Below, in pieces: positions 1 through 64,000 of a stretch of DNA of 64,000 bases (within the stretch, counting starts at the first letter, position 1; each line of letters starts with the position of its first letter). The position numbers and the translations under genes were made by a program. The stretch is from NCBI GenBank assembly GCA_002733415.1, contig NVVR01000002.1, positions 1 through 64,000 on the forward strand, written 5' to 3'. Under the pieces are notes generated by a model. That model ran no database searches and was not told the origin of the DNA. It saw only the letters and a program-made list of their open reading frames with translations. Source of the DNA: Kordia sp. (GTDB lineage: Bacteria; Bacteroidota; Bacteroidia; Flavobacteriales; Flavobacteriaceae).

Positions 1-615
1 GCAACAGCTCAAGAATATACAGTTACTGAACCTGGAGATTATACGGTAACAGTTTCAGGACCAATGGACTTTGATTGTATCAATTATTCAGCGATACAAA
101 CAATAACAGTTTCAGGATCACCAGAAGCATATAATGCAAGTGTAACAACACTAGCGTTTGCAGATTCACATCAAGTAGTAGCGACAGCAACATCAAGTAT
201 TCCAGGGATTGTATTCTGGTATAGTTTAGATGGTGGAGAGGCAACTACTAACGGGACCTTTAATGATGTGTCTCCGGGAATCCATATCGTAACTATTACA
301 GACGGACAAGGATGTTGGAGTGATCCTCAAGAAGTAATGATTGTTGATTATCCACATTTCTTCACACCAAACGGAGATGGAGTCAATGATACTTGGGCAA
401 TTATCCAGCAAGAAGGAATCCCAATATCACAGATTTACATTTTTGACCGATTTGGTAAGTTGTTAACGCAACTAGATCCTGATGGAGCAGGATGGGACGG
501 AACGTATAACGGAAGTCAAATGCCAGCAACTGATTATTGGTTTAAAATCATCTATATAGAAGGAGATAGCAGTGCTCAAAAAGAGTTTAAGGCACACTTC
601 TCAATAAAGAGATAA
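1..615 (+). CDS. C-terminal part of a large T9SS cargo protein carrying a type B sorting domain (gliding motility-associated C-terminal domain). It is 5'-truncated by the window edge.
   Basis: The ORF is open from position 1. The C-terminal motif HFFTPNGDGVNDTW...YIFDRFGKLL...WDGTYNG...YWFKI is characteristic of the T9SS type B C-terminal domain. Confidence 0.7.
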   Translation, partial: ATAQEYTVTEPGDYTVTVSGPMDFDCINYSAIQTITVSGSPEAYNASVTTLAFADSHQVVATATSSIPGIVFWYSLDGGEATTNGTFNDVSPGIHIVTITDGQGCWSDPQEVMIVDYPHFFTPNGDGVNDTWAIIQQEGIPISQIYIFDRFGKLLTQLDPDGAGWDGTYNGSQMPATDYWFKIIYIEGDSSAQKEFKAHFSIKR

Positions 616-632
616 ACAGACCATCTTTTAAC

Positions 633-666
633 AAAAAAAACCTTCACATTGTGAAGGTTTTTTTTG
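633..666 (+). terminator. Rho-independent terminator
   Basis: The hairpin ccttcacattgtgaagg is followed by a run of 8 T. Confidence 0.7.
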
Positions 667-699
667 TTAAAAGATCAATTAAAGATTACTTTTTAAATC

Positions 700-1660
700 T
701 AAAACAAGGTAAAGGAGACCGTTGCACGAGGTGTTAAAAAAGATTGAAGTACTTAATATTTAAAATATGTAATTAATACTATTTTAGATAGGACTCCCAT
801 AGAGCTCATTTCACTAAGGGCAAAAGTACCACAGGTAAACCTAGTTATAAAGGGGTGTTACTTTTTAAAATGTGTTTATTACAAACATGATATAGAAGAC
901 CGAGTGAACGACAGTATTTCATTTTGTAGACAACTATAGGTGTCGTAGCTCCAGACCACAGTACATTAAGTGTTTAAACCTTAATGACTAAAGTAAAAGG
1001 CCATGGACCTCTTTTTAAAGAAATCAATAGATAATTAGAAGCGCATCAAATTATCGTTAAAACAGGAGCTATAGTTGAGACCAGTGTTATTGACACCCCG
1101 TTAAAACCAAAAGGTAAAACAAATTATAAAGTTACAGTAGATACTCAATAAGTTGAACTTACTAAGGATTATGTCGATAGCGTAGATAAAGATGCTTCTT
1201 GGTTAAAAAAAGCATTATGTAACCGATAATGAGGGTTTGGTTTTTTGGAGTTGTTACCACTAAAGCCAGTACCAATGAATAACCAATTTAGAAGAAGTAT
1301 TAGCTGCTGCTGACTTACCTAAAGACACTCCTTAGGGGCAGTCAAAGGACATCACTCAAAGAAAAAGTTACTTGCCTATAAAAACTAAAAAAATCACATT
1401 CTAAAAACTAAAAAAAAGAACAAACCTCTAACAAAATGGGAACTACGGTTTAATAAAGTTATTGTTTAAAACTAGAATTTAAACTAGCGCGTACTTTTGG
1501 AGGTATTAAACGATGGTGTAATGGCGGAACTGCTAGGTATAGAGATGTACATAAAATGAACAAAGAAAACATCATTAAAATTCTTGTAAAAAAGTTAAAA
1601 CATAAAAAGGTTCCTTTTTAGGCTAGGTATTGCAATGGTCTTAAAATGTGGGCTAAAAAT
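700..1660 (+). pseudogene. Degraded IS5-family (DDE) transposase relic
   Basis: There is no intact ORF. Frame translations give GAIVETSVIDTPLKPKG...DKDASWLKKA and FGGIKRWCNGGTARYRD. These resemble the IS5-family motifs (D.DA.W.KK and the C-terminal FGWLK..RRLATRYEK-like segment) but are interrupted by stop codons. Confidence 0.45.
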
Positions 1661-1840
1661 TCTGGTAGGTGTCATCCTAAATTTATTTCAGAATTTCAAT
1701 TTGTGCGAAACTGAAACAAGTTCATCTTATAAAAAATACATTATTTTTTATACCAATTAAAATTCAAGGTGCTCATAAGTAAATAGATTTAAAAGAAACT
1801 ATCTAATTTTGAATTTTAATTGGTATTATATACAGCTAGC

Positions 1841-2554
1841 TTATTTTTTAATTTGAACGGGCTTCTCATTCTTTTTAGCTGATAAGCCTTTTTTGTTCTC
1901 TAAGGCTAACACAAATTGTGGATCTATTTTTAAGGATTCGTCAAAAATAGCGATAGCTTTATCAATATTACTTTTATCTAGGTTGTATTCTATGAGTCCA
2001 AGAATGTTTAAAAAAGCTGCTTTAATAGGTGTTTCTAAATAACTATTTCCTTTTATAAAGATTCTAACTTTTTCATCTTTTGAGTTTTGTAAGCCATAAT
2101 TAATGGTTGCTCTAGCTTCTCCAAAACGTTGAATGCTAAATTGTAATTGTGCTAATTCATAAGCATCTAAAACACTATTGCTTTTCTGAATTAATGTTTC
2201 ATAATTTTCAATAGCCTTTTTAGGATTGTTTAAATTTTTAAATCCAATAGCTTTCGTTTTCAAGGCTAAATTAGAAGTTGAATTACCTACAACTTTGATT
2301 GCTTGTATTGGCTTGTTAGCTTGCAAATACATATACCCTAGAGTATCCTTTTTAGTTTGGGAAGGAGCTAAAACGATTAAATGACTTAAACCTTCAATAG
2401 CGCCATCTAAATCATTATTTTCAAGCATCATTTTATAATACTTTTGATAATGATTAGTTAGTGCAGTATCTGTATTGTTCTTTTTTTTATTTTTTTGAGC
2501 TTGTGTAGTTGTAAATGTAACTAAAGCAAGGAAGCAAAATATTATTTTTTTCAT
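1841..2554 (-). CDS. Secreted TPR-like repeat protein, hypothetical
   Basis: N-terminal signal peptide (MKKIIFCFLALVTFTTTQAQ) and a helical-repeat composition. Confidence 0.45.
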   Translation of the reverse strand: MKKIIFCFLALVTFTTTQAQKNKKKNNTDTALTNHYQKYYKMMLENNDLDGAIEGLSHLIVLAPSQTKKDTLGYMYLQANKPIQAIKVVGNSTSNLALKTKAIGFKNLNNPKKAIENYETLIQKSNSVLDAYELAQLQFSIQRFGEARATINYGLQNSKDEKVRIFIKGNSYLETPIKAAFLNILGLIEYNLDKSNIDKAIAIFDESLKIDPQFVLALENKKGLSAKKNEKPVQIKK

Positions 2555-2579
2555 GATAGTATTGTTATAAGTATGAGCG

Positions 2580-3362
2580 CTACGAAAGTATCAAATTATT
2601 TTTAAATTCATAATTTAAAAGTGAGATGATTTTCTCAGAAGATATTTCTTTTAGGTTAGGATCTGTATTGTCATTAAGGATTGGTAATGGTAATTTTAAA
2701 TATTCACAGCAGCTAGTATAATACGCTCCTTTATTAGGATGATATGGATTTACAAGATTAAAAATGTCATTTATAGTATTGGTTTTTAATAGTTGCTCGA
2801 TAACAGCAATGCAATCTTCTAGATGAACTAGGTTTATAAGCTCACTAGGGAGTTTTACTATTTTTCCAGACAAATGATACGCGGGATGTCTGTTAGGTCC
2901 AATCAATCCCCCTAAACGAATAATATTAGTATTGAATTTTGTATTATTTAATAAAAATTGCTCTGTTTCTGTAATTTGTATTACGGAGTCTCTAATTGGA
3001 TTCGTTTCTGTTTCTTCTGTTATAACGCCCGTAGTGTTTCCATATACAGAAATAGAACTGGTGTAAATGACTCTTTTTATTGAAGAAGACTCAATTTTGG
3101 CAATTAAATTTTTGATAGTTTCATGATGGTTTTTTAATCGAGGAGGAATCGTAATTATTAATTCATCAACATTTAAAAAGTCGTTTAAATCATTATTCAA
3201 ATTATCTAAGTCTAGCACAAACGAATTAATTCCTGTGTCAATTAAGTTCTTTTCTTTTTTCAAAGAAGTTGTGCTTCCATTAATATGACACCCCGATTTT
3301 AATAATTGTTTGGCTAATGGTAATCCCAACCATCCGCACCCTAATATAGCAACTTTAGTCAT
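2580..3362 (-). CDS. NAD(P)-binding Rossmann-fold protein (SDR / epimerase-like)
   Basis: The N-terminal glycine-rich dinucleotide-binding motif VAILGCGWLG and a length of about 260 aa. Confidence 0.55.
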   Translation of the reverse strand: MTKVAILGCGWLGLPLAKQLLKSGCHINGSTTSLKKEKNLIDTGINSFVLDLDNLNNDLNDFLNVDELIITIPPRLKNHHETIKNLIAKIESSSIKRVIYTSSISVYGNTTGVITEETETNPIRDSVIQITETEQFLLNNTKFNTNIIRLGGLIGPNRHPAYHLSGKIVKLPSELINLVHLEDCIAVIEQLLKTNTINDIFNLVNPYHPNKGAYYTSCCEYLKLPLPILNDNTDPNLKEISSEKIISLLNYEFKNNLILS

Positions 3363-5640
3363 TAAATCTCAGGGTGTTTTTTACGATTACGGCATCGTTT
3401 ATTACAAAAGGTTTTGGAATCATGTTGTCACCTCTATTTGGAATGTTTAAGGTTTTATTACTCAGTAAGTCATGTGAGGTTTCCAGTAATACTATATGTG
3501 GGATACTATCCTTGTGAATACTAAAACTCAACTCTAATGGTTCATTATTTACAAGATGATATGTCGCTATTTTTGGGCTGTTAGTATTGAAAAATTTAGA
3601 ATCTATTTTAGTACTGATTTCAGTCCCGTTAATACTAAAACTAGTGAAGCTATTTTTCGTTTTTGAATTAATTTCAATACTGTTTAGTTTCCGATTAGGC
3701 ATAATACATAACTGTATTTTTCGTTCCTGATTAATAAGGGTATCAATGGATATATTTAAGTTCGACTTTGGGATTGCGATAGTTTCTGCTTTAGCTACTT
3801 TGGAAAATTTAGTATTGTATTTGCTTCCCAAAGTAATGTTCGATTTGTCACTAATAGTATCTTTGAAATAGGATTCATTCCAGTTATCAAGAATTTTGTC
3901 ATAGGTAATCCAATAACTTTTCTGAGTATCATTGTCTTGAAAGTACACTAAACTATTCGGTTTTGGTTGCTCAGGAGTAAACTCACTATTCAGATGTGCA
4001 ATAAGGAAAACGATACCTGAAACAAATAATAGTAAATGACCCAATGATTTTTTCCTTCTTATAAAACCTAAAACGGGAAGTAGTAAACCGAATAATAACA
4101 CGATTAATACACTAGAAGCAACAATAATCTTCAGTCCTAAAGCAATAGGAAATTGCTGAATAAATGGCACTAAAATAAAAATAGCGGGCAAAGATAAAAG
4201 TGTTGTGGCAAGTATATTTGGGTTGTCTTTGCGTAGTAAAATAAAGAATAAGCCTAATGCAAAAAATAGTGGAACGATAAAGAAACTTGCTCCTTGTAGC
4301 TCTTGTGAAATCCCGAAATTAAGCAGTAACCAAATAAAAATTGGAGCAACTAATAACTCTTTGGTATTTGTAGTAGTGTATACCTTTTTATAAATGTAAA
4401 AAGTAATGCTTAGTGAAAGGAGTACAAAAAAGAAGATGTATAAATGTCCGTTATAAGTGAAACCATGTAATATTTCATTGTAATGAGGGTATACTTGTAA
4501 GATGGCTTTCCATCCAAAGAAACCAATGATTCCATTCACTAGTAAAGCAGAAAATAAGGCTAAAAATCCTTTTCTTATTTCGATTCCTTTTAACTTTTTA
4601 TGCCTTCTTCCATAAATTAAAATCAGAAGAAACAGTACCGCTGCTATGATTACTAATGGTAGAATCCATGTAAAAGGGTAGGAGTGCATTCCTAAAGGCG
4701 AATTGAAATAAACATTGTTTTCAGTGCTTTTTAAATTAGTTAAATCAGTATTTCCGAAATGATTTAATAAAGGCATTAAATAACTAGCTTGATGTGATAG
4801 GGTGTTATTATCTAATCGTTCTGGGGTGTCTAAAGCAGCATGATAGTCATAATGGTCATCAATGAAAGCAAAGTTAAACCCTTGGATATTCGCTTCTTTT
4901 CTGAATACGGTTAAATCAGTATCATTAGGTAATTTTTTATAAATGCTATACGCTAATGAATTTGCTACCGGGTATTTTGGGTTTGCTTTTATAAACTCAT
5001 TCATTAATACTGCATTCCCATCTGTCGTTTCTACTAATGTAAATGATGGTCCGCCACTCCCTCGAGATTCAAAGTTTAAGATTAAACCAATATCTTTTGT
5101 CCATGGATGTTCTTTTACGAATAATCTAGCGCCGTTTAAACCTAGCTCCTCACCGTCAGTAAATAAAATAATAATGTCGTTTTTATGCGCAGTCCTTTTT
5201 GTAATAAAAGCTCTTATTCCTTCTAATACGGTGGCTACTCCGCTGGCGGCATCACTTGCACCTTTGGAAGAATGTCCTGCACTATCATAATGACTCATCA
5301 GTACTAATGCTTTTGAATTGTCAGTACCTTTTATTCTTGTAGCTATATTTTTGACTTTAGCAAAAGTTCCCCAATCACTAAAACTATTTCCTTCTTGAGT
5401 TTGTACATCTAAGCCAAGTTTTTCAAGCTCCTTTATAATATACACTGCAGCATCTTCGTGAGCATTTGTTCCTATTGCATGTGCATCACTTCCTAAATTT
5501 TGAACATGCTTGAATGCCTTAGTATTTGAAAATTCTGAATTAGTAGGATTGTCAATGAAATTATCTTGAGGCATTAAAGTTTTAATACTGAAGTAAGCAG
5601 CAAGAGAAAATATAAGAAGGGCAATAATTTTTTTAAACAT
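3355..5640 (-). CDS. M28-family peptidase fused to a polytopic membrane domain
   Basis: Signal peptide. Zn-aminopeptidase motifs HYDSAGHSSKGASDAASG and FTDGEELGLNGARLF. The C-terminal half is strongly hydrophobic and multi-spanning. Confidence 0.7.
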   Translation of the reverse strand: MFKKIIALLIFSLAAYFSIKTLMPQDNFIDNPTNSEFSNTKAFKHVQNLGSDAHAIGTNAHEDAAVYIIKELEKLGLDVQTQEGNSFSDWGTFAKVKNIATRIKGTDNSKALVLMSHYDSAGHSSKGASDAASGVATVLEGIRAFITKRTAHKNDIIILFTDGEELGLNGARLFVKEHPWTKDIGLILNFESRGSGGPSFTLVETTDGNAVLMNEFIKANPKYPVANSLAYSIYKKLPNDTDLTVFRKEANIQGFNFAFIDDHYDYHAALDTPERLDNNTLSHQASYLMPLLNHFGNTDLTNLKSTENNVYFNSPLGMHSYPFTWILPLVIIAAVLFLLILIYGRRHKKLKGIEIRKGFLALFSALLVNGIIGFFGWKAILQVYPHYNEILHGFTYNGHLYIFFFVLLSLSITFYIYKKVYTTTNTKELLVAPIFIWLLLNFGISQELQGASFFIVPLFFALGLFFILLRKDNPNILATTLLSLPAIFILVPFIQQFPIALGLKIIVASSVLIVLLFGLLLPVLGFIRRKKSLGHLLLFVSGIVFLIAHLNSEFTPEQPKPNSLVYFQDNDTQKSYWITYDKILDNWNESYFKDTISDKSNITLGSKYNTKFSKVAKAETIAIPKSNLNISIDTLINQERKIQLCIMPNRKLNSIEINSKTKNSFTSFSINGTEISTKIDSKFFNTNSPKIATYHLVNNEPLELSFSIHKDSIPHIVLLETSHDLLSNKTLNIPNRGDNMIPKPFVINDAVIVKNTLRFND

Positions 5641-5700
5641 AGTGTTTTAATTAAATGATTGAAAAAGTTAACAATTAAAATAATAGTGATTGTAAGGTCA

Positions 5701-6081
5701 TTATTCTTTCCTTTTAACCAATGCGTAATATTCATTTTCTAAAGGTAAATACCCTTGGTCATACACAAAATAATATATGGTGCCTATTTTGGTAGTATAG
5801 GTTGATGTGAAATATGAGAAGTCAAATCCTTTTTCAATCATTTTACTTCTGGATATTTTGGTTTTATCATTAGGGTTTAACTCTTCTAAAATCCGCCAAT
5901 TTTTACGCAATCTATTGTTTACATTACGGATTAAATTTTTGGAATCTTTATTTATCCTATTATTGTACTCATTCCTACAACTGTCATCACAGAATTTTTT
6001 ATCAGCTCGTCCTTTTATAGTTTGCTTGCACTCTAAACAGGTTTTTTCCATGCTATTGTTTTTTATATCTATAATGACCAA
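5701..6081 (-). CDS. Small Cys-rich (zinc-ribbon-like) protein, hypothetical
   Basis: Contains CLECKQ...CDDSCRNEY. It overlaps a + strand ORF at 5807..6100, and the minus-strand ORF is preferred. Confidence 0.4.
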   Translation of the reverse strand: MVIIDIKNNSMEKTCLECKQTIKGRADKKFCDDSCRNEYNNRINKDSKNLIRNVNNRLRKNWRILEELNPNDKTKISRSKMIEKGFDFSYFTSTYTTKIGTIYYFVYDQGYLPLENEYYALVKRKE

Positions 6082-6634
6082 TTATGGTATAGGTAAATAA
6101 TATATCTTCAGCTAATTGACCTCCTCCAATATTGTGGACGATTAAATGTCGTTGTTTATCGTCAGATTTTTGGTTTATGACTATACCAATGTGTGTAATT
6201 GCTCCTCCAAGGTTCCAACATACAATATCTCCAGGTTGATAATCGGAACCATTCCTAGTAATAGGTTTTTCTGCATGATGGCGTTTAAAAAATGTCATTA
6301 GATTAGGAACCCGTCTATGATCAATGTTAGTATCGGTTCTTTTAAGTCCCCATATTTTTGGATAGACATTTAAGTTTTGTTTCATATCCTCGTGAACTTC
6401 TTTTTGCAAATCAATTCCCATTTTTCGATAGGTTCTAATAACAACATCAGTACAAACACCTTTTTTTTCAGGAATATCCCCATTCGGATATTGTATTGAA
6501 AAATAGGCAGGATCATAAACGATTGTATCATCAATTAGTTCCACAGCACAAGCGCTTATTTGTTGAAAAAAATCCTGAGCATGGTTTATTTGTGATACTA
6601 GAATAAAGAAGAGGAGTAGTAGTGTCTTTTTCAT
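6053..6634 (-). CDS. Secreted DUF1287-like protein
   Basis: Signal peptide MKKTLLLLFFILVSQINHAQ. The conserved CTDVVIRTYRKMGIDLQKEVHEDM...IDHRRVPNLMTFF segment resembles the DUF1287 family. Confidence 0.45.
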   Translation of the reverse strand: MKKTLLLLFFILVSQINHAQDFFQQISACAVELIDDTIVYDPAYFSIQYPNGDIPEKKGVCTDVVIRTYRKMGIDLQKEVHEDMKQNLNVYPKIWGLKRTDTNIDHRRVPNLMTFFKRHHAEKPITRNGSDYQPGDIVCWNLGGAITHIGIVINQKSDDKQRHLIVHNIGGGQLAEDILFTYTIIGHYRYKKQ

Positions 6635-6637
6635 AAC

Positions 6638-7246
6638 TCATGTTCTAGTTGTTAGTTTTAGGATTAACTTCTCTTTTTCAGTTGAAAACCACTCTCCTTT
6701 TAAAATGCTTAATAAAATGGCATCTGTTCTTCCTTCTCCTGAAACTGAAGGAAACATGTTTCTAAAAACTCCTTCTTTCTTACATCCTACACTTAACATA
6801 GCATAGATGCTTCTTTCATTTTCTATATAAGAGCTTAAACCAACTCTTTCAAAGCCTATGATTTCGAAAGCATATTGAAATAATAAGTACTTGCAATGTT
6901 TGTTTAAACCTGTTCCTTGAAATTGTTTGCCATACCATGTGTATCCTAAACGAATGGTGTTTAAAAAGGTGTTTATTTCGGAAAATCGCGTGCAACCAGC
7001 ATATTGTTGTTTTCGCTTATCATAAACAATAAAGGTATATGCCGTTTTGTTTTTTCTAGCTTGGATAGCTTCAGATATATAATTTGTCAGATTTGTTTCA
7101 CCATCACCTTTCACAAAGGAATAATCCCAAATATTGGGTTCCAATGAAATTGTGGTTAAATATTTAACATCAGATAATTTTATAGGTCTTAGTTTGACTA
7201 CATCGCTTTCTAATGTTATTTCCGAGTCAAAATTAAAAGTGTTCAT
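6638..7246 (-). CDS. GNAT-family N-acetyltransferase (RimJ/RimL-like)
   Basis: Acetyl-CoA-binding-like core (RLGYTWYGKQFQGTGLNKHCKYLLFQYAFE). Confidence 0.65.
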   Translation of the reverse strand: MNTFNFDSEITLESDVVKLRPIKLSDVKYLTTISLEPNIWDYSFVKGDGETNLTNYISEAIQARKNKTAYTFIVYDKRKQQYAGCTRFSEINTFLNTIRLGYTWYGKQFQGTGLNKHCKYLLFQYAFEIIGFERVGLSSYIENERSIYAMLSVGCKKEGVFRNMFPSVSGEGRTDAILLSILKGEWFSTEKEKLILKLTTRT

Positions 7247-7793
7247 TAAGTTTTTTTTTGATAGTTATTAAGTCTTTAACTTCTATTTTTCCTTTAGTAG
7301 CAATCATATTTTGCCAAACCCAATTATAATGTTCAATTACTTTTTCAGCATTTAAATGTGGCCTATCTCCAGTAGTATGTCCGTTTTCAACAACAACTAT
7401 ATTATAATCTTTAGTTAAAGCAGATTGTATTGTGGATTCAATACAAAAATCAGTAGCACAACCAGTAATATATAATTCCTCTACATTTAATTCAATTAAT
7501 TTCGATTGAAGTTCAGAATTGTAAAATACATCATTAACATATTTGTTAATGAAAATATCATTCGATTCAATAACCAAGTCATCTAATAATTCCCATTCAT
7601 TTGTATTAGGAATAAACTCATTTTCTTCTGTGCCGTCATGTTGAATAAAAAGTATTGGAAAATGATGTGCTCTAAATAGTTGTGCAAGTTCATTGATCCT
7701 ATCTACAGTTCCTTTAGTGTCAAACCGTGGAGTCTTTGGTATAAAAGAGCCTTTTTGCATGTCAATAACTAATAAAGCTTTTTTATTTTTCAT
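7233..7793 (-). CDS. Isochorismatase-family cysteine hydrolase
   Basis: KALLVIDMQ and the catalytic-Cys motif ITGCATDFCIEST. Confidence 0.75.
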   Translation of the reverse strand: MKNKKALLVIDMQKGSFIPKTPRFDTKGTVDRINELAQLFRAHHFPILFIQHDGTEENEFIPNTNEWELLDDLVIESNDIFINKYVNDVFYNSELQSKLIELNVEELYITGCATDFCIESTIQSALTKDYNIVVVENGHTTGDRPHLNAEKVIEHYNWVWQNMIATKGKIEVKDLITIKKKLNEHF

Positions 7794-7861
7794 ATAATAG
7801 TGATGATATCACCAAGATACAAAATATCCGTTTACAAACGGTTACTTAAAATAGTGCTGTA

Positions 7862-8896
7862 TTATTTTTTTATAAAACGCAAGGTGTCAGCCCCTTCAAT
7901 AATAATGAGATAATATCCTGGTTTTAATCTCGAAATGGGAATTTGAGTAGCGCTATTTACAGTTTGTTCTTTAATAATATTTCCTTGCATATCAGATATT
8001 CTAATAAACGTATCAGTTGTTAAATTGTTAATGCTGATATAATCAATTGATGGATTGGGATATACAGAAATTTTATTTTTGTCCTCAATTATGATTTCTT
8101 CTTTGGGAGTTAAATCTATTTTTGATATAAGGTTTTCATCGGTTGATGAAACATATAGTTCGTTCTGAAAAAACAGTAAATCAAAAGGAGATTCAGTTTC
8201 GGAAAACACTTCTTTTATTGATGAGCTGTCATTATCTAGATTTATTTTAGATATTTTATTCCCCAATAATTCTGCTATATATAATTCGTTTTTGTGTATA
8301 CAAATGTTAGCAGGAAAGTTTAAGCCTTCAATAATTGTTTCTGGTTTTGTTCTATTTGAGCTTAAATCAAGTTTAGAGATTTTATTGGCGAAAAATTCAA
8401 CAATATACAATTCATCATTATAAATTATGATGTCTGAAGGAGAATTGATGTTATTGGTGACGATTTGTTTTTTAGGGTTTTCTACATGAGGGTTTATTTT
8501 TACAATGGTATTAGCATTATATTCAGCAACATATAGTTCATTATTATAAAAGTACATACTTGACGGAGCTTCTAAGCCTGTAATTATATCTTCAATATTT
8601 AGGGGTTTATTAGATAAGTCAAATCTCACAACTTTATTTGTAGTAGCGATATACAAATAATCATTAATAATTTCAATTGCTGTTGGTTTTTTTAATAGGG
8701 AACAGACATTAATTAACTCAGGATTTTTATTAGCTAAATTTAATTTTGAGATGTTATTTCCATTAGTGAAGTACAATTCATTTTTGTAGACCTTAATCCC
8801 CATTGGGTTGTTTGCTTCGGTAAGTTGAATGCTATTTTGTGCTGAAGTGTTTACTAAAATGAATAATAAACAAAGTAGGACGTGTTGTTTTTTCAT
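7862..8896 (-). CDS. Secreted beta-propeller repeat protein with a T9SS type A C-terminal sorting domain
   Basis: Signal peptide. There are about 7 repeats built around an NELY/NDELY core. The C-terminus YPNPSIDYISI...LKPGYYLIIIEG is typical of the Por secretion tail. Confidence 0.6.
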   Translation of the reverse strand: MKKQHVLLCLLFILVNTSAQNSIQLTEANNPMGIKVYKNELYFTNGNNISKLNLANKNPELINVCSLLKKPTAIEIINDYLYIATTNKVVRFDLSNKPLNIEDIITGLEAPSSMYFYNNELYVAEYNANTIVKINPHVENPKKQIVTNNINSPSDIIIYNDELYIVEFFANKISKLDLSSNRTKPETIIEGLNFPANICIHKNELYIAELLGNKISKINLDNDSSSIKEVFSETESPFDLLFFQNELYVSSTDENLISKIDLTPKEEIIIEDKNKISVYPNPSIDYISINNLTTDTFIRISDMQGNIIKEQTVNSATQIPISRLKPGYYLIIIEGADTLRFIKK

Positions 8897-9157
8897 AAGT
8901 AGTTAGGTTTGGGGAAATAGATAATGGAAATGATTCTATTTGTATGATTTTAAACGTGTTAATTTGTTTTTTAGTATGTGAGGTATTTAACTATATATTC
9001 GTTTACAAACGACTACAATTACTTACAACTGACAGTAAGTAGGTAACTACCGGATAAAACTAGCATCGCAATTTAACTTTGCAGAGTCGAAATATAATAA
9101 CTCGATAGTATTAACTGTTTAACGATTGCCAGTGATGGCATGTATAAAATTTAAATT

Positions 9158-9493
9158 ATGAGCACATTAAGAAACAAAGTACAGTTGATTGGAAATTTAG
9201 GAAACCAACCAGAAATAATCACTTTAGAGAGTGGAAAGAAATTAGCGAAATTTACTATGGCTACCAATGAAAGCTATAAAAATGCACAAGGTGAAAAAAT
9301 AACCGACACCCAATGGCATAATATTATTGCTTGGGGAAACACAGCGCAAATAATTGAGCAATATGTAAATAAAGGAGAAGAGGTAGCTATTGAAGGGAAA
9401 TTGACTTCAAGAAGTTATGATGATAAGGATGGTAATAAAAGGTACATCACAGAAATTGTGGTAAATGAATTATTGATGTTAGGAGGTAAGTAA
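9158..9493 (+). CDS. ssb: Single-stranded DNA-binding protein (short form without an acidic tail)
   Basis: OB-fold SSB signature LIGNLGNQPEI...TQWHNIIAWG...VAIEGKL. Confidence 0.8.
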   Translation: MSTLRNKVQLIGNLGNQPEIITLESGKKLAKFTMATNESYKNAQGEKITDTQWHNIIAWGNTAQIIEQYVNKGEEVAIEGKLTSRSYDDKDGNKRYITEIVVNELLMLGGK

Positions 9494-9548
9494 GCCCACC
9501 AGTGGGATTAAAATAGGCCTATCTGAAAAGTCAAATAAATTCAATTTT

Positions 9549-9614
9549 GTCATACTGAGCTTGTCGAAGTTTTATTGGGGATCACAATACCTTAAAATAT
9601 TTCGGCAGGCTCAA
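9549..9614. repeat. REP-like hairpin element (family GTCAnnCTGAGYTTGTCGAAG), copy 1
   Basis: gtcatactgagcttgtcgaagt pairs with ttcggcaggctcaa downstream. Related copies are at 22837-22900, 54529-54550 and 55705-55797. Confidence 0.5.
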
Positions 9615-9635
9615 TATGATTAGTAAATTTACCTT

Positions 9636-10661
9636 TCAGTCAGGCTCATTTGTGTTATAAAGCGCTAAAGCAGTTCGTAACTTATAGTTTACTCTTTTTT
9701 TCAAACGTTCTGGCTGAATCACTTTCATGCTTTCCCCAAACCCTAAAATCAGACGTTCCAATTCGTAATTAATTTTTACCTTGATGTTAATGTCAACACT
9801 TCCATTAAGATACTGATGTTCTATAGTTTGTGAGTGGTGTAAAGGTTTGGTAACAACATAAGGAGCATTACTTTTATCAATCCATATTTTAATATTGCAT
9901 GCACGTTCTCCTTGATTAACAGTTACTCCAATAGCATCTTTATAAAATGTATCAGGATCAAAACCTTGATCTAGATACGCTGTTTTTAAATCATAATCAA
10001 TACTGATAATTCTATCTAAAGCTAAATTAGAAACACCATTTGATCCAGCTCTTTTACCAACTAAGAACCAACGGTTGTTATATTCTTTTAAGATATACGG
10101 ATGAAATGTAATTTCAGAAGAATCTTTAGCTTTAAAAGATTTATAGGTTAATTTAATAACAACTTTTTTAAGAATGGCTTGGTATAACTCATCTAAGTAC
10201 TGTAGGCCTTTTAAATTGTCATTCTTATCTAAATGAATAATAGACTGATGGTCTTTTTGTGAAGAATAAACAGAATCTTCTAATCGTTGAAGTACACCGT
10301 CCATTTCTTTAAATAAGGAGAAGTCTTTAAATTGTCTCAATACCGCAATGGCTTCACTCATTACTTTTATATCATTATCAGTTACTGGAATATTCATAAT
10401 ACTATAGGCTGTATCAGTATAGCGATAATATTTTTTGTCGTACACTTCAATGGGTGCGTTATAGCCTAATTTGTCACTACGCATCAACTGTATGTCTAAT
10501 TGTACAGTACGCTTACTAACATTAATGTCTTTTCCTTCATATTCATAAAGGGCATCTGAACAGGCTTCAATTAAATCATTCAAAGTCCATTGCTTATAGT
10601 TGTTGCGTAAACAGTTATCAATGGTTTTGTATCGTATCAGAGCATTCTTATTAGCAGCCAT
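9636..10661 (-). CDS. WYL-domain transcriptional regulator (wHTH-WYL-WCX architecture)
   Basis: N-terminal HTH-like region. Classic WYL motif FHPYILKEYNNRWFLVG. C-terminal WCX-like segment PLHHSQ...LERLILGFGESMKVIQPERL. Confidence 0.75.
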   Translation of the reverse strand: MAANKNALIRYKTIDNCLRNNYKQWTLNDLIEACSDALYEYEGKDINVSKRTVQLDIQLMRSDKLGYNAPIEVYDKKYYRYTDTAYSIMNIPVTDNDIKVMSEAIAVLRQFKDFSLFKEMDGVLQRLEDSVYSSQKDHQSIIHLDKNDNLKGLQYLDELYQAILKKVVIKLTYKSFKAKDSSEITFHPYILKEYNNRWFLVGKRAGSNGVSNLALDRIISIDYDLKTAYLDQGFDPDTFYKDAIGVTVNQGERACNIKIWIDKSNAPYVVTKPLHHSQTIEHQYLNGSVDINIKVKINYELERLILGFGESMKVIQPERLKKRVNYKLRTALALYNTNEPD

Positions 10662-10662
10662 T

Positions 10663-11301
10663 TTATCGTTTATTAATTAGTTCTATTTCAGATTTTAAGT
10701 TAGTTCTTGCTATATCTTCATATTTGTTTTTAAAGATAGCTGTAGTAAAAATTGATTTTTTGTTAAGAAAATGTTCTAATACTTTTTTACGCCCTTTATA
10801 ATAAATGATATTTGGGACTGTTTTGTATTCAGTACGTATCTTTTTAGTGTAGTCAAGATATACTTCCCATGATTGGCCAAGTATTGCTAAATCAAAATCA
10901 ATTAAAAAAGAAGTGTCATTGGAATTTGATGTATGTGTTTTGGTAGCTAATATGTGTGCTGTAATGTTAGCCGTATTTACATTTTGTAATTTCAATTTAT
11001 TTAATACTTTAACTGCAAAATCAGCACTTTTTTCTTCATTATCTTTTTTCCAAACATTGTAGATAATGTCATGATAAAATATAGCTAAGATAAATTCTGT
11101 TAGGTCTTCAATTTCCGAACTGTACATGTCTAGGTAACTAAACAGTTCATTTAAATGCGTTAAATTATGATAGGCTCTAAACGATTCAGAGTAATGTTTG
11201 TGTAAGCCTTCCCATAATTCTTCAATAACAGTTTTGTCTGTTGTATACTTTAGGAACACTTTTTCAAAGCGATTTTTTAACTCCATTTGAATAAATTTCA
11301 T
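10663..11301 (-). CDS. HD-domain metal-dependent phosphohydrolase. It is in an operon with the WYL regulator.
   Basis: The H...HD motif (YHNLTHLNELF ... IFYHDIIY). Its stop is 1 nt from the WYL start. Confidence 0.6.
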   Translation of the reverse strand: MKFIQMELKNRFEKVFLKYTTDKTVIEELWEGLHKHYSESFRAYHNLTHLNELFSYLDMYSSEIEDLTEFILAIFYHDIIYNVWKKDNEEKSADFAVKVLNKLKLQNVNTANITAHILATKTHTSNSNDTSFLIDFDLAILGQSWEVYLDYTKKIRTEYKTVPNIIYYKGRKKVLEHFLNKKSIFTTAIFKNKYEDIARTNLKSEIELINKR

Positions 11302-11310
11302 TAAAAGTAA

Positions 11311-12774
<1,464 letters not shown>

Positions 12775-12783
12775 ATAAAGATA

Positions 12784-12806
12784 ACTACGCAAAATGACTG
12801 CGTAGG
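12784..12806. promoter_or_regulatory. Palindromic motif ACTACGCA-aaatgac-TGCGTAG, perfect copy, between the rtcB paralog and the NTase gene
   Basis: An 8-bp inverted repeat with a 7-nt spacer. It could be a DNA operator or an RNA stem-loop. Confidence 0.45.
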
Positions 12807-12843
12807 TTGTTTTCATCTTTGACAGGTAATTAAAAAAGAGAAA

Positions 12844-13590
12844 ATGAAAACAGCAATATTAAATAAGTTAGCAAGCATAGAAAAGAAGAAAAATATAGAG
12901 ATACTTTTTGCTTGTGAGTCAGGAAGCAGAGCATGGGGCTTTGCTTCCCCGGATTCAGATTATGATATCCGTTTTATATACAAACATAAAACTGAGTGGT
13001 ATTTGAATTTATGGGAGAAAAAAGATACTATAGAATTTATGACCGCTGAAGATTTGGATGGATCTGGTTGGGATTTACGAAAAGCAACACTCTTATTAGC
13101 AAAGTCTAATGCCTCATTATTGGGTTGGTTGTTTTCGCCAGTAATATATAGAGCTGATGAATCTTTTTTAAAAGAAATACAAACGCTAGCAAACGAAAAC
13201 TTTAATCCAGTAGCTGGTTTTTATCACTTTCATTCTATGAGCAAGAGTTTCTTAGATAAAGTAATTGAAGAGGAAGTGAGTTTAAAGAGTTTTTTTTATG
13301 CTTTAAGAACTACGTTATGTAGTAATTGGATATTGAAAAACGGAACTATTCCTCCAGTTGTATTTGCAGAGTTGCTAGTTTTAGTAGATGCAGATATAAA
13401 GGTAGCAATAGAAGAGCTAGTGGCAATAAAAGCAACTAAAAATGAAAGCTTTCAAGCCTTAAAAAACGATACTTTATTTAACTATTTGAAAGACATGATA
13501 ACAAAAAATAACTTGAATAGAAATTCAGTTTTATTAAATAAAGCTGATGGAGAATCGTTCAATGAATTCTTTTTAAAAACAGTAGTGTGA
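12844..13590 (+). CDS. Pol-beta-superfamily nucleotidyltransferase (RlaP-like candidate), copy 1
   Basis: NTase signature GSRAWGFASPDSDYDIRFIY (GS...D.D). It lies immediately downstream of the RtcB paralog. Confidence 0.6.
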   Translation: MKTAILNKLASIEKKKNIEILFACESGSRAWGFASPDSDYDIRFIYKHKTEWYLNLWEKKDTIEFMTAEDLDGSGWDLRKATLLLAKSNASLLGWLFSPVIYRADESFLKEIQTLANENFNPVAGFYHFHSMSKSFLDKVIEEEVSLKSFFYALRTTLCSNWILKNGTIPPVVFAELLVLVDADIKVAIEELVAIKATKNESFQALKNDTLFNYLKDMITKNNLNRNSVLLNKADGESFNEFFLKTVV

Positions 13591-14657
13591 TGACTATAGC
13601 AGAATTAAAGAAATCGGGAAGCATCATATTTGAATGTATAAGCGGTAGTCGAGCATACGGACTTGACACCGCTACATCCGATACGGATATACGAGGTGTC
13701 TTTATTGCACCAAAAGAGCAGTTTTACGGATTACATTATACCGATCAAGTAAATGATGAAACCAATGATGTTGTGTATTATGAGCTTAAAAAGTTTATAG
13801 GATTGTTATTAAAAAACAACCCAAACATCATGGAGTTATTAAACATGCCAGAGGAATGTATTTTATATAAACATCCTTTGTTTGATTTAATAAAAAAGGA
13901 ATTATTTTTATCAAAACTGTGTAGAAATACGTTTGCTAATTATGCTTTTACACAAATTAAAAAGGCAAGAGGATTGAATAAAAAAATAGTGAATCCTGTT
14001 GATCAGAAAAGAAAGTCTGTAGAAGATTTTTGTTATGTAAGAACAGGGAAACAATCAGTTTTGTTAAGGGGTTTTTTAAATATGAATCAATTAAAAAGTT
14101 CCGATTGTGGTTTGGCAAAAATTACTCATATGAAAGACTGTTATAACCTCTTTCACAATGTATACTTGGACTATAACGGAATAGCTAGAAATGACGCCAA
14201 CGAAGTTTGTTTGAGTTCTATTCCTAAGGAAGAAACTCCTATAGGGTTATTGTATTTTAATGTAGATGGATACTCATCATATTGCAAGAGATACAAAGAA
14301 TATTGGTCATGGGTAGCTAAACGAAATGAAGAACGGTATAAAAGTAATATTTCACATAGTAAAAATTACGATGCTAAAAACATGATGCATACTTTTCGGT
14401 TATTGCATATGGCAAGGGAAATTGGATTAAAAGGCGTCATAAATGTGAGGCGTTCTGATCGAGATTTTCTACTAGCAATAAAAAATGCTGAGTTTGAATA
14501 TGCTGAGTTGGTTGAAAAAGCAGAAGTATTACGACAAGATTTGGATAAAATTTATGAAAGTACAGATTTAATGGAGAAACCAGATGTAGCACTAGTGGAT
14601 AAGCTATTACTGAAATTAAGAGCTATCTATTATGAACAAAGAGTAGAGAAAGACTAA
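13587..14657 (+). CDS. Pol-beta-superfamily nucleotidyltransferase, copy 2 (paralog of the upstream gene)
   Basis: GSRAYGLDTATSDTDIRGVF. Its start overlaps the upstream stop by 4 nt, consistent with translational coupling. Confidence 0.6.
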   Translation: MMTIAELKKSGSIIFECISGSRAYGLDTATSDTDIRGVFIAPKEQFYGLHYTDQVNDETNDVVYYELKKFIGLLLKNNPNIMELLNMPEECILYKHPLFDLIKKELFLSKLCRNTFANYAFTQIKKARGLNKKIVNPVDQKRKSVEDFCYVRTGKQSVLLRGFLNMNQLKSSDCGLAKITHMKDCYNLFHNVYLDYNGIARNDANEVCLSSIPKEETPIGLLYFNVDGYSSYCKRYKEYWSWVAKRNEERYKSNISHSKNYDAKNMMHTFRLLHMAREIGLKGVINVRRSDRDFLLAIKNAEFEYAELVEKAEVLRQDLDKIYESTDLMEKPDVALVDKLLLKLRAIYYEQRVEKD

Positions 14658-14732
14658 TTAGTAATTCTAACGAGCCTTTTTTCTTACTTTTGAGAATAAA
14701 GTAAAAGCATATTTCAATAAACCAAATCTGAA

Positions 14733-15446
14733 ATGACAACGAGAAACAGAGGAAAAGAAGGAAGCGACGATAAGCTTTTTGGAACTTCAAAAATGCAACA
14801 ACTGATAAAGGAGGCGTTACAGGACATGTCCTATTTATTATCTAGAGATTATGCTGATAAATCAGCTGTACAATTGGTAGGGAATCGATATCGTTTAAAT
14901 GTGAGGCAACAAAAAGCGATACGGGGTATGAGTGCCTCAGTTACTCAAGTGGAACAAAGAAAATTAAGTGAGCTATCTGTTAACCAATTAGTAGGACGGG
15001 AAATAATGATTGATGGATTTAATCTATTAATAGTATTGGAAAGTGCATTGTCAGGAGCATATTTATTTAAAGGAATGGATAATTGCTACAGAGACCTTTC
15101 CGGAGTACATGGGAGTTATAAACGAGTACAACAAACAGAAAAGGCATTGTTGTTAATAGGTGATTTTTTAAAAGAGTGTGCGGTAGGAAAAGTTACTTGG
15201 GTGTTTGACAAACCGGTTTCCAACAGTGGTCGATTAAAAACGAGAGTCAGAGAATTAGCCGAAGCACATGGATTTAATTGGGAAGTGATATTAGATAATA
15301 ATCCTGATAAACTATTAGCGGAAAGTAACAAGATTGCAATTAGTTCCGATGCTTGGATATTAGATCGCGCTAAAAGGTGGTTCAACTTAGCAGGGGATTT
15401 AATTGAAAACAAAATAGAGATTACAACTATTATAGAGAGTTATTAA
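14733..15446 (+). CDS. Hypothetical protein, possibly an NYN/PIN-like nuclease fold
   Basis: An IMIDGFNLLIVLES segment resembles the N-terminal IDG.N catalytic motif of NYN domains. This is a weak assignment. Confidence 0.3.
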   Translation: MTTRNRGKEGSDDKLFGTSKMQQLIKEALQDMSYLLSRDYADKSAVQLVGNRYRLNVRQQKAIRGMSASVTQVEQRKLSELSVNQLVGREIMIDGFNLLIVLESALSGAYLFKGMDNCYRDLSGVHGSYKRVQQTEKALLLIGDFLKECAVGKVTWVFDKPVSNSGRLKTRVRELAEAHGFNWEVILDNNPDKLLAESNKIAISSDAWILDRAKRWFNLAGDLIENKIEITTIIESY

Positions 15447-15460
15447 TAACTTTCATGTCA

Positions 15461-15602
15461 AAGTAAGAAATAGAGAACGAAAAATCGGAATTGCGATGCA
15501 TAGCATCAGGCATGTAGATTCGAAAGTGATCGTTACGAAGTAATTTCCTATTCTTTGACTTGATTTTTTTGGTTCGTTTTTTTATCAAGAAAAAAATGAA
15601 CA
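15461..15602. repeat. Non-coding ~140-bp conserved block, copy A (homologous to 20570-20712)
   Basis: About 80% identity to copy B, including cttgatttttttggttcgtttttttatcaagaaaaaaatgaa. It starts 15 nt after the stop of the upstream gene. Confidence 0.6.
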
Positions 15603-15864
15603 GATAGTTCTTGAAAGACTTAATATGATGGTTTTAATAAAATTTATTAAATAAACTAACTTTCAAGTTTTATTTAGAAAAACAACAAATAAGCACTCGA
15701 ATTTGGTGAATAGGAACAATTTGCACCATATTTGTAGTAGAATTATTAACAAAAAATAAAACGAAAACCACCTATGACGATATTTTTAAACATAAAAAGG
15801 ACGCTGAAAAGCTATTTTGATTGTAAGAAATAGGTTAATTTTCGAAAAGATATCTCTTTAAAAA

Positions 15865-15895
15865 GCGTCCAAACTAAAATTTGGACGCTTTTTTT
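15865..15895 (+). terminator. Rho-independent terminator closing non-coding module A
   Basis: gcgtccaaactaaaatttggacgc followed by 7 T. The homologous hairpin is at 21094-21121. Confidence 0.6.
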
Positions 15896-16433
15896 ATGAC
15901 TTTTTTCGAACACTATTTTACTGTTATAAAATTGGAGCTTTAAATGCTAAATACAAGCACAACAATTGGTTGTGAATTTGTTTACTATCTGTAGGAATAC
16001 GGGCAGGGATTCTAGCACCTAAAAACAGCATAACTTACTGGTAACGAGAAATATAAAGGCAGATATTTTCTTGTGTAATCCAAAAAATGAATTGACCTTT
16101 GCATCGCAGTATTACCGAATAAAACGGAACAACTAGCAAAAACTAAATTATTAATCAAACCAATTAAATATTGGAATGACGTATAAATAATTTGAATTAT
16201 TTTTTTACTTAGATGAGGCATAAAATTTAAACATAGCCTCAGTTACGGTTATATTTTATAACAATATATAAGTGAAAAAGGAGCATATTATATATGACAT
16301 TTTAATTTTTAAATGGTTTATCAACACCGAAGTACTATGACTTTATTCAATAGCTACCAATACATTCCACAAGGCCTAGGTGCTTTGTTATGTATGCTTC
16401 GGGATTTCATTCGTAAATAATATTTCCATTATA

Positions 16434-16476
16434 TATGAAAAAAAGTCCGAAGCTATAACGTTTCGGACTTTTTTCA
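16434..16476. terminator. Bidirectional terminator-like hairpin about 120 bp upstream of rtcB
   Basis: An A-run, then agtccgaagctataacgtttcggact, then a T-run. Confidence 0.55.
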
Positions 16477-16598
16477 TTCTAGGTCTATCTTGAAGAATCT
16501 CCGAGACCAAATTTAAAAGTGATTTTATACAACCATGTTCCGTAATAGGAAGAACTATCAATGCATTAACATTTGATGGAAGGATCACTTATATCATA

Positions 16599-18008
16599 AT
16601 GTATAAGAAAAATATAATGGGAAAGAAATTAAGCGGAAGAGACTTAATCAAGTTAGGTTTTCCGCAAAACAATAGTATTAATGTGACTTTAGGTCAGATT
16701 AATAGATATCAGAAAAGAAAAAAGAAAGAACAAATATTACTCGAAGCTAAGCAAGTATTACTACATCCTGAAAATTATAAGGGAGATGGTGTTTGGGGAA
16801 AAATAGCAGAAAGTCTGCTAGATCCAGTACTAGTGACGAAGCAAGTGTTAAACTCAGTACGTGCACCATTTCAAATATTTGGAGAAAATGAAATTGATGA
16901 TAAAGCCAAGTATCAATTATTTGATGCTTTAAAATTACCAGTGGCAGTTGCAGGAGCCTTAATGCCAGATGCACATGCTGGATATGGTTTGCCAATAGGT
17001 GGAGTATTAGCAACAAAAAATGCTGTAATTCCTTATGGAGTAGGAGTAGATATTGGTTGCAGAATGAGTTTAAGTATTTATCCAATACCAACATCTTATT
17101 TAAAAGGAAAGCAGCATCAACTTGCAAATATTTTATCAGAACATACCAAATTTGGAATGTATGAAACACATAAGGTAAAACATGACCATGAAATTTTTGA
17201 GCGTGAGGAATTTAAAACTATTCCTTTAGTAAAGCGATTAAAAGACAAAGCGTACAAGCAATTAGGAACTTCAGGTGGTGGAAATCATTTTGTAGAGTTT
17301 GGAGTAGTAACTATTAAGGATGAAAAGAATGAATGGGACTTACCATTAGGCGATTATGTTGGCGTATTAAGCCATAGTGGTTCTAGAGGATTAGGAGCAA
17401 ATATTGCAAAACATTATACCTATTTAGCTACTAAACAATGTCCCTTACCCAAGCACGTACAGCAGTTGGCTTGGTTGGACTTGAACACACATGACGGGCA
17501 AGAATATTGGTTGGCAATGACATTAGCGGGTGATTATGCGAAGGCATGCCATGATAATATTCATAAACGCATAGGGAAATTGTTAGGAGCAAGACCTGTA
17601 GCTACAATCGAAAACCATCACAATTTTGCTTGGAAACAAGAGGTAAACGGTGAAGAATGTATTGTGCATAGAAAGGGAGCAACTCCTGCTGAAAAGGGTG
17701 AATTGGGAATTATTCCAGGTTCTATGACAGCACCAGGATTTATTGTTCGTGGTCTGGGGAATCAAGATAGTTTAGCATCTGCATCACATGGAGCAGGACG
17801 TCTTTTTTCTAGAAGAAAATGTAAAGAGAAATTCACTAAAAGTGAAATCAAAAAGCAATTGCAAGCAAACGATGTTACGCTTATAGGAGGTGGAGTAGAT
17901 GAAGCACCTATGGCTTATAAGGATATCGAGAAGGTAATGGCGAATCAAAAAGAATTGGTTGAGGTTATTGGAACATTTACACCGAAAATAGTACGAATGG
18001 ACAAATAA
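16599..18008 (+). CDS. rtcB: RtcB-family RNA ligase, release-factor-H-coupled type
   Basis: Canonical motifs PDAHAGYGLPIGGV, VDIGCRMSL, GGGNHFVEFG, HSGSRGLG, HHNFAW and SHGAGR. It lies immediately upstream of prfH. The true start is probably MGKKLSG at about 16617. Confidence 0.85.
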   Translation: MYKKNIMGKKLSGRDLIKLGFPQNNSINVTLGQINRYQKRKKKEQILLEAKQVLLHPENYKGDGVWGKIAESLLDPVLVTKQVLNSVRAPFQIFGENEIDDKAKYQLFDALKLPVAVAGALMPDAHAGYGLPIGGVLATKNAVIPYGVGVDIGCRMSLSIYPIPTSYLKGKQHQLANILSEHTKFGMYETHKVKHDHEIFEREEFKTIPLVKRLKDKAYKQLGTSGGGNHFVEFGVVTIKDEKNEWDLPLGDYVGVLSHSGSRGLGANIAKHYTYLATKQCPLPKHVQQLAWLDLNTHDGQEYWLAMTLAGDYAKACHDNIHKRIGKLLGARPVATIENHHNFAWKQEVNGEECIVHRKGATPAEKGELGIIPGSMTAPGFIVRGLGNQDSLASASHGAGRLFSRRKCKEKFTKSEIKKQLQANDVTLIGGGVDEAPMAYKDIEKVMANQKELVEVIGTFTPKIVRMDK

Positions 18009-18030
18009 AATCAACAGTAAGAAATAAAAA

Positions 18031-18723
18031 ATGGACAAAATAATTCAAATAACGGCAGCAAGAGGACCAGCAGAATGTTGTTGGGTAGTAGCTCAAGTAC
18101 TCAAGGTTTTTATAGCAGAAGTTAAGGCTAAAGGAATTGAGTATATAATTCTGCAACGAGAAAAAGGTATTGAAAACGGTACTGTACAATCAGTGAGTAT
18201 TCAGTTATCAGGAACCGATGTGAATAGTTTTTTAACTACCTGGACTGGAACAGTACAATGGGTTGGAACATCTGCATTTCGAAAATATCACAAACGTAAA
18301 AATTGGTTTATAGGGGTGTATGAATTGGAACAATTATCCCTTTCGGAATTAAATGAAAAGGATATTAGTTTTCAAACGATGCGAAGTACTGGTCCTGGTG
18401 GACAAAATGTAAACAAAGTGAATTCAGCAGTAAGGGCTATTCATACTCCAACTGGAGTACAAGTAGTAGCAATGGATAGCCGATCACAACATCAGAATAA
18501 AAAATTAGCAATAACACGTTTAAAGGAAAAGGTAATGGAAGCCAACAGACAACAACTTAAAACCATGGAATTGAACCTATGGAAAAATCATTTGAGTTTG
18601 GAGCGTGGGAATCCGATTAGAGTTTTTAATGGGACTGATTTTAAAAAGAAAAAAGTAATTGCTTCCTATAAAAATAATCGCAATCAGTTAAAAAACGACT
18701 TGCGAAAAGAACTAAAGAATTAA
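18031..18723 (+). CDS. prfH: Peptide chain release factor H (release-factor homolog with a GGQ motif)
   Basis: STGPGGQNVNKVNSAVR GGQ motif. A short RF-like protein of 230 aa, 22 nt downstream of rtcB. Confidence 0.8.
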   Translation: MDKIIQITAARGPAECCWVVAQVLKVFIAEVKAKGIEYIILQREKGIENGTVQSVSIQLSGTDVNSFLTTWTGTVQWVGTSAFRKYHKRKNWFIGVYELEQLSLSELNEKDISFQTMRSTGPGGQNVNKVNSAVRAIHTPTGVQVVAMDSRSQHQNKKLAITRLKEKVMEANRQQLKTMELNLWKNHLSLERGNPIRVFNGTDFKKKKVIASYKNNRNQLKNDLRKELKN

Positions 18724-18727
18724 GAAA

Positions 18728-19279
18728 ATGGGAAATTTAATAGATAAATATTTATTTCAAGCGTTGGATTCCTATCCATACGAATTGGAAACAACTGTAG
18801 AGTCATTAAACTATGCGCTTTCATACGATGCTAAAAATACAACAGCTTTGTGTTTAATGGGACGTCTTCATGCGGAAATACTAAGTGATTATGAAACAGC
18901 TAAGGATTATTTCCAACAAGCGTTAGCAGAAAATATACAGGCAGTAGAGGTGTACATACATTATGCTTCGGTATTACTATGTAATGAAGATTATAAAGAG
19001 GCTGAAAAATTACTGGATTATGCATTAACAATTAAAGGCTCAGATAAAGCTGTATTGTATGCCATGCAAGCAATTATGTACGAGCATTTAACAGCGTATA
19101 AAAAAGCATTAAAGTGTTTGAAAAAAGCTAAAGTGCATGCATATAACAATTGTTATACTGAAGGGATAAAAAGAGAAGAGACACGTATTAAAGACAAGAT
19201 GCCAAAGAAAAAAAAGGCCTCTAAGAAAAAATCAAAATCCTCATCTGATAAGAAAAAGAAGAAAAATAAAAAGAAGTAA
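18728..19279 (+). CDS. TPR-like helical protein with a lysine-rich C-terminal tail
   Basis: Helical repeats. The C-terminus is KKKKASKKKSKSSSDKKKKKNKKK. It starts 4 nt after the prfH stop. Confidence 0.45.
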   Translation: MGNLIDKYLFQALDSYPYELETTVESLNYALSYDAKNTTALCLMGRLHAEILSDYETAKDYFQQALAENIQAVEVYIHYASVLLCNEDYKEAEKLLDYALTIKGSDKAVLYAMQAIMYEHLTAYKKALKCLKKAKVHAYNNCYTEGIKREETRIKDKMPKKKKASKKKSKSSSDKKKKKNKKK

Positions 19280-19280
19280 A

Positions 19281-19826
19281 ATGGGAGCACCACATAATAA
19301 GAACAGATATGGTGAAGTGTGGCCTAAAGACAGAATAACTTATACCTTAAAGGAATTAATACTTTTAAAAGATTTAGTTGTTTTATCGGGTGGTTGGGCT
19401 TGGCATTTTCTATCGCCAAAAAATCATATTGAATATAAGCATGCACATGATCATAAGGATATGGATTTATTTATTCATCCTAAAAATGTAGCAGAGGTGA
19501 TGCATATTATTCAACAGAATGGTTTTAAAAAGGTATGGACACGTTATGATAGATTACCTAGTGAAGAGAATTTTAGGCGTTATGAAAAAACTGTAGAAAC
19601 GGAGACTGGCAAAGAAATTCGTATAACAATAGATTTTTTTGTTAGTGCCTCCATACCAGTTCAGAAAGCTAAAGGTTGGACTGTCGTAGCCCCATCTTTT
19701 TTATTAGGCTTGTATACTAACATTCATTCGAGTGATAAATGTTGGGCTGTACAGGCTGCATTTAAATTATTAATGAAAAATATCAACCCATTAGACAGGA
19801 ATGAATTAATTACTATTCCTGACTAA
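19281..19826 (+). CDS. Hypothetical protein, possibly a minimal nucleotidyltransferase fold
   Basis: LSGGWAWHF...HDHKDMDLFI resembles the G[GS]...D.D NTase motif. It starts 1 nt after the upstream stop. Confidence 0.3.
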   Translation: MGAPHNKNRYGEVWPKDRITYTLKELILLKDLVVLSGGWAWHFLSPKNHIEYKHAHDHKDMDLFIHPKNVAEVMHIIQQNGFKKVWTRYDRLPSEENFRRYEKTVETETGKEIRITIDFFVSASIPVQKAKGWTVVAPSFLLGLYTNIHSSDKCWAVQAAFKLLMKNINPLDRNELITIPD

Positions 19827-19849
19827 TGCAATGAAAAACACAAAACAAC

Positions 19850-20443
19850 ATGAAAACAACAGATAAAATTATAATAATAGACCTTGAGGCAACTTGCTGG
19901 AAAGGTCCTGTTCCGCAAGGACAAGTAAACGAAATAATAGAAATAGAAATTTGTGTTCTAGACACAAAAACGGGAATCATTTCAAAAAATGAAGGGATTT
20001 TAATAAAACCTGAGCGTTCAACAGTGAGCCCTTTTTGTACCGAGTTAACCACAATTACTCAAGAATTGTTAGATCAAGAAGGAATTTCTTTCGAGCAGGC
20101 TTGTAATGAGCTACGTATACAATACAATAGTTATCAATACACATGGGCAAGTTACGGTGCTTATGATTTAAACATGTTAAAGCAACAATGTAAATTCAGA
20201 GGATTGGATTATCCAATGGCTCAAAATCATATTAATGTAAAAACATTATTTACTAAAGTAAAAGGCTTGAAACGAAAAGTAGGAATGAAAGGTGCTTTAG
20301 AGATGTTAGAAATTCCATTAGAAGGCACGCATCATAGAGGAGTAGATGATGCTAATAACATAGCGAAAATTTTAGACTGGTGTTTAAATACATCAGCTAA
20401 AGCTGAAAGTTGTTGTTTAACTAAGGAAGTGCAATTTTCATAG
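19850..20443 (+). CDS. DEDDh-family 3'-5' exonuclease (ERI-1 / KapD-like)
   Basis: Exo motif I IIIIDLEATCW, motif II YGAYDLNML, motif III THHRGVDDANNIAKIL. Confidence 0.75.
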   Translation: MKTTDKIIIIDLEATCWKGPVPQGQVNEIIEIEICVLDTKTGIISKNEGILIKPERSTVSPFCTELTTITQELLDQEGISFEQACNELRIQYNSYQYTWASYGAYDLNMLKQQCKFRGLDYPMAQNHINVKTLFTKVKGLKRKVGMKGALEMLEIPLEGTHHRGVDDANNIAKILDWCLNTSAKAESCCLTKEVQFS

Positions 20444-20471
20444 TTATGACGAATGATTTTAGAATAAAATG

Positions 20472-20506
20472 AAAGGCAACCATTATGGTTGCCTTTTTTG
20501 TTTTTA
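20472..20506 (+). terminator. Rho-independent terminator of the rtcB-prfH operon
   Basis: aggcaaccattatggttgcct followed by a T-run. Confidence 0.7.
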
Positions 20507-20569
20507 GTGAGACCTGTTCTATATGTTTTTCTGAATATTATTACTTACTTTAATTAGAGGTTGACAGAT

Positions 20570-20712
20570 TAAGAAATAATGAACGAAAAATCGAAATTGC
20601 AATGCGATAGCATTAAGTATGTAGAATTGAGAGTGAATGGTGCTTTAGCAATTTCCTATTGTCTGTCTTGATTTTTTTGTTTCGTTTTTTTATCAAGAAA
20701 AAAATGAAAAGC
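20570..20712. repeat. Non-coding ~140-bp conserved block, copy B
   Basis: Homologous to 15461-15602. It is followed by a poly-C tract. Confidence 0.6.
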
Positions 20713-21093
20713 CCCCCCCTTGATTTATAAACTATTTGTTAGATGTAAAAATAGGGATTGAAACTAATTTTATCAAAAGGTTACGACGCTATTGGTTTTT
20801 AGGGTAAAAGTAAATTACAGGTACTAATTCTCTGTGTTGTTAAAGGTATATGAACGCTATATTGTCTTATAAAGACTCTAAATAGTGCTCCATATTTGTA
20901 CTTTAGTATTAAATTATCCCATATTTGCAGTATATAAATGAATCAAAATAGAATACATATAGCACCTAAATCGCTGTTTAACCAGTGTGATTATCGTCAG
21001 GTAAGTGAATTACCTACACGAGAAGGGGCGTTTTGTGTCTATTGTTATAAGAATTGATAGTGTAAAAACTATAAAAACATATAAGAATTACAA

Positions 21094-21121
21094 GCGTCCA
21101 AGAAATTGGACGCTTTTTTTA
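21094..21121 (+). terminator. Rho-independent terminator closing non-coding module B
   Basis: gcgtccaagaaattggacgc followed by 8 T. Confidence 0.6.
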
Positions 21122-21550
21122 TGGATTTTTTTGAGTATGATTATAAAATAATAAAAGAAATAGAAAAGTAGTATTTGGACCCTAAGCAGAAGAGAGACAG
21201 TCAGTTGCATATTATCCAGTTATCGGTTGAAAAACGGACAGGAATCGCTATGTCTAAAAATAAGCGTAACTAATTGATTATCAGTAAATTAAATGTAATT
21301 TTTTCTTGTGAAATCTAAAAATAGGTTTCATCTTTGCACCGTAGTTAAGCAACAAATATGTTTATGTTTACTATCTATATAAAAAGACAAATTTTTAAAA
21401 ATATAAATATGATACGTTTTAATTCACATCCATTTTCAAGCCCCCTTTCGCAAAGCCGTCAGGATTATTGTCCGGAAGTAAATAGAAGCGTCTGTAGTAC
21501 TATACAACGAAGGAATATGTAGTTATATATATCTTCGTAAATTACTTAAA

Positions 21551-21574
21551 GGCGCCTATATAGGCGCCTTTTTT
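21551..21574 (+). terminator. Terminator-like hairpin
   Basis: ggcgcctatataggcgcc followed by a T-run. Confidence 0.5.
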
Positions 21575-21771
21575 ATGCGCTGTAATCAGAGCTTTAAAAT
21601 GAAATAAAGTTAATGCAAAAATTGGAGAGTAGGCAAATGTTGGTTTGTTGCGCTCGTTTGCTAAACGAGTTTGTGTAATAGCAATGATTGGTTCAAATGC
21701 TTGCATTCACGAAAACCCAAAAAAAATAAAAATTGCTTGAGTAATTCCGTTGCTCTCCGCAAGAATAAATA

Positions 21772-21845
21772 AGACAAGGTGGCTGAAAGGTTAAGGCAAC
21801 GGTCTGCAAAACCGTTTTTTATGAGTTCGATTCTCATCCTTGTCT
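21772..21845 (+). tRNA. tRNA-Cys (anticodon GCA)
   Basis: Acceptor gacaagg/ccttgtc. Anticodon arm acggt-cTGCAaa-accgt. T-arm atgag-ttcgatt-ctcat. Folded by hand. Confidence 0.7.
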
Positions 21846-21904
21846 CAATGATTGAAGCAGTATCAAACTTGTTTGAAAACTGTGAAAATCCAATTTGTGA
21901 TTTG

Positions 21905-21936
21905 ATGAGAACGCGCAGCAATCTCATCCTTGTCTC
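21905..21936 (+). other. tRNA-Cys 3'-end relic (T-stem plus acceptor 3' strand with an expanded 13-nt loop)
   Basis: atgag-aacgcgcagcaat-ctcatccttgtctc duplicates the 3' end of the adjacent tRNA-Cys. Confidence 0.5.
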
Positions 21937-21941
21937 GTAAT

Positions 21942-22025
21942 GGGAGTTCGCCAGAGTTGGAGAGCTGGGGCGGTCTGTAACACCGTTGTCGAAAGACTGA
22001 GTAGGTTCGATTCCTATAACTCCCA
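21942..22025 (+). tRNA. tRNA-Tyr (anticodon GTA), type II with a long variable arm
   Basis: Acceptor gggagtt/aactccc. Anticodon loop ctGTAac. Variable arm tgtcgaaagaca. T-arm tagg-ttcgatt-ccta. Confidence 0.7.
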
Positions 22026-22122
22026 CAATAAAATAAGGTTCTAGAAAGGGACCGTCAGGTTGAATATATATATAGTTACGGCTGACTATATGAATTTAGA
22101 GATGTATTTAACCTGACAAAAT

Positions 22123-22195
22123 AGTATCGTAGTTCAATGGCTAGAGCACCCGACTGTCTCTCGGGAAGCTGCGGGTTCGAATCCCGTCGGTACTG
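22123..22195 (+). tRNA. tRNA-Asp-like (anticodon GTC), with an atypical U at position 37
   Basis: Acceptor agtatcg/cggtact. D-arm gttc...gagc. Anticodon stem cccga/tcggg with loop ctGTCtc. T-arm gcggg-ttcgaat-cccgt. Confidence 0.55.
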
Positions 22196-22206
22196 CTAAC
22201 TAATTA

Positions 22207-22279
22207 CTGGGAAGATAACGATTGGCTGTTTACCCGCTTTGGATGCGGGAGGTTGCAGGTTCGAATCCTGCTTCTCAGA
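22207..22279 (+). tRNA. tRNA-Pro-like (anticodon TGG), with a non-canonical G8 and a weak D-stem
   Basis: Acceptor ctgggaa/ttctcag. Anticodon arm cccgc-ttTGGat-gcggg. T-arm gcagg-ttcgaat-cctgc. Confidence 0.5.
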
Positions 22280-22533
22280 CGATGTAACCAAAATCAAGCT
22301 TGCTTGAATTTTGGTTTGAGCTGAGACATCGCAGGATGACGTAGTCAATCCTGCTTCTCAGACGATGTGACCAAATCAAGTTATTTGAATTTGGTTTGAG
22401 CTGAGGCATTGCAGGATGACGTAGTCAATCCTGCTTCTCAGACGATGTAACCAAAATCAAGCAAGCTTGAACTTTGGTTTGAGCTGAGGCATTGCAGGAA
22501 AGACGAAGTCAGTCCTTCTTCTCAGACGAATAT
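22254..22533 (+). repeat. Tandem repeat of ~80-83 bp, about 3.3 units. Each unit is a tRNA-like minihelix (acceptor strands plus a T-stem with a 14-nt loop) followed by a perfect 13-bp hairpin.
   Basis: Units begin at about 22254, 22331, 22411 and 22494. Each contains gcagg-atgacgtagtcaat-cctgc-ttctcag-a followed by the hairpin aaccaaaatcaag...cttgaattttggtt and then ctgag(g/a)c. Confidence 0.7.
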
Positions 22534-22609
22534 GCAGGGATGGCGAAATGGTAAACGCACCTGATTTAGAATCAGGATTTTGAGAGTTCGAGTCTCTCTC
22601 TCTGTACCA
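22534..22609 (+). tRNA. Type-I (short variable loop) tRNA with anticodon TAG, identity uncertain. CCA is encoded.
   Basis: Acceptor gcaggga/tctctgt (two G-U pairs), U8, G18G19. Anticodon arm cctga-ttTAGaa-tcagg. 5-nt variable loop. T-arm gagag-ttcgagt-ctctc. Discriminator A, then CCA. Confidence 0.5.
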
Positions 22610-22611
22610 AT

Positions 22612-22683
22612 AGATTTATGGTGTAATGGATAGCACACTAGGTTACGACCCTAGGAGTATGAGTTCGAATCTTATTAAATCTA
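22612..22683 (+). tRNA. tRNA-Arg (anticodon ACG)
   Basis: Acceptor agattta/taaatct. D-arm gtgt-aatggata-gcac. Anticodon arm ctagg-ttACGac-cctag. T-arm atgag-ttcgaat-cttat. Confidence 0.7.
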
Positions 22684-22688
22684 CAAAT

Positions 22689-22759
22689 TGACTTGTGATG
22701 TAATGGTAGCATATAAGATTTTGATTCTTATTGTATAGGTTCAACTCCTGTCAGGTCAA
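22689..22759 (+). tRNA. tRNA-Gln (anticodon TTG)
   Basis: Acceptor tgacttg/caggtca. Anticodon arm taaga-ttTTGat-tctta. T-arm atagg-ttcaact-cctgt. Confidence 0.65.
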
Positions 22760-22766
22760 CTATTAA

Positions 22767-22792
22767 CTGGGAATATAACGATGTTTACCCGC
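22767..22792 (+). other. 5'-half relic of the tRNA-Pro-like gene
   Basis: ctgggaatataacgatgtttacccgctt matches 22207-22245, then diverges. Confidence 0.5.
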
Positions 22793-22836
22793 TTGCTTGA
22801 GATGTTATTAAGTAAAGCCCTATATGAAATCTAAAT

Positions 22837-22900
22837 GTCACACTGAGCTTATCGAAGTGCAATTGATAGTCAAGGTTTTATTGGTTTTCGCGAAGCTCAG
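22837..22900. repeat. REP-like hairpin element, copy 2
   Basis: gtcacactgagcttatcgaagt pairs with ttcgcgaagctcag. Confidence 0.5.
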
Positions 22901-22907
22901 ACAAAAT

Positions 22908-22980
22908 GGTGTTTTCAGCTTATTTGGTAAAGTGCTAGACTGTGAATCTAGAGAACAGGGTTCGAATCCCGAAAACACCC
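22908..22980 (+). tRNA. tRNA-His (anticodon GTG) with an encoded G-1
   Basis: Extra 5' G. Acceptor gtgtttt/aaaacac. Discriminator C. D-arm gctt-atttggta-aagt. Anticodon arm ctaga-ctGTGaa-tctag. The T-stem is imperfect. Confidence 0.6.
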
Positions 22981-22996
22981 AAAATTAAAATAACCT

Positions 22997-23023
22997 ATAC
23001 TACGTAAAATGATTGCGTAGTAG
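22997..23023. promoter_or_regulatory. Palindromic motif, copy c (actacgta-aaatgat-tgcgtagt)
   Basis: The same ACTACGCA-N7-TGCGTAGT family as at 11323 and 12784. Confidence 0.4.
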
Positions 23024-23220
23024 GGTGGGAAGTTTGTAATGTAATTAAAAGCTAATAATAAGTTTAAAGGTTTTGTGTTCTTTTAAACGTTTAAATATCA
23101 AGCTAGTCTTGTTGGGTGTTTCTGTATAGCACTATTGTATAAAGTATTGCAATGATTTTGTATGATGACTTTATATTCAACTAGATTTGGAGGTTTTAGA
23201 TTGTTTACCAAAAAATAATC

Positions 23221-23258
23221 ACACACTGTGGTCATGGGTTCGAATCCCATCCTCATTA
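23221..23258 (+). other. tRNA 3'-half relic (T-arm atggg-ttcgaat-cccat plus acceptor 3' cctcatt-a)
   Basis: There is no matching 5' acceptor strand upstream. Confidence 0.45.
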
Positions 23259-23259
23259 A

Positions 23260-23316
23260 GTTGAGGTAGTTCAGTTTGGTTAGAACAACAGCGTAGATGT
23301 CGTCGGTTCGAATCCG
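23260..23316 (+). other. Chimeric tRNA relic: acceptor 5' plus D-arm (gttc-agtttggtta-gaac) joined to a T-arm (gtcgg-ttcgaat-ccgat), with no anticodon arm
   Basis: Only 12 nt separate the D-arm from the T-arm, and the acceptor strands do not pair. Confidence 0.4.
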
Positions 23317-23342
23317 ATCTTAAACTTTGGAGAAATCCATTG

Positions 23343-23385
23343 GTTTATGTAGCTCAACGGTAGAGCACTACACTCTTTTAGGTAG
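23343..23385 (+). other. tRNA 5'-part relic (acceptor, D-arm gctc-aacggta-gagc, and an anticodon-like arm). No T-arm follows.
   Basis: A D-arm with GG and an anticodon-like stem ctac/gtag. No ttcgaat follows. Confidence 0.4.
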
Positions 23386-23729
23386 AGAGAACAATAGACT
23401 CAAAATCTATTTTCAAAAAGCTGATTATCTTTTTAAACTAATCACCAGCCAGTCACGCTGTAAAATTGATAAAATAATGGATTGAAAATCAGCTATGCTT
23501 TGTAAGCACAAGTGTTTTAAGTGAAGCAATCTTAAATGTACTTTGAATAACTGATTTTTAGTATTGTAAAGGAATTACTTTTTGAGTTTTCTAATGATAG
23601 TTAGCTATTATATATAATTTTCAAAAATGGATTCTTGACAGTTATAATATGAGTGTATTCCGTATGTAAAAGATGATTTTCTTTCTGTTGTTTTTAATAA
23701 ATTAAAGAAACTAAGTAATAAATAGAATA

Positions 23730-24830
23730 ATGAAACGAGTACGAATTAATGAGGGGAAAATTGGATTGGTTTTCAAAAACGGAAACTATTTAAAAGTAAT
23801 TACCGAAGGGGTATATTGGTTAGGAATTAATCAAAGAGTGCTAATGTACAATCAGGCAACTTCTTTTGCTACACCTATAGCCTTAGAACTTTTAGTAAGA
23901 GATGAAAAATTAACGGCACTTATTGATGTTGTTGAGGTAAAAGATAATGAATTAGTACTAGTGCATGAAAATGGAATTTTTAAAACAATCTTAAAATCTG
24001 GAAGATATACCTACTGGAAAGGTTTGATAAATAGAACCTATACTCGAGTAGATTTAAGTAAAATTTATATTACGGAACAAATTGAAAAATCATTGTTTAC
24101 AAAACCTGAAATGGTGCAGTACATCAGATTATTTGAAGTGGCTGCTTTTGAAAAAGCGGTATTGATTATTGATGATGTATACACAAAAACATTAGATGGA
24201 GGAACATATCGATTTTGGAAAAATGATACCACTATAAAAATTGCGAAAGTTGATTTACGTCAGTTGCAATTAGAAATTTCAGGCCAAGAGTTATTAACCA
24301 AGGACAAGGCTGCAATCCGAATTAACTTTTATACTCAGTATAAAGTTACTACTATTGAAAAAGCCTTGTTGGAAAACAAGGATTATGAAAAGCAATTGTA
24401 CGTTTTAATGCAATTGGCATTAAGAGCTTATGTTGGGACCTATACTTTAGATGAATTGTTAGAGCGTAAAGAAAATATTGCTGCTGCAGTGTTTGAAAAT
24501 GTGAAGAATGCTGTTTCAAAATTGGGTGTATCTGTTTTAAATTGCGGTATTAGAGATGTTATCTTAACGGGTGAAATGAAAGAAATCATGAATCAGGTAT
24601 TGGTAGCTCAAAAAAAAGCACAAGCAAATGTAATTACAAGGCGAGAGGAAACAGCTGCTACTAGAAGCTTATTGAATACTGCTAAGTTAATGGAAGAGAA
24701 TAGCATGCTATTTAAGTTGAAAGAAATGGAGTATGTGGAGAAAATTTCTGATAAAATTGGAGAGATTTCAGTTTCCGGAAATGGAGGTGTGATTAAACAA
24801 TTGAGGGATATTTTTTCCGTTAATAATTAA
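23730..24830 (+). CDS. SPFH / band-7 (slipin-like) domain protein
   Basis: The C-terminal half has an SPFH-like pattern (ILTGEMKEIMNQVLVAQKKAQANVITRREETAATRSLLNTAKLMEEN). Confidence 0.55.
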   Translation: MKRVRINEGKIGLVFKNGNYLKVITEGVYWLGINQRVLMYNQATSFATPIALELLVRDEKLTALIDVVEVKDNELVLVHENGIFKTILKSGRYTYWKGLINRTYTRVDLSKIYITEQIEKSLFTKPEMVQYIRLFEVAAFEKAVLIIDDVYTKTLDGGTYRFWKNDTTIKIAKVDLRQLQLEISGQELLTKDKAAIRINFYTQYKVTTIEKALLENKDYEKQLYVLMQLALRAYVGTYTLDELLERKENIAAAVFENVKNAVSKLGVSVLNCGIRDVILTGEMKEIMNQVLVAQKKAQANVITRREETAATRSLLNTAKLMEENSMLFKLKEMEYVEKISDKIGEISVSGNGGVIKQLRDIFSVNN

Positions 24831-24942
24831 TTGGAAAGATGAGTATATAGGATGTTTGTATCCTATATTTAGTTGTAGTTTGGCTAGCTTATAGTGAAAA
24901 TATAAAAGTGTGCATATATAAATACGATTAAGGATAACAGCC

Positions 24943-26577
24943 CTAATCGTATTTTTCTTTTATAGATTCCAAAAAATAGGAAGGTGTAATTCCAGTAAAT
25001 TTTTTGAAAGCAATATTAAATGAAGATTTAGACTTAAAGCCTACCATATCAGCAATGGACTCAATTGTCAAATTCCAGTTTTCTCTTTGAGTTAATAATT
25101 TTCGAGCTTCATTAATTCTATATTCGTTAATAAAAGTATTGAAGTTCTTTCCAGAAAATTCATTAATCACTCTCGATACATAAGATTTATTACTTTCTAA
25201 ACGCTCTGATACTTTCCCTAAGGAGAGGTCATGTTCTAGAAATATTTTTTCACCCTCAAACAATTTCGTAATGTTATGAATTAAAGCATCTTTATATTCC
25301 TTACTCAATTCAGAAGATATTTGTTTAACATTTTTATCATCACTAATAAGTTCTATACCAGCAGTAATTTCATGCATTTTATTCCTTCTTTCTTCCGAAT
25401 CGACTTGTTCAAGGTTTATTTGAAATAGGTCTTTATTGGCTCTTTTTAACCTATTATAATAATAATATAATGTCACAGAAAAAGTTGAAACAAACAATAA
25501 TGCTATAAAGAACCATCTGATTTTAATGGAGTTAATTTCATTCTCCTTTTTAAGAGATTCAATTTCTTTTTCTTTTTTATCAAAATTATAAATAGCCATT
25601 AACTCTGTAGCCCTGTTTTGAACTTCATTTGCTTGGGTAGTACTTCGAACCTCTAAATATAATTCATGATACTCTAAAGATTTTTCGAATTTGTTTTGTC
25701 CTTTATAGATAGCCGAAAGCGCTCCATATGAACTTTCTAGCAGATAATTATTTTTTTTAGTTTTAGCAATTTCCAAGCACTTTTTAATAGCTATTTCTGC
25801 TTTTTGATACTCTTTTTGATCGAAATATATAATGGCTAAATTCCTATTAATGTAAGCAATTGGAAGTGATGTTGTGTCTTTTTGATAGAGGTTTAGGCCT
25901 TCATTGAAATAATTCAAGGCCTTTTTTAAATTACCTTTACTTTGATAAGCAAGACCAATATTACTAATGACCCCTAATATATCATTCTTATCTCCTATTT
26001 TTTTTTTAATTATTAATGATTTATTGAAATACTCTAAAGATTCATCCAATTGATTTAAACTCCCATAAGTTATCCCTATGTTACTCAAGATGTCAGCTTT
26101 AATTAAATCGTTATTTTGATTCTCTATTAAAGCCAATGCTTTAGAATAATGATCAAGAGCCTCTTGATATTCTTCTAGGTTATAATAAATAAGAGCCAAA
26201 GCATTTAATGAAGTAGAAATGTTTATTTTGTCTTCTATCTCTTGGCTCATTTTTAAAGCCTTTAGGGTATAACTTAGCGCTTCATCAAATATATTTAAGC
26301 CTAAATAACATTCCCCAATTTTCTTATAAGCATATATTTCATCGACTCTCTTATTACCTCTGTAGCTATAATCATTAAGAGCCCTTTTGTAGTATTCAAT
26401 TGCTTTTGTAAAACTCTGCTTTTTAAAATGTATGTCAGCTGTTTCTATGAAGATATTAGGTTCAGTTTCCTTTACTTGAATAGTAGTTACTGATAGCTCA
26501 TGCTTAATTGCTGCATTTACTTTAAATAATAAAGCAAAGCAAACTATACAGATAGGTAAAAGTAACTTTTTTATCAT
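24943..26577 (-). CDS. TPR-repeat sensor-like regulator with a C-terminal AraC-type HTH domain and one transmembrane segment
   Basis: Signal/TM at the N-terminus. Multiple TPRs. TM segment WFFIALLFVSTFSVTLYYYY. AraC HTH motif ESIADMVGFKSKSSFNIAFKKFTGITPSYF. Confidence 0.7.
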   Translation of the reverse strand: MIKKLLLPICIVCFALLFKVNAAIKHELSVTTIQVKETEPNIFIETADIHFKKQSFTKAIEYYKRALNDYSYRGNKRVDEIYAYKKIGECYLGLNIFDEALSYTLKALKMSQEIEDKINISTSLNALALIYYNLEEYQEALDHYSKALALIENQNNDLIKADILSNIGITYGSLNQLDESLEYFNKSLIIKKKIGDKNDILGVISNIGLAYQSKGNLKKALNYFNEGLNLYQKDTTSLPIAYINRNLAIIYFDQKEYQKAEIAIKKCLEIAKTKKNNYLLESSYGALSAIYKGQNKFEKSLEYHELYLEVRSTTQANEVQNRATELMAIYNFDKKEKEIESLKKENEINSIKIRWFFIALLFVSTFSVTLYYYYNRLKRANKDLFQINLEQVDSEERRNKMHEITAGIELISDDKNVKQISSELSKEYKDALIHNITKLFEGEKIFLEHDLSLGKVSERLESNKSYVSRVINEFSGKNFNTFINEYRINEARKLLTQRENWNLTIESIADMVGFKSKSSFNIAFKKFTGITPSYFLESIKEKYD

Positions 26578-27873
26578 TGGAATTTGTTATGGTCTCTATT
26601 AATAAAACATTTAAGATTGTAAATACCCCATCTTATTGTTTTAGATTAGACTACTAAAATCACCAATTTTAATTCATTATGACCTATCAAACCTGTTTTT
26701 TAACTAAGTATACTTGATAAGTAACCATGACATAGCTTGTATTATAGGAATGATAAGTTTATAAGTATGATATGTACCTTCATACAGTTGAGGTAGTTTG
26801 GACAAAAAACAGGAAGGTTGATAGAGGGGGATTGTTTAATTCAAGTTACAATATAATAGTCCGAAAATATTGTATCAAAGTCTTGATTTTATTTTTGTTA
26901 GGTTCTAATTTATATAGTGACTTTATGATATTGAAAAGAGTTTAGATAATAATTGTCCCTAAACTCATTTAATAACCGTTTATTTAATCATGGAGTTTTA
27001 CATTAGACCTGTTTCTTCTATTTAAATAGAAAAGGGTTCTATGATTCCAAATAAAACAACAGTTCATTTTGACTTTAGAATAACGACAATCCTTTTTATA
27101 AGCAACTGAATTCAATTTCGGAATTTTATTTACATTTCTAGGGATAATTTGAATAGAAATACAGCATGTTTTCATCTTTACATTGGGGTCTTATTTATGT
27201 AAAGAAGAGATTAGTAATACCGTTAATATCGCTGTAATAGGGAATCCTACCAATGCATAAGGAATTTTTGATTTCAAGATTCTGATACTTGATAAATTAT
27301 TTATGGATCAATTTAATTTATTTATACTAGACCTTTTAAAGACTTCATATTCCTCTTTTAGGTTTTTTAAATCTCGGTTAATTTTGTAATTCATGCTAAT
27401 GATAAACACGAAAACAAATAGATATAATGGGATTAGAACTATATAAAATAGATACATAATAGCTTTTTTGAGGTTAAAAAATTCCCTTTGTTTTATTTCA
27501 AAGTTTCTTTTAATCTTGGTAGATCATTACAAAAGCAGGTAAGGACTAAACTGAAAACATTAGAAAATAGAGAAAAAAATCAGCTCATTTTAAAAACTGA
27601 TTTTCTTTAAATACAAGAATTGATAATTATAATTAAACCAAAAAAAATGAAAACAAATCCTGTAAATTGGTAATCATTAATGTTTATTATGGAATGGGAT
27701 TGAAGCCCAAATTCCATAATAAACGATTATACTCCCTTAAATGATATAATCAGTGTTGGCTTAATTCCTGTAAATAATAAATTACATTGTTATTTACAGG
27801 AATAGACTCTGAACTTAAGTAACTAAGCGTACTTTATATAAGTTCTTTATTCATTGATCAATTACAATGTCAT

Positions 27874-30348
27874 TTAGTTGATCATAACTTTTTTAGTTGT
27901 TACTCCTTTTGAAGAATTTATTTTAACAAAATAGACTCCTGTAGATAAAGATGATACATCTATTTGAGTGCTACTTAAATTAGCTTCTTTGTTATAATAA
28001 ATTAATTTACCGTTTATAGAAAACAATCGGATTTCGCCAAATCCATCTGATCCGCTAATATTGATTACAGAGGATGTCGGGTTTGGATATATTTTTAAAG
28101 TACTATTAAACAACTCTTCTTCTACTGATAGTGATGAATTATACACAGGTGTTCTCCATACACCTCTACCATAAGTTGCAGCATACAATTTACTATCGGC
28201 CGTATTTATTTCTAATTCGTTAATAATAACATTTGGTAGCTGATTATTGAATGTCTCCCAATTAGATAAACTAGTGTCGATATAATAAACGCCATAATTC
28301 ATTCCTAAATAAAGTCCTTTATTAGCATTATTCTGCCATACTAAAGCAAAGGCATCAAAATTTGGTAAGTTCTTTTTATATGAGGTCCATGTAGTCCCAC
28401 CATTTAAAGATACATATACTTTTTCTACTCCATTGGTGGCTATAGCTATTCTGTTAGGGTCTGTAGGGTGAATAGCGATACTATTAATATCTCCGTTAAA
28501 TCCTGTTAACTCTATCCATGTTCCTGATCCGGTAGTTGTTTTATATAATTTATTAGTAGAGGAAGCATACATTACTTTATTATTAGATGCAGCTATTTTT
28601 AAATGATCAAGATTGGCTAGTCCAAATACTTGTGATATTGCTGTCCAACTATATCCTTCATCAGTTGATTTATATACCTGGTCGTATCCTGTATATATGG
28701 TATTAACCAAAGTAGGGTCTTGCTCTATAGGGGTAACCCATTGTCCTTGCTTGTCGTCAGGAGATGCTATTTCCAAGAGACCTTGATCATCGATTTGGTA
28801 GAATTGGCCATAATATATACTACAATAGACTTTATTTGGATTATTTTTATCAATGAAAGTTTCCATTCCATCACCTCCAAATATACCACTCCATTGTCCA
28901 GCTGCATTACGAAGTGCGCTACCATTATCTTGAGATCCTCCACTTACCACAACTGGATTAGTTTGAGAAACTCCTATTCTATACAAATGACGAATTCCTA
29001 AGCCTGAACCAATTTGCGTATAGTAATATTTGTTAATAGTAGCCGTATTTTCAGCAATGTAAATACCACCATCGGTCCCTGTAAACAGTGTGTTATTTAT
29101 AAATTCAAAAATTTCTACATCTGCATGACAGTATCCTATGTTTTTTTCTATTGCTTCAGATTGCATCCAATCTGATGTTGGTATAAAAGTAACTCCTGCA
29201 TCGCTCGATTTCCATGTATTTATACCAGCTATATGAACCTCATTGGCATTAGTTGGTGATGCAGCTATAGCCATATGTCCCGGTGCTTGCCCTTTATCAT
29301 CGTCACCTAAGGTAGACCCTCCTAAATAATTTTTAGAATGCGATAATTTTGTAAATGTAGCTCCTGAATTTGTAGATTTATAAAAAGCTCCAAATTTATA
29401 TGCATTTGCTTCTAGAACATATACAATAGCTGGGTTCTGAGCAGATACGGCTATCATTTTAGCATCATCTGTAAACCCTGAAATTGCAGTAAAATTGGCG
29501 CCTCCATCCGTTGATTTATAAAATCCTCCTCCAGTTGCATACACCGTATTAGGGTCTCCTGGTTTAAACTCAATATCATGTCCGGTACTTTCACCTGTAA
29601 CTCCTGTCCATGTGCTTCCCCCATCTGTACTTCTATATACCATACCATCTTCAACGGCAGCAAATACTAGATTAGCATTAGTAGGGTGTATTATAATTTT
29701 TATTACATTTCCATTAACACTAGGGTTAGGAAGTGAATTCCATGTTGCTCCAGTGTCTGTTGACTTATACATTTTTCCATCACCAGAGCCCCAATAAAAC
29801 ACTTGTGGATTTGTAGGATCCATAGCCAATGAGGTTACTACTAAGTTACTATGATTGTCAGCCAATGGAGTCCAGGTTGTTCCTTTATTGGTTGTTCTCC
29901 ATACACCACCATGTTCAGCTCCAACGATAATGTGATTTATATTGGTTTTTTGAACAGCAATGGACGTAATTCTTCCCAAGCCTGGATTATGTTCGCTGTC
30001 ATACCAAATTTTTGGTCATAATTTCTCCCAATTGTCGTTAGCTGCAACACTTTTATTTTGGTTTTTAGTATTCAAATAAGCGTTGTAACGCGCTAGTTCT
30101 TCAATATAAAAAGAGGGTGTTTTCAAATATCCATTTTCATTTTGCATACGTAGGGCATTATATTCCCAACGTTTATACTGTTTATGACCAGTTCCTTTTC
30201 CTTTTCCTCTCTCGGAAAAATAGGCATCAGCAATTTCTTTAATCTGTTGGACTGTAAATGTTTCTTTGGCGATCATTTTTTTGTATTCCTGAGCGCTTGC
30301 TAAAAAGCAACTGAACACCAAAAATGTAAGTAGTCTTATTTTTTGCAT
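27874..30348 (-). pseudogene. Secreted BNR/sortilin-like repeat protein with a T9SS type A sorting domain, interrupted by an in-frame TGA at 30016-30018
   Basis: ORF 30016..30348 carries the signal peptide. ORF 27874..29979 carries the BNR-like repeats and the C-terminal tail YPNPTSSVINISG...GVYFVKI. The two ORFs are in the same frame and separated only by a TGA plus 12 codons. Confidence 0.6.
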
Positions 30349-30477
30349 AGTATTTGTTTTTGGGGGTTATTAATAATTTAGGTGTAAAGCCTAGAATTGG
30401 GCTCAATGGCCCAATTCCATGCTAAATGATTGTTATGCATGTGATTACATGGTCAGTTTTGGCTTAATCAAACTTCA

Positions 30478-32385
30478 TCATTTCTTTACAATAATAAACT
30501 CTGAACGTCTATTGGCTTGGTGCGCTTCTTCGCTACATTTAACACCATTAGCACATTCATTAATCAATTGTGTTTCTCCTTTACCTTTTCCTGTTATTCT
30601 TGAGGCATCTATTCCTTTTGAAATTACATGTTGAGCAGTAGATTTAGCTCTTCGGTCTGATAAGGCTAGGTTGTAACTATCTTTTCCTCTTGAATCAGTG
30701 TGCGATTCTGCACTGATGATCATCTCCGGGTATTTATTCATAATTGCTACTAACTTATCTAATTCAGTAGCCCCCTGAGCGGTAATATTGTGTTTGTCTA
30801 GTTCAAAGAAAATAGGGTTTAACATTACCTTATTATCTACTATGATTATATCTAATGGTAATTGTTCTGATACTTCTTTATTGTCTGTTTTAGCAATAGC
30901 AATACTATTGTTTAAGTATAATTCTCTATTAGCTTCTACTTTAAAAGCTTGATTACACTCATACTTAAATTGTACATTACCGTTTTCATCGGTAGTTTTA
31001 TTAGTTATTTTATTATTGTTTTCATCGTAAATAACTACAGCAGTCATTGGCAAAATAGCTTTAGTTTTACTATCAACAACCTGTACTGTTAAAGTAACAT
31101 CACATACCGGTATGATTTGTTCAAAGGCGTAAATATCATCACTACCAGCTCCTCCTGATCTATTAGAGGCAAAGAATCCTTTTTGTGATTCTTCATCGAT
31201 AGTGAAACTAAAATCATCGTTTCCTGAGTTTATTGGTGCTCCAGCATTTCGAACTGATCCGAAGTCATCACCTTTCATTTTCGCTGCAAAAATATCCATC
31301 ATCCCTAATCCTGGGTGACCGTTAGAGGTAAAGTATAAAATACCTTTGCTACTAATAAATGGAAACATCTCTGATCCTTCGGTATTGATTTTATTGCCTA
31401 AATTTACAGGATCACCATAAGTACCATCTCCATTTATGGTTACATACCAAAGATCTGAACCTCCTATAGTTCCTTTCATATCTGAGTTGAAATACAAACG
31501 TTTTCCATCTGTGCTTACAGCAGGTCCTCCAGTATTGTGGTTCTCACTATTAAAAGGCAAACCTTTTACATCAGACCACTGACCATTTACCATAGTAGCT
31601 GAGTACAGGTTGATGGTACTTTTCCCTTCGGTATCTTTTTTAAACTTTTTTGAAAACAAACTTCCAGTACGCTCATAGCTCTCTCCTGAAAAATACATTG
31701 TTTTTCCATCTGGACTAAAGTTTACTGTTCCTTCGTTGTATTTAGTATTTACTTTTCCGCCTAATTTTGACTCATTAGTTAAAGCTCCTGTTTCAGCATC
31801 GTAATCTGACACATAAATATCTAAATACGGTTCTTCATTCCATCCATAGCTTCTTGACTTACCACTTCTGGCTGAAGAATAGTACACTTGGTTTTTAAAT
31901 AATACTGGTCCAAATTCTGAATACTTACTATTGAACTCTGTAATAGGTGTTACTTTAAATTTGGGACTATCTCCCAATAATTTAGCTACAATATTTGGAT
32001 TGTTTTTATGTGCTACCGCTCTAACATCATTTGGTGCTAAAGACGAAAATTTATCCATCCAAGTATTGGCCTTGTCGTATTTACCATTGGCCTTTAAAAT
32101 TTGAGCGTATTTAAAAAATTGCTCAGGATTGTTTCCTGTTACAACTACTTTCTTATACCATTTTTCTGCATCAGTGGTGTTAAATACATTATAATAAGTA
32201 TCGGCCAGACGACCATATACATAATCATTTCCTTTACCGTCTTCTATAACTTCAAGGTATTCTGATATGGCATTTACATATTCTAAATTATCAAAATAAG
32301 TATCTGCCTTGGCTGTCTCTTTTGTCTGAGCATTTAAACCAAGTGTTCCTAATAGGAGTAAGCTTGTATAAATATATTTTTTCAT
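30478..32385 (-). CDS. OmpA-family protein with N-terminal TPR and a TolB-like beta-propeller region
   Basis: Signal peptide. C-terminal OmpA domain NITAQGATELDKL...SHTDSRGKDSYNLALSDRRAKS. Confidence 0.7.
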   Translation of the reverse strand: MKKYIYTSLLLLGTLGLNAQTKETAKADTYFDNLEYVNAISEYLEVIEDGKGNDYVYGRLADTYYNVFNTTDAEKWYKKVVVTGNNPEQFFKYAQILKANGKYDKANTWMDKFSSLAPNDVRAVAHKNNPNIVAKLLGDSPKFKVTPITEFNSKYSEFGPVLFKNQVYYSSARSGKSRSYGWNEEPYLDIYVSDYDAETGALTNESKLGGKVNTKYNEGTVNFSPDGKTMYFSGESYERTGSLFSKKFKKDTEGKSTINLYSATMVNGQWSDVKGLPFNSENHNTGGPAVSTDGKRLYFNSDMKGTIGGSDLWYVTINGDGTYGDPVNLGNKINTEGSEMFPFISSKGILYFTSNGHPGLGMMDIFAAKMKGDDFGSVRNAGAPINSGNDDFSFTIDEESQKGFFASNRSGGAGSDDIYAFEQIIPVCDVTLTVQVVDSKTKAILPMTAVVIYDENNNKITNKTTDENGNVQFKYECNQAFKVEANRELYLNNSIAIAKTDNKEVSEQLPLDIIIVDNKVMLNPIFFELDKHNITAQGATELDKLVAIMNKYPEMIISAESHTDSRGKDSYNLALSDRRAKSTAQHVISKGIDASRITGKGKGETQLINECANGVKCSEEAHQANRRSEFIIVKK

Positions 32386-32505
32386 GTGTTGATTCTTATT
32401 GTTTATTAAATGTCACATGTAACTTTTGATAATTAAACACAAACAGCTACTATAACAATGCTATCTATTTTAATTATGTCAGTTTCATTTTTTTGTTTGA
32501 TTTTA

Positions 32506-33423
32506 TTAGAAAAATCTCGGTGAACGTGATACTTTTTTAGGAAAATTCAAATCAAATTGTAAAAACACCTCATGAGATGCACTTGTAGCTTCACTGATAT
32601 CTGATAGAGTATAATCATAGGCATAACCTAATCGGAGGCTTCGATTAAAGGCTAAACCAATTAAACCACTTATTGAATCATCATTTCTGTATGAAGCTCC
32701 TATTTCAAACTTATCATAGAACAAAAAATTGGCATTTACATCAAAAGATGTAACGGCATCAAAAGACGATTTAATAAGTATAGATGGTTTGAATTTTGTA
32801 GCTTCTGAAATTTGAAATACATATCCTGCAGTTACAAAATAATGCTGTACTTCAGTACCAAACTTTCTGCCATCTTTATCAAGATGAACACTATTCAGTA
32901 AATTTGGCATCGATAAGCCTACATAATATTTATCAGTATAAAAGAAGGTCCCTATTCCTGCATTTGGAGTTGCGTTGGATACATCTTCTTTAAAAATAGG
33001 ATCATTTGGTAATGAGGTTACTACTCCGCTGTTTAGTGAAATATTATGAAGAGTAATTCCTCCCTTGAACCCAAAGGCTAATTTATGCTTTTCACTTAAA
33101 TCTACAGTGTAAGATAAGTCAGCATAAATATTATTTTCCTTTACAGGTCCGTGCTGATCTGAAATTACAGAAAGTCCTAAACCTATATGTTCCGCCACAG
33201 GACTGTGGCCGGAAAAAGTAATGGTTTTTGGGGCTCCATCTAATCCGGTCCACTGGTTCCTGTATAATGCTACTATGGATAAACCTTCTTTTGATCCAGC
33301 ATAGGCAGGGTTAATAACCGCTTGATTATACATGTATTGTGTATATTGTGGGTCTTGTTGGGCGTTAACTGTATTACTTATTCCTAAAAGTAATACAGCT
33401 AAGGCTAATATTGATTTTTTCAT
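32506..33423 (-). CDS. T9SS outer-membrane protein of the PorP/SprF family
   Basis: Signal peptide and the N-terminal signature QQDPQYTQYMYNQAVINPAYAG. Confidence 0.8.
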   Translation of the reverse strand: MKKSILALAVLLLGISNTVNAQQDPQYTQYMYNQAVINPAYAGSKEGLSIVALYRNQWTGLDGAPKTITFSGHSPVAEHIGLGLSVISDQHGPVKENNIYADLSYTVDLSEKHKLAFGFKGGITLHNISLNSGVVTSLPNDPIFKEDVSNATPNAGIGTFFYTDKYYVGLSMPNLLNSVHLDKDGRKFGTEVQHYFVTAGYVFQISEATKFKPSILIKSSFDAVTSFDVNANFLFYDKFEIGASYRNDDSISGLIGLAFNRSLRLGYAYDYTLSDISEATSASHEVFLQFDLNFPKKVSRSPRFF

Positions 33424-33452
33424 ATTTTAAATCTTTAAAAGTCTTAATTCTT

Positions 33453-35114
33453 TTAGTACTCTCTATTTACATACACCCATCCGATAATCGGTAGCTGACC
33501 AGAAATAGTTACAACATAATAATAGGTTCCTGTTGGTAAATCGTTTCCATTATTGGACTTTCCATACCATTCGTTACGATAGTTCGCTTTTTCATAAACC
33601 TTGGTTCCATATCTGTTAAAAATTTGAATGTTCTCAGCCATTAGCCAAGAGATATCGAAGCTATCATTCAAGCCGTCATTATTTGGAGAAATTCCTGTTG
33701 GGATAGAGCATCCTTGCTTTTCAGTAACAGTAATAGTCTTTTTTGCACTACACCCGTTCCCAGAAGAAGGAGAGGCGGTAACTGTATATTCACCAGTCTG
33801 GTCAGTGTTTATACTAGCACTTGTTTGTTCAGGAATATCCGAACCGTTTAATTGCCATTGATACGTTAAACCAGAATCACTACTGGTTACCATTAGATTA
33901 GTAAAATCATCTTGGCAAATTTCTGTATTGCCACTAATATCACTAATATTAGGAGAGGGTAAATTTAGCACTTCAATAGTATCACTAAGGGAACAAAGTC
34001 CTTCTGTGGCAGTTATAACATAAGTACCTGGTTGTACAGTCGTAATAGAAGTACTGGTTTCACCAGAAAGAACAGTGCCATTATATTGCCATTCGTAAGT
34101 TGCATTGCTAAAAGAAGAATTTACAGTTAAAACAGTTGATTCTCCTTCACAAATAGAAATGTCATCTCCTAAACTAATAGCGCCTCCGGCATTAAAACTA
34201 CCAGCTAATAAAAATACTGCTGAATCCTCGGCAGCGTCTGTTCTATCTGCAATAACTAATTTCATACGATACGTTTGACCAGCCTGAATATCTTGTGACG
34301 CTGTAAAAACGATGGTTCTTCCGTTGTATGCAATTGGAGATGTCGGCCCATTAGCATCGAAATTACTTACGTACAGCGAAGGATTCTGGGCAGGAGAACA
34401 ATCGACTATATTATTATGTACTGTACCTGCACTAACAGGGGTTACGCCATCGGGTAATAGTGCTATATTTCTCCACTGGGTTGCAGGAGGATTTCCTGCA
34501 AATTCAGCATCTGGGGTAATTCCCGGACCTGAAACTAAAAATGCAAAACCATCCTGATAAGATTCACATTCGTAATTTGAGATTTCATATTCTTCTGAAG
34601 CAAACAAGTATTGGAAACTAAAGTTATTCGTAAAAGGGGTAAAATCAAATTCAACAGTTGTAGCGTCGGTTGTTGGTTCATTATCCCCAAATCTTGTGTC
34701 GAGAATAGTTTTAATATCTGCGTCACCAGCCCAGGAGGGAGTTGAACCGTCAACCTCAAAGCCAGATAAAGAAAAGACATCTGCGCTTGGACCTTGCGAT
34801 TGAGTGGCAGCACCTGTTGATAGAATAATTCCTTTATTCATAGGGAAATTTGACCCTGAATGGGTAAAATAGGAGAAGCTTTTAGCTCCAGTTTGGGTGT
34901 TATTATCGCTATCAACATATTCAACATCCTCTCGAAAATTGGTGCTTATATTTTCTATAGTTGCACAAGTGGGACCTATAAAAACGTCTTTGATAAGGTT
35001 TTCTAAACTCTTCGTAGAATTAGAATCTCCATTAGGGTTTACTACAATACTTTGGGAATACACGTTGACCGATGCCCAAAATAAAATAAAACCAAATAAT
35101 ATTTTTTTCTTCAT
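33453..35114 (-). CDS. Adhesin-like cell-surface protein with a T9SS type B C-terminal sorting domain. Its cognate PorP/SprF and OmpA genes lie downstream.
   Basis: Signal peptide. Ig-like repeats. C-terminal ISPNNDGLNDSFDI...IFNRYGTKVYE...WYGKSNNGNDLPTGTYYYVV. Confidence 0.75.
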   Translation of the reverse strand: MKKKILFGFILFWASVNVYSQSIVVNPNGDSNSTKSLENLIKDVFIGPTCATIENISTNFREDVEYVDSDNNTQTGAKSFSYFTHSGSNFPMNKGIILSTGAATQSQGPSADVFSLSGFEVDGSTPSWAGDADIKTILDTRFGDNEPTTDATTVEFDFTPFTNNFSFQYLFASEEYEISNYECESYQDGFAFLVSGPGITPDAEFAGNPPATQWRNIALLPDGVTPVSAGTVHNNIVDCSPAQNPSLYVSNFDANGPTSPIAYNGRTIVFTASQDIQAGQTYRMKLVIADRTDAAEDSAVFLLAGSFNAGGAISLGDDISICEGESTVLTVNSSFSNATYEWQYNGTVLSGETSTSITTVQPGTYVITATEGLCSLSDTIEVLNLPSPNISDISGNTEICQDDFTNLMVTSSDSGLTYQWQLNGSDIPEQTSASINTDQTGEYTVTASPSSGNGCSAKKTITVTEKQGCSIPTGISPNNDGLNDSFDISWLMAENIQIFNRYGTKVYEKANYRNEWYGKSNNGNDLPTGTYYYVVTISGQLPIIGWVYVNREY

Positions 35115-35774
35115 TGTAACTTATAATTTAAGGGGTTATTAGTTTGGAGTGTTTATCAAAACACTTCCATAATTTAAGAGTGGTTTATATTAAGAGCTAT
35201 TTTATCCATAGGAGTACATCACACTTCGTTCAAAAAATGAAATTCAAAAAATACTTGGCATCAGATGATCTTTTATTATGTTAACCAAACTTTACGTTTA
35301 GTTTTATATTTCCCAAAATGTCATTGTTGACTTTGCTGTGTAAAATTACGCGGCGTAGTAGTAAGGGGCATATAAAGACAAATTCAAATCAGAATTGCTT
35401 TTCTTTTAGTAGAGTTTAAAATTCTTTGATAAAATGTTTTTTACTCAAAATAAAATACTTTTAAAACACTGAAGCAAAGGTAGTTGAGGTCATGTGTAGC
35501 AAGCAAATTATAGTTGTTTTGAATCATAAAATGAAATATGTTTTTCACGTATTACTCCTTGATTCCCCTTGGTTTTACTGGTGGTTTAAGAATGTTTAGA
35601 GGAGAACAAATAGATGTGTGAATACATGAATTAAAACAATTAGAGGTGTGTTATTACCTTGTTTGTTTTGATAGATGGAAAGAACAGGGGAATAACACTT
35701 AATCATTATAGAAAATAATATAGATGAATATGGGGTTTGAACTTAATCAAATAAGCAATAGATACAATTGTGTT

Positions 35775-35852
35775 GCTACTAGAAGTTTACTTAAACTTGG
35801 GAAGTTAATGGAAGAAAATGGGTATGTGAAAAAGCTGCCGATAAGGTTGTAG
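35775..35852 (+). pseudogene. Relic of an SPFH-protein C-terminus (paralog fragment of the gene at 23730)
   Basis: It translates to ATRSLLKLGKLMEENGYVKKL, matching ATRSLLNTAKLMEENSMLFKL of the intact gene. There is no ORF context. Confidence 0.4.
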
Positions 35853-35888
35853 AGGATTCGGTTTCTATAAATTTTATTGAAGTTGATG

Positions 35889-35919
35889 TAAAAAAGAGAT
35901 GGGCCATTTGGCCCATCTC
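35889..35919 (-). terminator. Orphan rho-independent terminator (minus-strand orientation)
   Basis: gagatgggccatttggcccatctc preceded by an A-run on the plus strand. Confidence 0.5.
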
Positions 35920-36961
35920 AACAGTAAGTGATTATTTATTAACCCGAAACAATAATCAATCTTAAGTTGGTATAAATGTTGTTAATTCATAGAATTATAA
36001 CCCATTTAACTTGATAACTTACTGTTTTCTTTCGCGTATTTCACACATATTTGAATATTTAGCTGCGGATTAACTACTTACTAAATTTCATAAATACTAA
36101 TTCTAGTGAGAATCGCGTATTGAATTGTATATCAATATTTATAGCATAGTCTGTACATTAACTATCCTATACTTGATTTCATAAATGTTTATTTCTCATA
36201 TGATAAATTGCTTTTACTCAAAATTATTATTTTTTAATTATGGTGTAAAGGTACTTCAGAACCCGTATGATTAACAAACTAAGTATGTAGCGATTCATGT
36301 AATTCAATACCCTATTTATAAATTACTTCATGTTTTTATCTATTTTATTGGTGGTGTGACAATACATGTAAATTATTAAGAAAGATGTGTGAATACATAT
36401 ATACAAACGAGATGAAGGATGTTTTAATCATATTTATGCTGTACTGATGCAAAAAAAGGATGATAGACCTCTCTTGGTTTATGTAGTTAAGCAGGTAAAG
36501 AACTCTAGTAAATGTAAATAAGTACTCTGATAAATACAATAGAGTTGACAATGCTTGACAGTTAGTCCAATAAATACTTAGTATAATTCATAACGTATAT
36601 TCGTAAGATATTTAATGATTTTCTATACTAATGAGGCACTAAATATGTTTCGCTAACTTCTAAATTGGAATCTAAAATTATAGAAGAGCAATTTAAATTT
36701 TGTTCCTATTCGTGAAATTTCCACGTCATTGATTATTAGCTGGTTTCGGTTTTTTTACGTGTAAAAAAATAATTTCAAAAAATAATTTCAAAAAATAAGG
36801 GTAAGAAATAAGAAATAAATGAACAGTAGGGAGTACAAACAAAAAAATCAATATCGTTTATGGTTTTGATTAAAACAATATCCTTTCGCGAGAGAAAAGA
36901 CAATAAACACTTAAGTCTAAAAAAGTAGTGTGTATAATTAACAATTTAAATATTTATTAAA

Positions 36962-37888
36962 ATGAAAAAAATCTTATTTTTAGTACTATTCTCAATAATG
37001 TCAATTTCTAGTTATGCTCAAAGTGGTTGTAGTATTGGAACTATAACTCAATTAACACATAATAACGATGGTGTATATAGTGTTCCTGCTGAAACTGGAT
37101 ACAATTATTTTTGGTCAGTAACAGGCAACATGAATATTGTTTCAGGGCAAGGAACTAACTCAATTACTGTTGGCACTTCGGTAAGTAGTACAGTAACTGT
37201 CTCAGGGAGTATTTATATTACAAAATATAAGGAAGGAGTAGCGCCTTGTTGTAATGAAACGTCAATTAATATTCCTGGGTCATCTGGAGGGACAAGCTGT
37301 GGAGTAGAGGTTAGCTCAGTGGAAGAATTAAATGTGTTCGGTAATGAAAATGTAATGTTTCATTCACCAATAACATTACAGTTAGGCTGGGCTTATGTTA
37401 GTAGTGTTTTTACAGTTACTTATGATAATGGGCAAGTGATAACTTATACAGGCGCATTGAACTTCTTAAACAATCCTCAAATAACAATCCCTGTAAATGA
37501 TTGTACAAATGGGGGGGCTGTAATTAATGTATGCGTAACTGTAACTGCTAATAACCCATCTGGGAGAGCTTATTCAAATCAGAAAGTACCTGCTCCAGTA
37601 GGAAATACATGTTCGGATACAAAATGTAGAGATTTCTTTATAGTATGTGGAACTTCAGGGCTTAATAAGTTAAAAAACCCAGTTAAGAACCAACTTCGAT
37701 TAGAACTGAATGGATTGAAACAAGCAGAGGTTTTAATTTATGATTATAGTGGGAATTTAAAAAAGAGAGCAAAAATAACTGATGCCCAAAGTGTTGATGT
37801 TAGTGATTTGAAAAATGGTTTATATATAGTAAAATTAAGCTCTAAGGATGGTTTAGTTGAGACTAAGAAAATTCAAATTCAAAGATAA
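36962..37888 (+). CDS. Secreted hypothetical protein with a T9SS type A C-terminal sorting domain
   Basis: Signal peptide MKKILFLVLFSIMSISSYAQ. C-terminal tail ...DLKNGLYIVKLSSKDGLVETKKIQI. Confidence 0.6.
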   Translation: MKKILFLVLFSIMSISSYAQSGCSIGTITQLTHNNDGVYSVPAETGYNYFWSVTGNMNIVSGQGTNSITVGTSVSSTVTVSGSIYITKYKEGVAPCCNETSINIPGSSGGTSCGVEVSSVEELNVFGNENVMFHSPITLQLGWAYVSSVFTVTYDNGQVITYTGALNFLNNPQITIPVNDCTNGGAVINVCVTVTANNPSGRAYSNQKVPAPVGNTCSDTKCRDFFIVCGTSGLNKLKNPVKNQLRLELNGLKQAEVLIYDYSGNLKKRAKITDAQSVDVSDLKNGLYIVKLSSKDGLVETKKIQIQR

Positions 37889-37965
37889 GTCACCGATACG
37901 TTATTAATACTAATCGTTTATTCTTGTAATATAGAAGGGGTAATTATTAATAATTGTTTTGGGGA

Positions 37966-37999
37966 ATGAAAAAGCCAGCTATAAGCTGGCTTTTTTTTA
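37966..37999. terminator. Bidirectional rho-independent terminator
   Basis: agccagctataagctggct flanked by an A-run and a T-run. Confidence 0.7.
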
Positions 38000-38013
38000 A
38001 TAAATATAGTAGA

Positions 38014-39423
38014 TTATAACATATCAGGATTATATCCTAAAAACGGGACTTCTGTTTCGTTAAAGATAATTCCGTAATCTTCTAATTCCTTTAGGATTGG
38101 GGTATATATTTCTTTAGAGATAGGCAATTGAACTCCAGGGGTTTTAATTTTACCATTTAATATTTGTAAAGTAGCAATAGCAACTGGTAAACCAACTGTT
38201 TTTGACATTGCGGTAAACGTTTGATCATCACCTAAAATAACCATTTTAGAGTCTATTTGATGTTTATTGCCGTTTAGTTCGTACCCGAATTTATGGTACA
38301 TTACAATCATATCTTTGTCTTCCTGTTGTAATGTCCAAGTGTCTAATAATATCTTTTGTAATATTTGAGCTGGAGTAGCATTTTTCAATCCTACTTTTTT
38401 GGTATTACTAAATAAATCTAACTCTAAATACTTGTCCCAAATAACATCATCCTGATCTATTTTTAAACTATGGCGGAACTTTAATTCCACAGAATCACTT
38501 GGGCTATATGGTAAAAACAAGTTTACAAAGTCTCTGTACGTCATTTCTTCAGAGTTCTCAATAGTGTAAGAATCATCGGTCATTCCTAATATAATAAAAC
38601 TATTCCAAGCACGAGAATATCCTACTCTTCGTATGGTTCCTCTGTATAAAGTTTCAACATCTTCTAATCCGTATACGCTTCTGTAACTTAAAGAATCTCT
38701 ATTGGCGTATCCTTCAAATTTACCATATCCTTCTACGTCTAAAAATTCAGTTCTTTTGAACAAACGATTATAAGGTATGTATTTGTATTTTCCTTCTTGT
38801 ATAAACATAGCGGTTCCGCCTTGACCAGCTAAAACAACATTTCTTGGGTTCCAAGTAAACTTGTAGTTCCATAAGTTGTTGTCGCTTTCTGGAGCAACTA
38901 AGCCACCACAAAACGATTCGAATAATAATATTTTACCACCTTGTTCATGAATACGATCAATCACTTGCATTGCACTCATATGATCAATTCCAGGATCTAG
39001 TCCAATTTCGTTCATAAATACCAAGCCTTTTTCTTTGGCTTCAGTATCTAGTGCTTGCATTTCATCACTAATGTATGATGCGGTAACCATATGTTTTCCA
39101 TAAGTAATGCAATCCTTAGCAACTTCTATGTGATAACGAGCTGGAAGCATTGAAATAACAATGTCTGCATTTTGTACAGCTGCTTTTCTTTCATCCTCTT
39201 TAAAGATGTCTAGTATGATTGCAGTTGCATTTTTATGGTTTTTTACATGTGCCTTAGCGTTATCTAAAGATAAATCTCCAATGGTTACATGTAAATTTTC
39301 TTGTTCAGACTTTCCAATTAAGTAGGTAATTAAATTAGAGGCTGATTTTCCTGCGCCTATTACTAAAATTTTTCTCATTTTTGTTTGGAGTTTTTTATTA
39401 GCGTGTTGTTTTTTATAACACAA
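38014..39423 (-). CDS. Saccharopine dehydrogenase family NAD(P)-binding protein
   Basis: KILVIGAGKSASNL Rossmann motif. The probable true start is MRKIL at about 39378. Confidence 0.7.
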   Translation of the reverse strand: MCYKKQHANKKLQTKMRKILVIGAGKSASNLITYLIGKSEQENLHVTIGDLSLDNAKAHVKNHKNATAIILDIFKEDERKAAVQNADIVISMLPARYHIEVAKDCITYGKHMVTASYISDEMQALDTEAKEKGLVFMNEIGLDPGIDHMSAMQVIDRIHEQGGKILLFESFCGGLVAPESDNNLWNYKFTWNPRNVVLAGQGGTAMFIQEGKYKYIPYNRLFKRTEFLDVEGYGKFEGYANRDSLSYRSVYGLEDVETLYRGTIRRVGYSRAWNSFIILGMTDDSYTIENSEEMTYRDFVNLFLPYSPSDSVELKFRHSLKIDQDDVIWDKYLELDLFSNTKKVGLKNATPAQILQKILLDTWTLQQEDKDMIVMYHKFGYELNGNKHQIDSKMVILGDDQTFTAMSKTVGLPVAIATLQILNGKIKTPGVQLPISKEIYTPILKELEDYGIIFNETEVPFLGYNPDML

Positions 39424-39455
39424 ATATATAGATAAGTGATATTTAAAACAATATT

Positions 39456-39845
39456 ATGAATAAAAGAATATTAATTTCAGCTGCGATATTAGCTATTGTA
39501 GCAATAATACTAGGGGCTTTTGGAGCTCATAAATTAAAAGAGTTGTTGCCGGAACATAGTTTAAATGCATTTGAAACAGGTGTTCGTTATCAGATGTATC
39601 ATGTTTTTTTGTTACTTTTTTTGGGTGTTTTTTCTGGGGTAACAGAAAGTATTAAGAAGAAAGTATATCGATTTACTATGGTTGGTATATTATTTTTTTC
39701 TGGGTCGATATATTTATTATCAACAAGCAGTATCACTTCAATTGATTTTTCGGCTATAGGAATTATCACTCCAATTGGTGGAATGTTGCTTATTGTTGCT
39801 TGGGGGATATTATTGAGAAGTTTTATAAACTTAAAAGACGATTAA
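39456..39845 (+). CDS. DUF423 (YgdD/TMEM256-like) small membrane protein
   Basis: Four TM segments and a GAFGAHKL motif. Confidence 0.6.
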   Translation: MNKRILISAAILAIVAIILGAFGAHKLKELLPEHSLNAFETGVRYQMYHVFLLLFLGVFSGVTESIKKKVYRFTMVGILFFSGSIYLLSTSSITSIDFSAIGIITPIGGMLLIVAWGILLRSFINLKDD

Positions 39846-39889
39846 GGCTCGTTTAACAAAAAATGTATACTTTTGCCCTTTATAACTAA

Positions 39890-41512
39890 ATGCAACACAA
39901 CAACAATACTATTATTATGGCTGATAATGATACAAAGAAAATGATTACGTTAAAACAATACGGAATCAAGAATGCAACAGTAAACTATAATTTATCGTCG
40001 GATGAATTACATGATCTAACTATAGCAAAAGGACAAGGTGTTGAAGCTGCTTCTGGAGCTTTGGCAATTAATACAGGTGAGTTTACTGGTAGATCTCCAA
40101 TGGACAGGTTTATTGTTAAAGATGCAATCACTGAAGATAAAGTTTGGTGGGGGAATATCAACCTTGCTTTTGATAGTGATAAGTTTCAAAAATTATATGA
40201 TAAAGTAGTTACTTACTTGTCAGAAAAAGAAGTTTTTGTAAGAGATTGTTATGCTTGTGCTGACGAAGATTACAAATTAAACATTAGAGTAATTAATGAG
40301 CGTCCATGGTCAAACATGTTTGCCCATAATATGTTCTTAAGACCAACAGAATCGGAATTAGAAAATTTTAGCCCAGAATGGACTGTAATAAATGCTCCAG
40401 GTTTTATGGCTGACCCTGTTATTGATGGTACACGCCAACATAACTTTGCTATTTTAGATTTTACACGTAAAATTGCTTTAATAGGAGGTACAGGATATAC
40501 AGGAGAAATCAAAAAAGGAATTTTCTCTGCATTAAACTTTATTTTACCAGTTGATAAAAATACTTTACCAATGCATTGTTCTGCAAATGTTGGTGAGGAT
40601 GGTGACACTGCAATTTTCTTCGGATTATCAGGAACTGGAAAAACAACTTTATCATGTGATCCAGCACGTAAGTTAATTGGTGATGATGAGCACGGTTGGA
40701 CAAATGAAAATACAGTATTCAACTTTGAAGGAGGTTGTTATGCTAAAGTAATAGATCTTTCTGCTGAAAAAGAGCCGGAAATTTATAACGCTATAAAAAG
40801 AGGAGCAATCCTTGAAAACGTTATTTTAGACGATAAAGGAGCGGTAGATTATGAAGACACTTCAATTACACAAAATACACGTGTAAGTTATCCAATTTAT
40901 CATATTGATAATATTCAAAAACCATCAATAGGAAAGAATCCTAAAAACATATTCTTTCTTACTGCTGATGCATTTGGTGTATTGCCTCCTATTTCTAAGT
41001 TAACTCCTGGTCAAGCAGCGTACCACTTTATTTCAGGATATACAGCAAAAGTAGCGGGTACTGAAGCTGGAATTAACGAGCCATTACCAAGTTTTTCTGC
41101 TTGTTTCGGAGCGCCATTTATGCCATTACATCCTACAAAATATGCTGAAATGCTAAGTGTTAAAATGCAAGAAGCAGGTGTAAACGTATGGTTGATAAAC
41201 ACTGGTTGGACTGGTGGAGGTTACGGAGTTGGTAACAGAATGAAATTAAGTTCTACAAGAGCTATGATTACAGCAGCTTTAAACGGTGGGTTAAAAGATG
41301 TTGAGTTTGTGCAGCACCCAATTTTCGGATTGGATATGCCTACAACTTGTCCTAATGTTCCAACAGAGGTGTTAAATCCTAGAGGAACCTGGTCTGATGC
41401 TACAGAGTATGACGCTAAAGCTAACGAATTAGCAGCATCGTTTAAAAAGAACTTCGCAAAGTTTGAAGACTATGCAAACGAAGAAATAATGAAAGGTGGT
41501 CCGATTGTATAA
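39890..41512 (+). CDS. pckA: Phosphoenolpyruvate carboxykinase (ATP)
   Basis: Kinase-1a motif GLSGTGKTTLS and a PckA-like length. Confidence 0.9.
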   Translation: MQHNNNTIIMADNDTKKMITLKQYGIKNATVNYNLSSDELHDLTIAKGQGVEAASGALAINTGEFTGRSPMDRFIVKDAITEDKVWWGNINLAFDSDKFQKLYDKVVTYLSEKEVFVRDCYACADEDYKLNIRVINERPWSNMFAHNMFLRPTESELENFSPEWTVINAPGFMADPVIDGTRQHNFAILDFTRKIALIGGTGYTGEIKKGIFSALNFILPVDKNTLPMHCSANVGEDGDTAIFFGLSGTGKTTLSCDPARKLIGDDEHGWTNENTVFNFEGGCYAKVIDLSAEKEPEIYNAIKRGAILENVILDDKGAVDYEDTSITQNTRVSYPIYHIDNIQKPSIGKNPKNIFFLTADAFGVLPPISKLTPGQAAYHFISGYTAKVAGTEAGINEPLPSFSACFGAPFMPLHPTKYAEMLSVKMQEAGVNVWLINTGWTGGGYGVGNRMKLSSTRAMITAALNGGLKDVEFVQHPIFGLDMPTTCPNVPTEVLNPRGTWSDATEYDAKANELAASFKKNFAKFEDYANEEIMKGGPIV

Positions 41513-41537
41513 GTACAATTAGATTTTATAATATATT

Positions 41538-41572
41538 AAAAAACCTGAAGCATATGCTTCAGGTTTTTTTTC
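41538..41572 (+). terminator. Rho-independent terminator
   Basis: cctgaagcatatgcttcagg followed by a T-run. Confidence 0.75.
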
Positions 41573-41631
41573 GCTTTATAAAGAAACAATTAATTTACTT
41601 ATATTCGTAAAAACTATAATTCTTTCAAATA

Positions 41632-43689
41632 ATGAATTTTAAAAAAACGGTTTATATAGGTGCGTTAGCTTCAATTGCTATTGTAGGATGTAAAGATAAT
41701 ACCAAAGAACAAGAAGTTGTTAGTATTACTAATGGGATTAATGTCGATTTAATGGATAAAACCATAAGTCCTAACGAAGATTTTTTCCAGTTTATTAACG
41801 GAACTTGGTTAAAAAATAATACAATCCCTGATGATAGAACTCGTTGGGGGAGTTTTGATGAACTTCGTAAAATGACTGATGACGATGTGCTTTCTATTGT
41901 AAATAAAGCAATGAACGATGTTAGTATTAAAGAGAATTCTGATCAGGCTAAAGCACTTTATCTATACAAGTCAATACTTAATACAAAACAACGAGATATA
42001 CTTGGGATAACGCCTATAAAAGAGGTGTTAACTCAGATAGATGCTATAGATAATATTTCGGATTTACAAGCGTATTTAACAGCAATGGAGCCAAAAGGGA
42101 GTACTGCTTTTTTTGGCACTTATATTGGTGCAGATTCTAAAGATAGTAATAAAAATGTAGTATATCTTGGAGCGGGAAGTGTGGGGTTACCAGACAGAGA
42201 TTATTATATAAAAGAAGATTCGGACTCAAAAGAGAAGAGAGAGAAGTATGTTTCTCATATTACTAAAATGCTTCAATATCTAGGAGATTCAAAAGAGCTT
42301 GCTGCAAAATCAGCAAAGCAAATTTTAAGTTTTGAGACTAAACTTGCTATTCCAAAAATGGACAAGGTTGAACGAAGAGATGCACGTAATAGGTATAACC
42401 CAATGGCAATTACTGATCTTCAAAAAATGGTACCAAGCATTAATTGGAAGGGTTATTTTACTAGTTTAGGTATAGCAAAATTAGACACAGTAATTGTTAG
42501 TCAGTTAAAATACACTAAAGCATTACAAGAAGTTTTTACGGAAAACAATATATCTGATTGGAAAGCATACTTAAAATGGGGGGTATTTAATAATTCAGCA
42601 GGAAAATTGAGTGAAGAGTTAGAAAAAGCGAATTGGGATTTCTACTCTAAAACTTTGAAAGGAGCTAAAGAACAACGTCCAAGAACTGAAAGAGCTCTTG
42701 CTACAGTAAACGGAACTGTAGGTGAGGCTTTAGGGAAATTATATGTATCTGAGAAATTTCCTCCAGAAGCAAAGGCTAAAGCAAAAAGGATGATTACAAA
42801 TGTATTAAAGGCATTTGAGAATAGAATAAATAATTTGGCTTGGATGAGTGAAAACACTAAGCTAAAAGCAATCGAAAAATTAAATGCAACTACAGTTAAA
42901 ATCGGTTATCCAGATAAATGGAAAGATTATAGTAAATTAAACATTGAAAAAGGAAACTCATATTTTGAAAACATGCAAAATGTTTCTGAATGGCGTTTTA
43001 AAGAAAATATAAACAAGTTGAATGAGCCAGTAGATAAAACAGAATGGCATATGTCTCCACAAACTGTAAACGCATATTTCAATCCATCGTATAATGAAAT
43101 TGTATTTCCAGCCGCTATATTACAACCTCCTTTTTATGATTATAAAGCTGATGATGCTGTAAATTATGGAGGAATTGGTGCTGTAATTGGTCATGAAATT
43201 TCACATAGTTTTGATGATTCAGGCGCTCGTTTTGATAAAAACGGTAATTTAAACAATTGGTGGACAGAAGAAGATGCTGAAAAATTTAAGGTTTTAGGGA
43301 AAGCATTAGCGGATCAATATTCCGCAATTGAAGTGTTGCCTGAAACGAATATTAATGGAGAGTTTACTCTAGGTGAAAATATAGGAGATCTTGGTGGAGT
43401 TAATGTTGCATATGATGCATTACAATTATATTATGAAAAGAATGGAAAACCAGAAAAGATAGATGGATTCACAGGAGAACAACGTTATTTTATGTCTTGG
43501 GCAACTGTTTGGAGGTCTAAATATAGAGATGAGGCATTAAAGAATCAAATTAAAACTGACCCACATTCTCCAGGTATGGTAAGGGCTTCTCAACCACTTA
43601 AAAATGTAGATGCATTTTATGATGCGTTTAATATTAAAGAGGGTGATAGTATGTATATTACTGAAGATGAAAGAGTAAGAATTTGGTAA
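41632..43689 (+). CDS. M13-family zinc metallopeptidase (neprilysin/PepO-like), lipoprotein
   Basis: Lipobox (IVGC). HEISH zinc motif VIGHEISHSFDD. NAYY-like motif VNAYFNP. Confidence 0.85.
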   Translation: MNFKKTVYIGALASIAIVGCKDNTKEQEVVSITNGINVDLMDKTISPNEDFFQFINGTWLKNNTIPDDRTRWGSFDELRKMTDDDVLSIVNKAMNDVSIKENSDQAKALYLYKSILNTKQRDILGITPIKEVLTQIDAIDNISDLQAYLTAMEPKGSTAFFGTYIGADSKDSNKNVVYLGAGSVGLPDRDYYIKEDSDSKEKREKYVSHITKMLQYLGDSKELAAKSAKQILSFETKLAIPKMDKVERRDARNRYNPMAITDLQKMVPSINWKGYFTSLGIAKLDTVIVSQLKYTKALQEVFTENNISDWKAYLKWGVFNNSAGKLSEELEKANWDFYSKTLKGAKEQRPRTERALATVNGTVGEALGKLYVSEKFPPEAKAKAKRMITNVLKAFENRINNLAWMSENTKLKAIEKLNATTVKIGYPDKWKDYSKLNIEKGNSYFENMQNVSEWRFKENINKLNEPVDKTEWHMSPQTVNAYFNPSYNEIVFPAAILQPPFYDYKADDAVNYGGIGAVIGHEISHSFDDSGARFDKNGNLNNWWTEEDAEKFKVLGKALADQYSAIEVLPETNINGEFTLGENIGDLGGVNVAYDALQLYYEKNGKPEKIDGFTGEQRYFMSWATVWRSKYRDEALKNQIKTDPHSPGMVRASQPLKNVDAFYDAFNIKEGDSMYITEDERVRIW

Positions 43690-43707
43690 TTAAATGATGT
43701 TATAAAA

Positions 43708-43748
43708 CAAAAAAATCCCGAAGCAGCTGCTTCGGGATTTTTTGTTTT
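43708..43748. terminator. Bidirectional terminator
   Basis: atcccgaagcagctgcttcgggat flanked by an A-run and a T-run. Confidence 0.75.
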
Positions 43749-43766
43749 ATAATATGTAAGAAATAA

Positions 43767-44423
43767 TTATTTCCTTAATTCCTCCATGTCTGAAAGTAAA
43801 TCTTCTAGTTTGTTTAATATTCCTCCGTAGATTAAGTTGATGTCCCATTTTCCAATCTTACCACCAAAAAAAGCTAATATCCCAATGACTAAGAAGAAAG
43901 GGATAAGTAAGAGTATTGGAAAACCATTGACTAAAGAAGTTGTAGGAAATTCAGAAACAAATCCGTTTATAAAACGATCACCTAATATAGTTCCATCAAT
44001 GTCAATAAACCAAAAACCAAGTACCATTGCCAAAAAAACATAGGGGTACAAAAAGGTAGATAGTTTAGAGTTTACTGCAATCATGTCTTTTACCCACTTA
44101 TCAAAAGAGCTTAAGTACTCATAACTACTCGTGTTTTTATCAATAGTATCTAGTTGATTACTGAATTTCTGCGCAACAAAAGTTACAGCAATAAAAAGCA
44201 AGGCCATCGGTATACCCATATATATCATTCCTGTTACATATGAAAGAGGGATAATTATTATTGCAAAAGCAACTATTCCGATTCGATTTAATTTATACAT
44301 GCGTTTGAATTTCTCAACGATGTCTATCGATTTTTGGTTGTATAAGTCATTTAATTTTGGTGCAACTAAGGCATCATTTTTTATAAAACCTTCTTTCCAA
44401 ATTGTTTCTATTGATTTTTCCAT
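43767..44423 (-). CDS. Membrane protein encoded downstream of the ECF sigma factor gene (possible anti-sigma or associated factor)
   Basis: Several TM helices. Its start lies 22 nt after the sigma factor stop. Confidence 0.4.
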   Translation of the reverse strand: MEKSIETIWKEGFIKNDALVAPKLNDLYNQKSIDIVEKFKRMYKLNRIGIVAFAIIIIPLSYVTGMIYMGIPMALLFIAVTFVAQKFSNQLDTIDKNTSSYEYLSSFDKWVKDMIAVNSKLSTFLYPYVFLAMVLGFWFIDIDGTILGDRFINGFVSEFPTTSLVNGFPILLLIPFFLVIGILAFFGGKIGKWDINLIYGGILNKLEDLLSDMEELRK

Positions 44424-44445
44424 AATAGTGTTTTTTTAAAGTAAT

Positions 44446-44928
44446 TTAATTACTTAATATTTTTTTTAAACGTTCTTTAATACGTGTAATACGCACACCA
44501 ATATTGTTAGTATTGGTTCCAATAATGTCAGCGATTTCTTTATACGACTTCTCTTCTAGGTAAAGTAAAATAACCCCTCTATCAATCTCAGATAATTGCC
44601 TGATGGCACCATATAGTTGATTAAGAGATTCATCAGCAAATGCACGACTATCTACTAAAACCTCGTCAGGTAGTAAATCAGAAGGAGCATTTTGTTTGTT
44701 GTTTTTCTTTTTCTTTAAGAAAGTTAAACAAACATTTAATGACAACCTGTATATCCAAGTAGACCATGCTGATTGCTCCTTGAAGCTGTCTTTGCTGCGC
44801 CAAATTTGCAAACATACTTCTTGGTAATAATCCTCAAAATCTTCTTGAGTATCGGTATATGCTCTGCAAATTTTGATGATAATTGCGGCATAGGGTAAAA
44901 TTTGTGTGGTGTAAAAATCGCTACTCAC
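44446..44928 (-). CDS. ECF-type RNA polymerase sigma-70 family factor
   Basis: Region 2 (YYQEVCLQIWRS...WIYRLSLNVCL) and a region 4 HTH (SYKEIADIIGTNTNNIGVRITRIKERL). Confidence 0.8.
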   Translation of the reverse strand: MSSDFYTTQILPYAAIIIKICRAYTDTQEDFEDYYQEVCLQIWRSKDSFKEQSAWSTWIYRLSLNVCLTFLKKKKNNKQNAPSDLLPDEVLVDSRAFADESLNQLYGAIRQLSEIDRGVILLYLEEKSYKEIADIIGTNTNNIGVRITRIKERLKKILSN

Positions 44929-44933
44929 TTTTG

Positions 44934-44974
44934 GTCTTTTCTTGTTTAGTGTCTCAAATCAATATTTATTACAG
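44934..44974 (-). promoter_or_regulatory. Conserved ~40-nt upstream element, copy 1. The second copy is at 45493-45532.
   Basis: agtcttttctt(g/a)tttagtg(t/g)ctcaaat(c/g)aatatttattacag lies 6-10 nt upstream of two minus-strand start codons. Confidence 0.5.
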
Positions 44975-45042
44975 GGAAATGGAAAATATTTTAAATAATA
45001 ATAAAGATAGTGTATTCTCCAATATGGGTTTTGAAGTGTTTC

Positions 45043-45483
45043 CTACAAAACCTTGCCTTCTTTTTCTGCTTTAGTATCCATAATTCTACCAATCACTAAC
45101 CCGATCAACATTCCTATTGCTAATCCAGAAGATGTTCCTATTGTTTTTTCAATTGCTGCTCCAAAAGCAACTCCAAAACACATTCCTAGGCTCATTCCAA
45201 TTTCAGTATAATATCCTTTAGAAACTAAAGAAAATTCTGTTTTTAAATATTCTTTAAAAGAATTAAGGACCTTTCTAAAGTATTTTTTCCTGTTCTCATC
45301 ATTTAAGTTTAATTCAAGGGTATCAAGTTTTGTTTCAATAGAAATGATGTCTTCTATTGAAAAATCTCTTTTACTTAACCTGGTTAACGTTTGAATGAAA
45401 TCATCGTATACTTTTAATTCAGATTTTTTAGTTGTTTGACTTCTTAACTTATTGAAATATTTGATTGTTTCATCTGCTGTCAT
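45043..45483 (-). CDS. Hypothetical membrane protein (glycine-zipper TM segments) sharing the ECF-associated upstream element
   Basis: GMSLGMCFGVAFGAAI...GLAIGMLIGLVIG. Confidence 0.4.
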   Translation of the reverse strand: MTADETIKYFNKLRSQTTKKSELKVYDDFIQTLTRLSKRDFSIEDIISIETKLDTLELNLNDENRKKYFRKVLNSFKEYLKTEFSLVSKGYYTEIGMSLGMCFGVAFGAAIEKTIGTSSGLAIGMLIGLVIGRIMDTKAEKEGKVL

Positions 45484-45492
45484 AATATCTAG

Positions 45493-45532
45493 TCTTTTCT
45501 TATTTAGTGGCTCAAATGAATATTTATTACAG
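45493..45532 (-). promoter_or_regulatory. Conserved upstream element, copy 2
   Basis: See 44934-44974. Confidence 0.5.
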
Positions 45533-45658
45533 CCAGATGTTTTTTTTTAGTTTATTCTTATTTCCGTTAAGGTCAATACCTTTGATGTACGCATATAAGA
45601 TATGGATTAACAATATTGTTTTTGGTCGAAACAAGCTTTAGGGGAATTAAGCCCACTG

Positions 45659-47242
45659 GTGGGTTTAAAATGCAATAAATTATGTAATTTTGCGGTCATT
45701 ATGGCAAAACAAGAAGATCAGTTTAAAAAAGTTGTCGCTCATGCAAAAGAGTATGGGTATGTATTTCAGTCAAGTGAAATATATGACGGTTTAAGCGCAG
45801 TATATGACTATGCTCAAAATGGAGCAGAGTTAAAGAAAAATATCAGAGAATACTGGTGGAAATCAATGGTGCAATTGCATGATAATATTGTAGGTATTGA
45901 TGCTGCAATATTTATGCATCCTACTACATGGAAAGCTTCTGGGCATGTTGATGCCTTTAGTGATCCGTTAATAGATAATAAAGATTCTAAAAAAAGATAT
46001 AGAGCTGATGTTTTAGTAGAAGATTTTGCTGAGAAATTAGAAACTAAAGCACAAAAGGAAATCAAAAAGGCTGAGAAGCGTTTTGGCGAAGCTTTTGATA
46101 AGGCAGAATTTGAAGCAACTAATCCTAAAGTTTTAAAGTACAGAGCTGAAAAGCAAGCACTGTTGGATAAATTAGGAAAGCTTTTAGAAGAAGAAAAACT
46201 TGATGAAGTAAAGGCTTTTATTGAAGAGCTAGGGATTGCTTGTCCGGTGTCAGGGTCAAAAAACTGGACGGATGTGCGTCAGTTTAACTTAATGTTTGGC
46301 ACGAAGTTAGGTGCTTCTGCAGAAACGGCAATGGATTTATATTTGCGTCCGGAAACAGCGCAGGGTATTTTTGTAAACTTTGCTAATGTGCAAAAAACAG
46401 GGCGAATGAAAATTCCTTTTGGTATTGCACAAACAGGTAAAGCGTTCAGAAACGAGATTGTTGCAAGACAGTTTATTTTCAGAATGCGTGAGTTTGAACA
46501 AATGGAAATGCAATTTTTTGTACGTCCTGGAACGCAAAAAGAATGGTATGATCAATGGAAAGAAACTCGTTTGAAATGGCATTTGTCATTAGGTTTAGGT
46601 GAAGAAAATTACCGTTTCCATGACCATGAAAAATTAGCGCATTACGCTGATGCTGCTTCTGATATTGAATTTAACTTCCCGTTCGGATTTAAAGAATTAG
46701 AAGGAATTCATTCAAGAACAGATTTCGATTTAAAAGCACATGAAAAATTTTCTGGAAAGAAATTACAATATTTCGATCCCGAATTAAATGAAAGCTACAC
46801 TCCTTATGTTGTAGAAACTTCTATAGGATTGGATAGAATGTTTTTAGCAGTATTCTCTAACTCATTACAAGAAGAGGACTTAGGAGATGGTAAAACACGT
46901 ACGGTATTGAAATTACCAGCGGTATTGGCGCCTACAAAAGCAGCAATATTTCCGTTAGTAAAGAAAGACGGGTTGCCTGAAGTTGCTAAACAAATAGTAG
47001 CTGATTTAAAATGGGACTTCAATGTAATTTATGACGAAAAGGATGCAGTTGGGAAGCGTTACAGACGTCAAGATGCTGCGGGAACACCTTTCTGTATTAC
47101 TGTTGATCATCAATCGTTAGAAGATAACACAGTTACCATTCGTCATAGAGATACGATGGAGCAAAAAAGAGTAAAAATAGAAGAATTAAGTGCTATTATT
47201 GACCAAGAGGTGAATATGAAACACTGGTTATCAAAAATGTAG
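45659..47242 (+). CDS. glyQS: Glycine--tRNA ligase (class II, alpha2 type)
   Basis: Strong class-II GlyRS-like sequence throughout. The probable start is MAKQEDQF at about 45683. Confidence 0.85.
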   Translation: MGLKCNKLCNFAVIMAKQEDQFKKVVAHAKEYGYVFQSSEIYDGLSAVYDYAQNGAELKKNIREYWWKSMVQLHDNIVGIDAAIFMHPTTWKASGHVDAFSDPLIDNKDSKKRYRADVLVEDFAEKLETKAQKEIKKAEKRFGEAFDKAEFEATNPKVLKYRAEKQALLDKLGKLLEEEKLDEVKAFIEELGIACPVSGSKNWTDVRQFNLMFGTKLGASAETAMDLYLRPETAQGIFVNFANVQKTGRMKIPFGIAQTGKAFRNEIVARQFIFRMREFEQMEMQFFVRPGTQKEWYDQWKETRLKWHLSLGLGEENYRFHDHEKLAHYADAASDIEFNFPFGFKELEGIHSRTDFDLKAHEKFSGKKLQYFDPELNESYTPYVVETSIGLDRMFLAVFSNSLQEEDLGDGKTRTVLKLPAVLAPTKAAIFPLVKKDGLPEVAKQIVADLKWDFNVIYDEKDAVGKRYRRQDAAGTPFCITVDHQSLEDNTVTIRHRDTMEQKRVKIEELSAIIDQEVNMKHWLSKM

Positions 47243-47267
47243 GAATTAACTGCATTAGAATATTTAA

Positions 47268-47299
47268 AGAGCGACTTTCGAGTCGCTCTTTTTTTTGTT
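47268..47299 (+). terminator. Rho-independent terminator
   Basis: agagcgactttcgagtcgctct followed by a T-run. Confidence 0.75.
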
Positions 47300-47742
47300 T
47301 TTAGAGTTTCCTTCTCCCTGAGGGATAGAGCCTGCACTCAACTTGATTGGGTGACTAAGGAGATGGTGATTTTAGAAGAAATTAAAAACAGGTTAAACTA
47401 ACGGGTAACACAATTGAATAAACAGGAACTAGTAGCTGTATAGTTGAATCGTCACTACTAATAGTGAGTTAAAAATACCCAAATATCATGAGTTATAATT
47501 TGTAATAATTGTTTTAGTTTCGCATTGTAATATGGTGTTTGCTAATTACAGTACTTAGTTTACTCAGTCAAAAGTATAGTACACTCATTATGAGTAGTAT
47601 TATCATAAAAGAGTAGCTAGGTTTGTATTGAAGTAAACATTATTTAACTAACAACATTGAAAACTTAACCTAAATTATGAAATAAAAACTTAAAAATTAT
47701 TTTAAACTAGGAATTCTACTCTTAGGAATTTCTTTAACACTG

Positions 47743-49299
47743 GTGAATTGTCAGAAGGATGATGAAGTAATTGTGCTAGAAGAACAAAATGCGAAAGCAC
47801 CTCTTTTTAAAACTTCAATATTACAATCAAGTAAGATTCAAGAAAATAAAAGACTACGTAGTAGGCTACAAGGTTTTAATAAGAAGAAAACTACTGCTAA
47901 TAAAACCGTTTATTCAGATATACATGGCTTTACAATAAATACAGATTTCGCCAAATATTTAGAAAATCAAGATGGAACTTATCATTCCTATACGTTTACT
48001 GTTTATAGAGACCATGATAACGGGCTTCTTGAAAACTTATTAGTTTCATTGCAACCTGATGGTAGCTATAAAACGTTTTTAGTTACATACGACTTAACAG
48101 AAAAAGAAAAAAATGATGTTATTAACGGAATTTTCATAGCTAATATTAACACTAAAACAACTTTTCAGTTTATCCCAGATAGTGACTTAGACTTTAATAT
48201 TTTTAAATCAGATGGTTGTGGAATTGTTTATGTTACTTTTTGTGGATGTAATGTGCCTTCACACAGAAATGGTTATTTCCCAGAAGGTGGTGCATGTGGT
48301 TGTTTTTCAGCTTCCTTTTATGATAATTGTTATGGTGAAGGAGGAACAAGTGATGGTATAGACGATAATTCTGACACTAACTATGAAGATGTACATGGAG
48401 ATGTGGGTGAAGCAGGAGATACTTTAGGAGGCGGGTCTGGCATTCCTCCAACAACGAATGATAATGTAACTACTCCTACATATTTTAAACCATATAAAAA
48501 TATAATAGAAAATTGTATTGATATATTATCAAACCAAAACATTAACACTTGGTATAATAGTATGGATCCTAATGACCCAAACATAAAAGCTTTGGCTACT
48601 TACCTAGATGGTAATTGCTCTCCTGAAACAGGACAATTTGCCCTAGAAGCTATGGAGGCGTTGATTGATGGAACTATAACAAATGATGAATTTACTCAAG
48701 CTTTAGCTGAACCATATATTGTTATATCCCCCGAGACTCCAATAGCCAATATAGCAGATTATTTAGTGTGTTTTAATTTAAATCAAAATGCTGAGTTAAC
48801 AATATATATAGATCAACCAGTATCTGGGAGTTCAGCTGTATTTGCTTTACCTGCTAATGTAGGACATGCTTTTATTGGTATTACCCAAGGTAACAATACT
48901 AGTGTTTTTGGAGTATATCCTGCTGGAGATGCGCATCCATGGAGCCCAATGGACACCTTACAGTATGGAGATAATTCAGGTGATAGTTATGATATAAGTA
49001 TTACGACTACAATAAATTCAACTGAGTTAACTAATATTATTAATGGAGCAAAAAACAATCCAAATGATTATAATTTAAACTCTTACAATTGTACAGATTA
49101 TGCTACTGAAGTTTCAGGATTATCAGGTATAAACTTACCTTCTTCATATAGTAATTGGGCTGTAGGAGGCGGTAATAATCCTGGTAAAATAGGTGAAATT
49201 ATTAGAGGGGGCGTATGGGTGAATCAAGCAACACCTGGGACAACATCAACTAATTTAGAGGGAGGAACCTCTCCTTCAAATAACAAAGATTGTGATTAA
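47743..49299 (+). CDS. Hypothetical lipoprotein with a Cys-rich segment. The N-terminus is probably mis-called.
   Basis: An in-frame upstream stretch encodes KLKNYFKLGILLLGISLTLVNC (lipobox), preceded by ATG-AAA-TAA at 47677-47685. Confidence 0.5.
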   Translation: MNCQKDDEVIVLEEQNAKAPLFKTSILQSSKIQENKRLRSRLQGFNKKKTTANKTVYSDIHGFTINTDFAKYLENQDGTYHSYTFTVYRDHDNGLLENLLVSLQPDGSYKTFLVTYDLTEKEKNDVINGIFIANINTKTTFQFIPDSDLDFNIFKSDGCGIVYVTFCGCNVPSHRNGYFPEGGACGCFSASFYDNCYGEGGTSDGIDDNSDTNYEDVHGDVGEAGDTLGGGSGIPPTTNDNVTTPTYFKPYKNIIENCIDILSNQNINTWYNSMDPNDPNIKALATYLDGNCSPETGQFALEAMEALIDGTITNDEFTQALAEPYIVISPETPIANIADYLVCFNLNQNAELTIYIDQPVSGSSAVFALPANVGHAFIGITQGNNTSVFGVYPAGDAHPWSPMDTLQYGDNSGDSYDISITTTINSTELTNIINGAKNNPNDYNLNSYNCTDYATEVSGLSGINLPSSYSNWAVGGGNNPGKIGEIIRGGVWVNQATPGTTSTNLEGGTSPSNNKDCD

Positions 49300-49310
49300 A
49301 TATTTAAAAT

Positions 49311-49811
49311 ATGAGAAAAATAATATTACTAGCGAGTGTTTTCTTTATTCTGGCAAGTTGCAAAAAAGATAAGCCTAAAGACATTATAAAAGATTTTATA
49401 GAAGAAGTTTTTTTGCAAAAAAAATATGAAAAAACAAAAATCAGTCAATTTTTATCACCAAAAGAAGCAAATTCTTTTGATGAAATTTCGGATAAGAAAG
49501 AAGAATATGTGAAATTTTTAATTGATGAATATCAAAAAATGTTTGCTACTCAAAAATCATTTGAAATAGTGCATCATAATGATATAGATGAGCACTTAAT
49601 TAAGAATTTTAGATTGAAATACGATGATTTCACATTTGTATATTACATAGTTTCATCAAATAAAATTGCAGGTGTTTTTATTTTAGAAGAAAATAAGAAT
49701 GGTTCTTTTTGGGTAAAATCATTTTGCCCGATGCCATGGGCTTCCCAAGGAGGGAATATAAAGCCTTTAATTTTAAATGAATTAAAAAACATGGAGCAAA
49801 CTGTATGGTGA
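49311..49811 (+). CDS. Hypothetical lipoprotein
   Basis: MRKIILLASVFFILASCKKDK. Confidence 0.5.
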   Translation: MRKIILLASVFFILASCKKDKPKDIIKDFIEEVFLQKKYEKTKISQFLSPKEANSFDEISDKKEEYVKFLIDEYQKMFATQKSFEIVHHNDIDEHLIKNFRLKYDDFTFVYYIVSSNKIAGVFILEENKNGSFWVKSFCPMPWASQGGNIKPLILNELKNMEQTVW

Positions 49812-49937
49812 TTTAACTACTGTATTGAAGACAGTCAGCAATGGCTGTCTTTTCTTGTTTAAAGATACTATATAGTGCCTCTAGTTAGGTTCGGTAAAAA
49901 GTTTATGTCTGTAAATATTCGCCTTTAGTACTCAAAC

Positions 49938-52900
49938 CTAGAAAAATGCCTTTAACTGAATATTACCGGTATGGATGGTCTTAGAAGCTTCACTTTTTCT
50001 TCCAAAGTAGGTTAGGTTTAAATCTAAAAATTTGGTAATTCTTTTTTGAGCAAATACATTCCAAGTCAGGTTTTCCCCTTTCTCTAATCCTTCTAACATT
50101 TGGTAAGCAACAGGAGAGAATGAGCTTCCGGTAAAATCATTAATATAAAAATTGAACTCCCCATTTAAGGACACTTTATCCTTCTTGGCTACTGAAAATG
50201 AAAATCCCATACGCTGTTGTTTCAAGGTTTCAAACTCGCCTATTTCGTTTTCTTGAACGGAGTATTCGTAAAAGAGATCTAATTTTGTATTTGTAGCCGC
50301 TAAAAAAGAAATTTTAGGATTCGTCCCCCAGCTTTTTAACTCATAGTTGTTGGCACTGAAGTTTTCAGATTCATTTTTATTTGCTCCTAGATTATTACGG
50401 AATTCAAATAGCCAACTACTATAAAACTTGTGAATAAATAACAGTTGATTATTGGTAGCATTATTCTCTTGAAAACCAATGCTTAAAATATTCCTGTTTC
50501 TGTTTTGTAAGTATGTATACGAAGTAGAAAAATTTTGTTTTGCTCTATTGAAAAACAAGGTGTTTTTAAAACTAGAGTTTATGGTTAATAATTTTTCGTC
50601 TTCTCTTTTAAAAAGGGTGAAGTTAAAGGTGTCTTCTCGTTTGGTTTTCTTGTTAATTAAAAATGAGGTTTGATTGAAAAACTTTGAAACAATTTTTTTT
50701 AAACCATTATCAGAATCAATCCATACTTTTGGGTTGATGGTTAATGAGGCGCTCCATTTATTTTGTTCTGTCTTGATAAAAACCTGATTAGGAAGTAATA
50801 TTTTAACAAAGTTTGCTTGATCTTGAAACTGTGCTACTTCAAACTCATTTAGTTCCTGAATTGCATTTTCGTTATAATCTATCCAGGTGTAATATCCTTG
50901 TCCTTCATCAACTTCTACATAGGTAAAATCTTGCTGAGGTACTACACCTGAGTTTACTTCAAATACGGTGTTTAAGTTTAAAAACTGATTAAAGAACCCT
51001 TGATTATATAGGACTCTTCCATTCAATGATTTTTCATTTGGAATAGTTTCGTCTTCATAAGTTAACTCACGGTAATTTGCGTGTAAACTCAATTTTGTTC
51101 GTGGGGAGTTGATTAACTTAGATTTTAAATAATACGTATTGGAGTTATTTACCCTTGTTAATTCATTGTTTTTTAAACTGTCATTTACACGATATTTGTA
51201 GCCTATTTCAGCAAATACATTGGTACTATCGCCAATACCAGAAAACACTTCGTAAGCATTATATTTTTGACTGTTGCCTGTAAGTAATTTACTAAGCTTA
51301 TCTTCCAATTGATTGTTTTCTAAACTTGTTTTTGCGCCAACCCATCCTTTATTTAATTCATATAAAATACGAGCAGAAATACGTAAAAATTTAGAATCAT
51401 AGCTTTCCGATGAGCCTTTCAAAAAACTAGAATTAGAAGCTATTCGAAATTTATTTAGATGTAAATCATTATTCAGTACATGTCTATTTCCGTTATAATT
51501 TTCGGAGTATTCTAAATGTTCATAAGTGTAATTGATAATTCCTTTTTTATGATGATTTAGGCTTAGTCCAGAACTAATAATATTCTGATTCCCTAACGGG
51601 TTTTCTAAGTTCCAATCTCTATCAAATTCTACGCGATATAAACGTTCAACCGTTCTAAAGTTCTTGTTTACATAATCAGTATCAATAAATGCATTTAAAT
51701 TCCAAGAGCTATCTTGCTTTATGATGTTTCGTTCTACGGTTAATTTCCCTGCAAATCCATCATTGTCTTCATCATCAATGTCAGAAAATAAGTTTAAATC
51801 ATTTTTACTTCCTGCCAATTCAAAATCAATTTTGGTTCTCTCATTTGGAGTATAACTAGCATCAATAATTGCCATTTGTAATTTTGTGGGAGCTACTAAT
51901 TTAATTAGAGGTTCGTAATTACCCTGAGAAATGCCGCCGATAGGAGCTACGTATTCAAATATATTACTAATAGCATTGCTGTTTACTAATACATAATTCC
52001 CTTGATTGTTTCCAACTAAACTAAATTTAACTTGAAACAGTACGTCGGTTGGTTCATTAGAAAACACAAAAGCTTCTATTCCTCCAATGGTTTCTTTTTT
52101 GTACAAAATTCTGTTTTCCGAATAGGGTTCAGGAATAGCCGAAGGAGCATTCATTAAATCAGGGTCGTTCCCAGCAGCTTTTAAAATGGCAACTTGTTCG
52201 GAACTTAAACTTTGTTGTAAAGGCTGATTTTTAGCGTCATTTTCTGTGTACACATGCGCATCGATGCGAAACTTTTTATCCTTATGGCCGCCACCGCCAT
52301 AGGCAATAATTCTACTGTAATTTTGATCACTAAACTGATATTCAGCCGTAATTCTCATTTCAGAGGTAATCGGATTAGTGGCGTTAAAAATTATTTCACC
52401 AGCATTATAATCAATTACATAATCGTTGTTTTCTCCACGTTGTTGTGGTAAGCCGTTAATGTAAACTGTTTCACTTCCGGAGACTAATAAGATGAATAAC
52501 TCTCCGTTTTGTCCGGTAAGTTTATAGGGACCTTGGTTTCCTTCCTGTCCCTTAAATTCACTTTTTGCATATTGTCCTTTCACTAAAGCGCCAGCAGCAA
52601 ATAGCCTTGTTTCACTACTGTCTCGTTTTATAGTTCCGGTAGCATATATTCCTTGAACCTTTTTAGAGAATTTCCCAAAATAAGAGCTTTTGTTTTCCAA
52701 GTTTACATCACCCGCTCGTAAGAGCCAATTATCACTAAATAGTTCAATAAATACTTGATCAAATTCGTTTAGTTTTTGCGAGTATCCGCCTTCTTGTAAA
52801 GGGATGTTGGAATCCTGTAAAGAAGCTCTAATAGAAACCTTATCAGATATTTTTCCAGATATTTGTAAATCTAACTCGGAGTTTAATACTGAGTTTTGAT

Positions 52901-53351
52901 TGTTTCCAACGGATATCCCCCTTGAAATACTTCCTGAGGTTTCTAAGCCCTCGAAAGGAATATAGTTTCGTTTTATATTTGTGACTCCAAGGCTGTATAA
53001 TTTATCGGTATTTGTAGTATTTTTTACAATGATGCTTTTGTCTAATAAAAAATATTTCTTAGTTACAAAGTCTGGGTATTTGGTGTAGTGAATGTAAATA
53101 GAGTCTGTAGCAATGCTATCGGTATTTTTTATTTGAAGGATGCTTTTTCCATAATCTACGGTATAATAAGTAGTGTCGATTTGTTTTAAATTTTTATCAA
53201 AAAGCTTAAACTGAAAAGGAGTAATACTGACCGAGTCTATAAGAATAGAGTCTTTTACATGAACCTTTTTTTGTATGCGATTAGTATTGGTTTCTTGAGT
53301 GAAACACAAAAAGCTAATAGAAGTAAAAAGTAAAAATAAGAGTATTCTCAT
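49938..53351 (-). CDS. Large outer-membrane beta-barrel-type protein (1137 aa), hypothetical
   Basis: Signal peptide. C-terminal ...IQLKAFF with a terminal Phe. Beta-rich composition. Confidence 0.5.
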   Translation of the reverse strand: MRILLFLLFTSISFLCFTQETNTNRIQKKVHVKDSILIDSVSITPFQFKLFDKNLKQIDTTYYTVDYGKSILQIKNTDSIATDSIYIHYTKYPDFVTKKYFLLDKSIIVKNTTNTDKLYSLGVTNIKRNYIPFEGLETSGSISRGISVGNNQNSVLNSELDLQISGKISDKVSIRASLQDSNIPLQEGGYSQKLNEFDQVFIELFSDNWLLRAGDVNLENKSSYFGKFSKKVQGIYATGTIKRDSSETRLFAAGALVKGQYAKSEFKGQEGNQGPYKLTGQNGELFILLVSGSETVYINGLPQQRGENNDYVIDYNAGEIIFNATNPITSEMRITAEYQFSDQNYSRIIAYGGGGHKDKKFRIDAHVYTENDAKNQPLQQSLSSEQVAILKAAGNDPDLMNAPSAIPEPYSENRILYKKETIGGIEAFVFSNEPTDVLFQVKFSLVGNNQGNYVLVNSNAISNIFEYVAPIGGISQGNYEPLIKLVAPTKLQMAIIDASYTPNERTKIDFELAGSKNDLNLFSDIDDEDNDGFAGKLTVERNIIKQDSSWNLNAFIDTDYVNKNFRTVERLYRVEFDRDWNLENPLGNQNIISSGLSLNHHKKGIINYTYEHLEYSENYNGNRHVLNNDLHLNKFRIASNSSFLKGSSESYDSKFLRISARILYELNKGWVGAKTSLENNQLEDKLSKLLTGNSQKYNAYEVFSGIGDSTNVFAEIGYKYRVNDSLKNNELTRVNNSNTYYLKSKLINSPRTKLSLHANYRELTYEDETIPNEKSLNGRVLYNQGFFNQFLNLNTVFEVNSGVVPQQDFTYVEVDEGQGYYTWIDYNENAIQELNEFEVAQFQDQANFVKILLPNQVFIKTEQNKWSASLTINPKVWIDSDNGLKKIVSKFFNQTSFLINKKTKREDTFNFTLFKREDEKLLTINSSFKNTLFFNRAKQNFSTSYTYLQNRNRNILSIGFQENNATNNQLLFIHKFYSSWLFEFRNNLGANKNESENFSANNYELKSWGTNPKISFLAATNTKLDLFYEYSVQENEIGEFETLKQQRMGFSFSVAKKDKVSLNGEFNFYINDFTGSSFSPVAYQMLEGLEKGENLTWNVFAQKRITKFLDLNLTYFGRKSEASKTIHTGNIQLKAFF

Positions 53352-53533
53352 TAAGTGTTAAACGCTGATTGTGCAGTTTTATTCCAGTACAAAAGTACAT
53401 TTTTTTACACTTTAAATACAGGAGGTGTTTTTTAGTGAATAAGTTGTTGAAATTTAAGAGTTCATTAACGTAAAATTTAGGGGATGTTTCGTTATTTTAG
53501 CGGGGTAAACAAAACTAAATAAAGAAACACCAC

Positions 53534-54295
53534 GTGAAAATTATTTCTTACAATGTTAATGGTATTCGAGCGGCACTTAAAAAAGGCTTCATTGAATGGC
53601 TACAACAAGCAAATCCGGACGTTATTTGTATTCAAGAAACAAAAGCACATAAGGAACAGTTAGATTTGTCTGTTTTTGAAGAGGCAGGATATCCGTTTAA
53701 TTATTGGTATAGTGCAGAAAAAAAAGGCTACTCTAGTGTAGCAATTTTGTCTAAAACTGAGCCAAAGCATATTGAGTATGGAACGGGGATAGAGTATATG
53801 GATTTTGAAGGAAGAAACATTCGTGTCGATTTTGAGAATGTTTCTATCATGAGTTTGTATTTGCCATCAGGAACTAATGATGCTCGTTTAGAGTTTAAGT
53901 TTAAGTATATGGATGACTTTCAGAAATACATTAATGACTTGAAAGAAGAAATTCCGAATCTAATTATTTGTGGCGATTATAATATTTGTCATGAAGAGAT
54001 TGACATTCATAATCCAAAAGGCTTAAAAAATACTTCTGGGTTTTTACCAATAGAACGAGAGTGGATTGGTGGTTTTATTAATAACGGATTTATAGATTCT
54101 TTCCGTCATTTTAATAGTGAGCCACATCAATATAGTTGGTGGAGTTACAGAGCAAATGCAAGAAATAATAATAAAGGTTGGCGACTGGATTATGCAATGG
54201 TATCAGCTCCTTTAAAAGATAGATTAACAAGAGCGGTGATTTTACAGGAAGCGAAGCATTCGGATCATTGCCCCATTGTAGTGGAGATAGATTAA
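53534..54295 (+). CDS. xth: Exodeoxyribonuclease III
   Basis: MKIISYNVNGIRA...DVICIQETK...GDYNICHEEIDIHNP...WSYR. Confidence 0.85.
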   Translation: MKIISYNVNGIRAALKKGFIEWLQQANPDVICIQETKAHKEQLDLSVFEEAGYPFNYWYSAEKKGYSSVAILSKTEPKHIEYGTGIEYMDFEGRNIRVDFENVSIMSLYLPSGTNDARLEFKFKYMDDFQKYINDLKEEIPNLIICGDYNICHEEIDIHNPKGLKNTSGFLPIEREWIGGFINNGFIDSFRHFNSEPHQYSWWSYRANARNNNKGWRLDYAMVSAPLKDRLTRAVILQEAKHSDHCPIVVEID

Positions 54296-54528
54296 GTGAT
54301 TGTTGAATGATGATTTTCGATTGTTGATTTTAGAAGTAAAAACCAAAATAAAACTGCATTAGGGATAGAAGCGACATCCTTTTTAAGCGTCCGTTCGAGT
54401 GAATTTATGAAGTGATAACGAATGAATTTGTACCGAGAACAGCTTAAAAAGATATAGCGGATAGCCCGACCAAAATTCGTGAAATTTTGGAAATGCACAA
54501 AAACAATAAATTTAAATAGAGTAGTAAT

Positions 54529-54550
54529 GTCAGTCTGAGTTTGTCGAAGA
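54529..54550. repeat. REP-like element, copy 3
   Basis: gtcagtctgagtttgtcgaaga. Confidence 0.4.
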
Positions 54551-54573
54551 CTATCGTATTAAAACAATAAATT

Positions 54574-55536
54574 ATGATCAGAAAAGTTTCATTAGTAATA
54601 TTAGGAACAATATTAGTTACCTCATGTGTGTCAAAGAAGGTTTTTACCGATTTAGAAAGCAATTATGCTAAATTAAAGAAAACGCATAGAGCACTAGAAG
54701 GTAAAAAGAAAGATTGTGATGAGCTAACAGCTCAGTTAGAAACTGATTTAGCTACCACAAATTCAGAATTAGAAAAGTTAAAAGCTGACAAGGCAAATTT
54801 AGCAAATGAAATAGCAAATTCTCAAGCAAAAGTGGATGGATTAGGGAAGTCATATAAGCAATTGGAGGAGAGTAGCGCATCAGAATTAGCAAAGAACACT
54901 GCTAAGAATAGAGCATTGTTGCAGCAGTTAGAAGATAAAGAAAAAGCATTAGCAGCTGAAAACGCTCGTTTAATAGGATTGCAAAAAGAATTAGATTCAC
55001 GATCTAAAAGAGTTGACGAACTGGAAGGTGCATTAGCGGCAAAAGATGCAAATATGAAAGCGTTGAAAAATTCTATTTCTAAAGCCTTAACAAATTTTGA
55101 AGGAAAAGGACTGACTGTAGAACAACGTGATGGGAAAGTATATGTTTCTATGGAGAACAAATTATTGTTCCAATCAGGAAGTTGGAAAATTGGTACACAA
55201 GGAAAAAAAGCAGTAACACAATTAGGGGCAGTTTTAGCGGAAAACCCTGAGATTAACGTGTTGATTGAAGGGCATACCGATAATGATGCCTTTAATGGGA
55301 AAGGTGATATTTCAGGTAACTGGGATTTGTCAACTAAAAGAGCTACCGCAATTGTAACTATTTTACAAGAAAATAAAAACATCAATGCAGAGAGTTTAAC
55401 TGCTGCTGGTAGAAGTGCATATTCGCCAATTGCGAGTAATGATACTCCAGAAGGAAAAGCTAAAAACCGTAGAATAGAAGTGATTTTAACACCTAAGTTA
55501 GATGAGGTTTCTAAGTTATTGAGTGAAGTACAGTAA
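54574..55536 (+). CDS. OmpA-family lipoprotein with an extended coiled-coil region
   Basis: Lipobox VTSC. Long coiled coil. C-terminal OmpA domain NVLIEGHTDNDAF...STKRATAIVTIL...NRRIEVIL. Confidence 0.75.
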   Translation: MIRKVSLVILGTILVTSCVSKKVFTDLESNYAKLKKTHRALEGKKKDCDELTAQLETDLATTNSELEKLKADKANLANEIANSQAKVDGLGKSYKQLEESSASELAKNTAKNRALLQQLEDKEKALAAENARLIGLQKELDSRSKRVDELEGALAAKDANMKALKNSISKALTNFEGKGLTVEQRDGKVYVSMENKLLFQSGSWKIGTQGKKAVTQLGAVLAENPEINVLIEGHTDNDAFNGKGDISGNWDLSTKRATAIVTILQENKNINAESLTAAGRSAYSPIASNDTPEGKAKNRRIEVILTPKLDEVSKLLSEVQ

Positions 55537-55704
55537 AAAAAATGAAGTTGAAATCGAACTCGAAATTTAAATGAACGTTTCATTTCAAGTGTTTTTATGG
55601 GGTGTAACGAAGAGAAAAAATAGCTTGCCCTCAACTTGATTGGGGTATCGAGAAGTTTTGTTTATTTAAGATTAACGATTGCTGATTTTAGAATAATAAT
55701 AAGG

Positions 55705-55797
55705 ACGTCATTGCGAGTGATAGTGAAGTAATCTGTTTAAACTTAGTTACAATGTTTAAACAGATTGCTTTGTCGTAAAAACTCCTTGAAATGACGT
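55705..55797. repeat. REP-like element, copy 4, with an extended nested hairpin
   Basis: gtcattgcgagtgatagtgaagtaatctgtttaaac...gtttaaacagattgctt...aatgacgtg. Confidence 0.5.
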
Positions 55798-55832
55798 GTT
55801 TTGTATCAATCCCAATATCATAATTTTATAAA

Positions 55833-56867
55833 ATGAAGTATACAACGATACCAAAAACAGATATTAAAGTAAGTAAGATTTGTTTAGGAACCATGACATT
55901 TGGAAATCAGAATTCTGAGGAAGATGCACATGAGCAAATGGATTATGCTTTAAGAAATGGAGTTAATTTTTTTGATACAGCAGAAATGTATGCGGTACCA
56001 CCAAGTGCAGCAACTCAAGGGAAAACAGAAGAATATATAGGGTCTTGGTTTGTTAAAACAGGAAATAGAGAGGATGTTGTATTAGCTACCAAAATTGCAG
56101 GCCCTAACCGAGGTATGGATTGGATACGTGAAGATTTAAGTTATTCTAAAGCGAACTTGACTTTGGCATTAGAAAATAGTTTAAATCGTTTGCATACTGA
56201 TTATATTGACTTGTATCAGCTGCATTGGCCAGAACGAAATGTAAATATTTTTGGTCAAAGAGATTATAAGCATGATAATACTGAAGAGTGTCAGGATAAT
56301 TTTGAGGAAACCTTATCGGTTTTAGATGGATTTGTAACTGCAGGGAAAATAAGACAAATTGGAGTTTCTAATGAGACGCCTTATGGAGCAATGAAATTTT
56401 TAGAAGCTTCTAAAAAAGGATTGCCTAGAATAAAAACCATACAAAACGCATATTCGCTTATTAATAGAAGTTATGAAAATGGTTTAGCTGAAGTATCCAT
56501 GCGTGAAGAAGTAGGTTTGTTGGCGTATTCTCCACTAGCTTTTGGAACATTGTCTGGCAAATATATTAAAGATCCAAAAACAGTTGGTAGAGTATCACTA
56601 TTTCCAAGGTATTCTCGTTATTCAAGTGAGCAATCTACTAATGCAATACAAAAGTATATGGACTTGGCTGATAAATATAATATTAGTTTAACGCATTTAG
56701 CGCTAGCTTTTGTGAATCAACAGCCTTTTGTAACAAGTAATATTGTAGGTGCTACAACAATTGCTCAATTAAAAGAGAATATATCTAGTATTGATATTAC
56801 TTTGTCTGATGATATTTTAAATGAGATTGAAGCAATACATACTATAATTCCAAATCCAGCCCCTTAA
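55833..56867 (+). CDS. NADP-dependent aldo/keto reductase (Tas-like)
   Basis: AKR signature KICLGTMTFG...FFDTAEMY...DLYQLHWP. Confidence 0.8.
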   Translation: MKYTTIPKTDIKVSKICLGTMTFGNQNSEEDAHEQMDYALRNGVNFFDTAEMYAVPPSAATQGKTEEYIGSWFVKTGNREDVVLATKIAGPNRGMDWIREDLSYSKANLTLALENSLNRLHTDYIDLYQLHWPERNVNIFGQRDYKHDNTEECQDNFEETLSVLDGFVTAGKIRQIGVSNETPYGAMKFLEASKKGLPRIKTIQNAYSLINRSYENGLAEVSMREEVGLLAYSPLAFGTLSGKYIKDPKTVGRVSLFPRYSRYSSEQSTNAIQKYMDLADKYNISLTHLALAFVNQQPFVTSNIVGATTIAQLKENISSIDITLSDDILNEIEAIHTIIPNPAP

Positions 56868-56975
56868 TTTTCTTAGTTGTATCTTTATTACAATGGAAAA
56901 ATACATCGAAGTATTCATACAATCTTTTAGCGGAAGTCTTAATTGGACCTGGAAGTCTATATTGTTTGAAGTGCC

Positions 56976-57505
56976 TTGGCAGATCAATTTTTTCTGGGGA
57001 TTAACATTAATATCTCTTCTTGTTTGGGGGTAGAAATAGTGTTTCCTTGGCGAAAAACCAAATATATTTTAGAAAATATTTTTGGTTGGATGGGTTTTAT
57101 ATGTGTTTCAATTTTTTTGTATTCTCAATTGTTGTTAGTGGTCTTTATAGAATACTCGGGTTATTGTTCAGTGATATTTGAGTTACAAGAAAGAGTATAA
57201 TGCTGTTTGATATAACTCAGTTGGCAAATTGGGTGCAATTATTACTATTCTTTATTTTACTAGATTTTGTACAGTGGTTTACACATGTGTTATTGCATCA
57301 ATATGAATTTTTGTGGAAGTTTCATAAAGTGCATCATTCTGTTAAAGAAATGGGTTTTGCTGCACAGCTTTGTTACCATTGGGTGGAAAATATATTCTAC
57401 AAACCTTTAAAAACCATAGCGGTTATGTTATTAGGCGGTTTTGAGACTGAGCAAGCATTTTATAATGCACTTTGTTGCGATTGCAATAGGGCATGCGAAT
57501 ATTAA
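56976..57505 (+). pseudogene. Fragmented sterol desaturase / fatty-acid hydroxylase family gene
   Basis: Two adjacent short ORFs, at 56976..57200 and 57200..57505. The second carries a His-box HKVHH and then stops prematurely. The family normally has two or more His boxes. Confidence 0.4.
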
Positions 57506-57757
57506 GGTGTCTTAGAGAGTGTTTAAGTATGTTTTTAATGATCCGTAATAGCATTCGTATCATCATGCTAAATCACTTCCATAAGAACGGAAAAGTGGAG
57601 TGAATTTCAGAATAAACTTAAGTGTTTGGGGGCACATTTTTAAAACTAATTATATCCCTTAAAGTAGTGGAACTATTGCTTTGGGTTGGGAAGGTGATGA
57701 AAATTTCCCGAAAAACTTTTTTGAGCAACTACTCGTTGGTTTTAAGAAAACTAAAAA

Positions 57758-57793
57758 AGGCTAGAAAATAAAATAATTTTCTAGCCTTTTTTA
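57758..57793. terminator. Bidirectional terminator
   Basis: aggctagaaaataaaataattttctagcct followed by a T-run. Confidence 0.65.
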
Positions 57794-57810
57794 ATTCCTG
57801 AGATTAGTAT

Positions 57811-58125
57811 CTAGTTTGGAAGTACTGTTTTTCCAGTCCATTCTAAAATCCCTCCACTCAAATTGTTAGTTTCATTAATGCCTATTGAATTCATTACTTG
57901 GCAAGCTTGTCCGCTTCTAGCGCCACTTCTGCAATATACATAGTAGTTTTTACTTTTATCGAGATTTTCAATTTCTCCCATGAATGATTCAGGTTCTAAA
58001 ATGTTTATTAGAACAGCGTTTTCAATTATACCTTCAGCCCATTCATTAGGAGTTCTTACGTCTAAAATGACAGTATTATCTTTCTTAATAGAAGTGCTCC
58101 AGTCTGCTTGTGTTAAGTTTTTCAT
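57811..58125 (-). CDS. Rhodanese-like sulfurtransferase domain protein
   Basis: Active-site loop YVYCRSGARSG. Confidence 0.75.
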   Translation of the reverse strand: MKNLTQADWSTSIKKDNTVILDVRTPNEWAEGIIENAVLINILEPESFMGEIENLDKSKNYYVYCRSGARSGQACQVMNSIGINETNNLSGGILEWTGKTVLPN

Positions 58126-58148
58126 TTGCTAATTAATATTGTTATGTG

Positions 58149-59552
58149 TTATAAAGTAGATGGACAGACGTATTCAGATATAGAAACGTTTGTTTTTTTA
58201 ATGGCTCCAAAGCCACCTTTTACATCAGTAATATTATGTATTCCTCTGCTTTTTAAAATAGAAGCTGCAATTACGGAACGGTATCCACCAGCACAATGGA
58301 TGTAACTTGTTTCTTCAGCTTTGTAATTATCTAAAAAGTCGTTTATTTTACTTAATGGAGTATGTGTTGCATTAGTAATATGAGTGGATTGAAACTCTCC
58401 TACTTTACGTACGTCAAATACTTTGGTGTTTCCCATTTCAGAAGCAAACTCTTCAGCTGTAATTGATCGTAATGTATCAGTGTCTCTACCTTCTTTTACC
58501 CAAGCGTTATAACTTCCTTTTAAAAATCCTATGGTGTTATCAAAACCAACTCTTGATAGTCGGGTAATTACTTCTGCTTCTCGTCCTTCTGGGCATACCA
58601 ATAAAATAGGTTGTTTTACATCAGCAATTAATGCGCCAACCCAAGGAGCAAACCCGCCGTCAATACCAATAAAAATTGAACGTGGTATATGTCCAAGTAC
58701 AAAGTCATTTTGATGACGTACATCTAAAATAACAGCACCTGTTTTGTTTACTTTTTCTTCAAATTCAGTTGGAGTTAAACCTTGTGTACCTCTTTTTATA
58801 ACAGTATCTAAATCATCATAACCTTCCTTGTTCATTTTTACATTTTGAGGAAAGTATGCGGGAGGAGGTAGTAATCCGTCAGTAACTTCAGCTATGAATT
58901 CTTCTTTAGTCATGTCGGCACGTAAGGCGTAATTGTTTTTTTTCTGATCGCCAATTGTACCTGTTGTTTCTTTACTCATGTTTTTCCCACATGCTGATCC
59001 AGCTCCATGTGCTGGGTAAACAATTACATCGTCCGCCAAAGGCATTATTTTATTACGTAAACTATCATATAAATATCCAGCTAAATCATTTTCTGTAAGA
59101 TGCCCTGTTTTTTGTGCTAAATCTGGTCGTCCGACATCTCCTATGAATAATGTATCGCCACTAAATATTGCGTGGTTTTTTCCTTCTGCATCAATTAATA
59201 GATAAGTAGTGCTTTCCATGGTGTGCCCTGGGGTGTGCAATACTTTAATTGTTATATTTCCTAATTTGAATTCTTGATTATCTTTGGCTATTATAGCTTT
59301 GTAAGAAGTGTCAGCATTTGGTCCAAAAATGATTTCTGCGCCAGTATTTTTTGCTAGGGTAACATGTCCGCTAACAAAATCGGCATGAAAATGTGTTTCA
59401 AATATATACTTGATTTTTGCATTGTCTAGTTTCGCTCTGTTAATGTAAGGTTGAGTTTCGCGTAAAGGGTCAATTATGGCAACTTCTCCATTACACTCAA
59501 TATAATAAGCTCCTTGAGCTAAACACCCAGTATATATTTGTTCAATATTCAT
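58149..59552 (-). CDS. MBL-fold persulfide dioxygenase-like enzyme fused to rhodanese domains
   Basis: ETHFHADFVSGH metal motif, with rhodanese modules in the C-terminal half. Confidence 0.7.
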   Translation of the reverse strand: MNIEQIYTGCLAQGAYYIECNGEVAIIDPLRETQPYINRAKLDNAKIKYIFETHFHADFVSGHVTLAKNTGAEIIFGPNADTSYKAIIAKDNQEFKLGNITIKVLHTPGHTMESTTYLLIDAEGKNHAIFSGDTLFIGDVGRPDLAQKTGHLTENDLAGYLYDSLRNKIMPLADDVIVYPAHGAGSACGKNMSKETTGTIGDQKKNNYALRADMTKEEFIAEVTDGLLPPPAYFPQNVKMNKEGYDDLDTVIKRGTQGLTPTEFEEKVNKTGAVILDVRHQNDFVLGHIPRSIFIGIDGGFAPWVGALIADVKQPILLVCPEGREAEVITRLSRVGFDNTIGFLKGSYNAWVKEGRDTDTLRSITAEEFASEMGNTKVFDVRKVGEFQSTHITNATHTPLSKINDFLDNYKAEETSYIHCAGGYRSVIAASILKSRGIHNITDVKGGFGAIKKTNVSISEYVCPSTL

Positions 59553-59630
59553 GTTGTCTAAATTTTATTTTTCAAAGATAAAAATAGTTGCTTGTTTTTT
59601 ATAGTATTGTAGGTCACAATACTATGAAAT

Positions 59631-60443
59631 TTATTTTTTCACGAAAAACTCCATGTAAAAAATAAAAAAAGCCATAGCGAAAACAAAATAACCAAAGCCT
59701 TTTTTTAATTTTTTACCGTTGACGAAGTTGTTGAGGTAACTTCCAATAAAAATACCAACTAATGAAATCATTGTAAATACAGTTAAGAATTCCCAATCTA
59801 TTTCTAAAGTAAATGCATCGCCTAAGAAAAAGCCTAAGAGTGATTTTAAAGCAATAATTATAAGTGATGTTCCTATTGCTGTTTTCATGTCCAAGTTTGC
59901 TAAAATCACTAATGCTGGGATGATTATAAATCCTCCCCCGGCGCCAATTAAGCCGGTTATTGATCCAATAACAATTCCTTCAATAACTATAAGTTGGTAG
60001 TTGTAAGTAGTGTTTTTGTTTGTTTGATCTATTATTTCTTTACGATCCTTTAGCATAGAAATTGCAGCGGGAATCATAAGTATTGCAAATAGGCCAAACA
60101 TTCCCATTCTTCTTGTAAAATCAAACCCATCAAAAGTTATTAGAACATCAGGTAAAATAGGGATGATAAATTTCCGAACTATAGTAACTCCAATTATTGC
60201 TGGTATTCCAAAGACAAATGCGATTTTCCAATTTACAAAGCCTTTGTAATGTTGTTTTATTCCGCCAACTAGTGCGCTGGATCCTACAATAAATAAGGAA
60301 TAAGCAGTAGCTATTTTTTCATTTAGGAAAAATGAATATGCTAAAACGGGAACAGCTAGTATAGAGCCTCCTCCGCCAATTAGGCCTAAAGAAATTCCAA
60401 TTATTAATGCACAGAGATATCCAAAAATCTCAATTAATTCCAT
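59631..60443 (-). CDS. Sulfite exporter TauE/SafE family membrane protein
   Basis: Two-fold repeated 4-TM pattern with glycine-rich helices. Confidence 0.7.
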   Translation of the reverse strand: MELIEIFGYLCALIIGISLGLIGGGGSILAVPVLAYSFFLNEKIATAYSLFIVGSSALVGGIKQHYKGFVNWKIAFVFGIPAIIGVTIVRKFIIPILPDVLITFDGFDFTRRMGMFGLFAILMIPAAISMLKDRKEIIDQTNKNTTYNYQLIVIEGIVIGSITGLIGAGGGFIIIPALVILANLDMKTAIGTSLIIIALKSLLGFFLGDAFTLEIDWEFLTVFTMISLVGIFIGSYLNNFVNGKKLKKGFGYFVFAMAFFIFYMEFFVKK

Positions 60444-60543
60444 GAAAGTTATTGTTTGTAATAGGGGTTATTATTTGTAAATATACTGCGTGATAAGGAA
60501 ATATGCAACAATCTTTTTCGAGAAGAATTTTAGGAAGTAAATA

Positions 60544-61908
60544 CTAGCCTAATAGTTCACTTACAACATCCTCTATTTTTGATACCAAAACCAATTCTAT
60601 CTTGTTGTTTTTAACAGAAATTTTATTGTGTTTAGAAATCAATATTCGGGTAAAGCCTAGTTTTTCCGCTTCTAGGATACGCTGGTCAATTTTATTTACG
60701 GGCCTAATTTCTCCGGAAAGGCCAACTTCTCCAGCTAAACAAATATTTTTGTCTATAACAATATCTTCATTACTAGATAATATTGCAGCAACTACTGCTA
60801 AATCTATTGCTGGGTCATCAACTGAAATACCTCCAGTAATATTTAGGAAAACATCTTTTGCTCCTAATCTGAAACCTGCTCGTTTTTCTAAAACAGCTAG
60901 TAACATGTTTAGTCTTTTAGCGTTGTAGCCAGTGGTGCTTCGTTGAGGTGTTCCGTAAACTGCGGTGCTTACCAATGCTTGTATCTCTACTAAAAGTGTG
61001 CGCATGCCTTCTATGCTTACGGCAATTGCATTACCACTAAGTTGATCGGAGTTTTTTGATATTAGAATTTCTGAAGGATTGGATACTTCTCTTAATCCGT
61101 TCCCTAGCATTTCAAATATTCCAATTTCTTGAGTAGATCCAAATCTGTTTTTAATAGCGCGTAGTATTCTATAGACATGGTTTCTGTCTCCTTCAAACTG
61201 CAACACGGTATCTACCATGTGTTCTAATATTTTTGGTCCGGCTATATTTCCGTCTTTTGTAATATGGCCAATTAATAAAACAGGGGTTGAAGTTTCTTTT
61301 GCAAATTGTATTAATTCAGAGGTGCATTCTCTAATTTGAGAGACACTACCTGCAGATGATTCTACAAAATCAGTATGTAGTGTTTGAATTGAGTCAATTA
61401 CCACAAAATCAGGGTTGGTAGCTTCAATTTGTTTGAATATGTGCTGTGTTTTGGTTTCTGTTAAAATCAGGCAATTATCCGAATCCTTTGTCAAGCGATC
61501 TGCTCTCATTTTTATTTGCTGAGCACTTTCTTCTCCGGAAACATATAAGGTCTTAAAAGGTAGTTTTAATGCTAATTGTAGCAATAAAGTAGATTTCCCA
61601 ATTCCAGGTTCTCCTCCTAATAATGTTAAAGATCCAGGAACAATTCCTCCTCCAAGTACTCGATTAAATTCCTTACTCGTGGTTTTCATTCGAACTTCTT
61701 GTGAAGTTTGAATGTCAGCTATTTTAATAGGTTTGGCAACCCTTCTTTTGGTAGAAGAATTGCCGATATCCCAACTTTTTTTAGCTTCTTTTTGAGTGAT
61801 TTCTTCAGCAATGGTGTTCCAGTCGTTACAAGAAGTGCATTGTCCTTGCCATTTTGCAAAAGATGTTCCGCAGTTTTGACAATAAAAAGTAGTTGTATTT
61901 TTTGCCAT
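60544..61908 (-). CDS. radA: DNA repair protein RadA/Sms
   Basis: N-terminal C4 zinc finger (CQNCG...CTSCNDW), Walker A GEPGIGKSTLLLQ, and a Lon-like C-terminal domain. Confidence 0.85.
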   Translation of the reverse strand: MAKNTTTFYCQNCGTSFAKWQGQCTSCNDWNTIAEEITQKEAKKSWDIGNSSTKRRVAKPIKIADIQTSQEVRMKTTSKEFNRVLGGGIVPGSLTLLGGEPGIGKSTLLLQLALKLPFKTLYVSGEESAQQIKMRADRLTKDSDNCLILTETKTQHIFKQIEATNPDFVVIDSIQTLHTDFVESSAGSVSQIRECTSELIQFAKETSTPVLLIGHITKDGNIAGPKILEHMVDTVLQFEGDRNHVYRILRAIKNRFGSTQEIGIFEMLGNGLREVSNPSEILISKNSDQLSGNAIAVSIEGMRTLLVEIQALVSTAVYGTPQRSTTGYNAKRLNMLLAVLEKRAGFRLGAKDVFLNITGGISVDDPAIDLAVVAAILSSNEDIVIDKNICLAGEVGLSGEIRPVNKIDQRILEAEKLGFTRILISKHNKISVKNNKIELVLVSKIEDVVSELLG

Positions 61909-63059
61909 TATCTTATCCCGAAATCAGCTTTAATGAGTTCAGCGTAATGCAACATGTCGTCTTTTGTTAATCGACCGATTTCATTCATAATGAATCCTGA
62001 TTGATATGCTTTTATAGCCTTTTTAGGTTCTCCGATATTTTCATAATGAACACCCATGTAGTACATACCTAACATAGATTCCGGATATTCTTCTTTTGCA
62101 AGTTTTCCTAATAATTTAAAAGCTTCCCATTCTTCAGTTTTCTTTAATGCTGCTTCTGCTGCATTAAAATCATTAATTCTGATTTGCTTGTCTAATCCGT
62201 AAAGACTTTTTATGGTATCGTATTTTTTAACTAAATAATCGTATGCAGTACCCTCGTCAAAAGTCAGCATTTTTTCTTTGTACTCTTTTCTGTCAATAGG
62301 TTTGTATAGTTTGTAGACTTTTTCAAAGGCAGTAGGTAGCGCATGACTTACCAAATCATAATGTGATTTTCCCTTGTAGTAATTATAGTTATAATCAAAG
62401 TTATCATTTGATATTGCTTCCAGGGACTTGTTTAAAGCCCCGATACTTGTCTTGCTTCTTTTTCGGTCATTTTCAGCTGTGGTTAATGAGTAATAAATGG
62501 GGTTTTGAAGATCAGAAAATTGTTCTTTTAAACGCGCTTCCATTTTAGGGGTGAAACTAGGGCTTAAAGAAATATATGAGCTGAAAAATGGTTTTTCTTG
62601 AAATAAATAAAAGTTCAAGAAGTTTGCCGAATCTCCGTGTCCTACGATAGTTCTAAAAGGAACTGTTCTGTAATTGTTATCAATGAAGTTAAATAAATCA
62701 AATGTGATGAATTCGAAAAAATCTGCACCGGTATCGTAAGGTAACCCGTTAATTTCATCACAAGCAAAATCTTCTGATTTAGTTTTCATTTGGTTTATTC
62801 CCACAATAATTGCATCTGGCATTTCGTCCCAATAAGAATAATAATCTGCAATACCTGCCACTGGTTCAAATAGATAATCGCCATCAAAAACTACTATTAC
62901 AGGGTACATTGTATCGACATTTTTTTCGTAATTTCTAGGAATTTGAATTTTCAATTGTCTTTTCTCTCCGTCCGGACCATCAATTTCTCTATAAACAGTT
63001 TGAGCAAATATGTTAATGCTAGTAAACATGATTGCGATAAGTAAAATTAATTTTCTCAT
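61908..63059 (-). CDS. Secreted putative esterase (alpha/beta-hydrolase fold) with a C-terminal TPR-like region
   Basis: Signal peptide. Esterase-like core (VIVVFDGDYLF...IVGHGDSANF). Confidence 0.5.
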   Translation of the reverse strand: MRKLILLIAIMFTSINIFAQTVYREIDGPDGEKRQLKIQIPRNYEKNVDTMYPVIVVFDGDYLFEPVAGIADYYSYWDEMPDAIIVGINQMKTKSEDFACDEINGLPYDTGADFFEFITFDLFNFIDNNYRTVPFRTIVGHGDSANFLNFYLFQEKPFFSSYISLSPSFTPKMEARLKEQFSDLQNPIYYSLTTAENDRKRSKTSIGALNKSLEAISNDNFDYNYNYYKGKSHYDLVSHALPTAFEKVYKLYKPIDRKEYKEKMLTFDEGTAYDYLVKKYDTIKSLYGLDKQIRINDFNAAEAALKKTEEWEAFKLLGKLAKEEYPESMLGMYYMGVHYENIGEPKKAIKAYQSGFIMNEIGRLTKDDMLHYAELIKADFGIR

Positions 63060-63102
63060 TATATATGTTGAATTTCAGTAAAATGGATGTACAATATACA
63101 GT

Positions 63103-63912
63103 TTATTTTGTTCTATTGTATATTGGGAGGTAAAAGAATGAAATGACGCCAAAAACGATGTTTAGTAAGGTTTGAGAGCCCCACATAATCCAACCAATAG
63201 CTAAACCACTTTGATTGCTTATATTAAATAAGTTTAGAGTCTCTTGAATTACTAGCGGAAAACTACCTAATCCGCCATTTGTTACAGCCATTGTAAATGA
63301 TCCTGTCACAAACGCAACTATTGCAGTACTTATTGGGGTGTTTATGGTTTCTTTTACTGAGAAAAAGATTACATAAAACATTAAAAAGTACATAGTCCAA
63401 ATGAAGATGGTGTGGAATATAAAAGGCCACTTTTTTTTCATTGTAACTATACTCAAAACTCCGTCTTTTAAACCAATAAAAAAGTTTTTTATTTTACGTA
63501 AAATGGGGTTGTTGGTTTTTCTTAGGACAAACCAACCAGTACTTACGATTATTGAAATCAAGGCTAATGTGAGGAACAGTGAAGTTGGGTTTTCTGTAAT
63601 TTTTGTTCTAATGCTAATGAAAACAGGATTTATGGCATCTATAATCATGTCGTATTGAAAAGCTAATGCAATAAAAACAAAAACCATACTCATAATTAAG
63701 TCGGCTATGCGTTCTGCTATTATTGTTCCGAAAGCTTTTTCAAAAGGGATTCCTTCGTAGGTGGTAAGTGTTGTGGCTCTTAATATTTCTCCTGATCGTG
63801 GGATTCCTAAATTGGCAAAATAGGCAATCATTACTGCCATAAAACTATTGATGAATTTTGGTTTGTAACCGAGTGGTTCAAGGGTGAATTTCCATCGGTA
63901 AGCTCTTGACAA
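63103..63912 (-). CDS. Flippase-like (UPF0104 / lysylphosphatidylglycerol-synthase TM-region family) membrane protein. The N-terminus may extend toward the window edge.
   Basis: Polytopic membrane protein with a conserved GIPRSGEILRATTL segment. Confidence 0.5.
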   Translation of the reverse strand: MSRAYRWKFTLEPLGYKPKFINSFMAVMIAYFANLGIPRSGEILRATTLTTYEGIPFEKAFGTIIAERIADLIMSMVFVFIALAFQYDMIIDAINPVFISIRTKITENPTSLFLTLALISIIVSTGWFVLRKTNNPILRKIKNFFIGLKDGVLSIVTMKKKWPFIFHTIFIWTMYFLMFYVIFFSVKETINTPISTAIVAFVTGSFTMAVTNGGLGSFPLVIQETLNLFNISNQSGLAIGWIMWGSQTLLNIVFGVISFFYLPIYNRTK

Positions 63913-64000
63913 ATGACTCAGTAAGCCTAGTGTAACGGAAATAATTACCCAGGAATAATTTGCTTCTTTAATATATGAAATAACATCGGCTATTTCCTTT

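What the first reader, a model, noticed from the sequence alone, without database searches (positions are those of the whole stretch)
22534..22609. Unusual type-I tRNA with a TAG anticodon and an encoded CCA
By hand folding, this element has canonical features: U8, G18G19, U33, A37, a TΨC-like loop ttcgagt and discriminator A73. It has a 5-nt variable loop and the anticodon 5'-UAG-3'. That anticodon would read CUA (Leu), but bacterial tRNA-Leu is type II with a long variable arm. The anticodon loop can also close into a 7-bp stem with a TAG triloop. It may be a non-canonical decoder, a tRNA-like regulatory RNA, or a decoy substrate.
Basis: seen in the sequence. Interest (0 to 1): 0.55.

Follow-up and report, generated by a model that had tools for sequence, protein, structure and literature searches.

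The report
Short-armed leucine tRNA in array
This is a real leucine tRNA gene that has lost the long extra arm bacterial leucine tRNAs normally carry; it belongs to a little-noticed family that travels in phage and bacterial tRNA gene clusters, and here it sits inside an RNA-repair gene island.

Summary
Window 22534-22609 (+) is a 76-nt cloverleaf tRNA with anticodon UAG, a 5-nt variable loop, A73 and an encoded CCA. ARAGORN calls it tRNA-Leu(tag). Its Rfam tRNA score of 67.3 bits is the best in the window.

It is not an orphan oddity. Its D arm and core match those of class II tRNA-Leu, including E. coli leuW, and only the variable arm is missing. All E. coli-type leucine identity elements are present: A73, U8-A14, A15-U48, G18G19 and A20a.

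Short tRNA-Leu(UAG) homologues of 73-79 nt occur in 39 viral contigs and about 19 bacterial genomes, almost always inside tRNA arrays. There they fill the Leu-CUN slot. Across 29 distinct members, 98% of stem positions pair and 15 of 20 pairs show compensatory changes.

In the same arrays tRNA-Ser stays long and tRNA-Tyr nearly always does.

Type I tRNA-Leu is already documented in Streptomyces coelicolor, and phage copies are annotated as tRNA-Leu. This is therefore a new member of a known, under-appreciated kind.

The gene lies in an eroded seven-gene tRNA array within a conserved Flavobacteriaceae RtcB/RlaP/PrfH RNA-repair island.

The 7-bp stem with a triloop and the encoded CCA are not conserved in the family.

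The parts
22534..22609 (+). tRNA-Leu(UAG) gene, 76 nt including the encoded CCA. It has a class-II-type D arm (3-bp stem, A13.A22) but only a 5-nt variable loop.
   Evidence: ARAGORN; Rfam 67.3 bits; cloverleaf MFE; family covariation
22567..22569 (+). Anticodon 5'-UAG-3' in a 7-nt loop UUUAGAA (U33, A37). It reads CUA and CUG, and possibly all CUN codons.
22577..22581 (+). Variable loop AUUUU (5 nt), ending in U48, which can pair with A15. Class II relatives have 11-20 nt here.
22606..22609 (+). Discriminator A73 followed by the encoded CCA. The CCA is not conserved in orthologues.
21773..21846 (+). tRNA-Cys(GCA), first intact gene of the array.
21942..22026 (+). tRNA-Tyr(GUA), 85 nt. It keeps its long variable arm.
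22123..22196 (+). tRNA-Asp(GUC)
22209..22277 (+). Degenerate tRNA (32 bits). It lies where the Aquimarina array L032 has tRNA-Pro(UGG).
21617..21702 (+). Remnant of a tRNA-Ser(GCU) gene; only the 5' part matches.
   Evidence: blastn to the tRNA-Ser(GCU) genes of L032, L036 and L037
22612..22684 (+). tRNA-Arg(ACG), starting 2 nt after the Leu gene.
22689..22760 (+). tRNA-Gln(UUG)
22908..22980 (+). tRNA-His(GUG), last intact gene of the array.
16599..18008 (+). RtcB RNA ligase (context: RNA-repair island).
   Evidence: Pfam RtcB 281.9 bits
18031..18723 (+). Peptide chain release factor H (PrfH), partner of RtcB in ribosome rescue and repair (context).
   Evidence: TIGR03072 231.5 bits, cutoff 166.65
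11386..14657 (+). Second RtcB-like ligase plus two RlaP nucleotidyltransferase genes (context).
23730..24830 (+). Band_7/SPFH protein that follows the array in the Aquimarina locus L032 and both Winogradskyella loci L028 and L037 (context).

Best explanation
The element is a genuine elongator tRNA-Leu(UAG) gene of a short-variable-arm (type-I-like) tRNA-Leu lineage. This lineage circulates in phage tRNA clusters and in horizontally spread bacterial tRNA arrays.

It descends from ordinary class II tRNA-Leu by reduction of the variable arm to 5-7 nt. It keeps the class II D arm and the elements bacterial LeuRS reads: A73, U8-A14, A15-U48, the G18G19 placement, A20a and the D/T-loop elbow.

Inferred steps:
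- It is transcribed with its neighbours as a poly-tRNA precursor.
- It is cut out by RNase P and 3' nucleases.
- It is leucylated by the host LeuRS, which in bacteria reads neither the anticodon nor, in E. coli, the long arm.
- With U34 it decodes CUA/CUG and perhaps all four CUN codons.

The arm could be lost in Leu but not in Ser or Tyr because SerRS depends on the long arm whereas LeuRS need not.

In this genome the gene is one of seven intact tRNAs in an eroded array. The array is embedded in a conserved Flavobacteriaceae island encoding RtcB x2, RlaP x2, PrfH, a DEDD exonuclease, a Y-RNA-like element and a Band_7 protein.

Its most likely role is as a spare Leu-CUN tRNA that supplements or replaces the housekeeping pool when the translation apparatus is damaged. 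This role is inferred by analogy with the Anabaena trn operon.
For: Shown by tool results:
- ARAGORN calls tRNA-Leu(tag) and Rfam scores it 67.3 bits. The MFE fold is the cloverleaf.
- It aligns with E. coli leuW and phage T5 tRNA-Leu(UAG) everywhere except the variable arm.
- Among 1136 distinct tRNAs of all isotypes, 42 of the 45 nearest D regions are tRNA-Leu. The nearest is an 88-nt class II tRNA-Leu(UAG) with one mismatch.
- A D-arm motif search with no anticodon constraint returned seven viral hits. The four that are recognisable tRNAs are all tRNA-Leu, with anticodons UAA, CAA and AAG.
- In 29 distinct short Leu(UAG) genes, 98.1% of stem cells pair and 15 of 20 pairs have double changes. 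The covariation score is 0.761 against 0.219 for shuffles, reached by 0 of 500 shuffles.
- Invariant positions not forced by the search pattern are U8, A14, G18, G19, A21, U48, A58 and A73.
- A73 is present in 55 of 55 array Leu genes, and the other isotypes keep their canonical discriminators.
- In phage arrays with near-complete amino-acid sets, the short UAG tRNA is the only CUN decoder and sits next to tRNA-Leu(UAA).
- In the same arrays Ser is 84-94 nt (apart from one 74-nt tRNA called Ser(ACU)) and Tyr(GUA) is 83-90 nt (apart from one 72-nt gene), while Leu of every anticodon is mostly 80 nt or shorter.
- The gene is 91% identical to its syntenic Aquimarina orthologues, against about 72% for the flanking genes. 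Six of its seven differences from L036 lie in loops and the seventh turns G-C into G.U.
- CUA is the commonest CUN codon in the window's ORFs, at 10.7 per 1000.

From the literature:
- E. coli Leu identity depends on A73, A15-U48, G18G19 and A20a, and not on the arm or the anticodon (PMC9976931).
- A type I tRNA-Leu(CAA) is leucylated in Streptomyces coelicolor (PMC6614811).
- 23 of the 26 tRNAs of the Anabaena trn operon are aminoacylated in vivo, and the operon is induced together with rtcB (PMC8421152).
- That operon holds four tRNA-Leu genes, all 75-78 nt. At least one short tRNA-Leu must therefore be charged in vivo.
Against: - No expression or charging data exist for this gene or for this host.
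- E. coli LeuRS and S. purpurogeneiscleroticus LeuRS could not charge the Streptomyces type I tRNA-Leu(CAA), and in that system the number of variable-loop nucleotides mattered. Acceptance by the unknown Flavobacteriaceae LeuRS is therefore not guaranteed.
- Removing the arm lowered affinity for Aquifex LeuRS.
- The window's array is eroded. It has a Ser remnant and a degenerate Pro-like gene, and tRNA-Leu(UAA) has been lost relative to L028, L036 and L037. Some members may be decaying.
- A37 instead of the usual G37 (m1G37) is atypical for CUN-reading tRNA-Leu, although half of the family and phage T5 share it.
- The operator-like motif found before rtcB and rlaP is not found before the array, so co-regulation with the repair genes is not shown.
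- The anticodon was fixed by my collection patterns. Its conservation rests only on the blastn-found phage homologues and on array composition.
Confidence: 0.75

Rival explanations
1. The gene is a decaying or non-functional copy. It is a structurally intact remnant in an eroding array that is either not expressed or not accepted by the host LeuRS.
For: - The array contains a tRNA-Ser remnant (21617-21702), a 32-bit degenerate Pro-like tRNA and duplicated half-tRNA repeats. It lacks the tRNA-Leu(UAA) that follows Leu(UAG) in L028, L036 and L037.
- EcLeuRS and SpurLeuRS do not charge a type I tRNA-Leu.
- Three of the 26 Anabaena array tRNAs are pseudogenes.
Against: - It has the highest tRNA score in the window and all 20 stem pairs are intact.
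- It is the best conserved tRNA of the array, at 91% identity to orthologues, and its substitutions fall in loops or give G.U.
- The family as a whole shows compensatory evolution.
Confidence: 0.12
2. It is a tRNA-like RNA used outside translation. It would act as a decoy or sponge for tRNA-cleaving toxins, or as a substrate or sensor for the neighbouring RtcB/RlaP repair enzymes.
For: - It lies in an island with two RtcB genes, two RlaP genes, PrfH, a DEDD exonuclease and a Y-RNA-like element.
- The authors of the Anabaena study themselves raise a sponge role for array tRNAs.
- Minihelix-like repeats lie directly upstream.
Against: - The same family occurs in lytic-phage tRNA sets with no repair genes, where it completes the codon table.
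- Full retention of the aminoacylation identity elements and of A73 is what a translating tRNA needs. A pure decoy would not need them.
- A sponge role would be additional to decoding rather than an alternative to it.
Confidence: 0.08
3. It is a non-canonical decoder. A type I tRNA with anticodon UAG would be charged with an amino acid other than Leu, recoding CUN as happens with tRNA-Thr(UAG) in yeast mitochondria.
For: - The short variable loop is unlike standard bacterial tRNA-Leu.
- The precedent of CUN reassignment in yeast mitochondria (from my own knowledge).
Against: - The anticodon loop has 7 nt, not the enlarged 8-nt loop of the yeast case.
- The D arm and core are Leu-like.
- There is no G3.U70 (Ala), no G73 or long arm (Ser) and no G-1 (His).
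- All anticodon-reading synthetases would see a non-cognate UAG.
- CUN codons are used at ordinary Leu frequencies in the window.
Confidence: 0.03

Closest known systems
Type I tRNA-Leu(CAA) of Streptomyces coelicolor (Fan et al., NAR 2019, PMC6614811)
   Same: It is a bacterial tRNA-Leu with a 5-nt variable loop. It coexists with class II tRNA-Leu and one LeuRS, and it has been shown to be leucylated.
   Different: - The anticodon is CAA rather than UAG.
- It is a chromosomal housekeeping-type gene in an actinomycete, not an array or phage gene.
- In that system A73 is not an identity element and a specialised LeuRS LSD domain is required.
- Whether the two are related by descent was not tested.
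Short tRNA-Leu(UAG) genes annotated in phages: Cellulophaga phage phi4:1 (N354_gt005) and Vibrio phage vB_ValS_X1 / VspSw_1 (Demerecviridae)
   Same: - They have the same architecture: 75-77 nt, a variable loop of 5-6 nt, a Leu-type D arm, G1.U72 and A73.
- They are 80-84% identical to the window gene. The variable loop and T arm of the Vibrio phage copies are identical to those of the window gene.
- They lie in tRNA clusters next to tRNA-Leu(UAA).
   Different: - They are carried by lytic phage genomes rather than a bacterial chromosome.
- No RNA-repair genes were seen in the fetched flanks.
Long tRNA arrays (L-arrays / tRNA array units), e.g. the Anabaena PCC 7120 trn operon (PMC8421152) and arrays in Mycobacterium and Acidithiobacillus (PMC4758250, PMC5966550)
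   Same: - They are clustered, horizontally spread extra tRNA genes.
- The Anabaena operon is stress-induced together with rtcB, and its four tRNA-Leu genes are all 75-78 nt.
- tRNA-Leu(UAG) is over-represented in arrays.
   Different: - The window array has only 7 intact genes, below the threshold of 20 genes.
- It is partly eroded.
- Its regulation is unknown.
Canonical bacterial class II tRNA-Leu(UAG), e.g. E. coli leuW
   Same: It shares the anticodon, A73, the C2-G71 pair, a 3-bp D stem with a 13.22 mismatch, A14, A15, G18G19, A20a and U48. Identity is about 80% over positions 1-43.
   Different: leuW has a variable arm of about 13 nt, G37 and G1-C72. The window gene has a 5-nt loop, A37 and G1.U72.
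Animal mitochondrial tRNA-Leu
   Same: It is a type I tRNA-Leu recognised through A73 and A14 without a long arm.
   Different: It belongs to an organellar system with its own LeuRS and has a degenerate, floppy structure. The window tRNA has a fully canonical elbow.

Membership tests
tRNA (Rfam RF00005) | Cloverleaf matching the covariance model above the gathering score of 29 bits | tested here: met
   67.3 bits, full-length model match 1-71
Bacterial tRNA-Leu (identity set defined in E. coli) | Discriminator A73 | tested here: met
   A at 22606. A73 is present in 55 of 55 array Leu genes.
Bacterial tRNA-Leu (identity set defined in E. coli) | Core elements U8-A14, A15-U48, G18G19 placement and A20a; a 3-bp D stem; C2-G71 | tested here: met
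   Direct reading. U8, A14, G18, G19, U48 and A58 are invariant in 29 homologues. The feature list comes from PMC9976931.
Bacterial tRNA-Leu (identity set defined in E. coli) | Leucylation by LeuRS | not testable with these tools
   Support is indirect only: the Anabaena array tRNAs charged in vivo and the Streptomyces type I tRNA-Leu.
Class II (type II) tRNA | Long variable arm of more than 10 nt forming a stem-loop | tested here: not met
   The variable loop is AUUUU, 5 nt.
Type I tRNA-Leu (as in S. coelicolor and animal mitochondria) | Leu anticodon, A73 and a 4-5 nt variable loop | tested here: met
Short-arm tRNA-Leu(UAG) lineage of phage and bacterial tRNA arrays (defined here) | 73-79 nt, variable loop of 5-8 nt, Leu-type D arm, located inside a tRNA cluster | tested here: met
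   - 80-84% identity to phage copies and 83-91% to the syntenic Flavobacteriaceae copies.
- It aligns in register with 28 other members.
tRNA array unit sensu Tran et al. 2016 | At least 20 tRNA genes at 2 or more per kb | tested here: not met
   There are 7 intact tRNAs plus 2 weak ones in about 1.6 kb. The density criterion is met but the number is not. The definition is from PMC4758250.
Nonsense suppressor tRNA | Anticodon complementary to a stop codon (CUA, UUA or UCA) | tested here: not met
   The anticodon is 5'-UAG-3', which pairs with the sense codons CUA and CUG.
Yeast-mitochondrial-type tRNA-Thr(UAG) recoder | Enlarged 8-nt anticodon loop and a His-derived body (from my own knowledge) | tested here: not met
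   The loop has 7 nt and the body is Leu-like.

The most novel reading that the evidence does not exclude
The short-arm tRNA-Leu would not be a neutral relic. It would be a selected, damage-proof spare part, with loss of the class II arm letting it escape tRNases or other factors that recognise housekeeping tRNA-Leu.

In Flavobacteriaceae it would form part of a dedicated kit for rescuing the translation apparatus. The kit would comprise RtcB x2, RlaP x2, PrfH, an exonuclease, a Y-RNA-like RNA, minihelix repeats and spare tRNAs. It would be switched on when tRNAs and ribosomes are cleaved.
Probability: 0.15. Interest if true: 0.7.

Novelty: new member of a known kind. Interest (0 to 1): 0.4.

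Why it matters
[quoted passage not shown] The one documented bacterial exception, in Streptomyces, is described as rare.

This gene shows that a short-armed tRNA-Leu lineage is recurrent in phage tRNA clusters and in horizontally spread bacterial tRNA arrays across at least five phyla. In the same arrays tRNA-Ser keeps its long arm and tRNA-Tyr nearly always does. That pattern is a natural experiment on which synthetases truly need the arm.

The family also offers ready-made compact Leu tRNAs for engineering. In addition, it links spare-tRNA arrays physically to RtcB/PrfH/RlaP repair genes outside cyanobacteria.

For annotation, such genes should be called tRNA-Leu and not flagged as pseudogenes or odd decoders.

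Tried and rejected
- **Whole-window phage search.** Megablast of window 1-25000 against phages gave no match. Pfam shows T9SS proteins, PEPCK and RadA, so the window is a bacterial chromosome. It comes from JGI metagenome contig Ga0101728_106470.
- **Plasmid search.** blastn of the tRNA against plasmids gave only weak hits to unrelated Neisseria and Listeria records.
- **Triloop idea.** The MFE fold predicts the 7-bp stem with a triloop. I rejected it as a feature because position 32 is C in 19 of 29 homologues.
- **G1.U72 as a special mark.** I rejected this. It occurs in 28 of 55 array Leu genes but also in 13 of 17 array Glu genes, and E. coli tRNA-Leu(UAA) has it.
- **Encoded CCA as a family trait.** I rejected this because the syntenic orthologues lack it.
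- **Plastid-ycf2 Rfam hit on the minus strand.** It scores 35.7 bits against a gathering score of 65.7 and is a generic antisense-tRNA resemblance.
- **Bacteroidetes promoter motif TTTG-N17-23-TAnnTTTG.** It gave 5 matches against 6.6 expected, none before the array.
- **Operator-like motif.** The motif found before rtcB and rlaP was not found before the array or in other loci.
- **Literature searches.** Searches for a prior description of short-arm tRNA-Leu in phages or arrays found none. Only the Streptomyces paper turned up. The library is incomplete, so absence is not proof.
- **Anabaena paper.** Its supplements are not held, so I could not learn which three trn-operon tRNAs are pseudogenes. 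The first 50 kb of pCC7120delta holds no tRNA; the operon lies in the last 6 kb.

Full report
**1. The observation**

The sequence at window 22534-22609 (+) reads GCAGGGA-UG-GCG-AAAUGGUAAA-CGC-A-CCUGA-UUUAGAA-UCAGG-AUUUU-GAGAG-UUCGAGU-CUCUC-UCUCUGU-A-CCA. ARAGORN reports tRNA-Leu, anticodon tag, at exactly these coordinates.

Rfam's tRNA model scores it 67.3 bits against a gathering score of 29, E = 1.7e-12. This is the highest of the nine tRNA matches in the window, with a full-length alignment and no non-standard pair. The unconstrained MFE fold is the cloverleaf.

No ORF of 60 aa or more overlaps the gene.

**2. It is a tRNA-Leu body without the long arm**

When aligned with E. coli leuW (class II tRNA-Leu(UAG)) and phage T5 tRNA-Leu(UAG), the window gene matches throughout except in the variable region. 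In canonical numbering its D arm reads G10 C11 G12 / A13 A14 A15 U16 G18 G19 U20 A20a A21 A22 / C23 G24 C25. This is the class II Leu pattern: a 3-bp stem, an unpaired 13.22 position, and A14, A15, G18G19 and A20a. U48 closes the short loop and can pair with A15.

These are the elements the identity literature gives for E. coli LeuRS. That literature lists A73, A15-U48, G18G19, A20a and U8-A14, and states that neither the anticodon nor the long arm is required (PMC9976931; also PMC2377443).

Two independent tests support this reading:
- I compared the D region (positions 8-26) with 1136 distinct ARAGORN-called tRNAs of all isotypes from the fetched loci. Of the 45 nearest, 42 are tRNA-Leu, including class II genes with UAG, UAA and GAG anticodons. 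The nearest is an 88-nt class II tRNA-Leu(UAG) that differs at one base.
- I scanned viral contigs with the D-arm motif ATGGCGAAAN{1,3}GGYAAACGCNCNNGA, which places no constraint on the anticodon. It gave seven hits. The four that are recognisable tRNAs are all tRNA-Leu, with anticodons UAA, CAA, AAG and UAA.

**3. It belongs to a recurrent family**

- blastn of the array against phage genomes found 75-77-nt homologues in Vibrio T5-like phages (84% identity) and in Cellulophaga phages. Where annotated, they are called tRNA-Leu.
- Pattern scans found the short form in 39 IMG/VR contigs.
- A scan of representative bacterial genomes returned 26 loci. About 19 hold a 73-79-nt tRNA-Leu(UAG). Most of these sit in tRNA arrays of Mycobacterium, Planctomycetota, Spirosoma, Chitinophaga, Saprospiraceae, Spongiibacteraceae, Winogradskyella and Aquimarina, but several, such as the Myroides gene, are the only tRNA in their 8-kb locus.
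- In phage arrays that carry near-complete amino-acid sets, the short UAG tRNA is the only CUN reader and usually sits beside tRNA-Leu(UAA).

An alignment of 29 distinct members shows 98.1% of stem cells paired. Fifteen of 20 pairs have changes on both sides. The covariation score is 0.761 against 0.219 for shuffles, reached by 0 of 500 shuffles, and the score collapses when partners are slid.

Discriminator bases across the arrays follow the canonical identity rules: Leu A73 in 55 of 55, Ser G73 in 18 of 21, Asp G73 in 12 of 12, Cys U73 in 13 of 13, and His C73 in 7 of 8. These are tRNAs evolving under translational constraints.

**4. Why Leu and not Ser or Tyr**

In the same loci tRNA-Ser genes are 84-94 nt, apart from one 74-nt gene called Ser(ACU). 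tRNA-Tyr(GUA) genes are 83-90 nt, apart from one of 72 nt. By contrast, Leu genes of anticodons not selected by my pattern are mostly short: UAA 12 of 18, CAA 4 of 5 and GAG 4 of 4 are 80 nt or less. Variable-region lengths of 5, 6, 7, 8, 9, 11, 13 and 17-20 nt are all seen.

This fits synthetase requirements. [quoted passage not shown] This is an inference and not a demonstration.

**5. Features that are not special**

- The 7-bp anticodon stem with a UAG triloop needs U32. Position 32 is C in 19 of 29 members.
- G1.U72 is common in array Leu genes (28 of 55) but also in array Glu genes (13 of 17). E. coli tRNA-Leu(UAA) has it as well.
- The encoded CCA is absent from the four syntenic orthologues.
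- A37 replaces the usual G37 in the window clade, the Vibrio phages, phage T5 and the planctomycete arrays. The rest of the family has G37.

**6. Context**

The window is a low-GC Flavobacteriaceae-type chromosome fragment from a JGI metagenome contig. It contains T9SS domains, PEPCK, RadA and a Flavo-1 RNA.

The Leu gene is one of seven intact tRNAs (Cys, Tyr, Asp, Leu, Arg, Gln, His) between 21773 and 22980. The array also holds a tRNA-Ser remnant, a degenerate Pro-like gene and three half-tRNA repeats.

Upstream lie:
- a WYL regulator;
- an RtcB-like ligase;
- two RlaP nucleotidyltransferases;
- a DUF434/DUF5616 protein;
- a full RtcB;
- PrfH (TIGR03072, 231.5 bits against a cutoff of 166.65);
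- a TPR protein;
- an unknown protein;
- a DEDD exonuclease.

Downstream lie a Y-RNA-like element and a Band_7 protein.

The arrangement is partly syntenic in two Aquimarina and two Winogradskyella genomes. A TPR protein precedes the array and a Band_7 protein follows it in both Winogradskyella loci, the RtcB-like ligase was seen only in Aquimarina algicola (L032), and nothing comparable was identified beside the array in L036. The Leu gene is the best conserved tRNA there, at 91% identity to the Aquimarina copies against about 72% for the protein genes. Six of its seven differences from L036 lie in loops and the seventh turns G5-C68 into G.U.

RtcB-PrfH is an experimentally characterised module that repairs ribosomes cut by colicin E3 (PMC9304027, PMC9223846). 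RlaP restores damaged tRNA 3' ends (PMC12776372).

In Anabaena a long tRNA array is induced by translational stress together with rtcB, and 23 of its 26 tRNAs are aminoacylated in vivo (PMC8421152). I found that this operon contains four tRNA-Leu genes, all 75-78 nt, including a UAG gene with a 5-nt variable loop. Because only three tRNAs were undetected, at least one short-armed tRNA-Leu must be charged in vivo.

**7. Mechanism**

Shown: the gene is a structurally constrained, Leu-type tRNA gene that belongs to a horizontally spread family.

Inferred:
- it is transcribed with its neighbours;
- it is processed by RNase P and 3' nucleases, noting that the next tRNA starts 2 nt after the CCA;
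- it is leucylated by the host LeuRS through A73 and the D/T-loop core;
- it decodes CUA/CUG and possibly all CUN codons through U34. CUA is the commonest CUN codon in the window, at 10.7 per 1000;
- it serves as a back-up supply when the housekeeping pool is damaged.

Caveats:
- E. coli LeuRS and one Streptomyces LeuRS cannot charge the Streptomyces type I tRNA-Leu, and loop length mattered in that system.
- Deleting the arm lowered affinity for Aquifex LeuRS.
- The array here is eroded.
- The operator-like motif found before rtcB and rlaP is not found before the array.

**8. Comparison and novelty**

A type I bacterial tRNA-Leu is already documented biochemically in S. coelicolor (PMC6614811). 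Phage copies of this family are annotated as tRNA-Leu in GenBank.

I found no paper that describes the family, its spread in arrays and phages, or the contrast with Ser and Tyr. The searchable library is incomplete.

A 2023 review still states that tRNA-Leu has the long arm everywhere except animal mitochondria.

I rate the finding as a new member of a known kind, with moderate interest of 0.4. The recoding, suppressor and regulatory readings are unlikely.

Noticed in passing
window 22310-22530: Three tandem units of about 80 nt lie directly upstream of the Leu gene. Each resembles an acceptor-stem plus T-arm minihelix derived from the 3' half of the degenerate Pro-like tRNA at 22209-22277; they share the sequence CCTGCTTCTCAGACGATGT..ACCAAA. 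Two copies fold far better than shuffles (z = -3.7 and -4.0). No match was found in related loci.
   Followed up: partly
window 23090-23330: A conserved non-coding element follows the array. It gives a sub-threshold YrlA (Y RNA-like, RF02553) match at 23205-23312 (33.8 bits against a gathering score of 69). It also contains an anticodon-arm-less tRNA-like domain at 23260-23326 (37 bits). It is conserved in L028, L032 and L037. No Ro60/TROVE gene was seen among the window ORFs I scanned.
   Followed up: partly
window 20891-21346: A stretch of about 450 nt between the exonuclease gene and the array is conserved at 68-72% identity in L032, L036 and L037. It contains a 39-aa Cys-rich ORF starting at 20938, followed by a terminator-like hairpin at 21092-21115. 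Whether it is coding or an RNA was not resolved.
   Followed up: no
window 11321-11341 and 12782-12802: An operator-like motif TAACTACGCAAAAAGACTGCG (an inverted CGCA/TGCG repeat) occurs twice, before the RtcB-like gene and before rlaP; 0.01 matches are expected by chance. Similar sequence lies downstream of the arrays in L032 and L036. It may be the site of the divergent WYL regulator.
   Followed up: partly
window 9636-20443: The RNA-repair island reads as follows: WYL regulator (-), RtcB-like, RlaP, RlaP N-terminal-domain protein, DUF434/DUF5616, RtcB, PrfH, TPR, an unknown 181-aa protein with a faint nucleotidyltransferase hit, and a DEDD/KapD-like exonuclease.
   Followed up: partly
L028 6581-6652 (-), Winogradskyella sp. 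R77965: A tRNA-Gln homologue in the syntenic array has anticodon UUA, which is ochre-suppressor-like. It aligns with the window's tRNA-Gln(UUG).
   Followed up: partly
L028 6508-6579 (-) and L037 4297-4368 (+): 72-nt tRNAs with the unusual anticodon AUA, called Tyr by ARAGORN but lacking a long arm, lie in both Winogradskyella arrays.
   Followed up: no
L047 1054-1590 (-), Nostoc sp. PCC 7120 plasmid delta: All four tRNA-Leu genes of the experimentally studied trn operon (UAA, GAG, UAG, CAA) are 75-78 nt, so they are short-armed. The paper text I could read does not mention this.
   Followed up: partly
L198 455-562 (-), IMG/VR contig 3300003320_000143: A class-II-like tRNA-shaped sequence has the Leu D arm, a long variable region and an anticodon loop AAAUAAA. 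ARAGORN does not call it.
   Followed up: no
window 54354-54475: A Flavo-1 RNA (RF01705) scores 52.4 bits, above its gathering score. This is consistent with a Flavobacteriia origin for the window.
   Followed up: no
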